DNA from: a virus
Lineage: Duplodnaviria > Caudoviricetes
DNA length: 56,130 nucleotides
Virus record (IMG/VR): IMGVR_UViG_3300037333_000141
Span: 1 to 56,130 of that record
Strand: one strand, 5' to 3'
Position numbers and translations under genes: made by a program. Shown in pieces: positions 1 to 56,130 of the stretch (the first letter of the stretch is position 1; each line of letters starts with the position of its first letter). The notes beneath the pieces were generated by a model. It was given only the letters and a program-made list of their open reading frames with translations, was not told the origin of the DNA and searched no databases.

Positions 1-345
1 ACCTCTCTTGTGGTCTTGTTGTGTTTCTGCTGCGTTTACAGAGTAATCTAAAAGTTCATCACTAGTATCACTAAATGGTGCGTTTGGATAGTGGATAGAT
101 TTATCTCCGACTCTTTCAACTAGTCCTTTTGAAAATCTTATAGAGTCACCTATTGTATCTATTAAAACATTCGGTGTATCAGTCTCCTGAAATCGTTTTG
201 ATTTGAGTACATCTTTCGTGTAACCATATCCGCTAAACTTAGCATCAGCTAGAAGTTTATTATGACTATCACTTTGTGACTTGTCATAGTTGTTTTCTCC
301 TAAAAACTTCTTAGAAACTATACTTATTTTTTCTCCAACTTCCAT
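1..345 (-). CDS. Partial gene running off the left end; probable tail-fibre/spike-region protein with a possible SGNH (GDSL-like) block I
   Basis: Not in ORF track; hand-translated open frame MEVGEKISIV...IDTIGDSIRF...; AAGG RBS before ATG at 345. Confidence 0.55.
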   Translation of the reverse strand, partial: MEVGEKISIVSKKFLGENNYDKSQSDSHNKLLADAKFSGYGYTKDVLKSKRFQETDTPNVLIDTIGDSIRFSKGLVERVGDKSIHYPNAPFSDTSDELLDYSVNAAETQQDHKRG

Positions 346-969
346 CTATTCAACCTTTTCTAAAATTATTTCGCCATCATCAATATATAATTTAAACTTA
401 TCATCTGTTGATTTGTCTTTGTATTTTACATTTGTGTTGTAGTCTTGCTCTGTACTTACATTCTTCTCGCTCGGCTTTAAAATAGGTACAAATACATTCT
501 TTATTTCGCTAACATCACCACTAGATATACTTACAGTTGACAAAAGTATAGAATTTTCATCTGAACTGCTATTCCCACTTTCTACTAATTCTATATTTAG
601 AAAGTCAAGTATATACTCATTTTCTTCTGAGTTATTCTCATTGAATTTTATATATATATGTAAATCATAATCTCCATCTTCATATTGACTAATATTAATA
701 TTTATAGGAGATGTTATTTCAATAAAGTGAATACCAACATAGCTTCTTAAATATGCTTCCAGTTCTGTTATGGAAACTACTCCACTTGAACTGTTTACTT
801 CTGCTGAATATATTCCATCATAAGTTAAAAAATCGAAAGCTTTAGCAAAGTTGCTTGATGGTGTCCGCATAAGTGTTGATGGTACTACCTTTATTTCATC
901 GGCTGGTTTTTTATCATCTATGAAAGATGAAGGTGCGATGTCATTAATCTTTATTGTATAGATAGGCAT
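346..969 (-). CDS. Hypothetical tail-fibre-associated protein
   Basis: 207-aa ORF with AAGGA RBS; C-terminus KFKLYIDDGEIILEKVE resembles tail-fibre-linked motifs. Confidence 0.45.
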   Translation of the reverse strand: MPIYTIKINDIAPSSFIDDKKPADEIKVVPSTLMRTPSSNFAKAFDFLTYDGIYSAEVNSSSGVVSITELEAYLRSYVGIHFIEITSPININISQYEDGDYDLHIYIKFNENNSEENEYILDFLNIELVESGNSSSDENSILLSTVSISSGDVSEIKNVFVPILKPSEKNVSTEQDYNTNVKYKDKSTDDKFKLYIDDGEIILEKVE

Positions 970-998
970 ACAGTTAAATCCTTTTTTTTTAGATTATA

Positions 999-1568
999 TC
1001 ATAAGTGATAAATTATATTTCTTACTTGATTTTTTTTTATTGCATTGGCTGAGAACATTATTGCTAATGTATGTGGCTTAATTTCTGAAAAATCTATCTT
1101 TAGTTTTACTCTCTCTGATGTGTCCGCAATTAGCAATCCACTTCCTATATCAAGTTTTTGAGGTTTTAGGCGTGTTTTGTTTGCTGTAATTTTATTTTGA
1201 TAACTTAAGTACTCTTCAATCAATTCATTCTCATTCTGTATATTAAAAGAATTTACTAATATCGGAGTATGCTTGTCAAATATCCCAACTATTGATGTTA
1301 CAATAATATCAATTTTTACAGTTTCTATAGACAAATAAGAAGTAAACAAGTCAAAGACTTCATATCTACTATAATCATCCTTAAATGATTTTCCTAGAGC
1401 TATAAATTTAATAGAATTAGTCTCAAGGCTTTTAGTTATCTTAATAAGACCTCCCACAAATCTATCTAGCTTTCTATGAGAAGCAATAGCTACAAACACA
1501 TAATATTCTGTAGAATTTTTCTTTATTTCCTTTTTTACTTCTGGTCTATATTGCGTAAATGATTTCAT
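999..1568 (-). CDS. Hypothetical protein
   Basis: 189-aa ORF with GAGG RBS, co-oriented downstream of terminase. Confidence 0.7.
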   Translation of the reverse strand: MKSFTQYRPEVKKEIKKNSTEYYVFVAIASHRKLDRFVGGLIKITKSLETNSIKFIALGKSFKDDYSRYEVFDLFTSYLSIETVKIDIIVTSIVGIFDKHTPILVNSFNIQNENELIEEYLSYQNKITANKTRLKPQKLDIGSGLLIADTSERVKLKIDFSEIKPHTLAIMFSANAIKKNQVRNIIYHL

Positions 1569-1580
1569 ACATACCTCTTT

Positions 1581-3320
1581 TTAAAATTCATCGTCTAAAG
1601 TTATTAATGTAGGTACATCAGCATCAATAGATATTACTTTGTTCTCATTATATTCTACAATTTCTCCATCTATTATATCTTCATCAAAATAATCTTCAAT
1701 TTCACTATTCACATTATTTATATTTTCTATTTTACTTCTAGTTTCAAAAACTTCAAATTTAACTAGCATAATTTGAGCGCAGCAGTCTGCAATATCTGGA
1801 GAGCTGAGTCCCTTTTTGCTTTTTAAATCTTGCTTGCTTAATATTTTATACTTAAAAGTATTTGTGAATGTAAAGTATATTTGTGAAAGTTCTTTCTTTA
1901 CTCTATTTTCATAATTATTAGTCTCTATTAAAAATCTATCTGATACAATATTTTCTTTAAGATTTACAAATGCTTTAGCACGAGCATTTATGAACCTTTT
2001 TTTATCTTCAAAGTATAGTTTCTCACTACCCCATTGAAGACCTTTTACAATTATATTGTATGTTTGTAATTCTAACAACATATCTTCTAATTTTACATAA
2101 GCTTCGTACCCTCCAGCAGTTGCATCACCAATAACATATACCGCATCATAATAAATTCCATCTTCTGACTTTTCATCAAGATAGGTAAGTATGTGAGTAA
2201 AAACTGTTTCTATAAAATCTATAGGTAGCTTACCATTAAATCCATCATATTTATATATCTCTTTTAATTTTGTGTGTAAAACTTCTTTGTCTGTAGCTTC
2301 ATTTATATATGTATATGCTTCTGCGATAACTAAAACGCTACTATCTCTATATCCCGTGTATCCTAAATCGTAGGAGAAAACTATTTGGTTGTACTTAATA
2401 GCACTATTTTTATTATTGTAACACTTCATAACTTCATCATTTTGTATAAGGACATCAGTATCTAACTTTGGTGGCAATCCATCTATGCGCACTCTTATCT
2501 CTTCCTCCGAATAAGTGTTAAGCATTTGTAAGAGTTGCTTATCGCTTACTCTCGAACTGTGCCTACTACTCAACCTCTTTATACACCAACTTCCGCCTTT
2601 GTCTATTGTTTTTGTAGTTACAAATTCGTGGAATTTTCCTGATAAAACAGTATGCTGAGAAAACAAAATAATAGAGTTAAATGTTTCAGTTAATGCACCA
2701 AGACCAGCTTCAATATGTTCATCTTCTATCCCACTTGCTTCGTCCATTATGAGTAGGTAATTATATTGATGTTGTCCCGATAGATTTGTGCTTGAACCTT
2801 TAGGAGCTGTACGTGCCTCTATATACCAACTTGTTTCGTTTCCTTTTACATATATCTTTGTTTTGTTTACTTGAAAAAACTTAGATAGAAAACCCCATTT
2901 TGGAGTATATCTTTTTCCTTTGATTATACGTGTTTTATTTAATCCATCTAATGCACTATTTATCTCTTTAAAAATTGATGATGTTATTTGAGATAGTGTA
3001 GGAGCTTGAAGCCTTGTAATAGAATATTCGTAGCATAATAGGTGTAGTGTTGATATTTTTCCCGTTAGATTTGACTTGCCCGTACCGTGACCACTAGGAA
3101 CTAACAACCTACCACCCTTGAACCCACCACTTTTTAAATACTCTTGCCATACTTCTATCTGTTGATATGTTAATTCCTCTCCAAATAATTCAAAACTAGC
3201 TAGTGGTAAATTCCAAGCATAGCGTTTTACAAAAAATTCTTGAAAATATTTGTCTTTCCAAACTTGCGCAAATGATGGTATTCTACTTAATCTTTGTGTG
3301 TGATATTCGTGGTTAACCAT
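1581..3320 (-). CDS. pacB: Terminase large subunit, P1 PacB-like
   Basis: Walker A SGHGTGKS, Walker B IMDEASG, nuclease YDLG...RDSS and C-terminal KKGLSSPDIAD, as in P1 PacB. Confidence 0.93.
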   Translation of the reverse strand: MVNHEYHTQRLSRIPSFAQVWKDKYFQEFFVKRYAWNLPLASFELFGEELTYQQIEVWQEYLKSGGFKGGRLLVPSGHGTGKSNLTGKISTLHLLCYEYSITRLQAPTLSQITSSIFKEINSALDGLNKTRIIKGKRYTPKWGFLSKFFQVNKTKIYVKGNETSWYIEARTAPKGSSTNLSGQHQYNYLLIMDEASGIEDEHIEAGLGALTETFNSIILFSQHTVLSGKFHEFVTTKTIDKGGSWCIKRLSSRHSSRVSDKQLLQMLNTYSEEEIRVRIDGLPPKLDTDVLIQNDEVMKCYNNKNSAIKYNQIVFSYDLGYTGYRDSSVLVIAEAYTYINEATDKEVLHTKLKEIYKYDGFNGKLPIDFIETVFTHILTYLDEKSEDGIYYDAVYVIGDATAGGYEAYVKLEDMLLELQTYNIIVKGLQWGSEKLYFEDKKRFINARAKAFVNLKENIVSDRFLIETNNYENRVKKELSQIYFTFTNTFKYKILSKQDLKSKKGLSSPDIADCCAQIMLVKFEVFETRSKIENINNVNSEIEDYFDEDIIDGEIVEYNENKVISIDADVPTLITLDDEF

Positions 3321-4152
3321 TTATAACCCTTGACTCTGTTAGTAACTCATATTGCTTTTTACTGTCTTCAAGATAGCTATCATAAAGTTTCTCTAGTTCG
3401 TCTTCTGTCATTTCAATTTCGTTCGAGCTTTCAATTTGAAGTATCATTTCATCAAGTAACTTTATTGCTACAAGTGCTTTTTCATCTGGTAAATATGATT
3501 GAGTTTTGACTGACATCATTGACTTTCCGAGTCTATTTTTATGTAATTTTTTCTCTTTTATATTTCCATTTTCATCTTCAACTATTTCGTAAGTTGCTTC
3601 CGTTTGAGTTGTAGCTATTTCTCCTTTAGCTTTGCCCATAAACAATTCGCGTAATATATATAGCTCTTTTAAATGCTCTTCTTTAGTTATTGTTCCTACA
3701 TCAGATATACTTAACATTCTATCTTTTAACGATTGCTCTTTTATTCCAAAGAATGACATAACACCTGATAATCTATCAACTGTATTATTTAAACGTGTTA
3801 CTTTTTTTTGTTCACTTGTAACATTATCTCTAATATTTGAACGCTCTTCTGTTATTGCATCAAAATCACAAAAACTTAGAATTGTTTGTATCTTAGGATA
3901 GATATACTTTTTAACTGTTGGTGTTTTTCTTCCTGAAATTTTACCTATTTGTTTAAAAGTTTCTTCTATATTCAATTCATTATATGCTATTATTATTGCT
4001 AATTGATATAGCCTAAAGTCTTTTAATGCTTGTCCTTGTAATAAACTTTTTGCTGAATAAGTTTTGATAATCTTATCTGCTTCTGTTTTTTTAACTGTAA
4101 CTCTTTTTAGATTTTTTAATATTTTTTCTTTTTCTTTTTCTGATATTCTCAT
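3313..4152 (-). CDS. Probable terminase small subunit
   Basis: Overlaps terminase large subunit start; QSYLPDEKALVAI resembles the TerS PPD..A motif; own promoter. Confidence 0.6.
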   Translation of the reverse strand: MRISEKEKEKILKNLKRVTVKKTEADKIIKTYSAKSLLQGQALKDFRLYQLAIIIAYNELNIEETFKQIGKISGRKTPTVKKYIYPKIQTILSFCDFDAITEERSNIRDNVTSEQKKVTRLNNTVDRLSGVMSFFGIKEQSLKDRMLSISDVGTITKEEHLKELYILRELFMGKAKGEIATTQTEATYEIVEDENGNIKEKKLHKNRLGKSMMSVKTQSYLPDEKALVAIKLLDEMILQIESSNEIEMTEDELEKLYDSYLEDSKKQYELLTESRVING

Positions 4153-4181
4153 TTCACAACCCTACTTTTTAATGATGTGTA

Positions 4182-4190
4182 ATTATAGCA
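4182..4190 (-). promoter_or_regulatory. Extended -10 promoter (TGCTATAAT) for terminase operon
   Basis: Exact TGnTATAAT 30 nt upstream of the ATG at 4152. Confidence 0.75.
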
Positions 4191-4240
4191 AAAAAGTAGT
4201 AGTGATGTTTTATTGTAAGAGTGAGTAAAGAGAGAATATA

Positions 4241-4276
4241 AGCACCTAAAACACAAAAAAAAGTGTTAAAAATGCT
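4241..4276 (-). terminator. 3'-terminal hairpin of the candidate ncRNA
   Basis: AGCAUUU/AGGUGCU plus AACAC/GUGUU stems followed by a pyrimidine-rich tract. Confidence 0.45.
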
Positions 4277-4601
4277 CTATTTTACCGCAGTCGTTTCGTG
4301 TCGGTCAAATCTCATATCTAAGTAGGTTTTTTTCGTGTGGGGTTATTCTGTCACATTCTGTATCATTTCAGATTACTAGTCCTAAGAGTTCGTGAATTAG
4401 TTGATACAATGGCTGAAGATTGGTTTTAGAAGTTTTCACAATAACGGTAACTAAGAACTCAATTAAGAGTGCCAAAATGGCTAAGTATTATCATACCTAT
4501 CTCATATCCGAATTACACATAAAAGTTTTTGTTTCCTTTAGGGTGTCCACTAACTTAAAAAGTCCGTGAGTAAACTTATAACTTTTTAAGAGGGAAATCG
4601 C

Positions 4602-4607
4602 TATAAT
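4602..4607 (+). promoter_or_regulatory. -10 box for an antisense RNA
   Basis: TTTTAAG-N10-cTATAAT, the same pattern as the promoter at 46658. Confidence 0.55.
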
Positions 4608-4612
4608 TTCAC

Positions 4613-4695
4613 TATATTTCAAAACAGTCGCTTGCTTCTAAACTTTTGGGCTGTTTTGGATATAAACTCTAAAGACGCTCTACTAAACATCTTAA
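4613..4695 (+). ncRNA. Candidate small antisense RNA
   Basis: Starts just after TATAAT; stem CAAAACAGUC (4620-4629)/GGCUGUUUUG (4649-4658) has G-U pairs on the + strand. Confidence 0.45.
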
Positions 4696-4703
4696 TTTTC
4701 AGA

Positions 4704-4712
4704 ATTATACCA
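4704..4712 (-). promoter_or_regulatory. Extended -10 promoter (TGGTATAAT) facing the ORF-free region
   Basis: Exact TGnTATAAT with upstream T-tract. Confidence 0.7.
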
Positions 4713-4720
4713 CAAAAAAA

Positions 4721-4933
4721 CTATTTCATAACTATATTATCAAATCCTAAAGTAAAACCATCAATATAAGATTTTTTGTCAGCACTTGTTTTTATTTTAG
4801 TATTAAACTCATTACTTTCCAAAAACTTGACAACATATTTAGGGTTAATCCAATTTAATAAATCTTTTTTTATAACACTTGAATTTTTTTTAATATTTAA
4901 GTTATTTGTTATTATGTAATCGCTTCTTTGCAT
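4721..4933 (-). CDS. Hypothetical protein (baseplate region)
   Basis: 70-aa ORF, GAGG RBS, co-oriented with baseplate genes. Confidence 0.6.
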   Translation of the reverse strand: MQRSDYIITNNLNIKKNSSVIKKDLLNWINPKYVVKFLESNEFNTKIKTSADKKSYIDGFTLGFDNIVMK

Positions 4934-4937
4934 TGTT

Positions 4938-5516
4938 TTACCTCATTCTCAAAGTATCAAATAATATATCAAAACCATCAATAAATCTGTCGTCAATAGA
5001 GTAGCTAATTTCAGATAATGTACTATCCGTATTGGATGTATCTACTCTTCTATTTATATTTAATGACTTGTTTCCACTTATTTTATTTATTAATTTTAAT
5101 TTTAATTCACTGTAATAATATAATTCTAAATATTCATCAAACGAGATTGTTTCTTCCATGTAATCACTATTTATATTAGAACATAGTATTTCTATATCAC
5201 TTTCACTTGTTTCGTGTCCTAACAAACCTAGATACTTTATTATTTGCTTTACATCATACTTTACTTTCTCTTTATAAAAAGGAGCAAGATATGATATTGT
5301 TTTTAATTCGTCACTATTTAATTGCTTATCTGATAGTGTTATATTGTTTGCAATAAAGTAGTCTGCTTCTCTATTAAGTTCTATATTTGATATTATTGGG
5401 AAAATATAGTGAATATAATCCTCTTCAAGATTTTCATCTATTACATCATCTACTATTTTTAAAAAACTATCTGTATATTTGTCTTTATTTAGATATGTTT
5501 TTAAATTATCATCCAT
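4938..5516 (-). CDS. Probable baseplate protein (positional equivalent of P1 gp16)
   Basis: Directly follows the BplA-like gene. Confidence 0.4.
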   Translation of the reverse strand: MDDNLKTYLNKDKYTDSFLKIVDDVIDENLEEDYIHYIFPIISNIELNREADYFIANNITLSDKQLNSDELKTISYLAPFYKEKVKYDVKQIIKYLGLLGHETSESDIEILCSNINSDYMEETISFDEYLELYYYSELKLKLINKISGNKSLNINRRVDTSNTDSTLSEISYSIDDRFIDGFDILFDTLRMR

Positions 5517-6839
5517 TTATAAACCCTTGAACGATATAAGTATGTTATCGCTAGTAATCCTAAATATAGTAGGATTAAACAGTTCTCCTAATTCGCTCAT
5601 AAGTACTGATAGCTCAAAGTATTCAAGATTATCTATTAACACTTTAAACACTTTTTTATATGCTATTTCTTTGCTTATTTTTGAATAAACATTATCATAA
5701 TAATCAATAAGAGAACTCCTAATCAAATCTTGCAAACTTTTACTATAAGACTCATCCGTAGAGATTGTTATATTTAAAACCAAATCTCTTATTTCTGACG
5801 GCTTAACAATACATTCCTTACCATAAATTCCTTTTTGTATTGTATCGACTATTTTTTTATTTACTTCGCTATCATTTGTGGTTTCATCATTAAGCAAATA
5901 GCTACAGAACACTTTGTTTATGTTAGATACATCGCTACCTACCTCTGCATTTTCTTCTCTCTCTTGCCATACTTTTAATATCTTAATACCAGATACATTC
6001 TTCTTTATAAACTGTCTATAATCTTCATTAACACATAAGTCTCCTATGTTTTTCCTTCCATACTTAACCATACTTAGCATTTCATCTAAGTTTGGCATAG
6101 ACTCATAATTTTCGCTTAGTGATATATTGTCTATTTTTAAGTCATAACCATCTTCTATTATCTGTAGTGATTTTGGAAGCTCACTATTGTCATAAGATAA
6201 GAATGTATTTATATCAAGTTTATCACCTATAGTTAGTTCCAACCCATTCTCATTATTAAGTCTAAATACAATTCTAACTATACCATCTGCAGAAACCTCT
6301 ATACTGTAGTCTGCACTATCATCTATGAAATGCTGAGAGTATTTAACTTCTGTAGAATTTTTAAATATTTCACATCTAACAAACTCTGTAAAATGTATTT
6401 TTGTATCAAAGTATGAATATAAAACACCATTGTCTATTGTTATGTTCTTTTTAAATATTTCGCTACATTCAACATCTACAGTTGTTAATGAATTTTCCTG
6501 CACTATATTATCTTTAGTGGAAATATATACATTCTTTCCATCTGTAAATCTACTATATTTTTTTATATAAGTGTACCTATTAGAGAATATGTCCACATTT
6601 ACATTAAGAGGTTTTTTAAATCTTATATATCCAACTCTATACAATAAATTAACAAGTGCATAAAAAGTGCTCGTAGGATTATATTGTTCTCTTATCTCAT
6701 TTAGTAGTATTCTCTCTGTTTCTTTTATTTTAAAATCAACTTCTTGTGAAACAAGTGCTAAACCTAAGTCTTTTTTGTAATCTTTTAAATTTTCATCTGA
6801 ACTTATTTTGTCATATAATATTTTTTCAATGCTAACCAT
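5517..6839 (-). CDS. bplA: Baseplate wedge protein, P1 BplA-like
   Basis: DLCVNEDY...KVWQEREE...NINKVF motif and position after the PmgA-like gene. Confidence 0.65.
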   Translation of the reverse strand: MVSIEKILYDKISSDENLKDYKKDLGLALVSQEVDFKIKETERILLNEIREQYNPTSTFYALVNLLYRVGYIRFKKPLNVNVDIFSNRYTYIKKYSRFTDGKNVYISTKDNIVQENSLTTVDVECSEIFKKNITIDNGVLYSYFDTKIHFTEFVRCEIFKNSTEVKYSQHFIDDSADYSIEVSADGIVRIVFRLNNENGLELTIGDKLDINTFLSYDNSELPKSLQIIEDGYDLKIDNISLSENYESMPNLDEMLSMVKYGRKNIGDLCVNEDYRQFIKKNVSGIKILKVWQEREENAEVGSDVSNINKVFCSYLLNDETTNDSEVNKKIVDTIQKGIYGKECIVKPSEIRDLVLNITISTDESYSKSLQDLIRSSLIDYYDNVYSKISKEIAYKKVFKVLIDNLEYFELSVLMSELGELFNPTIFRITSDNILISFKGL

Positions 6840-6849
6840 ACATTATTCC

Positions 6850-7146
6850 TTATAATTCTATAGGTGAAAAAGCAAATTTGTCACCACTATATCTAATTCC
6901 AATGAATATATTATCTATTTCATTCGTCTCAATAACTGCAACTTCATCTATTGTATTTGCTATGTCATCCCCTAAGTCTTCCCTTATTTTATCTATTATT
7001 AATCCTAAGTTATCTCTTATTGTGTCTATTGATTTATACATAAATATATTTATATTGCAACCATATTTTTCATTGTGTCTATAATATCCTATGGGAGTGA
7101 TTATCCAATCTTGTATATAATCCCTATCATTACTTAATATTGTCAT
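6850..7146 (-). CDS. Baseplate sheath-initiator (T4 gp25 / P1 PmgA-like)
   Basis: WIITPIG...YG motif, 98 aa, between tape measure and wedge. Confidence 0.6.
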   Translation of the reverse strand: MTILSNDRDYIQDWIITPIGYYRHNEKYGCNINIFMYKSIDTIRDNLGLIIDKIREDLGDDIANTIDEVAVIETNEIDNIFIGIRYSGDKFAFSPIEL

Positions 7147-7147
7147 A

Positions 7148-9031
7148 TCATAGTCCTCCTATGCTTTGTCTTGTCGGTGTAAACACAACAGTAGTCGGTT
7201 GAATATTTGATACATTAGTAGTTGTAGTTTTTTTGGATATTAGTGTGTTCGCTGTTTCTTTGTCTAGCTTAACTGTATTATCCTTGTTTAACATTTTTAA
7301 TAGTATAGAATTTTGCTCACTCATTAGTTTTGATATTTCTAGGTTATCTTTTGTTTTTTCTTTCGTATTGCTGTTAATAGTATTGTTTTTTTCAAGAGTT
7401 TCCGATTGAACTATTTTATTTTTATCCCTATCACTTTTATTTCTTGATACTACACTACTGCTTTTTGTTATTTTTTCTGTGTTTACATCTTTTGTTTTAT
7501 CGTAATCTCTTTTTGCTAAATATCCGTCTATTCCTATACTTGCCATTGTTCCTACAACTGGAACATTACTAACTAATCCGCTAAGTGCTTCTAATCCAGC
7601 TCCCTTTACATCACCATCCATAAGTCTGCTTACTGCAAATCCAAGACCTGCTAGAGTTCCAAGCAGAGGTATCTTTTTTAGTACACCTTTACCTAAACTT
7701 TTTGCCCCTAATTTACCTAAACTTTTTTCTCCTAACTTAGATACAACACTTGATGTTTTTTTTCTTTTAAATGGGTTGTATTTACTTAGTGAACTTTCTT
7801 TTTTAATTAAACGATTGCTATTGTTTTTAGTAGCTTTTTTTGTATTATTAACTGCTTCTTTTTTATCAGAATAATGTTTTTTTACTATATTTATTTTTTC
7901 TTTTTTTTCACTAAATATATTTAAAGAGCTTAATGCACTAATCGCAATAGGAATTATCTTTGTTAGCGGTTTTATTACTAAGCTTACTGAACTTCTAATT
8001 GCTTTTGGTATAAATCTACTTAGAGATAAAATACTGCTTGATGTGTCTTGTTTGCTTATTTTCTTTAAAAGTTTTGTTTGTTTTTTGTCAGAAACTAAAG
8101 ATTTTTTTTCTACTATTTTTTCGTGTTTTTTATCTTTAATGTTTTGTTTCTGAAATATCTTATCTTGCTTTGTTTTAGATATTCTTCCTATTGTTTTAAC
8201 ACTCTGAATATTTGTACATAATGGAACACAATTTTGATTTTTATGCAATTCTTTTTTTGCATAAGTTAGCGTACTACTAATATGATTTGATTTATTTATT
8301 TTTTTTGTCTGAACTGAATAATTACTATCTGCTTTATGTGTTTGTTTTTTGTCAGAAACTAAAGATACTTTTTTATTTAGTGAAGATACTTTATTATAAC
8401 CTCTGATATATTTTTCATTTGTTTCTTGTTGATGCTGTTTTTTATTTTCATTATTATTTATATCTCTAGACTTTACATCTTTAATTTTCGAACCAATGTT
8501 TGATATTTTTGCTATTCTACCAATAGTACTTTTAGCTAAAGAGAGCGAAAAATTTCCAACTCCTTTCAGCTCTTGATATGATTTGTAATAACTTTCACCG
8601 AAATTTTCAAATACTTTGTCGAGTACACTTATTGAATTTGATAAAGTGTTGCTATCGTTATTGGAAGTGTTGCTATCTGACTTTATAAATCTACCATTTG
8701 CATCTCTATTTGTTTCTATAGGATTTTTTTTAGTATTTACTGAGCTTTGATTATTCTCATTGAATATTTTTGTAGAATTGTCATTATATGTTGTTGAAAC
8801 ATTACTATTGTCATTATTAGTAATGCTAGAAGTATCTTTTACTTGTGAGTTATCCTCATTGTTTATATTAGTTTGTTTACTTCTTACTTCTAGTGCATTA
8901 AGATTTTTTTCTATCTTTGATAATATCTTTTTAGTAGTTGTATGTTGTTTTTCTGAATTGCTTTTTTTTTCAAAACAATCGCTCTCTAAAAGTCCATTAT
9001 CGCTAAATCTAAGCATTTCTAAATATACCAA
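7148..9031 (-). CDS. Tape measure protein (P1 Sit-like position)
   Basis: RDANGRF motif; KKIPLLGTLAGLGFA...GD..GA hydrophobic segment; low complexity. Confidence 0.65.
   Translation of the reverse strand: MVYLEMLRFSDNGLLESDCFEKKSNSEKQHTTTKKILSKIEKNLNALEVRSKQTNINNEDNSQVKDTSSITNNDNSNVSTTYNDNSTKIFNENNQSSVNTKKNPIETNRDANGRFIKSDSNTSNNDSNTLSNSISVLDKVFENFGESYYKSYQELKGVGNFSLSLAKSTIGRIAKISNIGSKIKDVKSRDINNNENKKQHQQETNEKYIRGYNKVSSLNKKVSLVSDKKQTHKADSNYSVQTKKINKSNHISSTLTYAKKELHKNQNCVPLCTNIQSVKTIGRISKTKQDKIFQKQNIKDKKHEKIVEKKSLVSDKKQTKLLKKISKQDTSSSILSLSRFIPKAIRSSVSLVIKPLTKIIPIAISALSSLNIFSEKKEKINIVKKHYSDKKEAVNNTKKATKNNSNRLIKKESSLSKYNPFKRKKTSSVVSKLGEKSLGKLGAKSLGKGVLKKIPLLGTLAGLGFAVSRLMDGDVKGAGLEALSGLVSNVPVVGTMASIGIDGYLAKRDYDKTKDVNTEKITKSSSVVSRNKSDRDKNKIVQSETLEKNNTINSNTKEKTKDNLEISKLMSEQNSILLKMLNKDNTVKLDKETANTLISKKTTTTNVSNIQPTTVVFTPTRQSIGGL
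8075..8366. repeat. 28-bp exact direct repeat within tape measure (8075-8102, 8339-8366)
   Basis: TGTTTGTTTTTTGTCAGAAACTAAAGAT twice; encodes SLVSDKKQT. Confidence 0.85.
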
Positions 9032-10004
9032 CTTTAGGTTTTACAGTCTTTCTTATAGTTATCTGCTCAATATCTTTTTTTTGCTCTTTTACTGCATCAT
9101 CAAAGCTTAATGGTTTAAATAAATTACCTAATGTCTTACTCGTAGGGTTAATGTTATTATCACTATCAATCTCAAAGCCTAAGCTATCTAACTGCATTAC
9201 TAACTTATTGTAGTCATTCTCAATAAAGCTATTGAGTTTATCTTGAAATTGTTTAATTGTTTCATCTTGATTGTGTTGTAATTCTGCTTCTTTTTGCAAC
9301 ATATCCATTTTAGATTTTTTCATTTCATCTAATAATAAAATATTTCTCTTATAGGCGCCTGTTTTCATTTCAAGATTTTCAAGTGCTTCGACTATTTCAC
9401 CATCTGCTATATATCCATCTCTTAACAGTGTGTTTGTTATAGTTTTTCTTAGCTCATTTTCGCTTGCACGCTCAACACTATCAAAATTTAATCCACACAT
9501 ACCATCTTTACAAGTATTATCAACTATGACTCTATTTGTAGTGAAGTTTGGATAAGCTACATAATCAAAACCATAAAACTTACCACGATTCAAGTCGTGA
9601 GCCGAACTAAAACCACCTATTCCTGACTTAATAAGCTTTTGTATGTCGTTACCCTCATCAGTATTTAAAATGCGTTGAGTATGTCTTACTAGACCATCCT
9701 CTAACCATTCCATAGATATAGTTTTACAACTAGGAACTATTCTGACTCCAAATTCATCAACTGATTTTATAGTTCCTTTGTCAAAATCTCTTATATCATG
9801 AGTGTAACCACCTAATGCATATCCGTTTTTAATGTGCATCTGAGTTTCTTTGTTTGATACCATCTCTATATATTTAGTCTTGTTATAATCTCTTGATTTT
9901 CCAAGTTTGTGTCCGTGAGCAAACGGGTTAAAAGTAATAGTTACTTCCATCGTCCCATCTTCAAATTCTTTTATAGTATTTCCATCAATTAAATTTTTAC
10001 TCAT
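9009..10004 (-). CDS. pro: Prohead (head-processing) protease, P1 Pro-like
   Basis: VPSCKTISM, VRHTQRILNT.EG, GGFSSA, FYGFDYVAYPNF match P1 Pro blocks; follows portal. Confidence 0.82.
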   Translation of the reverse strand: MSKNLIDGNTIKEFEDGTMEVTITFNPFAHGHKLGKSRDYNKTKYIEMVSNKETQMHIKNGYALGGYTHDIRDFDKGTIKSVDEFGVRIVPSCKTISMEWLEDGLVRHTQRILNTDEGNDIQKLIKSGIGGFSSAHDLNRGKFYGFDYVAYPNFTTNRVIVDNTCKDGMCGLNFDSVERASENELRKTITNTLLRDGYIADGEIVEALENLEMKTGAYKRNILLLDEMKKSKMDMLQKEAELQHNQDETIKQFQDKLNSFIENDYNKLVMQLDSLGFEIDSDNNINPTSKTLGNLFKPLSFDDAVKEQKKDIEQITIRKTVKPKVGIFRNA

Positions 10005-10006
10005 TC

Positions 10007-11539
10007 TTAAAATTCCTCTTCTTTAGGTTTTGATAAAATCATATCAATATCTATGTTTATTACGTTTTCTTTGTAATCTTCACTTATTGAAGAAATTCTA
10101 CTAAGCTTTGCATATAGTGATTTTCTTACATCAGGTGTATCAGGATAGCCTTTTTCTTTTAAGTCAGTAAGAATTGCATTATACTGAGAATCATTCATAA
10201 GTGCTTCTGCTGTTTGAGCTTCTTCCGCTTGTTGAGCGTGATTAATTACACTTCTGAAATTTACTTCTATCTGAGATAAGTCTATTTCAATATCAAATTT
10301 TGCGATAAAATGAATTTTTATAATATCAAAAACATATTCACGTATTGCACTTCTTATTTGTGTCCCTTGCGCATCCATTTGAAGCGAGTTTTGAACTACA
10401 CCATCTTTTTCACCACCGCCTATTGACATACCAGCGAAAGGAGTCATCTCAATATTAAAACCTATAGCACCAATAAATCTGCGTATGTGTATCATTATGT
10501 CTTCAATATTTTGAAAACCTTGAAAGTTAGGACTACTTTCTTGGATAGATATACCATTAGTTCCATCATTTGTTGTTGGGATTATATGATTAGCCATTAG
10601 AACACCTGGTGATTTAGTGCTTATCTTGTCTTTTATAGATGATAATGTAGATTTTATTTGGTTCTCTAACCCTTTTTTCAAAGCTTCTTTCTCGTCAGCA
10701 TTTACAGAGTTTAAAGAGTGAATAATAAATCTTTCTAGTACACTACTTGCAATACGAGTATTTGCTAAAGATTTTATAGCCCACTCGTAACCCAAAAACT
10801 CTTTGTAAACACCCTCCATTACTCCACCATAAATACCATCTTCATATATAGTTTCTTCGCTATTAAATAAATCTATGTTATTAATTGTAGCTAATTGCTC
10901 TGTTGTTACAGTTGTTATACCATTTCCAGCAGAGTTTAGTCTCCCTACAAAAATAGGTGCTACATATTGACGAGAGTTGTTATGTGTTACGAAAGAATTT
11001 TTACCCTTTAATATATCTCTTCCGCTTCCAACTTCGTATGCAACAGTTTTTCCTTGGTTAGATACTATCGGAGTTATATTAAATGGAGTTGTAGAGAAAT
11101 TTCTTAGTATTTTCGTAACACCTTTTTTGCTTTCAGAATGAATTCTGGCATAACCATCACCAAAAAATTGACTATCAAGAGTTATATCTATTAGATTTTT
11201 ACTTATTAAATCTACTAAATACTTAAATTCATTATTAATAATTTTCTTCATCTTTTTATCAATATTTGCATCTTGCTTCAATACAATATCAAACGGCTTT
11301 ATATTGTCGTGTGTAGTTCCTATAGCACGTACAATAATAACTTTAACCATCTCTCTAGTAAAAGTATCTTCGTACATTTCCTGACGCTCTAAAAGCTCAC
11401 TATCTCTGCTTATTGTTTTAAGAGATATTGAACCAGTTATAGATAAATTTCTAGGAGATGAGCCAGCGTAATAACTATTCAAAAGTTTAAGGTTTTCAAC
11501 TTCCTCTCTCAACTCTTTAAATTTGTTTTTCTTAGCCAT
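10007..11539 (-). CDS. prt: Portal protein, P1 Prt-like
   Basis: 510 aa; FGDGYARI, IEDIMIHIRRFIGAIG, GGGE.DG; adjacent to protease as in P1. Confidence 0.8.
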   Translation of the reverse strand: MAKKNKFKELREEVENLKLLNSYYAGSSPRNLSITGSISLKTISRDSELLERQEMYEDTFTREMVKVIIVRAIGTTHDNIKPFDIVLKQDANIDKKMKKIINNEFKYLVDLISKNLIDITLDSQFFGDGYARIHSESKKGVTKILRNFSTTPFNITPIVSNQGKTVAYEVGSGRDILKGKNSFVTHNNSRQYVAPIFVGRLNSAGNGITTVTTEQLATINNIDLFNSEETIYEDGIYGGVMEGVYKEFLGYEWAIKSLANTRIASSVLERFIIHSLNSVNADEKEALKKGLENQIKSTLSSIKDKISTKSPGVLMANHIIPTTNDGTNGISIQESSPNFQGFQNIEDIMIHIRRFIGAIGFNIEMTPFAGMSIGGGEKDGVVQNSLQMDAQGTQIRSAIREYVFDIIKIHFIAKFDIEIDLSQIEVNFRSVINHAQQAEEAQTAEALMNDSQYNAILTDLKEKGYPDTPDVRKSLYAKLSRISSISEDYKENVINIDIDMILSKPKEEEF

Positions 11540-11543
11540 TAAA

Positions 11544-11978
11544 CTAACCTTTTATTAAGCTGTATGCAACTACTTTAGAAGCACCGTAATTTGTTAATAT
11601 TTTACCTATTTTATACTTTACTTTGTCATAAACAAATATTTCACTTCCAACAGATAGAGTAAAATCATTTATGTATGCTTTTATAATAGGCTCATTGTTC
11701 TCATCATCTTGTTTCCAAAACATATCTTCACTTTGAGAATTAAGAAAATATATCTTTCTTTCTACACTATTTCCAAACGTATTTTTTGCATTACTATTTT
11801 GAATTGGATTTAGTTTTGTTATTGAACTGAACTCATCTGAAAAAACATCAATATCATTTATATCTATCTCATTCTCTATTATAGGGGTTACTATACAATC
11901 AATTCCTTTTTTATCAATAAGAGATAACATTTTTTCTGCTTCTTTTTGAGTGTATCTTTCTATTAAGTCATAATTCAT
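11544..11978 (-). CDS. Probable head completion/closure protein
   Basis: Size, beta-rich C-terminus, position next to portal. Confidence 0.4.
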   Translation of the reverse strand: MNYDLIERYTQKEAEKMLSLIDKKGIDCIVTPIIENEIDINDIDVFSDEFSSITKLNPIQNSNAKNTFGNSVERKIYFLNSQSEDMFWKQDDENNEPIIKAYINDFTLSVGSEIFVYDKVKYKIGKILTNYGASKVVAYSLIKG

Positions 11979-12324
11979 TATTATGCACCTTGATTACTAT
12001 TTTGTTTTCTTCTGAAACTTCTTTTCTTATACTTATACTTTTTATATTATTTGTATTCTCACTTATAACTATTCCTTTCATTACATCAATTAATATGTCA
12101 GATAACTTATTAATTATAATCTTTTTTTTGTCTGTATATACTATTATTTTTATATAATACATTCCATTGTGCATGTAAGAAGCTTGACACTTAAGTTCAC
12201 GTCTAGCTCTACGTATAAAGTCTGATATTAAAGTATCCTTTACAATTCTAAGCTTACCATTATTTATAGTTGGATATATATGGTTATCAACTATTTCAAA
12301 ATTTTCTCTAAGTGTATAAAAAAT
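11968..12324 (-). CDS. RusA-fold paralogue lacking catalytic Asp residues; probable ATT start
   Basis: Frame open 11968-12327 (track starts at internal ATG 12174); aligns by eye with RusA at 49285 (P.I.NGK; D...GI; I...I.K; IVI.V). Confidence 0.55.
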   Translation of the reverse strand: MFYTLRENFEIVDNHIYPTINNGKLRIVKDTLISDFIRRARRELKCQASYMHNGMYYIKIIVYTDKKKIIINKLSDILIDVMKGIVISENTNNIKSISIRKEVSEENKIVIKVHNNEL

Positions 12325-12327
12325 GTT

Positions 12328-13056
12328 TTACCCCTTAAATTTTATAGATTTACTTGCTTTTAGTGTTTTAGAGCTATCTTCTTTTTTGACTCTAACACCT
12401 TTTTTACCTGTTCTAATATTATTAATATATCTTTTAAATATATTATCTTTGAAACTCGGTTTTTTAACACCATTTAAAACTAAAACACAGTGCTTACAAA
12501 GTAATTTATTCTCTCCGTTAGCATTAGTTATTTTAGGAAAGCGATATTCTCTTTGACCTCCATCTGGTATTGTATTCATTTTAGTATGCCAGTATCTAAA
12601 TCTATATTTAAAATCATCACAACTACATTGAATAGAAATTTTATTCTCCATTAATAAAACACTATTGTTTTGTATTGTTATCGCTGTATGCTCTAAGTCT
12701 TGAAACTGCAAATCTACAAAGTAACTGCTAGGTTCATTTAATCCGCTTGACTTTACTACAAATTTAAATACACCTTTTTTAAAACTTGCAAGGAAGTATA
12801 TTTTTAGCTGTTCTTTAGTTCTTTTAACCCTATTTTTTTCTGTATGCTCTAAAAAGTTCTTAACTGTTAGATTATTACTTAAGACTTTAACTAAATTTTT
12901 AAGCTCTGCTACCATCTCACCAATAGTCTTAGGTGTTTCTCTCCTCATCTGTTGAGAGTATTGGTTTTTGTGAGCTGTTTGTTTTAGCTGTTGCATAGCT
13001 TTATGAGAATTAGTTTGTTTTAATTTTGCTACTTGTTTAATTTTCTTTATTTGCAT
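12328..13056 (-). CDS. SWIM zinc-finger protein, P1 gp25-like
   Basis: CSCDDFKYRFRYW...REYRFPKITN...LCKH. Confidence 0.7.
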   Translation of the reverse strand: MQIKKIKQVAKLKQTNSHKAMQQLKQTAHKNQYSQQMRRETPKTIGEMVAELKNLVKVLSNNLTVKNFLEHTEKNRVKRTKEQLKIYFLASFKKGVFKFVVKSSGLNEPSSYFVDLQFQDLEHTAITIQNNSVLLMENKISIQCSCDDFKYRFRYWHTKMNTIPDGGQREYRFPKITNANGENKLLCKHCVLVLNGVKKPSFKDNIFKRYINNIRTGKKGVRVKKEDSSKTLKASKSIKFKG

Positions 13057-13161
13057 TTTTATTTTCTCTCAAAATTCTCATATTATAAAGGTCACTACAC
13101 ACCTTTATATTGTAGTCTATATTGTTAATATTATCTAATATCTTTATATGCTCATTATATG

Positions 13162-13785
13162 TTAAGTGTAAAAAAAAAACTCATTCTCTAATGAAGCATA
13201 TCTGTTCTTTTTGTCTAATAATGACGGAGATTTTAAGTCGACCAAAAAATCAACATCAACAAAACCTATTTTAAGTATGCTATTTAGTGCTTTTATGTCT
13301 TCTCTAGTATTCTTACAGTCATCTTGCATTAAAAGTGTATCAACACCACTTTTGAGACCCTTTAAGCAACTACTAGCCATTATATAAATAGACAATAAAT
13401 CTGCATCACCACTTAAGTAACAATATTTCTCAGCGTCAATCGCTTTTTTTAGTGTTATGTTTGTATTTGAAAATCTAAATTTATTAATCGTGATTATTTT
13501 CTCTTCGTAGCTATTATTAGTAAGAAAATCTTTTGCGTAAATTTGTGGTATTTCTGAAATTTGTGGATTATCAAATGTTTGGAATAAATATTCTAATAAA
13601 ATAGCAAAAATATCTTGAACTAGAAGATTATTGACTTGCTTCATATCTAGTGTAGTAACTTTTTCAACAAAAAAAGCATAAAATTCAAAGCTATTCATCT
13701 TTCCAGCAACTAAAGACAATTCTAAACTTTCTTTAAATGAAATTGATTTTATATCATAATCTAAGTCATTGATGGTTTTAAACAT
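13162..13785 (-). CDS. Probable tail/baseplate assembly chaperone; likely extended to 13037 in the -1 frame
   Basis: Follows tube-fold gene; ends in a T10 run with an open -1 frame filling the gap to the next gene. Confidence 0.5.
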   Translation of the reverse strand: MFKTINDLDYDIKSISFKESLELSLVAGKMNSFEFYAFFVEKVTTLDMKQVNNLLVQDIFAILLEYLFQTFDNPQISEIPQIYAKDFLTNNSYEEKIITINKFRFSNTNITLKKAIDAEKYCYLSGDADLLSIYIMASSCLKGLKSGVDTLLMQDDCKNTREDIKALNSILKIGFVDVDFLVDLKSPSLLDKKNRYASLENEFFFYT

Positions 13786-13805
13786 TGATAACCTTTTTTA
13801 AATTA

Positions 13806-14351
13806 TTATATCACAATCTTTTTAAATGTTGTTTGTAGTACTTGGATGCTACTATCTCTTGTGCTAAAACCTAGTGATACTTCACCATCAAGTATAAAAT
13901 ATCCTCTATCTAATAATTTTTTATTCCATTTTGCATCAAGTGCATAGCACTCTAAATAAAAATAAAAATCAGTCACTAATAAGAAAGTACCATCACTAGG
14001 TATTATTTTCTTTCCCTTATTGTAAAATAAATAATCGTATGTTGTGTCTTCTTTTATTATGCTTTGACTAGAAATATCTATGTTATTTTGTATCTCAACA
14101 TCTATTGTTTCTATTGATGAGTCACTGAAATAGTTTATGTCTTTAGTTCCAACTTTACTACTTTCTATTGTTAAGTTTTTACCATTTAATGTAAATCCTT
14201 CTATCATTTCAAATGGAATTTTTTCTTTCTTAGATGGCTTAATCATCTTAATGTTTAATTCGTATTGGTCGCTCCATTGTGCTACATTTTTAACTCTTCG
14301 AGAGTTTGATATATGCTCTAAATAATCATTTCTACTAACCTTATTTATCAC
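13806..14351 (-). CDS. tub: Tail-tube-fold protein, P1 Tub-like
   Basis: IESSKVG..INY...IIPSDGTF....Y.LECYAL matches P1 Tub pattern. Confidence 0.6.
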   Translation of the reverse strand: MINKVSRNDYLEHISNSRRVKNVAQWSDQYELNIKMIKPSKKEKIPFEMIEGFTLNGKNLTIESSKVGTKDINYFSDSSIETIDVEIQNNIDISSQSIIKEDTTYDYLFYNKGKKIIPSDGTFLLVTDFYFYLECYALDAKWNKKLLDRGYFILDGEVSLGFSTRDSSIQVLQTTFKKIVI

Positions 14352-14812
14352 GTTAGTGTACTCCCAATTCCAATATTAAACTTATTTTTTAGGTTTTGCT
14401 TTATTGTTGATATATCTATTGTTTGTTGCTGAGAAAGTTCGTCTATCCCCAACCCTTTTAAAGTGTTTGTGTTTTTAAGTGAAGTGTTTAAAATCATAAA
14501 TTCGCATAAAGATAAATATTCACCTTGGTAGTTCAATGGTAAATCAAATTTAATTAAATCCAATGGTCGAACAAACACAACAGTATCTAAATCACTAACT
14601 ATATTTTCAATAACTTCTAAGTCTCCGTGAATATCCTGTAAATTACTTAGTGCTTCTTCGTAAGATAGTATTGAAGTATCTAATTTAAATTTAATAACAA
14701 CTTCACTAAAAAATACAATATCTACAGCACTTTTAACACTTGTTTCCTGCTCAGTAGATAATACTTCACTTGTTATAATCATAGCCGTGTTAAAAATGTC
14801 TTGTAGCTTCAT
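14348..14812 (-). CDS. Hypothetical virion protein (possible head-tail adaptor)
   Basis: Position in tail operon only. Confidence 0.4.
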   Translation of the reverse strand: MKLQDIFNTAMIITSEVLSTEQETSVKSAVDIVFFSEVVIKFKLDTSILSYEEALSNLQDIHGDLEVIENIVSDLDTVVFVRPLDLIKFDLPLNYQGEYLSLCEFMILNTSLKNTNTLKGLGIDELSQQQTIDISTIKQNLKNKFNIGIGSTLT

Positions 14813-14817
14813 ATTTA

Positions 14818-15345
14818 TTAGTTACCTAAATTAGCAATACTATCTGCTAGAGATACAACTTCATCAATAACAGATGGCATATATTGTCCACTAATAGTAG
14901 CACTAATAGTTAAAGGTGTTGTAGTCGCTTCACTATCTGCTTCTGGAGCATCAGCTAAGAAAACACTAGCATACTTAAGTGTTCCCCAGTGGCGTGTTTT
15001 TTCAATAGTACGACCAGCAAAGAAATCTACCTCTAAGTCTCCGTTTTTGTCTTCAAGTAAGATCTTCTCAAGTGTATTTTTTGCTAAAAGTGCATCATTT
15101 TCCATAAAAGTAACTTGAATATCATTCAGTAGTTGTAAATAACCATCTTGAGAGTTTTTAGCACCATGCACTGTAGAATACTCTACTTTTTCATCATTTT
15201 TTAGAGTTGGTAACCCATTCGTTTTAACGAAAAAAGTTAAGTGTTCATAACCTTTTATAACCATTGTTACATCAGCACCCAAAAGCTTTTTACCTAACTT
15301 TCTATCTGCTATAATAAAAGATTTTTGTGTTTCAAATCTTGACAT
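14818..15345 (-). CDS. bplB: Tail tube protein, P1 BplB-like
   Basis: G.KLL...MVIKGYEHLTFFVKT..LP....VEY....G.K.SQ.G.....IQV.FME matches P1 BplB. Confidence 0.7.
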   Translation of the reverse strand: MSRFETQKSFIIADRKLGKKLLGADVTMVIKGYEHLTFFVKTNGLPTLKNDEKVEYSTVHGAKNSQDGYLQLLNDIQVTFMENDALLAKNTLEKILLEDKNGDLEVDFFAGRTIEKTRHWGTLKYASVFLADAPEADSEATTTPLTISATISGQYMPSVIDEVVSLADSIANLGN

Positions 15346-15354
15346 TTTTTTTCC

Positions 15355-16095
15355 TTATAGAGTTTTTATATTTATATCGTTTCGTGATAGAGATTTTTTT
15401 GATTTAAGTGTTAAAGAAATTTGCCTAATAATAGAATTTCCATCCTTATCAAGCTTTAAATCATCTCTACTACTATTTACATTAGCAATTACATAAGTAT
15501 TGCTATTATATCTTTTTTTACCAAGCTTGACTATTACATCGAACGGAACATATCCGAATGCTTTATCTATAGAAATAGAGTCATTGTTTTTTATTGCACC
15601 TATTACCTGGGTTATTGCACTATTAACTATTCCATTAGTTAGCTGAGGTGAAGCCATCTTTAGTAATGCACTCAGTGGAGCTTCAACTTCCTCGAAGGCA
15701 TTTTTGTATGCTACAAATTCTAAAGTTAAATTTATTGTTTGTGGCTCAATACCTTTGAAAACTTGAACTGTTTCCATTGCACTAACAGAAGTTCTACCTA
15801 GCAAAACAGATGAACCTATAGCACTCTCCATAATTCCACTTTGTGCTAGTGCACTTGTGAATGAAAAGTTGCTTTCTGCATTACTACCCTCTAGTGGACT
15901 CTCCCAATTAATATCGAGAGAATTATCATCGCTAATTATCTTGCCTCTAACTTGAATGTTTTTCAAGTCGTCTGGTAATTCAAAATCTGCAACTTTTCCA
16001 CTTAAAGGATTTGTAGGAACAGATGGGTAGATAGTAGCAAAGTAGTTTTCATTAATACCTTGTAAATCTTGCCACCCATAAGTTTTTTTAACCAT
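15355..16095 (-). CDS. pmgG: Tube initiator/baseplate protein, P1 PmgG-like
   Basis: NWESPLEG, QVFKGIEPQTINLTLEFVA..A..EV..P..AL.KMASPQL, D.DGN. Confidence 0.65.
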   Translation of the reverse strand: MVKKTYGWQDLQGINENYFATIYPSVPTNPLSGKVADFELPDDLKNIQVRGKIISDDNSLDINWESPLEGSNAESNFSFTSALAQSGIMESAIGSSVLLGRTSVSAMETVQVFKGIEPQTINLTLEFVAYKNAFEEVEAPLSALLKMASPQLTNGIVNSAITQVIGAIKNNDSISIDKAFGYVPFDVIVKLGKKRYNSNTYVIANVNSSRDDLKLDKDGNSIIRQISLTLKSKKSLSRNDINIKTL

Positions 16096-16099
16096 TTAT

Positions 16100-16705
16100 C
16101 TATCTTAAACGTGATAGCTTTCTAAGCTTGTTAGATTTTGCACGATGAGCATTTGCAGATGATGAATGAGCTTTTAATCTCGCTTTCGCAAGTGCCATTT
16201 TTTGCTTAATACTTAATCTTACTTTTTTGTTTGGATTACGTTTGTTTATCCAAACTTTTTTACCACCACGTACTACCATTTTTCTACGATAGCCTTGAGG
16301 AGTGCTATCAAACGAAATTTCTGAAACATCATCTAAGTTTAGAGTATTTGAGATATTTTTACTTAAGTCTGAAATATCATCATAATCCAGTTGCTCATCT
16401 ACACTCTTGCTGATTGATTTAAAAGCATCAGTACTGTTTTTATCCCTGTCACTCATAAACTGATTTAACAATGGCTCTGATACACCTATGTTATCTAGTG
16501 CTAAAACGATATTTGCTTCATCAATAGTAATACCATCTGTTTCTAAATCATCAAGACCATTAACACAACGCACCAATCCATCAAATGTCAATACTTCATC
16601 AACACTACCCATCTCTTTTAAGATAGATAGTGTGTCAAAAGAAATTCTTTCTAAGTGTCTAGTCGCCATAAGCCGACGCTTTAGCTTGTGCTTTGCTAGA
16701 ACCAT
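16100..16705 (-). CDS. Prohead core-like protein (P1 PmgS-like); true start possibly 16669
   Basis: Acidic N-half, basic tail KMVVRGGKKVWINKR...RLSIKQKMALAKARLKAHSSSA. Confidence 0.7.
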   Translation of the reverse strand: MVLAKHKLKRRLMATRHLERISFDTLSILKEMGSVDEVLTFDGLVRCVNGLDDLETDGITIDEANIVLALDNIGVSEPLLNQFMSDRDKNSTDAFKSISKSVDEQLDYDDISDLSKNISNTLNLDDVSEISFDSTPQGYRRKMVVRGGKKVWINKRNPNKKVRLSIKQKMALAKARLKAHSSSANAHRAKSNKLRKLSRLR

Positions 16706-17420
16706 ATCTTTTTAAAATATTTTTTCTACGCTTAGTGTCTGCTTCTCCAGTATGTGCTTTCACTTGTGCTTGAAGAGTTTGCGCATTTTGTTCCGCAGTT
16801 CTTTTTTTATCTTTATTTTTAGAATGATTGTAATTACCATTTGGAAAGTCACCGCTAGGATACCTCCAAAAACCTTTTACACCATCGCTATATCCTATTT
16901 TGCATTGCTGAGTACTTTCATTGTACTCATTACCAGCACGACCTTTTTTGCATTTTGGTTTACTTTTATAAAAAACCCAATCATATTGAATACTATCTAA
17001 ATCAATAGTGTCTAGCATTTCATTATGTAGAGCTGTTGCTATAAACTCATTTATATCACCATCACCTATGCGGTCGATAAGTGTTTCTACAAGGCTTTCA
17101 AACTCATCTTGTGCAATATCGCTATCATCGCTCAATAAATCATCTATAGCACTCTCAGGCACTTTGATGTATGTCAATAATTGTTCTCCAATAAAAGCGA
17201 TTTTTTCTCTCTCATCTTCATCTAAACCATCTAAAATAATATCAAGTAGTTTTTCAAAAGTTTCAACTTCCATCTCTTTAGCATTTAAAAGTATAGAGAT
17301 GATATTACTTAATATTGAAAATGTTTTGTAAGCTTCTATAGTGTCATCAAATGTATGTTCTTCTCCAACATTATCAGTTTGCACTATAGCTCTTTTTAAC
17401 TGTTTTGTATCTAAAGCCAT
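16659..17420 (-). CDS. Prohead core-like protein
   Basis: Acidic N-half, basic C-terminus with KAHTGEA..KRRK, similar to neighbour. Confidence 0.55.
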   Translation of the reverse strand: MALDTKQLKRAIVQTDNVGEEHTFDDTIEAYKTFSILSNIISILLNAKEMEVETFEKLLDIILDGLDEDEREKIAFIGEQLLTYIKVPESAIDDLLSDDSDIAQDEFESLVETLIDRIGDGDINEFIATALHNEMLDTIDLDSIQYDWVFYKSKPKCKKGRAGNEYNESTQQCKIGYSDGVKGFWRYPSGDFPNGNYNHSKNKDKKRTAEQNAQTLQAQVKAHTGEADTKRRKNILKRYGSSKAQAKASAYGD

Positions 17421-17429
17421 ATTTTACCT

Positions 17430-18965
17430 TTAACCAATTTGTTTAGTAAGTGTACCTTGTACTACACCTCTTCTCATAACTCCCTCAGGAACATAAGAAT
17501 ATTGGACTACAATAGTATCACTATCTTTGTCTGAAACATCAAACTCGTACTTTTCATCAGCACTTGAACTAAAATATCCATTGCGTTCACACTTATCAAA
17601 TAGTTGACGCAAATATTCATTCGTATCCGACTTAGCACTTCCAAGGTTTTTAAATAGTTGTGAAGCAAGATAAAAAGCAATTTTTCTATCAATAAACCAT
17701 TTTCCCTCGGCAATATTAAATAATCTTGTGGACTGATTTTTAGGATTTGCACTTAATACATCAGCTATAACGAGTTTACCATTCATAATAGAAACAGTAT
17801 TTAGTCTGAACTTAACTAAATCTTCTTTTTCATCACTCGTAAGTGTTGGTAAATCTGATGATTTCATGCGTGGAAGTGCATAATCAACACCAGCTACACC
17901 CTCTACACGATATTCAACGTCATCAACAAGCTTTGATAAATTTCTTTTTACTGAATTGCCAACGATAAATCCACTAAGACCTATATCTAAACTACCAAAA
18001 TTAGTAAAAGTGTCTTTTCCTCTGTTCCATATAAACATAACACCCTCATTGTCGAAACCTAATGAGATAGCTTTACTTTTTGCAATTTCTAAAGTAGTTC
18101 CTTTTATGTCACAAACAAAAAGTACTTTAGCTTCGTAACAATCACTTCTAAAAGTTTTTAGTGTCGGTTCATCTTCAAGACCAGCAGTAAAAGCATAATC
18201 GCAAGACTCTAAATTATCTCTAACGCTAGATAGTGCATTTGCATAGTTATTGTCACCAGCATCAGCAACTAAACCATTATCGAAAGTTTCAGCTAGAGAA
18301 AAATCGCTTGTATAGTCATCATTGTTTGTGTCAACTTTTATAGTGATAATTTTATTGTCACAAATATTACCTATATAATTAGGAGTACCATTGTCATCAA
18401 CACTATCAAATTTAGCACCACCAGTAATAGAATAGACTTCATTTCCATTCTTATCTGAAACTTTAACAGTTACTAAATCGCTAACGTTAGTAATTGAAAT
18501 TGAATGCTTTTGAGATATACAACTATTTATTACTATTTCAAGCATTTCAGTTGCTGACGTTTCTTCCCAATCAACTATATTGTTATCACCAAATATATTT
18601 ACATCTGTAGAGCTATCTAATAATATCTCTCCGCTATCAGCATCTTTTTTCACTTCGATTATTTTAGTAGTACTATCAGCACCAAGTACACGACCAACTA
18701 CTACTTTACCTTTGTAGGCATTGAAATAGTCTGAGATATGATAAGCTATTTCATTATCAGCACTTCCACCAGCATTTAACAGTGTTGATTTAAGCTCTTC
18801 TGTTGCACTACCTAATATTACAGAATAATGAGGATGACCAAAAGATAGTTTACCAATAGTACAAGCTACACCAACCTCAGCAGTTGCAAGAGTTGTAGTT
18901 AAGTCTATTGTTGGGGCAATAAATATAGAAACATAATTCTTAGGCTGTGTTACATATAAACCCAT
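17430..18965 (-). CDS. Tail sheath protein
   Basis: 511 aa; E...L...RLNTV, VQYSYVPEGVMRR; follows capsid as in P1 23-22. Confidence 0.8.
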   Translation of the reverse strand: MGLYVTQPKNYVSIFIAPTIDLTTTLATAEVGVACTIGKLSFGHPHYSVILGSATEELKSTLLNAGGSADNEIAYHISDYFNAYKGKVVVGRVLGADSTTKIIEVKKDADSGEILLDSSTDVNIFGDNNIVDWEETSATEMLEIVINSCISQKHSISITNVSDLVTVKVSDKNGNEVYSITGGAKFDSVDDNGTPNYIGNICDNKIITIKVDTNNDDYTSDFSLAETFDNGLVADAGDNNYANALSSVRDNLESCDYAFTAGLEDEPTLKTFRSDCYEAKVLFVCDIKGTTLEIAKSKAISLGFDNEGVMFIWNRGKDTFTNFGSLDIGLSGFIVGNSVKRNLSKLVDDVEYRVEGVAGVDYALPRMKSSDLPTLTSDEKEDLVKFRLNTVSIMNGKLVIADVLSANPKNQSTRLFNIAEGKWFIDRKIAFYLASQLFKNLGSAKSDTNEYLRQLFDKCERNGYFSSSADEKYEFDVSDKDSDTIVVQYSYVPEGVMRRGVVQGTLTKQIG

Positions 18966-19198
18966 TATTTACTCTCTTTAGTACTTGTTTTTTGCTTTGG
19001 TTTAGGTGTTTGCTTTGGTTTTTCAGCTTCTTTTTCAAGAATAAGAACACCATTTTTATTTTTCTTACATTTAGATATAAAATCTGCATCTACAAAAGAT
19101 GCATGAACAGTAACAGAAACACCATCAGACACTTTTTGAGTGCCGATAGTTATATCTTTACCGCTTTGATTAGCGATTTGATATTTCATTTTTTTCAA
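18965..19198 (-). CDS. Hypothetical small virion-region protein
   Basis: 77-aa ORF coupled to sheath start. Confidence 0.6.
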   Translation of the reverse strand: MKKMKYQIANQSGKDITIGTQKVSDGVSVTVHASFVDADFISKCKKNKNGVLILEKEAEKPKQTPKPKQKTSTKESK

Positions 19199-19200
19199 CC

Positions 19201-20862
19201 TTAGAATTTAACTTGAATTTTACGAGCAAGTTTTAAAGAACGAGCATCACGATTTGCATCAACTACGATTTTACCGAGTAAACGTGTAACTTTATCACTA
19301 TCTTGATTTGTACCTAAGTCATCAGGGATAATAGGAAGACCTACACCACTAACTACAATACGCTTAGTATGTTCAGCTGGAACACCAATAACAAACATAG
19401 AGTGAGTTGTGTCGTCTGCTGGATAATCAATATCGTGTGTTGGATTATAGTAACAAGGTATAGTTCCATTAATATATCCAAGAAAACGAATTGAAGTTTC
19501 ATTTGTAATTACAACATTTGTTTTACTTGCATCAGTTGACAAAGCAGTAAATAATTTTAAAATACCAGCACCACCAAAAAGAACGATATTTGAAGTAAGA
19601 CCAGATTTTATAGCAATATCATTACGTGCTTCTTCTATGCGAATTAAAGCGTGTTTATTTTTTTCTGAGATTGTGTCTTCATCAGCGGAAGCAACATCAA
19701 CAACTTCACCAAAATCAGTAGCCCACATAAGACCCTTAGCAATTTTTTTAGCTTTTATCTCTTCTGATATTTTTGTAAGAGCTACATTTAAGTCGTTACT
19801 CATAAGTGAAATACCTGTAGATTGTAATACTTGACGAAGTTTTAAAGAGTTAATTTTAACATCTTGTGAGAATGTAATTGCAGTATAAATATTAGATACG
19901 ATGTCCGACTCTACACTTCCGCTAACTTCTGAAAGTTTATCAGCATTTAGTGAAGCCATAGCTACCATCTTTGTACCATCTGCAATATTATCTGAAACAG
20001 TAAGAACAATTTGACCATCATCATATTTGAACTCTACTTTGTAATCAATTCCATCAGCAGTAAGAGAACGAGTAGCAGTAGTTTCACGTGAAGTAACATT
20101 GAAGTCGTCAAAGAATATATTACCAGCAACAATAAGCTGATTTACACCACGCTCCATTGCATAGTTTTCTGTATCACTATCTACTTTTTTAACATCATAA
20201 GTATAAGTAAGTGTATCTGTAACAAACAGTTTTTCCATAACTCTTTCTAAACTTGAAAAAACACCACCAGCGTTTAGAGGAGTTATGAAATCTCCCTTAG
20301 ATAAATCACCCATAGCTCCACTTACAATAGGTTCAACTGATAAGATTTGGAATTTAGTGTTGTTCTTCCCGCTATTTGCTGGCGTTGCATCTGAAATGTT
20401 ACCAGCAAAAGGAACATCAGCACCTAAAATAGTAAGTATGTTTGCTTTTATATATGTAGCTACAACTTCTGCACCAGCAACATCACCTATACTATCTGCT
20501 TGAAATCTTCTTGCTACTTTTTCAGCAGCAACAATAGCAGTATCTATTTTATCTACTGTAAGTTTTACACCATTTTGTTGAGCAAATACTATCGAGTTTG
20601 CAATAACATCATCCATACTTAATGTTACATTTGCATCTAAAGCATCGTCAAAAGTATTTATAGAGTCAAACTGAGTTAAAGCACTTCCACTCGTAGCTTG
20701 TCTTAGACCAGCAACGGCAGTTGAAACAGCATCAGGTGTGATACTATCGAAGTTTACGCATTGAGAGATAAAAGAATGTCTCGCTTCTCTTTCGTCAATA
20801 ATTGTGTTTTGCATTTTTTTTGTTTCCTTCTTTTTTTGTTTTTTATAAAGATACTTAAACAA
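19201..20862 (-). CDS. Major capsid protein (P1 gp23-like); true start probably 20814 (MQNTII)
   Basis: ~540 aa, N-terminal FDS-rich propeptide, IRFLGYING..P.YY.P; AAGGA RBS before 20814. Confidence 0.75.
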   Translation of the reverse strand: MFKYLYKKQKKKETKKMQNTIIDEREARHSFISQCVNFDSITPDAVSTAVAGLRQATSGSALTQFDSINTFDDALDANVTLSMDDVIANSIVFAQQNGVKLTVDKIDTAIVAAEKVARRFQADSIGDVAGAEVVATYIKANILTILGADVPFAGNISDATPANSGKNNTKFQILSVEPIVSGAMGDLSKGDFITPLNAGGVFSSLERVMEKLFVTDTLTYTYDVKKVDSDTENYAMERGVNQLIVAGNIFFDDFNVTSRETTATRSLTADGIDYKVEFKYDDGQIVLTVSDNIADGTKMVAMASLNADKLSEVSGSVESDIVSNIYTAITFSQDVKINSLKLRQVLQSTGISLMSNDLNVALTKISEEIKAKKIAKGLMWATDFGEVVDVASADEDTISEKNKHALIRIEEARNDIAIKSGLTSNIVLFGGAGILKLFTALSTDASKTNVVITNETSIRFLGYINGTIPCYYNPTHDIDYPADDTTHSMFVIGVPAEHTKRIVVSGVGLPIIPDDLGTNQDSDKVTRLLGKIVVDANRDARSLKLARKIQVKF

Positions 20863-20897
20863 TACTAAAATATGTTTTAATAGTTGCTTAAGTATCT
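20849..20897. terminator. Long imperfect hairpin between darB and capsid
   Basis: AGATACTTAA (20849-58)/TTAAGTATCT (20888-97) plus inner pairing. Confidence 0.45.
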
Positions 20898-20908
20898 GAG
20901 TCTATATA

Positions 20909-23900
20909 CTAACTATGCAGCAACTCTGTTTGAAGATTGTAATTTTTTTCTAAATTTTCTGTTTCCAATATTAATTCTTTTAATTTAGTATCTGAAACCA
21001 TTTTACAAATATTGTTACTTGTGTAGTTAGGAATTTGAGCTAGGTCATTTTTGTAATTAATATTATACACTCTATCAATTCCAACTATACTTAAATACTC
21101 TAATTCCGTATCAATTAGATTTATTTTAGAAACATCGTAAATTAAATTATCTTTTTCACTTCTATAACTGAATAACTTTTCATTTTCTGAAACAGCTTTG
21201 TATGTTTCTATTTTAGGCTCTGCATAGATACCATCAGGTATTGACATAATAACATCATCTTGTAATGTAGAAACTTTGAAATCTATGTTTTCAGCTTCAT
21301 CTAATTTGTATAATAATTCCTCTTCAATAACTGAATATAAAGATTTTAAATAATCTTCAATAGTCATTTTTTTAGTAGCTTTTTTTAACTCTTTTTTGAT
21401 GTGTGCTTTAACATTTTTATCTTCTATCTCATCTATATGTTTAAACAATACATTAGATTTTTTTATTTCATCATCTAGCGTTTCTTTAACGGATGTTTTT
21501 ATAGCTATCTTTATGTCTTCAAAATTTTTATATCCATCTGATAGTTTGTTACTAATAGTTGCAGGAAATGATTTTAAAGATTTGATTTTACTCTCTATGA
21601 ATTTAATAACATCTAAAGTTATTGAAGTAGAATTTTTAATATAGTTCGGAACATATTCATCTATCTTGTAATTTAAACTTGCATAAGGTATATTTAAAAT
21701 ATTAGATACATATATTCGTTCATTTTCAACCATTCTGTTTATTGTTGATTTTAGTTTCAATGCTTCTTTTAAATCATCTTTTTTATTTCCCCAAACAATT
21801 TTCTCAATTTCTCTTAGCTTTGTCTGTTCCTTTTCTTTACGTATTTTTTTATACTCATTTATCTTTCTAGCGTCATCCCAATCTGTAGCAAATTCTTTAT
21901 CTTCAAAATATCCTATAGCTTTAGTATATAGCATAGACATTTCATCAGTTTCAATTTTGACACTATCTTTGTCCCTTTTAGAAATTGTGTCAATCCAATC
22001 CGATTTACTATCTATTAAATCAATCATAAAATCATCAAAGCTACCATTCTGAATATATTTATATACATTAACTTTGTCTATATCGTTTCCTTGTCTAACA
22101 CTTCTACCCATTGCTTGTTCCCATTGGTCTGGAGTGTTTGGAATATCAAGTAAGTGTACAGCACTAACGAATTTATTGAAGTCAACACCTACTTGTGCCT
22201 TTTTATTAAAAATCATAATACCAGGGTTTTGACTATCATTAAAATCTGTTTGCTCTTTAAACCCTTTTTCATCTGATTTTATAGTTACACCATTATAAAC
22301 TGTAACTTTGCTTTTTGGAAATTCAGCATTTAATGCACTCTCTAAAATTGAGTGGTAAGCTAAGTTGTCAACATATATAACTTGTTTCGCTTTAGGGTGT
22401 CGAGTAAACTCATTTTTCATTTTTTCAATAAGTGGTTTCACTTTAGTAAAAGCATCTAAGTCGTAAATGCTATCGCTATCTATCATTTTTGCAGTTTTAA
22501 GTAGCTTAATAACCTTTGTAATAGTTTCATAGTCTTTACTTGGTAATTGAAATATATCACCATCACCGCTAGTTTGCACAAAAGTATTTAATCCATTACC
22601 TCTTGCTATTTTACTTTGTACTATTTTTGTACCATAGTTTAAAATCGGTTGCATTGCAAAAATTGGTGTTTCTTTTGTAGGAATAATATTTATTTCCTCA
22701 TCAAAAGTAATAGAGTTTAAATAGTTTAAATCATAAGACTGTTTAAGTCTGTTAAACTTCTCTATCTTTATATCTATATTCACTTTCCCTACAACTTTTA
22801 AAAGTTCATCAATAGAGTATTTTTTATTTAACATAATAGGAGTAAAACCATAAGCAAAATTTGAAGCCATTGTACTTGCATTTGCTTTAGTGAAAAAACC
22901 GAACACTTCTCCAACTTGCTTTGACATTCTATACTCTGCGGTAGTAAGGTCTATACCATCTTCACCATTCTCGCGCATTTCTTTAGCTTTGTCTTTAAAG
23001 TCTTCAAACTGTTTTCTAATATGAGAGATAGTTTGAACTAATTTAGGATTAACTGATATATCTACTCTATTTTCTGTATAGTCAGGTTTCACTTTAACAA
23101 CTTTTCCTCTCTCTAATGCTTTTAATTGTTCGTCCTCTGCATTTCTGAAAACTGTTTTATCCCACCCCAACATATCTAACTGCTTTATGTTTCTGATTCC
23201 AACCAAACGTTCTTCTGATGATAAATCACCCGTAGATGGTTTAACACTTTCTTTAGTACCAACCTCGCAAAATCTATCTATGAAATCTTGTGCAGTCATT
23301 TGTCTATTATTTGCACCGCTTAATGTCATATTTGCAAATATCTCCTGTGGACTTGAAGTTGTAGGAGTTGCTGAAACCATTACTGCACCGCTTCTACTTT
23401 TACCACCATCCCGCTTCATTCTGATATATTCTGTTACATATGCCAGTTTAACGGCTTTAGCTGACGATTTTCCTTTAACACCTTTTATATCTCCTTTCAT
23501 AGAAAATACATTTTTGTAGTTTTGTGCTTCATCAACCAATAGAAAATCAACACCTAAGTTTTCAAAGTAAAGTTTTCCATTTTTTTCATAATCTTTATGA
23601 TTATAAGCTTCTATTCCTATATCAGCAAGAGGGAACTCATATATAGTTGCAGTTTCATCACGTGTTGTTTTTTTATTATTGTAAAGATATGATGTTGTCT
23701 CAGGCTTCATTTTTAAAGCACTATCTATGAACGGATGGGCAACTATGATTATTTTAGTACTTTTATTATTCATAACATATCTGGATAGCTCTGTATAGTC
23801 TTTAAAATTAGGGAACTCTTTTTTTGTATTTGCTTTCATATCAATATTAGATACAACTACATTGTTATTAAAAAACTCTTCTTTGTAAACTGATTTAGCT

Positions 23901-26443
23901 TCATTGATAAACTTAGTAAAAACAGTCTTTGGAGTTGCTATCATTACACGTTTTGCATTTCCACTTTGAATGGCTTTTATTGCTGATAAAAGTGCTGAAC
24001 GAGTTTTTCCAAGTCCAGTGCCCTGTGCAATAGTACCTTTTAATGTCTTAGCAAATTCTCTAGCATCACTATTTTGATAATGGTGTGACGTCTTTAAAAC
24101 CTCAGGTCTAACAGTATCTTTTAATTCTGTTAGTTCCTCTTCATAATAGCTAGGAGTTTCAAGAGATACTATCGCTTCACTATCTAATTTTGCTTGTATA
24201 TCTTCTTGTATGTCTTTTCTACGTGCAACTAATAATCTTGCCGTTTCATCTGCAATCACCATGTTTTCTGATAATGCAACTTTTACGATACTTATAGCTT
24301 TATCAATAGCTACTTTTTTATCTTTGTCGCTTCCTTTAACGTCTTTACCACTAAAGTAATTTGTAGCAAAACCTCTTTTGTATTGCATATTTCCGATACT
24401 ACATTTTGCACTTAAAAAAGAATTTATAATATCTCTATCACTATCGCTTAAATTTTTCATTAGTGCATCATATTTAACTTCAGGAAAATCCTCACTAATT
24501 GTTTTTTTAAATAATGCCAAATAGTTTTCAGTTATTTTTCCCATTTCTTTTGAAAAATCCCAACCATATTTTGCAATTCCATAACCTTTTATATCTGCAA
24601 GTCTAAAAGTTATATCATCATATTTTATAACTTCACGTCTATTTGACAGCTCTTTAAATAGTTTATTTTTTTCACTTTGTGTTATGTTCTTATTTTCTGA
24701 AACATTTTCTAAAGCTTCATCATATCTACTAGGTAAACTGAACAAATACTCTTTAAGTATATAGACTTTTTTACCAACTTGAAGTATCTCATCGTTATTT
24801 TCAATATCTTCAATAGTAAGCTCACTTGTGTTAACTACAAGACCGCCATCTTCGTACGATACTTTATCTTCTAAACCTAATTTAAAAAATACATTTTGCT
24901 TCTCTAATTTTACAGATCTTTCTAACTCTTCATAAGTGTCTTTAAATACACCATTATCTAAATCAAAGTTTTTCAATGTTTCAAGTGTTGCAATAACTTC
25001 GTTCTTAACCTTTCCTTTGAGTTTTAAAGATTTTACAATTTTCTCATAGTTAGCTAAAAGATATTCAATTCCATCTTTGTTTTCTATAATAAAATCTTTA
25101 GAATACTCTGTTCCATCTAAAAATAAAAAATAGTTTGCTAAATTTTCTTTAGTTCCAAAAGCGTGAGAAAATCTTCTAATACTGAAATATCTAAGTGAGC
25201 GTTTAAGTAATTTATCCAACTTGTTATCTCTTATTTGCTTCTCATATTTTACAATATCTTCAAAAGTTAATTCAGGCTCACCGCTTACGCTAACTTGACT
25301 TATCTCATCACGCATAATAGTTGCAAGTTTGCTCTCTAACTCTTCCTCATCAACTGTATCACTCTTAACTACTTTTTCTTGAATTAAAGTGCTGTAATCA
25401 ATAGTGTTATCAAACTTTGATTTTGTTAATAAATCGTGCTTAACTGTTTCTATTGTTTGCCCATCTTTTAACTCTACTACATCAGATACAAACTTGCCAC
25501 TTTCACCATTTTCTAAACGCTCTTCTTTGGTTGTTAGTTCTCCGAAAACATTATTTTTATGAGTGCTAAAATAAGTTCCATTTAAAAACTCTTTTTGCAA
25601 CTCATTATCTAAAATACCATCAATATAAGCATCAGGTTTTAAAATGATTTTTTCAGGGTGTTTCTCAAAGACTATAATGTCCACTACTACATCAGTACCA
25701 GTTTGTTTAAACATACCGCTAGGTAATCTATAAGCACCTAAAAAAGCACCTTTTTTAAGCATTTCTAATCTATCACTACGATAGTTTTTACCTTGAATTG
25801 TACGTGATGTAGTCATAAAGACTGCTTTTTTTTCATACTTAAGTAAATCAAGTGATTTTAATATGAAATAAATCTCATTTCGTTTTATGTTTTTATATTG
25901 CTCGTCAGAACTCATATTGACACTTTCTCTAGCACCAAATGGAACATTAGTAACAATACTATCTATTGAATTGAGTTTTATTGTTTTTGAGTACTCCTCA
26001 AATGTTGTACCTGCTTTAATGTCTGCATTATCATTTAAAATATTTGCAATGCTACCACTTATTTTATTGTAATCACAACCTAAAAAGCTTACACCTTGTG
26101 GGGCTTGTGCTATGATATTACCCGTTCCGCAAGATGGTTCTAAGAATGTAGCACCATCTTCAATATCAACTAAATTAAATAGTGCCTTAGATACCTCTTT
26201 AGGTGTATAATATTCATCAACACTACCAGCAGTACCATCTGCACCAAGACCACCACTACCCGTATATTTTGCCAACTCTCTTTTTTCATCTTCTGTATAG
26301 CTAGACTTATTAAGTCCAACTAATTCTACAGCTCTCTTATTTGCTTTTAGACGTGAGCTTTTGCTTTTTAAAACCTTATTTGAATAGTAAGGGTTTCCAA
26401 CATACAGTAAGTTTCTAAGTGTTGCTATTTTCTTTTTAATCAT
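20909..26443 (-). CDS. darB: DarB-like N6-adenine methyltransferase / SNF2 helicase fusion (anti-restriction internal head protein)
   Basis: KYTGSGGLG, EYYTP, LEPSCGTG, TNVPFG; Walker A QGTGLGKT, DEAQ, SATP, QAMGRSVRQGN. Confidence 0.9.
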   Translation of the reverse strand: MIKKKIATLRNLLYVGNPYYSNKVLKSKSSRLKANKRAVELVGLNKSSYTEDEKRELAKYTGSGGLGADGTAGSVDEYYTPKEVSKALFNLVDIEDGATFLEPSCGTGNIIAQAPQGVSFLGCDYNKISGSIANILNDNADIKAGTTFEEYSKTIKLNSIDSIVTNVPFGARESVNMSSDEQYKNIKRNEIYFILKSLDLLKYEKKAVFMTTSRTIQGKNYRSDRLEMLKKGAFLGAYRLPSGMFKQTGTDVVVDIIVFEKHPEKIILKPDAYIDGILDNELQKEFLNGTYFSTHKNNVFGELTTKEERLENGESGKFVSDVVELKDGQTIETVKHDLLTKSKFDNTIDYSTLIQEKVVKSDTVDEEELESKLATIMRDEISQVSVSGEPELTFEDIVKYEKQIRDNKLDKLLKRSLRYFSIRRFSHAFGTKENLANYFLFLDGTEYSKDFIIENKDGIEYLLANYEKIVKSLKLKGKVKNEVIATLETLKNFDLDNGVFKDTYEELERSVKLEKQNVFFKLGLEDKVSYEDGGLVVNTSELTIEDIENNDEILQVGKKVYILKEYLFSLPSRYDEALENVSENKNITQSEKNKLFKELSNRREVIKYDDITFRLADIKGYGIAKYGWDFSKEMGKITENYLALFKKTISEDFPEVKYDALMKNLSDSDRDIINSFLSAKCSIGNMQYKRGFATNYFSGKDVKGSDKDKKVAIDKAISIVKVALSENMVIADETARLLVARRKDIQEDIQAKLDSEAIVSLETPSYYEEELTELKDTVRPEVLKTSHHYQNSDAREFAKTLKGTIAQGTGLGKTRSALLSAIKAIQSGNAKRVMIATPKTVFTKFINEAKSVYKEEFFNNNVVVSNIDMKANTKKEFPNFKDYTELSRYVMNNKSTKIIIVAHPFIDSALKMKPETTSYLYNNKKTTRDETATIYEFPLADIGIEAYNHKDYEKNGKLYFENLGVDFLLVDEAQNYKNVFSMKGDIKGVKGKSSAKAVKLAYVTEYIRMKRDGGKSRSGAVMVSATPTTSSPQEIFANMTLSGANNRQMTAQDFIDRFCEVGTKESVKPSTGDLSSEERLVGIRNIKQLDMLGWDKTVFRNAEDEQLKALERGKVVKVKPDYTENRVDISVNPKLVQTISHIRKQFEDFKDKAKEMRENGEDGIDLTTAEYRMSKQVGEVFGFFTKANASTMASNFAYGFTPIMLNKKYSIDELLKVVGKVNIDIKIEKFNRLKQSYDLNYLNSITFDEEINIIPTKETPIFAMQPILNYGTKIVQSKIARGNGLNTFVQTSGDGDIFQLPSKDYETITKVIKLLKTAKMIDSDSIYDLDAFTKVKPLIEKMKNEFTRHPKAKQVIYVDNLAYHSILESALNAEFPKSKVTVYNGVTIKSDEKGFKEQTDFNDSQNPGIMIFNKKAQVGVDFNKFVSAVHLLDIPNTPDQWEQAMGRSVRQGNDIDKVNVYKYIQNGSFDDFMIDLIDSKSDWIDTISKRDKDSVKIETDEMSMLYTKAIGYFEDKEFATDWDDARKINEYKKIRKEKEQTKLREIEKIVWGNKKDDLKEALKLKSTINRMVENERIYVSNILNIPYASLNYKIDEYVPNYIKNSTSITLDVIKFIESKIKSLKSFPATISNKLSDGYKNFEDIKIAIKTSVKETLDDEIKKSNVLFKHIDEIEDKNVKAHIKKELKKATKKMTIEDYLKSLYSVIEEELLYKLDEAENIDFKVSTLQDDVIMSIPDGIYAEPKIETYKAVSENEKLFSYRSEKDNLIYDVSKINLIDTELEYLSIVGIDRVYNINYKNDLAQIPNYTSNNICKMVSDTKLKELILETENLEKNYNLQTELLHS

Positions 26444-26457
26444 AAAGTTTTACTTCC

Positions 26458-26874
26458 TTAAATTTGTGTTTCATAATACAGATAATCTACATCATCTACA
26501 TTTATCTCATTATTTGATAAGTTTACTTGCACATCACCAGTAGGATTAAAGTCTAACTCTTCAAACTCACTTAGATATAAAGCATAAGTTACAACCTCTT
26601 TCCAATCTTCTAAATCTTCCACAAGGTCCACATAATTTTCATTATATTTTATAAGGTTTTGAGGTTTTTTAATTGCTAAATCTTCAAGAATATCACTATG
26701 ACCTTTACTCTTAAGATACTCTAGCCAAGCATAGTAACCAACACCAAAAGATTTTAAAAATATCGGCTCATTGTAGTATGTATCAGATACAAACCTTTTT
26801 TCCATATTGTCTAAAACCTCATCTACTGTAAGCTCTAGTTTTTCCTCTAAATCTTGTATTAGTTCTTGTTTCAT
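26458..26874 (-). CDS. Hypothetical acidic protein in Dar cassette
   Basis: 138-aa ORF with AGGA RBS. Confidence 0.7.
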   Translation of the reverse strand: MKQELIQDLEEKLELTVDEVLDNMEKRFVSDTYYNEPIFLKSFGVGYYAWLEYLKSKGHSDILEDLAIKKPQNLIKYNENYVDLVEDLEDWKEVVTYALYLSEFEELDFNPTGDVQVNLSNNEINVDDVDYLYYETQI

Positions 26875-26884
26875 TATTTCATTC

Positions 26885-28657
26885 CTATTTATTTTGCAGT
26901 GATTGAAACTTTTTCAATTCTATATTAAGTCTAATCTTTTCTTTTAAATTCGTACTTCTTTTTATGCTAGAAATAATTGTATCTATTTTTAGCTGTAGTT
27001 CATCACTGTTCTCACGTTTATAATATTGCACTGAACTACTTTTTAAGAATCTTGCGAACTCATACTCTGTATTTGTAATTTCTAAAAAGCTACCATCTTC
27101 ATATTCTAAAGCTATAGGAAAATTTTCATACTTATCTTTCACTACTTTAGCACCATTATCTATCGCTAGTTTAGTGTGTTCTTTACGTGTCATTGTACCG
27201 TTACTATATCTATAAACCTTATTAAGTACTTTTCTAGCTTTACCTCTTTGAAGTGGCTTTAAAGTCATTAGAAAATCATAGGCAACACCATCTTCTTTTT
27301 TTTGTTTCTCTAACTCTGCTTCTTTTGCTATTTTTTCATCTTCAATTTTTTTGAGTTGCTCTTGCTGTCTTAAATTGTCTTTTTGATGTTTCTCTTCTTT
27401 TGTTTGGATTATAAAATTCATAACTACAGATTTCAGGTTATCATCTTTAATTAAAATAGGTCTATCATTAGATATAAATAATTCTATGTTTGTGCTAAAT
27501 GCACTAAGTGTACTTAGAAACATTTTTCTATCAACTAAAACACTTCCTAATACAATGTCATGAGCATTCTCAATAGAACCTATGAAGTTTTCATCTTCTA
27601 TCCAATTATCGTAACCGCTGTCATCTCCGCTAACAATATCATATATCGACACTACACCATCTTTTACCAATATTCTAACAATTCTTCTAGTTGCATTTTT
27701 AAGTAAAGATATTATTTCTTTATTTTTAATTTCTACTGATATGCTACTTGTTTCGCTAGGGACAATTCTATCAATATTTGGATATTCTTCTTTGATATTA
27801 CTTACTATCAAATCAAATTTTTTAGTTTTATACATAGATTTTTCTTCTCCAACTAGAAGTTTTTCAATCTTTGCCTTATTAGTAAAAAGTTTGTATGTCG
27901 GTACTACTATTTGCTTATCTGAATTGAGTTTTTTGTTTTCTATAAACAGCGACTTAGTATCAGTTGAAGCTAGCCTATCATTAACACCATCTACAAATAG
28001 ACCTTGTAGTGATACTTTATAACTTCTTTTATCTACTAATTCAATTAAGTCATCTACATTACTTAGTTCATCAATAACACTAATTGTAAAATCAATATCG
28101 ACTTCGTTTGAAGAGTGTACTGGACTATTACTTATAGTAAAAAAGTTATTGTTTTCTTTGTAAAGGCTTATTTCTCCATCAGTATTTAACTCAACATCAT
28201 CTACATCAAATTTATTTACAATATCTTTTATTATCGCACCATCTGACCCAATACCATAGGCAATTTTATCTTTTATAATTACAACATTAAACTTTTTAAA
28301 AAATGTTGGTAGGCTTATAAAAACTTTATTGTTTGCAATTTCCAATCTGTTTAAAATATTTGCATTATGTATGCTTGCATTTCTATCTATTTTTTCAAGT
28401 TCTGAAATATCTTTATCGTTGTAATCTTCTGAATTTTTATAGAAATTAGCTACGCTACTACTGTGAAAAACAACATAGAGTTTCTTACCTTTTTGAAATA
28501 GAGATATATTTCCAAACTCCTTTACTTTTTTCGTGAGCTTAATACCTTGCATATCAGGGAATAAGAGAAAATCTCTATCACCTAAATTATTTTTTTGCTT
28601 TACTTCATTAGATAGTGTTAAAAGTTTTAAACTCTCTACTTTTTCTTTTACGCTCAT
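26885..28657 (-). CDS. Protein with DNA Pol III beta-clamp-like domains plus polyvalent-protein-type C-terminal domain
   Basis: LQGLFVD...LASTD, IVVP, EYPNIDRIVP, FL..L, PILIKD...VVM resemble DnaN domains II-III; LQRGKARKVLNK...MTRKE. Confidence 0.7.
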   Translation of the reverse strand: MSVKEKVESLKLLTLSNEVKQKNNLGDRDFLLFPDMQGIKLTKKVKEFGNISLFQKGKKLYVVFHSSSVANFYKNSEDYNDKDISELEKIDRNASIHNANILNRLEIANNKVFISLPTFFKKFNVVIIKDKIAYGIGSDGAIIKDIVNKFDVDDVELNTDGEISLYKENNNFFTISNSPVHSSNEVDIDFTISVIDELSNVDDLIELVDKRSYKVSLQGLFVDGVNDRLASTDTKSLFIENKKLNSDKQIVVPTYKLFTNKAKIEKLLVGEEKSMYKTKKFDLIVSNIKEEYPNIDRIVPSETSSISVEIKNKEIISLLKNATRRIVRILVKDGVVSIYDIVSGDDSGYDNWIEDENFIGSIENAHDIVLGSVLVDRKMFLSTLSAFSTNIELFISNDRPILIKDDNLKSVVMNFIIQTKEEKHQKDNLRQQEQLKKIEDEKIAKEAELEKQKKEDGVAYDFLMTLKPLQRGKARKVLNKVYRYSNGTMTRKEHTKLAIDNGAKVVKDKYENFPIALEYEDGSFLEITNTEYEFARFLKSSSVQYYKRENSDELQLKIDTIISSIKRSTNLKEKIRLNIELKKFQSLQNK

Positions 28658-28661
28658 ATTT

Positions 28662-28883
28662 CTATACCTCTACAATATCATCAAATAAACTGTTTTTACT
28701 TAAGTCTGTATCATCTTTTAATTTACTGATTATATCTTCAAACATATCTTTAATGCTTGAATTTGTGTAAATAAGACGTTGTATCTCTTTAAGTGCTTTT
28801 GCTTTGTTTGCTTCACTTATTGTAGTGTCTGTAAAAAGATTTTCTAACTTATTACCTAAATTTTCCTCTTTTACAACATCAAA
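28662..28883 (-). other. In-frame 73-codon continuation of the Nudix gene beyond TAG (readthrough or nonsense mutation)
   Basis: GV*FDVVKEENLG...SLFDDIVEV*; fills the gap to the next gene. Confidence 0.6.
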
Positions 28884-29723
28884 CTAAACACCTTTTTTCA
28901 AGTATGCTATTACTAGATTTTTTTCAATAGGAATATGAAAATCTATTGTTTCACCATCTAATAAAGTTTCTTTATCTACAAATAAAAAGCTCTCAAACTC
29001 TTCATCATTATCTGAAGCATTGCTAGGATTACCTTTGCTCTCCATCTCAAAAAGTGCGATAGTTACTGCTTCGTTTGATAAATTTCCAAGTGATGTAATT
29101 TCGTCTTCTGAATAGATATAACCCGACTCCTCTTGTGCTTCTCTTATCATAGCTTCAAGTGGTGTTTCACCATCTTCTATACCACCACCGATGAAAGAGT
29201 ATTTACCACTATCTCTACGCTTTCCTATAAGATAGTTTCCTTTTTCATCAGTAATTAGTGAAACACTAGCAACTACATCACTTTTATTGTCTATGCTATC
29301 AGTTTGTATCTTGCCACCAAGAGAAAACATAGTTATTACACCATCAAACAGAGCTTCTACTTCGATAGCTTCTGAGTTTTGCTCATCTACTAATTTGTCA
29401 AGCTCTGAAACTATATCACTTGTAAAGAATTTTAAATCATCAAAAGTTAATTCAAGACCTTTATTTAAAATCTCTTTTGATTTTTTAAGTGTTTTATTAT
29501 CTTCTTTTTTTGTTTCAGCACCACTATTTAACTTTTTATATAAAGCTTCAATTTCATCACGTATTAAACTTTTTTCTTTACGTGATTTAGTTGATTTTAT
29601 TTTTCCATATCTAAGTTCAATTTCATCACGAATAGTACTTTTTTCTTTACGACTTAATGAGGTAGTAGTAACCTCATCAGTCTGTATCATCTTTCTAACT
29701 TTATGTTTTAGCATAGCAAACAT
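28884..29723 (-). CDS. Nudix hydrolase with N-terminal Dar-type helical repeat
   Basis: Nudix box GGIEDGETPLEAMIREAQEESG; duplicated SRKEKSxIRDEIE. Confidence 0.88.
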   Translation of the reverse strand: MFAMLKHKVRKMIQTDEVTTTSLSRKEKSTIRDEIELRYGKIKSTKSRKEKSLIRDEIEALYKKLNSGAETKKEDNKTLKKSKEILNKGLELTFDDLKFFTSDIVSELDKLVDEQNSEAIEVEALFDGVITMFSLGGKIQTDSIDNKSDVVASVSLITDEKGNYLIGKRRDSGKYSFIGGGIEDGETPLEAMIREAQEESGYIYSEDEITSLGNLSNEAVTIALFEMESKGNPSNASDNDEEFESFLFVDKETLLDGETIDFHIPIEKNLVIAYLKKGV

Positions 29724-31090
29724 TATTCATTCTCACTTTTTAACTTTTCAGTTAATCTCTCATCAATTTTGTCTAATATTTCTCCGAACTCATCTTCTCT
29801 ATCGCCTAACTCATCAAGTACTGAGTTGTAAGCATTTTTCATATCTTCATAAGTTTCCAAATTGTAAATATCTTCTAATTTTGAAGAGAAATCGTCATTA
29901 TCATCATTTCCAGTTTCAATCTCTTTTACTTTGTCTTCAACCCATCCAAGTATGCTTTTTACTGTACCATCTGCGACATCTTTAAATTCTACACGTGTCC
30001 AAATAGCTAATAGTTCTTCCATTCCATCATACTCTTTAGAATTATCAAACGTTACTCCACCATGACTATCTTTGAGTATCTGCTTGTATGTTTCATTACC
30101 TTTAAGCTTTTCTAATAGTTGAGTGCTTTTTTCAACAATGTCCTCATCAGTATCTTGCTCTTTATTTTCATTTATATTTTTAGCTTCTGCAATAAACTCT
30201 CTAATCTCTTGCTCATCACCACTTTTAACAAGTTTAGTATCATCGTTAGTTTCTACAATATCAAATGCTGTAAAATCTTCGTTTACTACTACTTGTAAAC
30301 TCTCATTTTCTTTTTGCAATTCTAATGTTAATTCTTTAGATAGTTTTTGCATTTCATCTTTTTTGAGTTGTTTTTCATCAGCTATTTTTTTATCATTTTC
30401 TGCTTTTACTTCTTTAGCTTTAACAACAGTAGATAACTCAGCTTCAAGGGCTTTTATCTCATCTTTAACACTTTGAATGTTTGCTTCTAGCTCTTTAGTA
30501 TCAACTGTTTTTATCTCAGGATTAGCTTTAACAAATTTAACGTGATTTGCTTTGATGATACCAGCGATTTTTTTAGCTTGAAGTGCATTATCCGTAAGTA
30601 CTTTTTTATCTGTAAAAATAGCTTTGTTTATATCTACATCATTAAGCACCCATCTAGTTACTTTTATAGGCTCATCTCTGTTCAATGAAGCACTATCTTT
30701 GTTTTCACCATACTGGCGTGCAAGACCTACGAGAGTTTGACCATCTTTAAATTGAATAATAAGTGGATAGTAAGTAGTAAGTTTATTTTCGCCTTTTACT
30801 TTACTTTTAAACGAAGCACTAAAACGGGCTTTATCTACAACTACTTTTGTATCATCACTAAGTAAGTTGTTTAATTTACGAATAAACTTTGTTAAGTTTT
30901 TTTGGAAACCTCTGTAAGTATCTCCCTCTATATTATCAAAGCTAATATCGCTATCTAAACTCTCTACATACTGCTCTACTGGTGCAACGTGTGGGTAAAT
31001 CTCATCTACTGTTAAAAGTGTTTGTTGTAAAGAAACAAATTGTTTACCAGCTCTTAAATCTTGTCTTATGATATTATAATCATCTCTCAT
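29723..31090 (-). CDS. darA: DarA-like protein (DarA N-terminal domain plus coiled coil)
   Basis: FKDGQTL...WVLNDVDI...AKKIAGIIKANHVKFVKAN resembles DarA_N; follows hdf-like gene. Confidence 0.7.
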   Translation of the reverse strand: MRDDYNIIRQDLRAGKQFVSLQQTLLTVDEIYPHVAPVEQYVESLDSDISFDNIEGDTYRGFQKNLTKFIRKLNNLLSDDTKVVVDKARFSASFKSKVKGENKLTTYYPLIIQFKDGQTLVGLARQYGENKDSASLNRDEPIKVTRWVLNDVDINKAIFTDKKVLTDNALQAKKIAGIIKANHVKFVKANPEIKTVDTKELEANIQSVKDEIKALEAELSTVVKAKEVKAENDKKIADEKQLKKDEMQKLSKELTLELQKENESLQVVVNEDFTAFDIVETNDDTKLVKSGDEQEIREFIAEAKNINENKEQDTDEDIVEKSTQLLEKLKGNETYKQILKDSHGGVTFDNSKEYDGMEELLAIWTRVEFKDVADGTVKSILGWVEDKVKEIETGNDDNDDFSSKLEDIYNLETYEDMKNAYNSVLDELGDREDEFGEILDKIDERLTEKLKSENE

Positions 31091-31578
31091 TATGCTACCT
31101 CTTTTTTTAAATCTTCTATTTGCTTTTTAAGCTCATCACGCTTTGTTTCTAACTCTTCAAGCTCTTTATTTAACACTTCGACTTTGTCGTTTTGCTCATC
31201 TCCATAAGCACTTGCTTTTTTTACTAACTTATCATTTCCTGTTTGTGCTTTTTTTAAGTTTTCAAAATTTACAGTTTTAACAATATCATCAGCAACTTTT
31301 TTCCAATTTGCACGTGCTACTTCGTGAGGTGCAACAGTTTCAAGATTGTTTATTTCAACTAACTGTATTTTTCCATCATTACGAATGTGAATAGATAGTG
31401 GAATCCCATCAACATTACCATCGAATATTGTTATTAAAGAACCTTGCTTTGTGTATGTACTAGCTTTAAAAAAAGTCCCTACTGTAAGACCTTTATCCTC
31501 TATCTCTTTTACTAAAGTGATAATTTTGTCTTTGTGTTTTTCTGCTAATGTTAATATCGCCGCGTTTGAACGTACCAT
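31090..31578 (-). CDS. hdf: Hdf-like protein (start reassigned from 31683 to 31578)
   Basis: LSIHIRNDGKIQLVEIN vs P1 Hdf LAIQVNDTGDISSVRLN; C-terminal coiled coil; AAGGA RBS. Confidence 0.6.
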   Translation of the reverse strand: MVRSNAAILTLAEKHKDKIITLVKEIEDKGLTVGTFFKASTYTKQGSLITIFDGNVDGIPLSIHIRNDGKIQLVEINNLETVAPHEVARANWKKVADDIVKTVNFENLKKAQTGNDKLVKKASAYGDEQNDKVEVLNKELEELETKRDELKKQIEDLKKEVA

Positions 31579-31636
31579 CTGTTTTCCTTGTGTAAGATTA
31601 AGTTTACATATTATCTTAAAATCTTTTAATATGTGT

Positions 31637-31852
31637 TTAAGATATTGTACCAACCCCTGCATAAGTACCAGCACTATCTCCACTTGTTACGACTACTGTT
31701 GTATCTATTTGACCTTTTAAAACTTCTTCTAGTATTGCGGAAACCATCGCACGAATTTGTTTCTCTCCAGCTTCTTTTTGCTCTGCACTTCCTTGTAGTC
31801 CACCTAAGTTGCTTATTGTTTTTGCTACTGCCGTATCTATACTTATTGACAT
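31637..31852 (-). CDS. Small virion protein (possible spike-tip-like)
   Basis: 71 aa; C-terminal VVVTSGDSAGTYAGVGTIS; AAGGA RBS. Confidence 0.5.
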   Translation of the reverse strand: MSISIDTAVAKTISNLGGLQGSAEQKEAGEKQIRAMVSAILEEVLKGQIDTTVVVTSGDSAGTYAGVGTIS

Positions 31853-32112
31853 TAATATTCCTTTTATATTTTTATTATTATATTTTATTATGTTTGAGTA
31901 TTACTTATAAATATTATTTTAATGATTTTTTATTGTTAGAAAGGTTGCTACCGCCATAAAAGACGGTAGAATAAAAGTAAAATGCTAGATGAACAACATT
32001 GTACATATATTCAACTTAAAATAATAAGCTGAAAAGTTATATCAAATTAGGGTAGTGTATGTTCAACATTCACAAAGTGTTGCAATACTCTGTGAAGTCA
32101 TCGGAATTATAT

Positions 32113-32511
32113 TCAATATGTGCTTTTTTTAACTTTAACTTCACATATATCTAATACTTCATACAACTTTCCACCATCTTTAAAACAATAACAACCATCT
32201 TTGAAAATCACTTCACTATCTTCGTTTATTTCAAACTCATCATCTTCTATATGTAAAATATCTCCTAAAAATATTTTATTGCCTTTTTTATCTTTTAAGC
32301 CACTATCACCATAGTTTAAAGCTTGCTCTAGCTGTTTTTCACTTATGTTATTTGCGACACATAATGAGCCTAAATGAAATATGCTTAAGAGTTTCTCACT
32401 CTTTTTTCTAGTAGCTCTTAATGCTCCCTCAGATTTACCGATGAAGTTTGCTAACTTTGTGAGCTGTAGCTTGCCTTTGTTTTTTCCTGTTGTGTTGTTG
32501 AAGTGAATCAT
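32113..32511 (-). CDS. HTH-like N-terminus fused to YopX-like C-terminus
   Basis: LTKLANFIGKSEGALR; GLKDKKGNKIFLGDIL...EVIFKDGCY. Confidence 0.55.
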   Translation of the reverse strand: MIHFNNTTGKNKGKLQLTKLANFIGKSEGALRATRKKSEKLLSIFHLGSLCVANNISEKQLEQALNYGDSGLKDKKGNKIFLGDILHIEDDEFEINEDSEVIFKDGCYCFKDGGKLYEVLDICEVKVKKSTY

Positions 32512-32512
32512 C

Positions 32513-32884
32513 TTACATTACCTCTATTATTATTTTAGTGTATGCACCATCAAGCGTTATGCTTTGTATCTCAGGACTTTTATTCACTATATCGCTTAAT
32601 GAGTACTTATTAAACATATTCCAATATACGAATACTTCACCTAAATTTATTTCAAATAACACTCTATCTTGTTTTAATGTTTTATACACTTTTGCACTAA
32701 CTATTGCTTTTACAACTTTTTTGATGTCCAGCTCTGTAGTTACAACTCTATGTGATACTTTATCGTGAATCGCAAGATTTTTATTTCTATTTATAAAAAT
32801 TTTATGTTTCTTTACATCCAATTTTTTAACATCTTTACCGAAATAAAAACTATTTTTAAACTCTTTAATCTCTCTTTTATTCAT
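32513..32884 (-). CDS. Hypothetical early protein
   Basis: 123-aa ORF immediately after a consensus promoter. Confidence 0.7.
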   Translation of the reverse strand: MNKREIKEFKNSFYFGKDVKKLDVKKHKIFINRNKNLAIHDKVSHRVVTTELDIKKVVKAIVSAKVYKTLKQDRVLFEINLGEVFVYWNMFNKYSLSDIVNKSPEIQSITLDGAYTKIIIEVM

Positions 32885-32915
32885 CTTTTCAACCTTTTTA
32901 CTTTTGATATATCGA

Positions 32916-32944
32916 ATTATAATACGGTTTTTTTATAATGTCAA
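32916..32944 (-). promoter_or_regulatory. Perfect sigma70 promoter TTGACA-N17-TATAAT
   Basis: -35 at 32939-32944, -10 at 32916-32921. Confidence 0.85.
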
Positions 32945-33194
32945 GTGTTTTGCTATATTTTACGAAATATTACATTTATTGTATTTTTAAGATATTTTTA
33001 AGAGGATTATAGTTATCATTTTTGTGTTGGAAGATTTACACAAACCAACTTTATAATATTTTTTTTCAGGAAATTTTAGGAAGTTTGTGTCTATTTTGTA
33101 AAAAGTATGTTGTCACCCAGGTGGTCAAAGTAACTGTATTTCATAAACTTTAAGTTGGTTTGTGGAGTGCTATTATATCAGAAGGATATTAAAA

Positions 33195-33278
33195 ATGGCA
33201 AAATTTAAAAAAGAATGTATTTGTTTTCTATGTGAATTGGAAGAAAAATTCGGAGATTTAGCAGAAAAGATATTTTAA
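33195..33278 (+). CDS. 27-aa small ORF MAKFKKECICFLCELEEKFGDLAEKIF
   Basis: AAGGA RBS; below track cutoff. Confidence 0.45.
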   Translation: MAKFKKECICFLCELEEKFGDLAEKIF

Positions 33279-33359
33279 AGTAAAAAACAACACCATATAT
33301 TATGGGGTTTAGTTAGCTTTTACCCCATAGTAAAACACAATAAAAAAAGGAGTTTATAA

Positions 33360-33749
33360 ATGAGTGCTTTTATAGATATATCAAATAAAGTTTTTGGAGA
33401 TTATTCTGTAGTAGAAATTTCAGATAAATATTATGACAAACGTATGATATGGGAAATAAAGTGTAATACTTGCGGATATAGCAAATTAAATCGTGTTAGT
33501 GACATTATATCGGGTCGTTGTACTAAATGCTTTATATGTGCTAAAAACAAAGCTGTAGGTCTAAATATGAAACAGATAAAAGAGATTGAAGTATTATATA
33601 TTATTGATTGCTTAAGTGCTAAAGAAATTGCTGAACGATATAATATTAATAGATGTATTGTTTATAGATTAAAAAAACGCTTTGAATGGGGAGATTACAA
33701 AAAGCCAAATGTTAAAAGAAGCAATTACAACAGACCTTTTATCAAGTAG
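33360..33749 (+). CDS. Zn-binding/HTH DNA-binding protein
   Basis: KVFGDYSVVE...WEIKCNTCG, CFIC, SAKEIAERYNINRCIVYR; AAGGAG RBS. Confidence 0.65.
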   Translation: MSAFIDISNKVFGDYSVVEISDKYYDKRMIWEIKCNTCGYSKLNRVSDIISGRCTKCFICAKNKAVGLNMKQIKEIEVLYIIDCLSAKEIAERYNINRCIVYRLKKRFEWGDYKKPNVKRSNYNRPFIK

Positions 33750-33769
33750 GCTATTTATTCCGCCTACTT
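33744..33769. terminator. Hairpin between convergent genes
   Basis: AAGTAGGC...GCCTACTT followed by CTTTT. Confidence 0.6.
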
Positions 33770-33921
33770 CTTTTACTATCAATTATATCTTGCAATATTT
33801 CATCCCTATTTATACACTTTGTTATCATATTATATAAATCTTGCTGTGTGTATAAACGACCCTCTATTAGTATAGATTTTGCTTGTTTTATTGGGTGCCC
33901 GTTATTGTCAAATGCTATCAT
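33751..33921 (-). CDS. Hypothetical 56-aa protein
   Basis: Hand-translated MIAFDNNGHP...; AAGGAG RBS. Confidence 0.5.
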   Translation of the reverse strand: MIAFDNNGHPIKQAKSILIEGRLYTQQDLYNMITKCINRDEILQDIIDSKRSRRNK

Positions 33922-33936
33922 AATATACTCCTTTTT

Positions 33937-34143
33937 TTAGTCAATATCTATTTTTGAACTAACTGCAATAGAATTTATCTTATTTCTAAATTGCTTGTTT
34001 CTTTTAAATATTTCATCTAATAACTCTTTTTTATCATTATCACATAAAAAAGAGTTATAGATATTTATTTCTAATTTTTCTAAATCCGCTTCATCCATAA
34101 TTGATATTTCTAATTTTTTGTTTTCTATCTCAAATCTAGTCAT
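33937..34143 (-). CDS. Hypothetical protein
   Basis: 68-aa ORF with AAGGA RBS. Confidence 0.6.
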   Translation of the reverse strand: MTRFEIENKKLEISIMDEADLEKLEINIYNSFLCDNDKKELLDEIFKRNKQFRNKINSIAVSSKIDID

Positions 34144-34152
34144 ATATTTTCC

Positions 34153-34648
34153 TTAAAATGGAATTTCTTCCATATCTATATCTATCTCAGGTGGGTTTAA
34201 AGGCATTTCACCGATGTTGTGGCTGTTGGTAGCCACTTTGTTGTTGCGGTTGCTGTTGATGATAAACTGGTACATTGTTTCTTTGCTGTGTTTGGTGATT
34301 TTGCTGTTGCTGTTGATTATCGCTTTTTCTATCTACAAAAGTAAAATCATTTAGCTTTATACTAACCATTGATTTTTTTTCTCCATTTTGGTCTTGCCAT
34401 CTATCTTGAACTAACGAACCATTGATTAGAATGCGTGAGCCTTTATGAAAATATTGGCTTATAGTTTCAGCACGCTTACCAAATACTGAAACTTTAAAAA
34501 AGTGAGCCTTTTCTATTTTGTTACCATTTTGGTCTTGATAACTTTCATTTACTGCTATGCTAAAATTTCCTATAGCTGTGCTACTTTGTGAGTATTTTAA
34601 CTCAACTTCATCTGTTAATGTTCCCATTATTTGTATATTATTAAACAT
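34153..34648 (-). CDS. ssb: Single-stranded DNA-binding protein; acidic tail out of frame after ~34218
   Basis: OB-fold NNIQIMG.L..VELKY, FSIAVN, KGSRILING.L; EIDIDMEEIPF* lies in the +1 frame. Confidence 0.92.
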
Positions 34649-34669
34649 TGTAAACTCCTTTTTTAGTGT

Positions 34670-34879
34670 TTAAAGATTTGCAATCTCATTCTTTATTGTA
34701 TCAGTATCTAGCTTTGTTACTAAACCAATTTGCTGGACAAGCATGTCTTTAAGAGCTATATCGCAACACCATTCATAATCTATAAACACTTTGTAAAAAG
34801 TAGTTTCTCCATCTTTTCTCTTCTTTTTATGTTTTTCAACTAAAACGTTTTCAAAATCAATTTGATTTATTTTACTCAT
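34670..34879 (-). CDS. Hypothetical protein
   Basis: 69-aa ORF with AAGGA RBS. Confidence 0.6.
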   Translation of the reverse strand: MSKINQIDFENVLVEKHKKKRKDGETTFYKVFIDYEWCCDIALKDMLVQQIGLVTKLDTDTIKNEIANL

Positions 34880-34887
34880 TCATATCC

Positions 34888-35733
34888 TTATATTATTTCA
34901 TCTTGTGCTATCTGTTCCATTCCACTATGAAAAAAAGCTTGAATTTCAGGTAACACTTGATTTAATTTATTTTCTCCGTTTTGCATCATCTCTGACCCAA
35001 AAGTTACCATCTTAACATCAAAAGTTTTTTTACTTGCTAGAAGTAGTTTAAATCTAACGTCTTTACTTATTCCGTTGTGTTCCAGCCACGACTTAACCGC
35101 TTTTACATAAAGTACACCTTGTAGGTCGTAGTTATTTTCTTGAAGTGCCTTAACTAATCCCCATCTTATGCCACTTTCTGCATCTCTTTTGTATTTAGTT
35201 GCATAGAAGTCATAAAATACACTCTTTAAATCTATAATCTCAATAAGACTATCTGAAACCTCTACTACTTTATCAAGTTTTGCACGATAAGGAACTCCGT
35301 TGATATTAGTTAATATTGTTACTTCATTCCATTCGCTAGGCTCTACCATATAAGGATATTTAATCTTTATATTTTCATAAGCACCTTTAATAAATGCAAA
35401 ATCTTCTGTATGAATAAAAGTTCTTTTTACATCGTTAAAATCGTTCTTCATTTCTCCAATATAATAGCGCTTTTCAAACTCATCATTTTCTAAAATATAG
35501 CAATGGAATGCACTTCCTACATCAAATATATACTGTAATTCCTTAGATATTTCAGCTTTATTCTCTTTTATTAACACTTCATAGGCATCTCTTTTATAAA
35601 TTTCTTTTAGAGTTGAAGCACTAAGCACTAACTTTTCATTATCAAAATAACTTACTTTACCTATACTAAAATACTCATCATCTGATATTTTCAGTATTTT
35701 TGGTACTGAAAAATCATTTCTACTTAAAGGCAT
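34888..35733 (-). CDS. PD-(D/E)xK exonuclease (RecE/DUF3799-like); start reassigned to 35733
   Basis: LSASTLK, GSAFHCYILE, RAKLD, IIDLKS, YDLQ..LY; adjacent to RecT. Confidence 0.82.
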   Translation of the reverse strand: MPLSRNDFSVPKILKISDDEYFSIGKVSYFDNEKLVLSASTLKEIYKRDAYEVLIKENKAEISKELQYIFDVGSAFHCYILENDEFEKRYYIGEMKNDFNDVKRTFIHTEDFAFIKGAYENIKIKYPYMVEPSEWNEVTILTNINGVPYRAKLDKVVEVSDSLIEIIDLKSVFYDFYATKYKRDAESGIRWGLVKALQENNYDLQGVLYVKAVKSWLEHNGISKDVRFKLLLASKKTFDVKMVTFGSEMMQNGENKLNQVLPEIQAFFHSGMEQIAQDEII

Positions 35734-36656
35734 TTTTCTAAATCTGCTTTCATATCTGATAATACTTGTGGAGCATAACCTCTCCAATCAGGATTAAGTT
35801 GCATTATGTCTGCCATCTTTGCTTTAGCATCAGGTGTTGCTTGTTTATATAAATTTGTAATATCATTAACTGTTACTGTTTCTACTTGGTCTATAACCTC
35901 TTTTTTGTCTGCAAATGATAAAGAGTTGCTTCCATTGCTGTTTGTCGCTTTTTTAGTTGTTTCTACTTCAATTACATCGTAATTCAATCTATCTGCTACA
36001 CCTAATTGTTTTTCTAAGTTTGATTTTTTACCATTCGCTAGATTTACCTCGCTAAACATTTTTCTGAACGCTTTGTGTTTATAGTTAGCGATTTGATGAG
36101 TTTTACTCTGTAATTGTTTCGTTACTTCTTTTAGATACCCCAACCCAACTATACACGTTTGTCTTGGCATATCTATATTGTCAAGTGATGTTATTTTAAA
36201 ATAAAAACCTAAAAAACTTTTTTCTACAAACTCAGGTTTTGTTTTTTCAAGTCTTGCTTGTTGCCCTATTGTTAAATCGCTTTCTAAAACTTCCGAACTA
36301 TCAATATCCCAAATATTGATACACTCTACAAAAAAGCCTTTTTCAGCGATTATTTTTTGTATCGCTTCTGCTCTCATAACAATTTCTAGTTTCACGCCAC
36401 CTTTACCACTAAATGGTAGTATGTAAAGCTCTTTAGCGCTTGGAGATATATCTAGTCCAGCTCTTGTAGCTCTGTATGCAACATTTAGCAACTCTTGTGG
36501 ATTAGCTTTACCTGTAAGATATTTATCACTACAAATTGATATAAAGTTATCTTTAAATTTTTCTCTATCATCTTCACTTAAATTCTTTAGCTTTTGATTA
36601 TTTATATTAATTAAACCTAGTGCGTCTTGTTCGTTGTTTATTTTTTGAATTTGCAT
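35724..36656 (-). CDS. recT: RecT-family ssDNA annealing protein
   Basis: A...GLD......LYILPF, K.AFRK; paired with exonuclease and SSB. Confidence 0.75.
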   Translation of the reverse strand: MQIQKINNEQDALGLININNQKLKNLSEDDREKFKDNFISICSDKYLTGKANPQELLNVAYRATRAGLDISPSAKELYILPFSGKGGVKLEIVMRAEAIQKIIAEKGFFVECINIWDIDSSEVLESDLTIGQQARLEKTKPEFVEKSFLGFYFKITSLDNIDMPRQTCIVGLGYLKEVTKQLQSKTHQIANYKHKAFRKMFSEVNLANGKKSNLEKQLGVADRLNYDVIEVETTKKATNSNGSNSLSFADKKEVIDQVETVTVNDITNLYKQATPDAKAKMADIMQLNPDWRGYAPQVLSDMKADLEKCL

Positions 36657-36660
36657 TTCC

Positions 36661-37905
36661 CTAACCTCTTTTTAATTCAATCATATCAAAATGAATTTTT
36701 ATCATTTCTAGCATTTTATTTTTAGCTTCATCTTCACTATTTGCTTCTACTGCAAAACTACTCATAAACTCAACATCATCAGCACTAAGTCTATATTTTC
36801 CATCTAATACAGTTTCTCTTTGTGTCGGTTCAGTTTCTTCTTGCTGTTTCTGTTGCTGTAAAACAATATTTTCTTTTATTTCAGATAGTTTGTCGTTCAT
36901 AGCTTGAAGTTTGTAATTTGCTTCAATTTTAAGAGTATCACTTTTAAGTCTATCAATATCAGCTTTAACTAAAGGGATAGTATCTTCTAAAAATTCAAGT
37001 GTTGAAATCTCTATATTTATGTTTCTAATACCATTGATTATAGGCTCATCTAAATCTGCTTCTAAAGATTGCTTTGCTTCATTTTCACTTACTTTAATCT
37101 TTGTGTTGATGACTGCGATTTTTGAAGTTATAGACGCTTTTGCACTATCAGCTATATGAGTATATGAAGTATCAACCATAAGTAATAATTCATTAAGTTT
37201 TTTAAGTTGATTAGTATAGTCTAACTCATCAATCGAACTCATTTGAGTAGCAAAAAGATTATGCTCTCTTTCTGTATCTTCTTTCACTTTTTTAGCTTCG
37301 ATTAGTGGTTTGGATATTTTCTCAAACTCTTCTATAATAGCTTTCTTAGCGGAGCTTGACAACTCTTCTTTAGTGTTTAAATCAAAAGTTTTTATCTTCT
37401 TTTTTAATTCAATAAAAGACTCAAACATATCAACAGTTATGTGCAAATCAGTTTCAGCTATGAGAGCTTCAAATGCTCTTATCATAGAGTATCTACGTGT
37501 TTTATATATTTCTTCGTTTAACTCATCTATCTTCGTTTTAAAATCAATAGAATTTAAAGCTTTTTCTCTTTTTGTAAACTCTGATTTTAGCTCATCGAAT
37601 GGTGCTGTTGCTTGAATTCGTGTACCATTTAACCATTTATGGATTATTGATGTTTGTTTTCTCATTGCTTCTAAATCTTCGACACTATCAGCACTTTCAA
37701 TCTTTTCTTCTATAAAAGAAATTAAACCATCTACTGCTATGCTTATCTCATCAGCATTGTGAATTACTTTACCATTCGCAAAACCTATTTTTATAGGATT
37801 TAACTCCCAATTTTTAGACTTGTTTTGCTCGTTTAATTGATTGAAAAAATCGCTATCATCTAGCTTTGTCCCAACTATACTTTTTATTTTTTGCAACTTA
37901 CCCAT
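36661..37905 (-). CDS. Coiled-coil protein (DUF1351-like)
   Basis: LN..R.....PFDE..; typical position before RecT. Confidence 0.55.
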   Translation of the reverse strand: MGKLQKIKSIVGTKLDDSDFFNQLNEQNKSKNWELNPIKIGFANGKVIHNADEISIAVDGLISFIEEKIESADSVEDLEAMRKQTSIIHKWLNGTRIQATAPFDELKSEFTKREKALNSIDFKTKIDELNEEIYKTRRYSMIRAFEALIAETDLHITVDMFESFIELKKKIKTFDLNTKEELSSSAKKAIIEEFEKISKPLIEAKKVKEDTEREHNLFATQMSSIDELDYTNQLKKLNELLLMVDTSYTHIADSAKASITSKIAVINTKIKVSENEAKQSLEADLDEPIINGIRNINIEISTLEFLEDTIPLVKADIDRLKSDTLKIEANYKLQAMNDKLSEIKENIVLQQQKQQEETEPTQRETVLDGKYRLSADDVEFMSSFAVEANSEDEAKNKMLEMIKIHFDMIELKRG

Positions 37906-37922
37906 AACACTTACCTTTATAT

Positions 37923-38090
37923 TTATTTAACTTTTTTTCTTTCTCTTTTCATTTTTTCTCTTACTGCTATTACGACAAATTCTGATAATCCCTTATAAAC
38001 TGTACTATCATCAATAAACTTTTTAAATTCTTCCTTTTCACTTGGAAGCATTGAAATAGTTAGTCTCGCATCTTTTACTTCACGTGCCAT
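37923..38090 (-). CDS. Ribbon-helix-helix-like regulator, 55 aa
   Basis: Hand-translated MAREVKDARLTISMLPSEKEEFKKF...LSEFVVIAVREKM; AAGGAG RBS and TATAAT upstream. Confidence 0.6.
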   Translation of the reverse strand: MAREVKDARLTISMLPSEKEEFKKFIDDSTVYKGLSEFVVIAVREKMKRERKKVK

Positions 38091-38167
38091 GTGTTTTTCT
38101 CCTTATTATTAATTTTGTTGTTTTGAAATTATACACAATTTCATCTTAATTACTTCTTGTAAAAATA

Positions 38168-38434
38168 TTATTTATTATTTTTCTCTTTTAGCGCCATCTT
38201 TAGCAAAACTAAATATCCTAATAAGTCCTCGATTATGTCCTCATCTTCGCTAATATGCTGTGTTTGTAATCGACTTATCTTGTCATCTAGCCTAACAAGT
38301 ATCTGCTCAACGGCTGATGCCTTAGAAAAAACTCTTTTTGGCTCTAATGCGGAGTTTCCGTACTTCTTATTTTTTTCAATAAGTAAATCTTTTAAATCAT
38401 TTGTTATTTTCGTAACTTTATCTTCAAATATCGT
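38168..38434 (-). CDS. Nmad1/DUF1599-like (MazG-like, nucleotide-modification-associated) protein with non-AUG start
   Basis: Not in track; KNKKYGNS...VRLDDKISRL...EDLLGYLVL; AAGGA then ACG. Confidence 0.72.
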   Translation of the reverse strand, partial: TIFEDKVTKITNDLKDLLIEKNKKYGNSALEPKRVFSKASAVEQILVRLDDKISRLQTQHISEDEDIIEDLLGYLVLLKMALKEKNNK

Positions 38435-38663
38435 TATAATAATCCTTTGTAGGTTTTGCTATCCATAAGTGACCGCTACCCTCGCTAATTTCAACTCTAT
38501 ATTTAACACAATCATTCACATACTCACTCCAATCTATAACATCGAGTGAGCTTATGTAAATTCCTTTAGTGGTGTAAACTACTTGCATTTTATTTTTCCA
38601 ACCAAACTTTAAATCAGAACCATCTACTATATCTACTCTTAGTATATGTACTTTTTTAATCAT
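38424..38663 (-). CDS. Hypothetical protein
   Basis: 79-aa ORF with AAGGG RBS. Confidence 0.6.
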   Translation of the reverse strand: MIKKVHILRVDIVDGSDLKFGWKNKMQVVYTTKGIYISSLDVIDWSEYVNDCVKYRVEISEGSGHLWIAKPTKDYYNDI

Positions 38664-38724
38664 TTCAACCCTTTACAATTTGTGTATATCATAAGCGATA
38701 ATAACCCACTCACATATCAAAGTG

Positions 38725-39360
38725 TTAGCTATTAGAAGCTTTTGCAACATTGTCATTGTAATACTCTTGTAAACTTTTATATAAAATATCCTCGAAAGCT
38801 TCGTTCGGTAGCAATTTTTTAGCTATTTCACCAGCTACTACATTATCTTCAACATCACCCCAAATCTTTATATAACTACCATCTTTATAGCCGTTATTTT
38901 GTCTAAAACTATTTAGTACATTTTTAGTCATATAAGCCTTGAAAACTTCTTCATAACTCATCTCTAAAGTGTTAAATAATAATGCTAGTGAATGTGCAAA
39001 TCTACTCTCTTCAAAATAAAAAGTTGATGTTTGAGTAGCTAAATTTCTTAATGAACTTTGTGTTGTACTGATAGTGCTATCGTCTTTGATATATGTTTCA
39101 AAACTATCTTTAAACTCATCAATTTCATTTCTACTTAAAGAAGCACTAATCGCAAAGTGAAGTATATCAATAGCTTCAACTTTTAAGTTATCTAAATCTT
39201 CACCGCCTTGCTTCCACCATTTATAACCTGCACTCTCCATCGCTTCACCAATCTCAGCAACTAAAGCATTTAACCAATCTTCAAGTTTTAATTCAGTTCT
39301 CCAAGTTGGAAACGTCATATCGTTAAGTTTTATTTGTTTTTCTACCATTAAATTTATCAT
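38725..39360 (-). CDS. dut: Dimeric (all-alpha) dUTPase
   Basis: E.GE..ES..YKWWK, VEAIDILHF, KN.LN.FRQNNGYKDGSYIKIW...EDN. Confidence 0.9.
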   Translation of the reverse strand: MINLMVEKQIKLNDMTFPTWRTELKLEDWLNALVAEIGEAMESAGYKWWKQGGEDLDNLKVEAIDILHFAISASLSRNEIDEFKDSFETYIKDDSTISTTQSSLRNLATQTSTFYFEESRFAHSLALLFNTLEMSYEEVFKAYMTKNVLNSFRQNNGYKDGSYIKIWGDVEDNVVAGEIAKKLLPNEAFEDILYKSLQEYYNDNVAKASNS

Positions 39361-39620
39361 TATTTTAATCCTTTTATTTGTTCTATTATTATCTTTAAAA
39401 GTATAGCTACAACCATAGCTATACTAAATACCACAAGGAAACTGTTAAGTATCGGAGTAAAACAAGGAATTAAACCAAGAATTTTTCTTTTTACACTTAT
39501 GTTTCTTTTTTCTTCAAGTCCATAAATAATAATTACTATTTTGTTAATAATCTGAACTAATATCAATATGATGATAGAGTAAATATATATTTCCAAATAC
39601 GATAATTGCATCTTATTCAA
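39360..39620 (-). CDS. Small two-TM membrane protein
   Basis: Two long hydrophobic stretches. Confidence 0.6.
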   Translation of the reverse strand: MNKMQLSYLEIYIYSIIILILVQIINKIVIIIYGLEEKRNISVKRKILGLIPCFTPILNSFLVVFSIAMVVAILLKIIIEQIKGLK

Positions 39621-40614
39621 TTCCTTTTAATATATGCTCTATAACATCACTTGTAAAGCTGTTACCAGTAATCTTAACCGCTTGTGTATCAGATACATTA
39701 CTACAATAGCCAACTTCTAATCCTTGTAGTTTTTCACGCTCACTTATTGTTAGCCTTCTAAAAGTGTTACTAGACCTATGAAGTATATAAGTTGCGTTGT
39801 TTTGTGCTCTTAAAGTAGTTGTCTTGATTAAACCTATTTTATTATCAGCATATCCACCTACAACACCTATCTTCATAGTGTGAAAATCTTTTGTACAAGT
39901 TAGTATCTCTTTTATATTTCGTGCTATATTCACTCTAATTTGTGGTTTTATAGTATGACAAATCTTATAATCTTCGTTGAGAAATTTTACAGTATCATAT
40001 TTTTCAGTAACTACATTTTCAAGTATATCTTGTAAGTTTACTTTTTTATCTTCAATCGCTGGAATATCTACATTTGTAAAATAGTATCTCTCTCTGTTTT
40101 GAGCTGTAAAGTTGCTTGAATTGATAAGTACACCTTTGACACCTAAAGCACTCTCAAAAATACCTACCCACTTCTTAGCCATCTTTACATTTTCAAGAAT
40201 GAAGTAACGCGGCTTAACTATATTCAAAATACGAACATACTCCCAAAATAAATAACTCTCTCCGCTAAATGCAATGCCATCTTTTTTCATTTTAAGATAT
40301 TGTTTTAAAGAAGTAATCTCTATTTTATCACTATTAGTCATACCTCTTTTCTTACCTATAAAGCTAAAATCTTGACAACTTGAACCACCTATCAGTAAGT
40401 TGATTTTACCAAGCTTCAATAAAGCACGTTTATCAAGCTTAGTCATATCACCTAAACGATATTTAGATATTTCTTTGTTGTTTTTGTCTGAAACTTTTAG
40501 TGCATACTTATCTATTTCACTACTGAAATATTTTAGTTTTTTACACTTCGATTTATTTATAGCTACTTTTGCAACACTACACCCGTCAAATAGACTTAAA
40601 TTACTTTTTTTCAT
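39613..40614 (-). CDS. C5 cytosine DNA methyltransferase
   Basis: LSLFDG, GGSSCQDFS, ILENV, QNRERYYF, RRLT..E.EKLQG, GNS. Confidence 0.88.
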   Translation of the reverse strand: MKKSNLSLFDGCSVAKVAINKSKCKKLKYFSSEIDKYALKVSDKNNKEISKYRLGDMTKLDKRALLKLGKINLLIGGSSCQDFSFIGKKRGMTNSDKIEITSLKQYLKMKKDGIAFSGESYLFWEYVRILNIVKPRYFILENVKMAKKWVGIFESALGVKGVLINSSNFTAQNRERYYFTNVDIPAIEDKKVNLQDILENVVTEKYDTVKFLNEDYKICHTIKPQIRVNIARNIKEILTCTKDFHTMKIGVVGGYADNKIGLIKTTTLRAQNNATYILHRSSNTFRRLTISEREKLQGLEVGYCSNVSDTQAVKITGNSFTSDVIEHILKGIE

Positions 40615-40618
40615 ACTA

Positions 40619-41140
40619 CTAACCTTTAATCATTGCTATTACATTTATAGCATCTTTATAGACTATGTCTTCAACTAAACCAGCATTTGTTTCTATCAAT
40701 AAATCATAAGATGAGTAAACTTCATAGTCTGTAAATACTTCAAACTCTGAAATTAAAACATCTCTATTCTCCATAAAATTTTGAAACAAAATCATATTAG
40801 CCAAGAGCTCCATATTTGTTTGTTCACTGATTGTATTTATTGTCTTAAAGAAGCGTGCATTCAATTTAGATTTTACCCATCTTTGCAATTCTCTATCACC
40901 ATAAACTTCAAAAATAGTGTTTAACGACTCCTTACAAGTAACCAACAAGCTTTCAAGATTTTTATCTATCTTCCTGTTTAATTTATGTGTCTTATTATCC
41001 CTTTTTGTTAAATCTTTATCGTTCTTTACTTCATCTGGATTTTTTAATGCAACTTCTAAAATACCAATAACCAAATTTAATACTAGCAAATCTTTTTTAG
41101 CCCCTTGCGATAACTGCTTTTTCATTTTCTTTACATCCAC
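40619..41140 (-). CDS. Hypothetical protein
   Basis: 173-aa ORF in early operon. Confidence 0.65.
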   Translation of the reverse strand: MDVKKMKKQLSQGAKKDLLVLNLVIGILEVALKNPDEVKNDKDLTKRDNKTHKLNRKIDKNLESLLVTCKESLNTIFEVYGDRELQRWVKSKLNARFFKTINTISEQTNMELLANMILFQNFMENRDVLISEFEVFTDYEVYSSYDLLIETNAGLVEDIVYKDAINVIAMIKG

Positions 41141-41253
41141 TATATTAGATAAACGATTTTAACATCTCTATCAGTAATTTCATAGCTAATCATTCCGCTA
41201 ACTACAACTTGTTTACTTTTTTTAACTATTTTTAGTCTGCTTTTTTGCATTAT

Positions 41254-41442
41254 TTATCCTTTGTGGTCATTTACAATTTTTTCTATTGAGTTTTTCATAA
41301 AATCATTCCATTCCTCGAATACACTTTTAGCTCTAATTTCAAACTCTTTTATATTTGAAATGTCTAAGCAACCAAAAAATTCGTCCATCTCTTTCATTTT
41401 TTGGTCTAAATCGTTTTTATCTCTTTCTAATTCATCTAGCAT
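41254..41442 (-). CDS. Hypothetical protein
   Basis: 62-aa ORF with AAGGA RBS. Confidence 0.55.
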   Translation of the reverse strand: MLDELERDKNDLDQKMKEMDEFFGCLDISNIKEFEIRAKSVFEEWNDFMKNSIEKIVNDHKG

Positions 41443-41573
41443 TACTTTTCCTTTTTAACTGAAACCGAATACAGGATATTTATTATCTCATGTATCGGTG
41501 TTTTATATTTAGCCTCTAGCATCTCTAGTGGTATGTTGTTGCGATAATCTGAAACAAGATTTAAGACATTCAT
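41442..41573 (-). CDS. 43-aa small protein (HTH-like)
   Basis: Hand-translated; overlaps both neighbours (ATGA/TAATG coupling). Confidence 0.45.
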   Translation of the reverse strand: MNVLNLVSDYRNNIPLEMLEAKYKTPIHEIINILYSVSVKKEK

Positions 41574-42004
41574 TTTAAGAGGTCTTTGTTTTCTTGTATA
41601 GTCCCTATTACTTTTATATTTTTTATATTGTCTATGAACATTAGATATATTCTGTTAAACTCTTCACTATCTGTCTGTATGAGTTCATAACACAATCTTT
41701 CGCTATTGTATGAAAAATATCCAATGTGTTTTGAGTATTTACAATCACATTCAACTTCAAGTATGTTGCACACACAACCATTTATTACTTCAAACTCTAC
41801 TATACTACTATCTGCATATATTTTGTTTCCGTTGATGTCTGTTTTTCCTATATACTCAAACAAATCTAATTCGTCTGATTCCACATGGATTCCATTTTGT
41901 TTAAATATTTTAATTCTATTATCTAAATCAATCATATATCCGTCAGAAAGCTCATTTGCAAATATCTTAAATCTCTTATCCCAAACTACAAACTCATTCA
42001 TCAC
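41570..42004 (-). CDS. YopX-family protein
   Basis: F.VWDK, YIGKTDINGNKIY, KVIGTIQENKDLL. Confidence 0.85.
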   Translation of the reverse strand: MMNEFVVWDKRFKIFANELSDGYMIDLDNRIKIFKQNGIHVESDELDLFEYIGKTDINGNKIYADSSIVEFEVINGCVCNILEVECDCKYSKHIGYFSYNSERLCYELIQTDSEEFNRIYLMFIDNIKNIKVIGTIQENKDLLK

Positions 42005-42290
42005 ACACCTCTCTTTAAACTATATGACGTCTTATATATATCGAACACCACCCAGCACTTAGGCAACTTACTTTCTACAAAAGACTGTAACATCTCTGCA
42101 TAATCAGTTCTATTTTGTCTGAACTGTATCATTCCGTTTACTGAAACCATTTTTAAGCCTTTCAAAGTATTTTCACTTTAATGTTTTTTTTTGCCTAGTG
42201 ATTTTTTTATCACTCTCTCACTTATTTTCTCATCGCTTACTACTGTAAACATTGTTTCATCATCGTTAATACTAATGATTTCTCTACACT

Positions 42291-42632
42291 CTATGTAAAT
42301 AATTTTTTAGCTTTTTTGCATCTATTTACTTCTCCATTAACAATATCTATAATATTTTTTATATGTACTGCAAACTCTTTTCTGCTTCTTATGTGCATAG
42401 GTAAAGTTCCAAAAGGGTTCTTGTTTTTTTCATCTATAACCCTTATAATCTCTGTTGAATTAAAATAAGAAGTCGCCATTCTACACTCTTTTCTTTTTTT
42501 TGTGCTTCTTATGTCATAAGATATTCTTGCTGGATAATATCTATTACATCTTCTTGAAAACATTAAAGAGTTAACTTTCCCGTATTTATCAATGTCTTCT
42601 ATAGTAAATTCTGTTTTCATTTCAGCAACCAT
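42291..42632 (-). CDS. Hypothetical protein
   Basis: 113-aa ORF. Confidence 0.55.
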   Translation of the reverse strand: MVAEMKTEFTIEDIDKYGKVNSLMFSRRCNRYYPARISYDIRSTKKRKECRMATSYFNSTEIIRVIDEKNKNPFGTLPMHIRSRKEFAVHIKNIIDIVNGEVNRCKKAKKLFT

Positions 42633-42660
42633 TTGTTATATTGTAGTATTCATAGTATTT

Positions 42661-43002
42661 TCAAATAAATATACCATTTAATTTAAACTTCGCAACTTCT
42701 ACACATGAAATTTGTTCATATTCTATATTTTTAAATTTGTTAATATTTTCTTCATTTATGTAGCTTCCAAAATAATCACAAACTGCATCTCTCTTAATAC
42801 TTGCACTTCTATTCTCAATAGTCAAAGACACAAGAATGCATCTATTCATACTAGGAGATAAGGAATTAAAATAACAACAAATCTCGCATCTCTCTTTTCT
42901 CTTTGAATTTTTTATATAATTAAGTTCACTTTTCCTATGATTTATTCTCTTTTTGAATAAATCATTTTTATCTTTAACGTAATTCATTTTTAATCCTTTC
43001 AA
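42661..43002 (-). CDS. Hypothetical Cys-rich protein
   Basis: CxxC...C...C pattern. Confidence 0.55.
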   Translation of the reverse strand: MKGLKMNYVKDKNDLFKKRINHRKSELNYIKNSKRKERCEICCYFNSLSPSMNRCILVSLTIENRSASIKRDAVCDYFGSYINEENINKFKNIEYEQISCVEVAKFKLNGIFI

Positions 43003-43037
43003 TTACTTAAATCTCTTACCACAAACTATAAATTCTT

Positions 43038-43322
43038 TCATCTAAGTTCCTTATAAATCATAACCCCAACTGAGATAGGTCTTTCAAAGTGTTTCTCTAT
43101 GAAGTCTTGCACCTCATCGCTATCTAGGTTTGTATCGTAAGTAAACATTAGCTTACCGCCTGATATTTTCACATCCTCACACTCTTCGTGTACTCCGTCT
43201 TGTGGGTTTCTGATTGTTACATCTATTCCGTCATCCCAGCTGTAAAGCGAGTCTTCGTCTAGTAGAAATTTCATTTTCAAATCCTTATCACTTATCGTTA
43301 AGAGAAGTATAAACAAAAACAT
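43038..43322 (-). CDS. Hypothetical protein (true start probably the internal MKFLL)
   Basis: AAGGA RBS precedes the internal ATG. Confidence 0.55.
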   Translation of the reverse strand: MFLFILLLTISDKDLKMKFLLDEDSLYSWDDGIDVTIRNPQDGVHEECEDVKISGGKLMFTYDTNLDSDEVQDFIEKHFERPISVGVMIYKELR

Positions 43323-43372
43323 CTTAACAACTTCTTAAAAATGTAATAAAAACATCTTAATTATAAAAGTGC

Positions 43373-43825
43373 TCATTTATAAAATTCATCTATCTCTTTT
43401 TTTATGTTCAGTTTAAAACCGAGATTTTTATTTATTTCTATGTGTTTTCTTCTACAATACTTCAAAAATTCAACTTCTTTTTTTGTTAATTTTATATCAA
43501 ATACTTTTACATTTGCACTCATTAAATCCGATACCATAAACTGAGTCCATCCACCAACTGAACGACCAAATTGTTTATGTAACTCTTTTGCTAAATGGTA
43601 AGGACGATGTGTTAGTGTATAGTAGTGATAAAAATCCTGCATATACCGCTTCTGTTTAATTTTAAACTCTTCTAGTCTTTGTATGTAATGTTCATCAACA
43701 AGCACAACACTTTGAGACTTTTCTTGTATAAATATATGAGATGGTAAAGTTCCACGCTTTTTCATTATAGAAATACTTGAACGTGATATTCCTCTTTTCT
43801 CGCATAGTTCTGCTATTGTTATCAT
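43373..43825 (-). CDS. N-terminal HTH (excisionase/AlpA-like) protein
   Basis: MITIAELCEKRGISRSSI...KRGTLP. Confidence 0.6.
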   Translation of the reverse strand: MITIAELCEKRGISRSSISIMKKRGTLPSHIFIQEKSQSVVLVDEHYIQRLEEFKIKQKRYMQDFYHYYTLTHRPYHLAKELHKQFGRSVGGWTQFMVSDLMSANVKVFDIKLTKKEVEFLKYCRRKHIEINKNLGFKLNIKKEIDEFYK

Positions 43826-43906
43826 GTTATTCTGCTAATTCCTTTAATAATTTAAGTCTAAATTTTTTCATTATTTATGATATGTGTTTTTTTTGTTCTA
43901 TGATGT

Positions 43907-44143
43907 TCACTTTCCTGTATCTTTATAGTTGTAGTTACTTGCTCTCATGATTTCTGATTTAACTATTGAGTATTTACCAAACTCGTCAAATATCTTGTTT
44001 ATAAAGTTTTTAAGAGCTATTTTTGTATATGCGACATTTTCAAAAGTTTTTAAAATTTCATTTTCTCTTGTTACTTCAATTCTACAAAAGTCGAAATCTA
44101 TTCCGTTTTCCGTTTTATATATTTTTATTTTTACATGACTCAT
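43907..44143 (-). CDS. Hypothetical protein
   Basis: 78-aa ORF with AAGG RBS. Confidence 0.55.
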   Translation of the reverse strand: MSHVKIKIYKTENGIDFDFCRIEVTRENEILKTFENVAYTKIALKNFINKIFDEFGKYSIVKSEIMRASNYNYKDTGK

Positions 44144-44244
44144 ATTGAACCTTTAAAATCTTTTATTTTCGTTGTTCGTATCTTTTGTGAAAGTGTTGTT
44201 GTACTTGTTGTATTCGCAAGTGTATTCCTTTGTTTTTGTCATAT

Positions 44245-44790
44245 CTATCTCCTATTTATTCTAAGTTTATCAGTAACACCACCGAGTGCATTTTGTCCAC
44301 CAAACTTTAAAGCACTCATAAACGCATCTAATTGCACTTTTGAGTCTTGGTAATGGTTTATCTCACTAATGAGTCTCTTTGCATCTCTGTATGGTGCTAC
44401 TGCGTTAAATACTGATATATCCTCTTGGCTTATAGATTGGCTGAGTATTATTTTGTTTATTAACTCACTAAACTGTATTTTCATTCGTTGTGAGTCTTCA
44501 AAGATTTTGCTATTTAGTGCTTCGGCTAAAGCTATTAATCTTTTGGCTTCTACTTCAATGTGATTTACTTCTACTGCAGATGGTTTAAATTGCTCTGCTA
44601 CTTTCGCTATTCTGTCCATTCCATTTAGGTATTGGTGTTGTGTTCCAAATAGTGATGTCATAAAGTTTTTATAGTCTAGCGGTTTAATTTCTTTCGTGAA
44701 CTCTTGAACAGTGGCTACGATAAAAGGAGACTGTTCTATTTTTAGTGAAATCATTATGCTACGTATAAATTCTTCTCTCATTTTATCCAT
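44245..44790 (-). CDS. Hypothetical protein, positional helicase-loader candidate
   Basis: Overlaps the end of the replication initiator. Confidence 0.45.
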   Translation of the reverse strand: MDKMREEFIRSIMISLKIEQSPFIVATVQEFTKEIKPLDYKNFMTSLFGTQHQYLNGMDRIAKVAEQFKPSAVEVNHIEVEAKRLIALAEALNSKIFEDSQRMKIQFSELINKIILSQSISQEDISVFNAVAPYRDAKRLISEINHYQDSKVQLDAFMSALKFGGQNALGGVTDKLRINRR

Positions 44791-45613
44791 TTAGTAATCC
44801 TACTTGCTCTTGGTTTTCGCGTTCTTCCATTGCATCAATTACATCAAACACATTCATTCCAAAATTAGAAGTTTGTGAAATTACATCAACTTGTTGTGGT
44901 GTTATCTCGTCTTCCCATCTTCTACCATTCAACCAAGTGCTAGGGTGTGGTATATACTTACCTCTCTCTTTCATCCAATCCTCTGTCTGCTTAAATGTTT
45001 CAAGTGTTCCGATAAGCTCATTCGTCTGAGGAAGTTCTTTATAAATCTTAATAAAAATCTTCTTTGCATTTTGTTTAGCTTTTTTTATAGGGTAGTGACT
45101 CCAAAACAATTCAAAGTCTTGTTCTGCATTTGAGACTATCTCTACATTTTGTTTTGTTTGTTTATTTTCTTTAAAAGTATCATTAGTACTAGTATTAGAA
45201 TTAGTATTATTATATGTCGGATTTATTTCCGAGTTTTTTTCGGATTTATTTCCGAGTTTGCTCGGATTTATTTCCGAGTTATCATCACTTTCGGATTTAT
45301 TTCCGACATAGTAACTTCTACCTTTTTTTGTTAGTTTCACTAGGTCTTTTTTGCCTTGTTTTATATAGTCAATCAAGCCTAGCTCTACTAAGCTTTTAAG
45401 GTGTCTGTATGCAGTATCAGGCTTAATATTTAGTAATGGTATCTCTTCTATAATCTTTGTTCGTGAGACCCAATAAAACACTTCTGAATTATCTATAATA
45501 GGTTCTGCCCAGCTAGAAGCTTCTCCAATAAGATGTAAAATTAATACTTGATTAACATTTTTAATCCCTAATTCTATTGCTTGTTTTTGATTTATTTGTA
45601 GTGTGTATCTCAC
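44783..45613 (-). CDS. Phage replication initiator (lambda O-like)
   Basis: wHTH (TAYRHLKSLVELGLI), internal iterons, C-terminal FELFWSHYP.K..K..A...IPHPSTWLNGRRWEDE. Confidence 0.88.
   Translation of the reverse strand: MRYTLQINQKQAIELGIKNVNQVLILHLIGEASSWAEPIIDNSEVFYWVSRTKIIEEIPLLNIKPDTAYRHLKSLVELGLIDYIKQGKKDLVKLTKKGRSYYVGNKSESDDNSEINPSKLGNKSEKNSEINPTYNNTNSNTSTNDTFKENKQTKQNVEIVSNAEQDFELFWSHYPIKKAKQNAKKIFIKIYKELPQTNELIGTLETFKQTEDWMKERGKYIPHPSTWLNGRRWEDEITPQQVDVISQTSNFGMNVFDVIDAMEERENQEQVGLLNG
45217..45306. repeat. Four 16-bp iterons TCGGATTTATTTCCGA (probable origin)
   Basis: Exact copies at 45217, 45240, 45262, 45291, adjacent to an AT-rich tract. Confidence 0.88.
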
Positions 45614-45969
45614 ATCATAACCTTTAGATTGTATGCAGGGTATATAGGCTCTATCGTTTCAGATGCCCATTCTGACTCTAAACCTACAACGATTTCAGTA
45701 GGTAGCTTTTCTTTATGTTTTAGTAACTCATTAACAATACAATATTCTATATATTCTACATCGCCGTGTTGTTGAGCAATATCAGTAAGAATCGATAGTT
45801 TTAGCTTATCTATATCAATAATCTTTATAAGTACATCATTAGTTACCATAAGTTCTTTTGCATAAGTTTCTAACTCTTGTTTTTTCCATTGAGAAAAAGA
45901 TACATCGTTCAGCAAAGAGCTTAATATTTCACTTGTTTTTTTTAGGGTGATTACCGCATTTATTTGCAT
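45610..45969 (-). CDS. Hypothetical protein heading the replication operon (start reassigned to 45969)
   Basis: AAAGGA RBS before MQINAV. Confidence 0.6.
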   Translation of the reverse strand: MQINAVITLKKTSEILSSLLNDVSFSQWKKQELETYAKELMVTNDVLIKIIDIDKLKLSILTDIAQQHGDVEYIEYCIVNELLKHKEKLPTEIVVGLESEWASETIEPIYPAYNLKVMM

Positions 45970-46019
45970 ATTTGTTCCTTTTGCATTTAACAATAATAAA
46001 TTTTAAGAGTGGGGAGAAT

Positions 46020-46113
46020 GCGCAACCAACTGCCCGTTTATCTCTTATATCAATTCAATCGGTAAAGAGTGCCAAGTGACACCCTAAACAGTCAGTTGCG
46101 CTGATATAAAAGA
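46020..46113 (-). ncRNA. Structured leader (two long interleaved helices plus hairpin) of replication operon
   Basis: 46102-13/46041-52 (12 bp), 46089-101/46020-32 (13 bp), 46077-85/46066-74. Confidence 0.55.
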
Positions 46114-46133
46114 TTTGCTCTTTTTACGTGAGT

Positions 46134-46139
46134 ATTATA
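46134..46139 (-). promoter_or_regulatory. -10 box for replication operon
   Basis: TTAAGtttt...gggTATAAT. Confidence 0.65.
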
Positions 46140-46161
46140 CCCACATAAAACTTAATAACTT

Positions 46162-46323
46162 CTACACCATATCAGCAATAGTTAAATTGCGAATAAACTC
46201 TAATCCGTCTTCAAACTTAGATAAAGGAAGAGCAGAATATCTAGTAAGGTAAAACTTTTTGTAGAAGACTGACCATACTTTTCTATGAAGATTTAAAATA
46301 AGGGCTTTATCATCATTCCCCAC
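46162..46323 (-). pseudogene. Isolated ORF6C-like antirepressor C-terminal domain
   Basis: LHRKVWSVFYKKFYLTRYSALPLSKFEDGLEFIRNL; only a GTG start, stop a few codons upstream. Confidence 0.55.
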
Positions 46324-46374
46324 ACTTTGTGCATATCTTCATATTGCAATCCATTGACCGAAAATTAAGTAAAT

Positions 46375-46565
46375 CTGATTATTGAGGGTCGAAGTCCATA
46401 ATCAGCTTATGTTAATAAGTTTATTCACTCTAGCCAAAGCCCTTACAAAGGTGTAACGGCTAAAGCTCCTAGAACTTCGACCCTCTGGCTAGAATAAACA
46501 TTCAAGAAAGAACAGTAGACGAGGTGCTTGAGAAACCTTTTGTTCTGTTCTTTACTAAACATTTA
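46375..46565 (-). ncRNA. Structured leader/antisense-type RNA (C4/CI-like architecture)
   Basis: 12-bp complement 46474-85/46384-95; stems 46486-99/46419-36, 46375-82/46398-405, 46507-15/46545-53. Confidence 0.55.
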
Positions 46566-46590
46566 ACTCTTTAAATAAAGATATACCGAA

Positions 46591-46599
46591 ATTATACCA
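46591..46599 (-). promoter_or_regulatory. Extended -10 promoter (TGGTATAAT), leftward early
   Basis: Exact motif; divergent from promoter at 46658. Confidence 0.7.
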
Positions 46600-46657
46600 A
46601 AAAAACATTAAACAAAACTTTGTGATGTTTACAAGAACTTTTTAAGATTACTAAAGC

Positions 46658-46663
46658 TATAAT
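46658..46663 (+). promoter_or_regulatory. -10 box, rightward early operon
   Basis: TTTAAG...gcTATAAT 27 nt before the ATG at 46690. Confidence 0.65.
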
Positions 46664-46689
46664 TATACATATCAAAAAAAGGTTTAAGA

Positions 46690-46878
46690 ATGAGCGATTG
46701 TATAAAAGATTTGTTGCACGATGGGAAGATGAGAGATGATATTGAGTATTGTATAGAGTTTTTAGAGTTAAGTAGTAATTCTACTTTAAAATATTTTCTA
46801 TATTGTATTGATGTTATAAATGGATATGGTCACGATATGGATTTAAAAGATTTAATTGAATATATCGAAATTGATTAG
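46690..46878 (+). CDS. Hypothetical protein
   Basis: 62-aa ORF with AAGG RBS. Confidence 0.6.
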   Translation: MSDCIKDLLHDGKMRDDIEYCIEFLELSSNSTLKYFLYCIDVINGYGHDMDLKDLIEYIEID

Positions 46879-46880
46879 TT

Positions 46881-47315
46881 ATGTATAATGTGAAAGATGG
46901 AAGATTGAAGCCAAAGAAAATTTCAATGTTTGGGAAAAAAAGAACTAAATTAAAAAGCAAATCTGATGAAAATAAAAACAGATTAAGAGATAAACCAACT
47001 TCAAAAAATAAAAAGTCTATATCTAATGAAGACAAGGAATATTTGGAGTGGTTGCAAACTCAAAGTTATTGCTGTTTTGTTTGTGGCGAAAGAAATGGAA
47101 TTGAATGGCATCATGTAAAATTAAATTCAAGCGATAAAAAAAATCATAAACGTTTAATACCTCTTTGTGGTGTTGAGCATCATAGATTAGGAAACATAAG
47201 CCCTCACGGAAATCCTAAACGATGGAGAGAGCATTTCTCTATGAGGCTACAAGAGAATTACGCAGATAATATTTACGAAACATATCTTAATATAAAAAAA
47301 GGTATAACAATATGA
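46881..47315 (+). CDS. Ref/DUF968-like HNH-type nuclease
   Basis: YLEWL...CFVCG...HHV...IPLC..HH....HG. Confidence 0.75.
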   Translation: MYNVKDGRLKPKKISMFGKKRTKLKSKSDENKNRLRDKPTSKNKKSISNEDKEYLEWLQTQSYCCFVCGERNGIEWHHVKLNSSDKKNHKRLIPLCGVEHHRLGNISPHGNPKRWREHFSMRLQENYADNIYETYLNIKKGITI

Positions 47316-47536
47316 ATAAGGCTTATATTGTTATTTTAGCTATTTCTATAAATGTTTTTGCATATAGCGAATATAGCACAAAAGGAAGTAACGTATTCAG
47401 AACATATAAAAAGAATTGTATTGATAATGTTTTTTATATTTCAGGAAAGAGAGTTTTATCTGTTTGGATTAATCCAAAAACTTTGAAGCCTAGCAACTGT
47501 AAACAAGTAATTAGAAAAAATGGAGAAAAAAAATGA
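47312..47536 (+). CDS. Small exported/membrane protein
   Basis: Signal-peptide-like N-terminus. Confidence 0.55.
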   Translation: MNKAYIVILAISINVFAYSEYSTKGSNVFRTYKKNCIDNVFYISGKRVLSVWINPKTLKPSNCKQVIRKNGEKK

Positions 47537-48276
47537 ATTATGATATAAAACAAATTGAGCCAATGAAAGAGAACACACGTGAGGAACTAGATAGATACCT
47601 TGCTGATGTTAGTGGTGTTGTACGTGATACAACTATTAAGAATCCAAACAAGTTGACTAATAGATTACTTAAAGAGAGTTATGGTGACAAAGCCTCATCT
47701 GTTTTTCATTTCGTACCTGTTACTATGGACGCTCAAAGTGTACTAAAGATATTAGAAACTCGTGATATGTTTCAATACTTTGGATTCTTTAAAGAGGGTA
47801 AGTATTATACAAATATGAGAGAGTTGTTAATGTGGGGTGCTTCAGTAGATGAAGCTATTGTGAATGTTGATTTTACCCATTATAAAGCTTTTACTGCACT
47901 TGTTCCAAATTTTGTATATGCTCAAATTAGAACTCATACACAGGTAAACTTTCTACAACAAAGTAACAGATATGTTAGTGTAGATTATGGGTACTTTATG
48001 CCTGATGAAGTTGATATGAGTCAGGTGGAATGGGTAGGTGTTGTTGATTATAGTAATCCATTAGGTTTAGTTAACTTTATGAAAAAATCAGGTGTAAAGC
48101 GTACTGAAATCTTTAACAGAGGTAAAGACTCTTTACAAATACGTCCATTCAGCATAGGTTTAAACACTTTAAATCCACACTCTGCTGAACACTTTTTCAA
48201 CCAACGTGCAAAAGACTTACACACTCAAGAAGAGACTCGTGAGTTTGCTACAGCTCTAATGCAGGAGGTTTATTAA
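47533..48276 (+). CDS. thyX: ThyX-like flavin-dependent thymidylate synthase (degenerate motif)
   Basis: SVFHF, VPNFVYAQIRTH...QQSNRYV, F..QR...HTQEE.RE.A. Confidence 0.7.
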   Translation: MNYDIKQIEPMKENTREELDRYLADVSGVVRDTTIKNPNKLTNRLLKESYGDKASSVFHFVPVTMDAQSVLKILETRDMFQYFGFFKEGKYYTNMRELLMWGASVDEAIVNVDFTHYKAFTALVPNFVYAQIRTHTQVNFLQQSNRYVSVDYGYFMPDEVDMSQVEWVGVVDYSNPLGLVNFMKKSGVKRTEIFNRGKDSLQIRPFSIGLNTLNPHSAEHFFNQRAKDLHTQEETREFATALMQEVY

Positions 48277-48277
48277 G

Positions 48278-48478
48278 ATGGTAGGTAAAGCGTTTGAGCA
48301 TAAAGATGGTGGCTTATATACAGTGCTTCAGGAAATACTTGTAGATGCCGTGAATGGCGAATTTGGAAAAGTTAAATGTGTTTGGTACTGCGAAAAAGGT
48401 CGTGAGTTAGATGGTGAAGTGTGGATAAGAACTGTATCACATTTCAATAATAGTTTCAAGGAGATAATAGATGGATAG
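48278..48478 (+). CDS. DUF1653-like protein
   Basis: H.DGG.Y.V...V.Y...VWIR....F. Confidence 0.6.
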   Translation: MVGKAFEHKDGGLYTVLQEILVDAVNGEFGKVKCVWYCEKGRELDGEVWIRTVSHFNNSFKEIIDG

Positions 48479-48668
48479 TTGTAATCAGTTAGGGTATATA
48501 CTGTTAATAATCACCTTGATCGCTACATCATATCTAAGCTATAAAGATGGTGGTAAGAGTTTCTTTTTTGGTGATTTAACAGAGATTGAAAAAGACAGAA
48601 GAGAGTTACAAGGATTAGAACTTAAATTAAAGTTGAAAGAAGTTAAGGAGAAATTAGATGTCAAATAA
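48471..48668 (+). CDS. Small membrane protein
   Basis: N-terminal TM, C-terminal coiled coil. Confidence 0.55.
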   Translation: MDSCNQLGYILLIITLIATSYLSYKDGGKSFFFGDLTEIEKDRRELQGLELKLKLKEVKEKLDVK

Positions 48669-48855
48669 TATTATGTGTTTTTTCATTAAGCTTATATTAT
48701 TTTCGTACCTAACATATCTTATTGTAATGATAACTGTTTCTGCACCTATAGGATTTTTATTTTATGGATTATATGGTTTAAAAGAAGCTTTTATAGATGA
48801 AAAATCTTTATCATACTCAACTTACAAACAGCAAAAAGGAGAAATTAGATGTTAA
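48658..48855 (+). CDS. Small membrane protein
   Basis: Long hydrophobic stretch. Confidence 0.55.
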   Translation: MSNNIMCFFIKLILFSYLTYLIVMITVSAPIGFLFYGLYGLKEAFIDEKSLSYSTYKQQKGEIRC

Positions 48856-48981
48856 ACAGAAAAAAGATATATAACACTCAGTAATTGGAGTAGTTTAAAA
48901 ATGAGAGAAAAGATAAACACACTCATGCGAATACAGTTAACTTCATAAAAGAACTGATTGAAATAGTGGAGGAATAAGAGT

Positions 48982-49284
48982 TTGCATTTTATAGCATTAG
49001 CGATATTATTTTTTTATATTGCCTGTGCTTTTATTGATACTTTTAAACTTTTAAAGAGCTATAAAAAAAGCAATTTAAGAGTTTATTATCTATCTAAGCA
49101 TTGGAGAAAAATACGTAAAGAAGTTTTAGTAAGAGATGATTATAGATGTCAAATTTGCAACAGTAATAAAGAGTTGCAAGTACACCATCTTCACTATGAG
49201 AACAACTTAGAGAACACTAAGCATTACCAGTTAATAACAGTATGTTCAAAGTGTCATAAACAGTTACACAAAAAGAGGAAGTAG
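48982..49284 (+). CDS. HNH endonuclease with hydrophobic N-terminus
   Basis: WRKIRKEVLVRD.YRCQIC...LQVHH...LITVCSKCHKQLH. Confidence 0.85.
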   Translation: MHFIALAILFFYIACAFIDTFKLLKSYKKSNLRVYYLSKHWRKIRKEVLVRDDYRCQICNSNKELQVHHLHYENNLENTKHYQLITVCSKCHKQLHKKRK

Positions 49285-49659
49285 ATGAGTAAAATACAAT
49301 TCATATTAACCAATATAAAACCTACCCCACTGAATAAATTACATATTCCAATCATAAGGAATGGAAAGCCGACAAAAATACTATCTAGTGAGGCAAGACA
49401 ACAAAAAAAACTTATTCAAATGGAAGCTATAAGACAAAATAAAACTGATGTCTTACAAGGACATATCACTTTCTATATGGATATATTAGTTAAAAAAATA
49501 AAGTCGCCTGACATAGACGCTCTTTTAAAACAGTTGTTAGATGCTTTTGAGGGAATTTATTACAAAAACGACAAGCAAATAGTTGATTTAAGAGTGCGCA
49601 AGCACTTTAACAGTGGTAAAGATGAGATAGTAATAGAGATTAAAGAAATTTCTATTTAA
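49285..49659 (+). CDS. rusA: RusA Holliday junction resolvase
   Basis: PDIDALLKQLLDAFEGIYYKNDKQIV. Confidence 0.88.
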   Translation: MSKIQFILTNIKPTPLNKLHIPIIRNGKPTKILSSEARQQKKLIQMEAIRQNKTDVLQGHITFYMDILVKKIKSPDIDALLKQLLDAFEGIYYKNDKQIVDLRVRKHFNSGKDEIVIEIKEISI

Positions 49660-50218
49660 AGCTATCTATCTTTGCTTTTAGTGCTTGAAGTGCTGAAATT
49701 GTAGATGGGTCAAGTGTTGCTGGTACTCCTAAGTTTCCTATAACTATTAAATCTGTAACTGCTTGTATAGTGTCGCTTAGTGTTGATGTATATTCAGCCG
49801 TACTATTTTTTACATTGAATTGAGTAGTATTTAAAATAGTTTTGTCTGCATTATTTAAAGTTAATGATTTTGTGTTTATTACACTCTCTTCTATATCACC
49901 ATCTATTCCACTAATCAAAAGTTTTTTATCTGTTAATATTTGCACTTCATCACTGTTCTCTAATTTATAGATTTTCTTTGTTTCTTTATCTGTCCCTTGC
50001 TGAGTGCTACCCAAAATAAAGCACTCGCTATCGTTTTGAATAGCTACTAAAACTTCTGTTCCAACTTTTACGTTTGGTTTTTGCTCTCTACTATCTAATA
50101 TAATAGGATTTATAAAAACTGCTTTGACTATTTGATTGCTTGGAATTAATTTTACAGTTATATATCTACTACTTGTTTCGTTTGGATTATCCTGTGTTAT
50201 TCCGCTTATTATTATCAT
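49652..50218 (-). CDS. Baseplate central spike (gpV/gp5-like)
   Basis: OB-fold P.VG..VLV.....F.LG; beta-rich C-terminus. Confidence 0.65.
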   Translation of the reverse strand: MIIISGITQDNPNETSSRYITVKLIPSNQIVKAVFINPIILDSREQKPNVKVGTEVLVAIQNDSECFILGSTQQGTDKETKKIYKLENSDEVQILTDKKLLISGIDGDIEESVINTKSLTLNNADKTILNTTQFNVKNSTAEYTSTLSDTIQAVTDLIVIGNLGVPATLDPSTISALQALKAKIDSFK

Positions 50219-51003
50219 ACTTCAACACCAGAAGTTACAACAACAGTTTGCTGTCCTTTGTAGAAAAAAATTTCAGTCTCCATCACTATAGTTTTTTCAT
50301 CTAATATAACAATTTTATCGCCCAAAGATAAGTTGCTACTAATTCCTTTCAATTCAAATTTAGGCACAAGAAAGCTATCTAAAGAAGTTATATCATCACT
50401 GTTTGAAAATGGTAAAAATCTACTAACTCCAATACCTTTTTTAGTACTGACGACATCTCCATTATCTAGTATAGTGTAAAAGTTTTTCATTATATTATTA
50501 TACTCTATGTCAGAATATATTAAATTTTCTATTTTCTTTTCATCCTTAAGCATTAGTGTTTTTAGATGTGATTTTGTAGTTATTCCATCTTCATTTATTG
50601 ATAATAGTAGATTTTTTTTTCTAAGATTAAATATAAAGTATTCAAGCTGATTGTTTGCATTTTCCAAATAGTCTTCAAACGATATAGATAAAAAGTTTTC
50701 AGTTGTATCTACTTTATTGTTAATCATCATGCTGAATTTTTCTTCGAGAAAAGTATATCTTGAAAATACATCACCATCTATGTTTTCATAATCTTTATTA
50801 TGTAATACTAACTTAATAATATTTCCATTTTCAAGTAAAATAGATACTACATCATCTTTTTTTATTTGTACTTGCTTTCTAGTTCCAACTTGTATATTTA
50901 TTGCTACACCATACACATAAGATTTATTGTGCTGAAAAATAATGTCTTTTTCACTTAATATTATTTCTGTAACATCTTTATTAAAAATAGAATTTACAAG
51001 CAA
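50215..51003 (-). CDS. Probable baseplate hub protein
   Basis: Position before spike; L.LGD.I motif. Confidence 0.45.
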   Translation of the reverse strand: MLVNSIFNKDVTEIILSEKDIIFQHNKSYVYGVAINIQVGTRKQVQIKKDDVVSILLENGNIIKLVLHNKDYENIDGDVFSRYTFLEEKFSMMINNKVDTTENFLSISFEDYLENANNQLEYFIFNLRKKNLLLSINEDGITTKSHLKTLMLKDEKKIENLIYSDIEYNNIMKNFYTILDNGDVVSTKKGIGVSRFLPFSNSDDITSLDSFLVPKFELKGISSNLSLGDKIVILDEKTIVMETEIFFYKGQQTVVVTSGVEV

Positions 51004-51018
51004 ATCATATCTCCATTA

Positions 51019-51681
51019 TTAGTATTTTGGAATACCAAAAATTTCGTGTTTCTTATGAATATCTGATGAGTGTAGTTTGAAATATTGCTCAGTCATAACT
51101 CCACTTATATACATAGCTTTAGCTATTGAGTTTTCATCTGACTGTTGCTCAAATTGAGCATTTTCAAATCCTTTCAGTTGTATTTCTCCGAAGTTATCAC
51201 AACGATAAAACTCATTTGGATTTTCGTCATCATTAACTCGTAATGAATAGTTTATAGATTTTAATTTTGTAGATATAATTCTCTTTATTTCAAGTTGTAA
51301 GTTTAGAGAAGACAATGAGTTTGAAGATAATATTATTATTTGAAAGTCAACATCATATTCAAACCACACACCATCAAGTAAATATGAATTATCGTTGTTA
51401 GTCATTTCTATATTTTGATTGTTTTCATACTTTAGCAATGTTGTTTCGTCTGTTCGTATCGAATTTCCTCTTGCTAATATTATGTTCGGAACTTTTAAGT
51501 TATCTACAGATGAAATAATTGTGTTTAAGTTTCCTTTTAAATCATTTTCTATTATGCTAACTTTAAAACCATTTCTCAAATCATCAATATTATAAATTGT
51601 CGATATTTTGTCTAGTTCATCTTTCATCACTTGTGCTAAAGTAAGTAAACTTGTATTTGTGTTATGTTCTAAATATATCAT
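51019..51681 (-). CDS. Probable tail completion protein
   Basis: P.I.L.R, Y.VDFQI.I.S pattern; position. Confidence 0.4.
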   Translation of the reverse strand: MIYLEHNTNTSLLTLAQVMKDELDKISTIYNIDDLRNGFKVSIIENDLKGNLNTIISSVDNLKVPNIILARGNSIRTDETTLLKYENNQNIEMTNNDNSYLLDGVWFEYDVDFQIIILSSNSLSSLNLQLEIKRIISTKLKSINYSLRVNDDENPNEFYRCDNFGEIQLKGFENAQFEQQSDENSIAKAMYISGVMTEQYFKLHSSDIHKKHEIFGIPKY

Positions 51682-52049
51682 TATACTACTACGCTACTCT
51701 CTTCATCTAAATTTATTATAAATTCATCATTTACTACAAGTGCTGTTTTTTCTGATATATCTAACACTTCGAGTATATTGTCGTTGCTATTACAAAAGTA
51801 TATTCTGTCGAATGTTGTTTCTAGTTGTAAAGTCTCTTGTATTACTACTGCTAACTTTTTATCTCCTATTACCTGAGTATTTGGAAGTGTTTGAACTTTG
51901 TTTGATAATTGAGAAATATCATCTTTTATTATCTCTCCACCGCTGTTATTCAAGTAAGCATATTTAACGTATGCTCCTCCATCTTTTGATAATGTCTCTC
52001 TAACTATTTGCTCTACGAAGTAAGATTTAGAAGTTAATACATTAGCCAT
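51681..52049 (-). CDS. Hypothetical tail-region protein
   Basis: AAGGA RBS and upstream TATAAT. Confidence 0.6.
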   Translation of the reverse strand: MANVLTSKSYFVEQIVRETLSKDGGAYVKYAYLNNSGGEIIKDDISQLSNKVQTLPNTQVIGDKKLAVVIQETLQLETTFDRIYFCNSNDNILEVLDISEKTALVVNDEFIINLDEESSVVV

Positions 52050-52097
52050 TGTTAATTCCTTTTATTATATTATACTAAGTTTTAATAACTTTTAAAA

Positions 52098-52499
52098 TTA
52101 TTTTCTTTCATTGAAAACAATATCCGCAAGTCTTTTCGCTCTATTTGGAGTTTGTTTTGCCCATCTACTATCTAACATCTCTGCACTAGCTTTTTTGTAA
52201 TCAGCACTTTTTAATGCACTCCACATCTTTTTAAACTTTAACAATCCAGACACGCCAAGTTGATAAGCCATTTCATATAAAACTTCTTGTATCTTCACTG
52301 GAAGATATTCAACAAATGGATAATGTGTAATTAAATCTTTAATCTTCTTATCTAATCTATGCTCTAATATTAGTTGTGCTTCATCTTTGCTCAAAGGTAA
52401 TTTAGTACCAAATCCTATGGTAGGATAGCCTAAAGAGTCGTCATAAACATCACTTGAAAACCCCTCACTCTCTTTTATTCTTTCGACTAAATTTTTCAC
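52098..52499 (-). CDS. Endolysin, GH24 (T4-like) lysozyme
   Basis: EGF...YDDSLGYPTIGFG...DSRWAKQTPNRAKR. Confidence 0.92.
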   Translation of the reverse strand: MKNLVERIKESEGFSSDVYDDSLGYPTIGFGTKLPLSKDEAQLILEHRLDKKIKDLITHYPFVEYLPVKIQEVLYEMAYQLGVSGLLKFKKMWSALKSADYKKASAEMLDSRWAKQTPNRAKRLADIVFNERK

Positions 52500-52870
52500 T
52501 ACTTTTCCTTTACTGTATTTGCTACATTTATTCCAAACGAAACACTTACTATTCCTGAATACATTGCCGTTATTGGAACAAATAAATTAGTTATACTATT
52601 TACTGCAAGTTTTATTCCATTAACATCACCAAATTTGAATGATTGTGCTAGTATTAAAAATAACACAACAAATATATAAACCATGTATAAAAAAGACACT
52701 TTACGAGATATGTCTCTGCGCATCAGACCATTTGGGTCTAGCGTCTTAACCATCAATGCTTTAGCTTCTGCACTCTCTATATCTGTCTGTATATATTCTT
52801 TAGCAATATTCTCAACAGATTTTAAAACACCGCCATTAACAATATTGCTAACTATTGATAAAAATCCCAT
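52499..52870 (-). CDS. Holin-like membrane protein
   Basis: Two TM segments; adjacent to endolysin. Confidence 0.65.
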   Translation of the reverse strand: MGFLSIVSNIVNGGVLKSVENIAKEYIQTDIESAEAKALMVKTLDPNGLMRRDISRKVSFLYMVYIFVVLFLILAQSFKFGDVNGIKLAVNSITNLFVPITAMYSGIVSVSFGINVANTVKEK

Positions 52871-52887
52871 ATTTAAAAACCTTTATT

Positions 52888-53295
52888 TTAATTTATTTTG
52901 TGCAATAAAGAAACAAGCTCTTCTAACTTTCCCTCTGTTTTTTCAACAGAGCGCTGTATAGTTTCCATAGTTTCTTTTGTAAATTGCATTTTTAGTTCTA
53001 ATGTTTTTAGGTGTAAGTCCAACTCTTTATTTTGAACAAACTGCTCTTCTGCATTTTTAATGTTTAAAAAAGTTTTCCTTTCTTGCTCAAGAACAGTGAT
53101 TTTATCACTTAAAGCATCTATACGTCTAAATTGTGCATCAAGTTTTTTATCTGCATCTTTAGATATTATTTTATCGTTTTCTATATGTTTATCAACAACT
53201 GTTTCATTAGCAGAAACTCTATATCTTAGCACTGCATATGTACTAACAGAACCAGCTAATGCAATAGCGAAACTTACCATCCAAGACTCAACCAT
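52888..53295 (-). CDS. N-terminal TM plus coiled-coil lysis-region protein
   Basis: Hydrophobic N-terminus; position before holin. Confidence 0.55.
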   Translation of the reverse strand: MVESWMVSFAIALAGSVSTYAVLRYRVSANETVVDKHIENDKIISKDADKKLDAQFRRIDALSDKITVLEQERKTFLNIKNAEEQFVQNKELDLHLKTLELKMQFTKETMETIQRSVEKTEGKLEELVSLLHKIN

Positions 53296-53702
53296 TAGTA
53301 CTCATCTCCTTGCTTTAACTTAGGAACTTGCTTTATGCTAAATGCATCAAAGATACCAAACTCATTGCCATTAAGTTCATAAAACTTAATCTCGCTAACA
53401 TCTGATACACCATCAAACATATCAACTATATCACTTGCTTTCATGAACTCTTTGAGAGCATTTTCAGCATCCTTGTTAGCAACCAATAACCATCTGAATT
53501 TCATAAATCTTTCATCTATAGCTGGTACTGGTGTGAAAGCCTTACCTAACTCTTTGCCTAGTTGATTAAGTGTTCCATAGCTTCCATCGTCTAACTTGAA
53601 TCTCTCGTCTTCTACCGCTACATCAAGCATACCTTTTGGTACGATGATGTATGTGTAAGCATTTCTCAGCTCACTTAGTAATCTATCTTTATTTATAAAC
53701 AT
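53295..53702 (-). CDS. Hypothetical protein (possible fibre chaperone)
   Basis: Follows LamG fibre gene; AAGGAG RBS. Confidence 0.55.
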   Translation of the reverse strand: MFINKDRLLSELRNAYTYIIVPKGMLDVAVEDERFKLDDGSYGTLNQLGKELGKAFTPVPAIDERFMKFRWLLVANKDAENALKEFMKASDIVDMFDGVSDVSEIKFYELNGNEFGIFDAFSIKQVPKLKQGDEY

Positions 53703-53705
53703 TTG

Positions 53706-55634
53706 TTACTCTCCTTTAAGTAGTTTTACTGCGTTTGCACCTAGTGTATCTGATTTTTCTTCATTGTAATTTAGGTAGTTATCTCCATACCATAATTTAA
53801 AGTAGTTTAATTCACCCACAACATTACTCGTAACTTTGTCCCCAAACACTAGACCAGATGGTGCGAAACTATGGTCAAATGTTTGGTCTACTTCACCATC
53901 AATCTTTAAAAAACCATCCGTTTCTTTTATGTGAAAACTGTAGTGATGTGGCAACTCATCTTCTATGTAAAAATGTACAGGTGTGTTATCTCCATCACCA
54001 TCGTATAGATACAGAGATGCTTGTGTTTTGTTCCACGACTTCTCTAACATCATGTATAGCCCATAGTCACCATCTTTTGACCACATAAAATACCTACTAT
54101 CATAAGTAAACTCCCTAGCTAAAACAAACTCAATAACAAACCCATCACCACTATTTAACTCAGTATCAGTCAATCGTAAGTCCATAACTCTACCGCCATC
54201 AAATTTATAGCTTTTAAAATCTGAAACAAGTGATACATTAACACCATCGAATGTATCTAGTATGTTTTGTCTACCATAGCTTATATTTTGTGCATCATCT
54301 CTACACGAGTCTGTGAAGTTTTCGACTTGTGAAATATTAGGAATCTTACGAATAGTTTCGTAAGTTACAGTGGCATCGAATGTATTTTCTACTGTCCCAT
54401 CGAATTGCACTTCTATAGCTTCCTTGGACTCATAGTAATTATCTATAAATTCATAAGTATACACACCAACATCAAGTGTTGTATCGGAACCCAAGAGCTG
54501 ATATTCGCCAATTACTTTATTTAAATGGGCAGTCCCTGAAGTTATTTCAATCGTTATCTTAATGACAAACAACTCACCATCGACACGATTGCTGTTAGTT
54601 ATTCTACAATATGGGTGGTATGTCTCATCTGTATCAGACTCATTATGGATAGTAAACACATTAGTATCTACTTCACAAGTATTATCATCTCCACTTGTTG
54701 CTGGTGTGGCACCATCAGATGAAGCACCGTTTGCTTCTTCAACATACCCAACCATATTTCTAACTGAGTGTATTTTCTCATTCATTGGGTAGTAGGCTAC
54801 AATATCATCTATAACACTTTGAGGTAACACTTTAGATTTTAGTACACCGTGATACTCATCACCAACTAGCTCTTTGTCTACATAGAGGAATGCTTCTGGA
54901 TACTCGAAGTGTGCTTTGATTTGTGATTGTGTTAATGCTTTGTTTATTACAATAACTTCATTAACAATACCTTCAAAATATACAGAACTTTCACCTATTA
55001 TAATGTTTGTGTCTGCTGGTGCTGTACTGTCTAACTGTAGCATAACACTATCTTTAAGTATTCCATTTACATACAGAGATAACATTTTATCTAAACATAC
55101 TATTCCATATGTGTTATGCAATTCTGTGTTACATTCTCCATATAGGTAGTAGGAACCAAACTGCAACTGGACTTTATCACTGTATAGCTTATATCTAAGT
55201 CTTGTAGTGTCTCCACCTACATACTGAGATACTGAACCTTCCTCACCATAAGCACCACTAAATGAAGATATTAGTGTAAAATTATCAGATGTTATTTTTA
55301 CACCAGTATCAATACTTTGGTCTTCACCGTTAAACTTAATTCCTTGACCATTATGTAGAGGTGTGTTTATACCAGTACCACCATTATCGTTTAGGTATCT
55401 AGTACCATCTTCACCTGTAACTATATCACCAAACGCATGCTGTACATCAGCTTCATAGTGTTCAGTTAATGGTATAACATCACCACCCATTAAACAAGAC
55501 TTACCAAACCAGTAGCTATTAGCTCCAAGCCCAGCACAAGATGAATCATAACCATCCATTAGTACTTGCTTTTTAGCTACAATTATATCCGATGAAAAAT
55601 TAATATTTTCATTATTTAGTCCTGTAATTATCAT
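53706..55634 (-). CDS. LamG/ConA-like domain tail-fibre or receptor-binding protein
   Basis: FNGEDQSID, LYVNG, IIIG...FEG.VNEV...NKALT..QI, YYPMNE; second repeat LKIDG. Confidence 0.75.
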   Translation of the reverse strand: MIITGLNNENINFSSDIIVAKKQVLMDGYDSSCAGLGANSYWFGKSCLMGGDVIPLTEHYEADVQHAFGDIVTGEDGTRYLNDNGGTGINTPLHNGQGIKFNGEDQSIDTGVKITSDNFTLISSFSGAYGEEGSVSQYVGGDTTRLRYKLYSDKVQLQFGSYYLYGECNTELHNTYGIVCLDKMLSLYVNGILKDSVMLQLDSTAPADTNIIIGESSVYFEGIVNEVIVINKALTQSQIKAHFEYPEAFLYVDKELVGDEYHGVLKSKVLPQSVIDDIVAYYPMNEKIHSVRNMVGYVEEANGASSDGATPATSGDDNTCEVDTNVFTIHNESDTDETYHPYCRITNSNRVDGELFVIKITIEITSGTAHLNKVIGEYQLLGSDTTLDVGVYTYEFIDNYYESKEAIEVQFDGTVENTFDATVTYETIRKIPNISQVENFTDSCRDDAQNISYGRQNILDTFDGVNVSLVSDFKSYKFDGGRVMDLRLTDTELNSGDGFVIEFVLAREFTYDSRYFMWSKDGDYGLYMMLEKSWNKTQASLYLYDGDGDNTPVHFYIEDELPHHYSFHIKETDGFLKIDGEVDQTFDHSFAPSGLVFGDKVTSNVVGELNYFKLWYGDNYLNYNEEKSDTLGANAVKLLKGE

Positions 55635-55876
55635 TACATAATACTCACTACAACAGAACTTCCGTTTGCACCCTTTCTAAACAATATATCTGTTGCAGTA
55701 TCAAAAACTATGTTTTTATTATGTTCTACAATCAACCGTTTGCCATTAACACTTATTAAAATATTGAATGCACTCTGATTCTGTAATACAGTAACGTTTT
55801 TTAATGTAACATCATCAACTGTATTTTCAAGTACATAGTACTCTCTAACATCATCTTCTATATCTATTGTAATCAT
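55634..55876 (-). CDS. Hypothetical protein
   Basis: 80-aa ORF with AAGGA RBS. Confidence 0.55.
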   Translation of the reverse strand: MITIDIEDDVREYYVLENTVDDVTLKNVTVLQNQSAFNILISVNGKRLIVEHNKNIVFDTATDILFRKGANGSSVVVSIM

Positions 55877-55885
55877 CTTCTATCC

Positions 55886-56130
55886 TTATTTATTATTAAA
55901 TACACAAAATTTTAAAGATATTGCCATATCATTTGGTGAGGTATGTCCAGCAATTAATGTGGATAGCTCTACGACGTAATCTTGAAGTTCATTAGTACAT
56001 ACTTCACTACAAAAACTCTTATCTTTATCTTCATCTACTGCAATAAAAACAAAACCAGCAATTCCAAGATAATCATACTTTTCTCCACGATAAACTCTTT
56101 TTAAACAACTATTTCTAATCTTTAGTTCAT
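55886..56130 (-). CDS. Partial permuted papain-like NlpC/P60 (YiiX/YebB-like) protein
   Basis: Hand-translated GEKYDYLGI.GFV...KSFCSEVC...SPNDM. Confidence 0.7.
   Translation of the reverse strand, partial: ELKIRNSCLKRVYRGEKYDYLGIAGFVFIAVDEDKDKSFCSEVCTNELQDYVVELSTLIAGHTSPNDMAISLKFCVFNNK

Follow-up and report, generated by a model that had tools for sequence, protein, structure and literature searches.

Short repeats shared by two distant promoter-leader regions of a vent phage, and a candidate cis-regulatory RNA heading its replication leader

Described two-region systems and the phage analysed here

The leader signals nutL/nutR of phage lambda (boxA plus boxB) and putL/putR of HK022 carry identical words because one factor reads both members of a pair. 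Two regions of one phage can also hold operator sets of phage repressors, as in the OL/OR type of lambda, and the c4 antisense RNA of P1 and P7, whose family (C4) is represented in Rfam, acts via two short complementary boxes.

Here we describe two regions of a phage genome that resemble each of these systems in part. The window, i.e., the whole stretch of DNA that was analysed, is an IMG/VR record of a whole virus of 56,130 bp that is classed as linear, with an estimated completeness of 93% and a GC content of 30%. It is a myovirus-like phage, and the minus strand carries nearly all of its genes (Table 1). The named relatives of its replication initiator come from Sulfurimonas and Halarcobacter, a hydrothermal vent metagenome is the only sequencing run with DNA of this phage, and a structured leader element described below has a homologue in a genome from the family of a Sulfurimonas MAG, from which we infer that the host is probably a Sulfurimonas-type member of Campylobacterota. 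Among sequencing runs, none of RNA is listed for this phage. Terms for regulatory or non-coding elements were absent in a term search of the Sulfurimonas phage survey PMC11531552, whose supplements could hold more.

The loci in question sit in the two longest non-coding stretches of the genome, region A (4153-4720, 568 nt) and region B (45994-46689), neither of which holds an ORF of at least 60 aa on either strand; they are also the two longest promoter-leader regions of the phage. Like nut and put sites, they are two distant leaders, each downstream of a similar early-type promoter, with the same short strand-specific words and one copy in a small hairpin. However, the phage motif is unlike the rrn leader box of the likely host family, the hairpin is present in region B only, and no N-like protein was found. 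As in OL/OR, one word recurs several times across a pair of promoter regions and also forms a dyad, here with a spacer of 4 bp, but the dyad is single and its mismatches favour an RNA hairpin, the copies of region A all have the same orientation and stand 74 and 248 bp apart, and no repressor gene was found adjoining A or B. The c4 RNA is the nearest precedent for the trans-acting circuit proposed in a sequence-only reading of this DNA, since it is a phage RNA that acts on a leader via two short boxes, whereas here one box is complementary and the other identical to the supposed target, Rfam holds no match, and the hybridisation energy is unexceptional. Finally, as in Rep-iteron plasmids or lambda-like origins inside a gene, the initiator gene (44783-45613) holds four iterons in its own coding sequence, although the iteron TCGGAAATAAATCCGA is unlike AGRGTGYC.

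Table 1. Positions of features in the window and of the structured element in homologous loci (empty cells, nothing given)
Feature	Position	Strand	Details
Motif copy a1	4537-4547	-	RNA GACACCCUAAA; exact complement of leader 5' arm
Motif copy a2	4465-4475	-	RNA UUGGCACUCUU; identical to leader 3' arm
Motif copy a3	4216-4223	-	TAAGAGTG on plus strand; 28 nt upstream of TGCTATAAT promoter of ORF 3313-4152
Motif copy b3	46004-46011	-	TAAGAGTG on plus strand; 35 nt upstream of start codon of 119-aa ORF
Motif copy b4	45941-45949	-	RNA CACCCUAAA; codons 7-9 of 119-aa ORF
Third exact 11-mer copy	22391-22401	-	Within DarB-like ORF
Leader hairpin, inverted motif pair	46065-46088	-	AGGGUGUC-ACUU-GGCACUCU; 8 pairs, two G-U on minus-strand RNA
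Predicted long stem around hairpin in short leader	46018-46101	-	GCGCAACUGACUG / CAGUUGGUUGCGC; MFE -38, z -2.25, 4 of 200 shuffles as good
Extended -10 promoter, head of region A	4704-4712	-	TGGTATAAT
Extended -10 promoter, head of region B	46591-46599	-	TGGTATAAT; same word as A
Extended -10 promoter directly upstream of ORF 3313-4152	4182-4190	-	TGCTATAAT
P2, second promoter-like site	46134-46139	-	TATAAT; 46 nt upstream of leader hairpin; putative, found by reading and absent from promoter scan list
First leader hairpin, region A	4621-4657	-	AAAACAG...CUGUUUU; resembles that of region B
First leader hairpin, region B	46506-46553	-	AAAGAACAG...CUGUUCUUU
Conserved structured leader element, ~140 nt	46356-46498	-	Homologues L034, L050-L054
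Element homologue, L034	about 1514-1617		Operon with replisome organizer
Element homologue, L050	7391-7492		Operon with replication initiation protein
Element homologue, L051	3036-3140		
Element homologue, L052	7703-7808		Operon with primase/helicase
Element homologue, L053	2871-2974		Operon with DnaB-type helicase
Element homologue, L054	6285-6388		Operon with DnaB-type helicase
Baseplate	5517-6839		PHROGs
Portal	10007-11539		PHROGs
Tail sheath	17430-18965		PHROGs
DarB-like methyltransferase, 1844 aa	20909-26443		PHROGs
Replication initiator	44783-45613		PHROGs
RecT, exonuclease, SSB			PHROGs

Repeated words and common modules of regions A and B

On the plus strand, AAGAGTGCCAA stands at 4465-4475 and again at 46065-46075, and TTTAGGGTGTC at 4537-4547, with its reverse complement at 46078-46088. 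These positions agree with what the sequence-only reading had reported, i.e., that the RNA of 4537-4547 is the exact complement of one arm of a leader hairpin and that 4465-4475 is identical to the other arm. Its remark that a repeated word of region A resembles one of the leader holds as well: the window has exactly two copies of GATATGAGAT, each of them within region A (4309-4318 and 4499-4508, 190 nt apart), and a 12-mer version with two extra bases is present in the replication leader at 46040-46051. That reading had missed a third exact plus-strand copy of TTTAGGGTGTC within the DarB-like ORF, which we take as a chance copy.

Both 11-mers are the best-preserved copies of a genuine short repeat, whose sequence is TWAGRGTG on the plus strand and CACYCUWA on the minus strand, which is the transcribed one. 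Three copies lie in region A and four in or just after the replication leader of region B (45941-46088). Six of the seven are on one strand, and the inverted one, in region B, thereby creates the leader hairpin; the spacing of the copies to promoter-like sites differs between A and B. The core AGRGTG occurs 13 times on the plus strand of the window, and six of these occurrences fall in A and B, i.e., in 2.4% of the window, compared with a mean of 0.34 in dinucleotide shuffles of both regions, none of which reached six in 2000 trials. The motif was defined after the matches had been seen; the three plus-strand copies outside the original finding (4218, 45944, and 46006) exceed 0.34 all the same, with a Poisson arithmetic of ca. 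0.005. In its longer form TWAGRGTG, the motif occurs 12 times in the window (6.4 expected), again with six occurrences in A and B. The suggestion of shared half-sites AGRGTGYC in the earlier reading thus holds up in a broader version, as a core strongly concentrated in A and B. As for a binding protein, searches with Pfam and PHROGs revealed no clear HTH or RHH candidate next to A or B. The only regulator hint is a sub-threshold CI-type HTH in ORF 43373-43825 (E 0.0067). Elsewhere in the genome, a 55-aa ORF below the cut-off of the ORF list (37923-38090, minus strand) looks like a ribbon-helix-helix DNA-binding protein, with no match in Pfam.

How far the matches exceed chance depends on the comparison. 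Regions A and B have five 11-mers in common where 0.75 are expected (P 0.0145), and two at GC >= 5 (P 0.0055). When the 20 non-coding stretches of the genome (4291 nt) were shuffled 1000 times, a pair of matches like the observed one arose three times at GC >= 4, never at GC >= 5, and 276 times if GC content was disregarded; the GC cut-off was itself picked after the fact. Across the whole window, there is a single case in which two matching 11-mers of GC >= 5 lie no more than 100 nt apart at each of two loci, for which dinucleotide shuffles gave a mean of 0.08 and a P(>=1) of 0.06 (6 of 100). This null is too lenient and the true expectation higher, because the real window has 2.4 times as many such 11-mer matches as its shuffles (189 compared with 78); seven GC >= 5 11-mers occur three or more times in it. 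The earlier claim that two such matches are unlikely by chance is thus borne out among non-coding sequences with a post hoc cut-off and is weaker window-wide. Taken together, the 11-mer words exceed chance as a DNA motif and not as hybridisation energy. In another part of the window, three separate 11-mers are common to the tail sheath gene (18306-18405) and the 188-aa ORF 49652-50218 (49721-49788), possibly as a shared protein segment.

The likeness of the two regions extends beyond the motif. Each opens with the same extended -10 promoter TTTTTnTGGTATAATT, directly after the preceding stop codon or divergent promoter, and TGxTATAAT is given as the sigma-70 consensus of Epsilonproteobacteria in PMC3656092. 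Next after the promoter come ATGTTTAGTA and a similar first hairpin in both regions, followed by further common blocks, i.e., TTAGAGTTTAT, a TATAAT-type second promoter, TTGGCACTCTT, GATAT(AA)GAGAT, and CxCACTCTTAxAAT; across the whole window, each of TGGTATAATT, ATGTTTAGTA, and TTAGAGTTTAT is found only in A and B. The regions have 14 10-mers in common (2.7 expected, P 0.0005), and their colinear chain scores 87.6 compared with 63.0 +/- 7.3 in shuffles, none of which reached this value in 200 trials. Taken singly, the local alignments between the two regions are weak, the best one having a score with P 0.055, and we therefore limit the claim to shared modules: A and B appear to have modules in common rather than to be a clean duplication. 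Coupling of replication and packaging, as suggested in the sequence-only reading, has no basis, because the genes that follow A, among them those for 279 and 579 aa, lack a packaging signature and any known function in PHROGs or Pfam.

Three further observations concern promoters and the surroundings of these modules. A 45-nt part of region A (4580-4624, plus strand) resembles 46636-46678 (plus strand), which contains a plus-strand TATAAT ahead of ORF 46690; this alignment is not significant alone (P 0.055). A promoter at this place in A would point head-on at the TGGTATAAT promoter. The phage also has full consensus promoters beside the extended -10 type, as shown by a perfect TTGACA-17-TATAAT at 32916-32944 (minus strand), in a 475-nt stretch ahead of ORF 32513-32884.

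The hairpin formed by the inverted copy folds with -11.8 kcal/mol on the minus strand and -2.9 kcal/mol on the plus strand, because both of its non-Watson-Crick positions are G-U pairs on the transcribed strand. This folding prediction bears out the hairpin as a true feature of the leader RNA. Region A has no equivalent of it, and of the dyad there is one in B and none in A.

Readings of the shared words

We favour a reading, held to be about equally likely right or wrong, in which the repeats serve as shared cis-regulatory sites of two promoter-leader regions under joint control. It starts from what is directly observed, i.e., the repeats, their concentration, their strand bias, and the shared promoter and leader modules, and from these we infer the binding of a factor and the co-regulation. 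Regions A and B are assembled from common modules (an extended -10 promoter of host type, the same opening bases of the leader, and first hairpins that resemble each other); one factor would read the repeats on DNA or on nascent RNA, and the two transcription units would then be switched together, as with nutL/nutR or OL/OR of lambda. The identity of the words would stem from a common recognition sequence and not from pairing of RNA with RNA. Regarding the molecule that is read, the strand bias of the motif and the G-U pattern lean towards RNA and the dyad with its 4-bp spacer towards DNA.

Among known signals, the nut type comes close in position, with the motif copies downstream of the extended -10 promoters at 4704-4712 and 46591-46599, and a boxB-like hairpin was found next to the box at 46065-46088 only and not in both regions. 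The motif also resembles boxA, but the rrn leaders of two Sulfurimonadaceae-family genomes, which we take to represent the host family, carry another box, GAGATCATTGAAAACTAAG, after a small hairpin, and we keep nut membership as an analogy. A word like GAGATCATTGAAAACTAAG occurs once in the window, at 52108, and not in A or B. Other candidates were rejected as well: for a CIRCE/HrcA operator, one arm resembles the CIRCE half-site, but the arrangement of the arms is reversed and the second half-site at the expected spacing is missing; for a sigma-54 promoter, TTGGCAC is present with neither copy having the second element at the right spacing; and for small plus-strand ORFs or ribosome-binding sites, a start codon stands at a suitable distance from one copy only. 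Rfam gave no matches at the gathering threshold in the window and only noise at E up to 10 in A and B.

Binding of the initiator to iterons was likewise rejected as the role of the motif. The four iterons TCGGAAATAAATCCGA (45217-45300, period about 22) are followed by an AT-rich stretch inside ORF 44783-45613 and are unlike the motif, so that the initiator is not an obvious reader of it. In relatives whose initiator proteins are only 35-51% identical, the iteron stretch retains 74-83% nucleotide identity, and 45217-45300 is likely to be an origin of replication inside the initiator gene.

The strongest competitor of shared regulatory sites, though one that we consider rather unlikely, is a relic without function, i.e., regions A and B deriving partly from one duplicated or recombined promoter-leader segment, with the reverse-complement match and the coding copy as products of chance. 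The common blocks of A and B are indeed colinear, the third copy lies in a coding region of a window in which seven GC >= 5 11-mers are present three times or more, and the window-wide P is only 0.06 under the lenient null. Conservation in relatives is likewise missing. Relatives of region A or B were found neither in phage GenBank or IMG/VR nor in 301 genomes of the family, and scans of metagenome and GTDB contigs by means of the initiator protein led to none; the 279-aa, baseplate, and sheath proteins yielded 0 loci in IMG/VR and 0 in phage GenBank. Searches with the initiator protein returned 6, 5, and 3 distant loci, none of which (0 of 14) has the dyad or any likeness to A or B. The dyad pattern is present in at least 10 IMG/VR contigs, all unrelated to the window among the matches listed, and a 16-mer scan added at least three further, unrelated contigs. 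In the 301 family genomes, region A gave two matches of ~40 nt that we take as noise, and region B gave one convincing match (G014) that covers the structured element only, with the other 22 matches listed being short. The motif is also absent from the six loci that carry this structured element and therefore has no evolutionary support. However, drift after a duplication leaves unexplained why each region has three extra hexamer copies, why an inverted copy makes a hairpin specific to the RNA strand, and why exact 11-mers persist amid sequence that no longer aligns.

Distinctly less probable is an RNA switch that acts in cis in the replication leader only, with the copies of region A unrelated to it. 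Its single AGGGUG arm would have two alternative partners, the adjacent CACUCU, which gives the hairpin, and CACCCUAAA within the 119-aa ORF (codons 7-9), and the change of partner would alter translation or stability. Copy b4 indeed offers nine Watson-Crick pairs in cis with the 5' arm of the leader, a long stem is predicted around the hairpin (z -2.25), and the G-U pattern is specific to the RNA strand. Neither pairing involves the ribosome-binding site, though, comparative support is lacking, and the concentration of the motif in region A stays unexplained.

The trans-acting circuit of the sequence-only reading would have the RNA of region A pair via GACACCCUAAA with the 5' arm of the replication-leader hairpin and open it, with the second site mimicking the 3' arm. 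In its favour is the exact 11-bp Watson-Crick complement, whose duplex of -20.4 kcal/mol with context stays favourable, if only marginally, at a net of ca. -6.3 kcal/mol after opening costs of 9.3 (leader) and 4.8 (region A). Moreover, both partners are on the strand expected to be transcribed and downstream of promoter-like sites, the hairpin is specific to the RNA strand, and paired matches are rare in non-coding shuffles. The second site is unfavourable, with a duplex of -12.8 and opening costs of 8.8 and 9.3 (net ca. +5.3 kcal/mol), and since these costs exceed the duplex energy, the site that is identical to the 3' arm cannot compete. Full-length duplexes of region A and the leader are meaningless (-55.6 compared with a shuffle mean of -56.0) and were replaced by short-window scans. 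Among 11200 minus-strand windows of 25 nt scanned against the 36-nt hairpin region, the A site ranks fourth (-22.1) behind three coding windows. Each of six Markov-1 simulated genomes also contains a window that equals or undercuts this value (minima -22.2 to -27.6), so that the complementarity of the A site is not stronger than the transcriptome background. This is the kind of composition-matched control that the earlier reading had itself named, and its outcome speaks against the circuit. The same 11-mer core is also present in the mRNA of the DarB-like protein, where opening costs about as much (4.07), the leader is matched in cis by a 9-bp complement at 45941-45949, and Rfam holds no family match, phage antisense families included. 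On this evidence, pairing between the two RNAs over a distance of 41 kb is not supported, and we regard this circuit as very improbable.

Just as slim are the chances of a decoy, in which the three CACYCU copies of a long non-coding RNA from region A would compete with those of the leader for the single AGGGUG arm and thus set the fold of the leader in trans. If this model were true, the amount of region A RNA would set the fold of the replication leader and hence the expression of replication genes, and the phage would couple two transcription units by shared RNA words, alongside a new riboswitch-like element heading the same leader.

A conserved structured element at the head of the replication leader

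The minus strand of region B folds far better than its shuffles (z -3.3) and contains an element of ~140 nt (46356-46498) with relatives outside the window. It matches a Sulfurimonadaceae-family genome with 79% identity over 143 nt (E 8.6e-25), the one convincing match in 301 genomes, and is also present in at least five IMG/VR contigs at 78-82% identity, two of which are identical over the region. In 401 genomes of the class, the best match spans 31 nt (E 2.2e-5) and was taken as noise, and a match in Rfam was not found. The six homologous loci amount to five distinct relatives, as L053 and L054 are identical over the region.

In every locus, a promoter-like TATAAT box precedes the element and the first gene of an operon follows it; the box is an exact extended -10 in at least L050 and L053/L054. 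The operons of four of the five distinct relatives contain replication genes, which belong to different families, and in L051 the first gene after the element encodes an HNH endonuclease with a Cys-rich start. Downstream of the element, the window has two short frames that part at a GGGG run (46345-46162), and beyond them the second promoter, P2, and the hairpin leader. None of the relatives of the element has the motif, so that the hairpin part is specific to this phage. The two frames, a 9-codon one (MKICTKCGE) and a 53-aa one offset by one base (46162-46345, minus strand), take the position that the HNH endonuclease has in L051 and may reflect a small gene that is split, one that has decayed, or an error of sequencing.

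Base-pairing of the element is retained across its relatives: in an alignment of six distinct sequences, 94% of cells pair, and seven pairs are changed on both sides compared with 2.4 +/- 1.1 in shuffles (0 of 500 reached seven) and 0 to 2 in slid controls. Alternative folds are likely because P1, an invariant 14-bp helix, crosses two other conserved helices of the element. We therefore present the element as a candidate new cis-regulatory RNA that may control phage replication.

If the reading of the repeats as shared regulatory sites is right, an uncultured vent phage would co-regulate two transcription units by one family of short sites, which is ordinary phage logic in a clade whose phages are known from sequence only. 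The structured element has more reach than the motif, as a covarying leader RNA that stands ahead of replication modules whose genes are not orthologous, in several phages and prophages of the Campylobacterota type.
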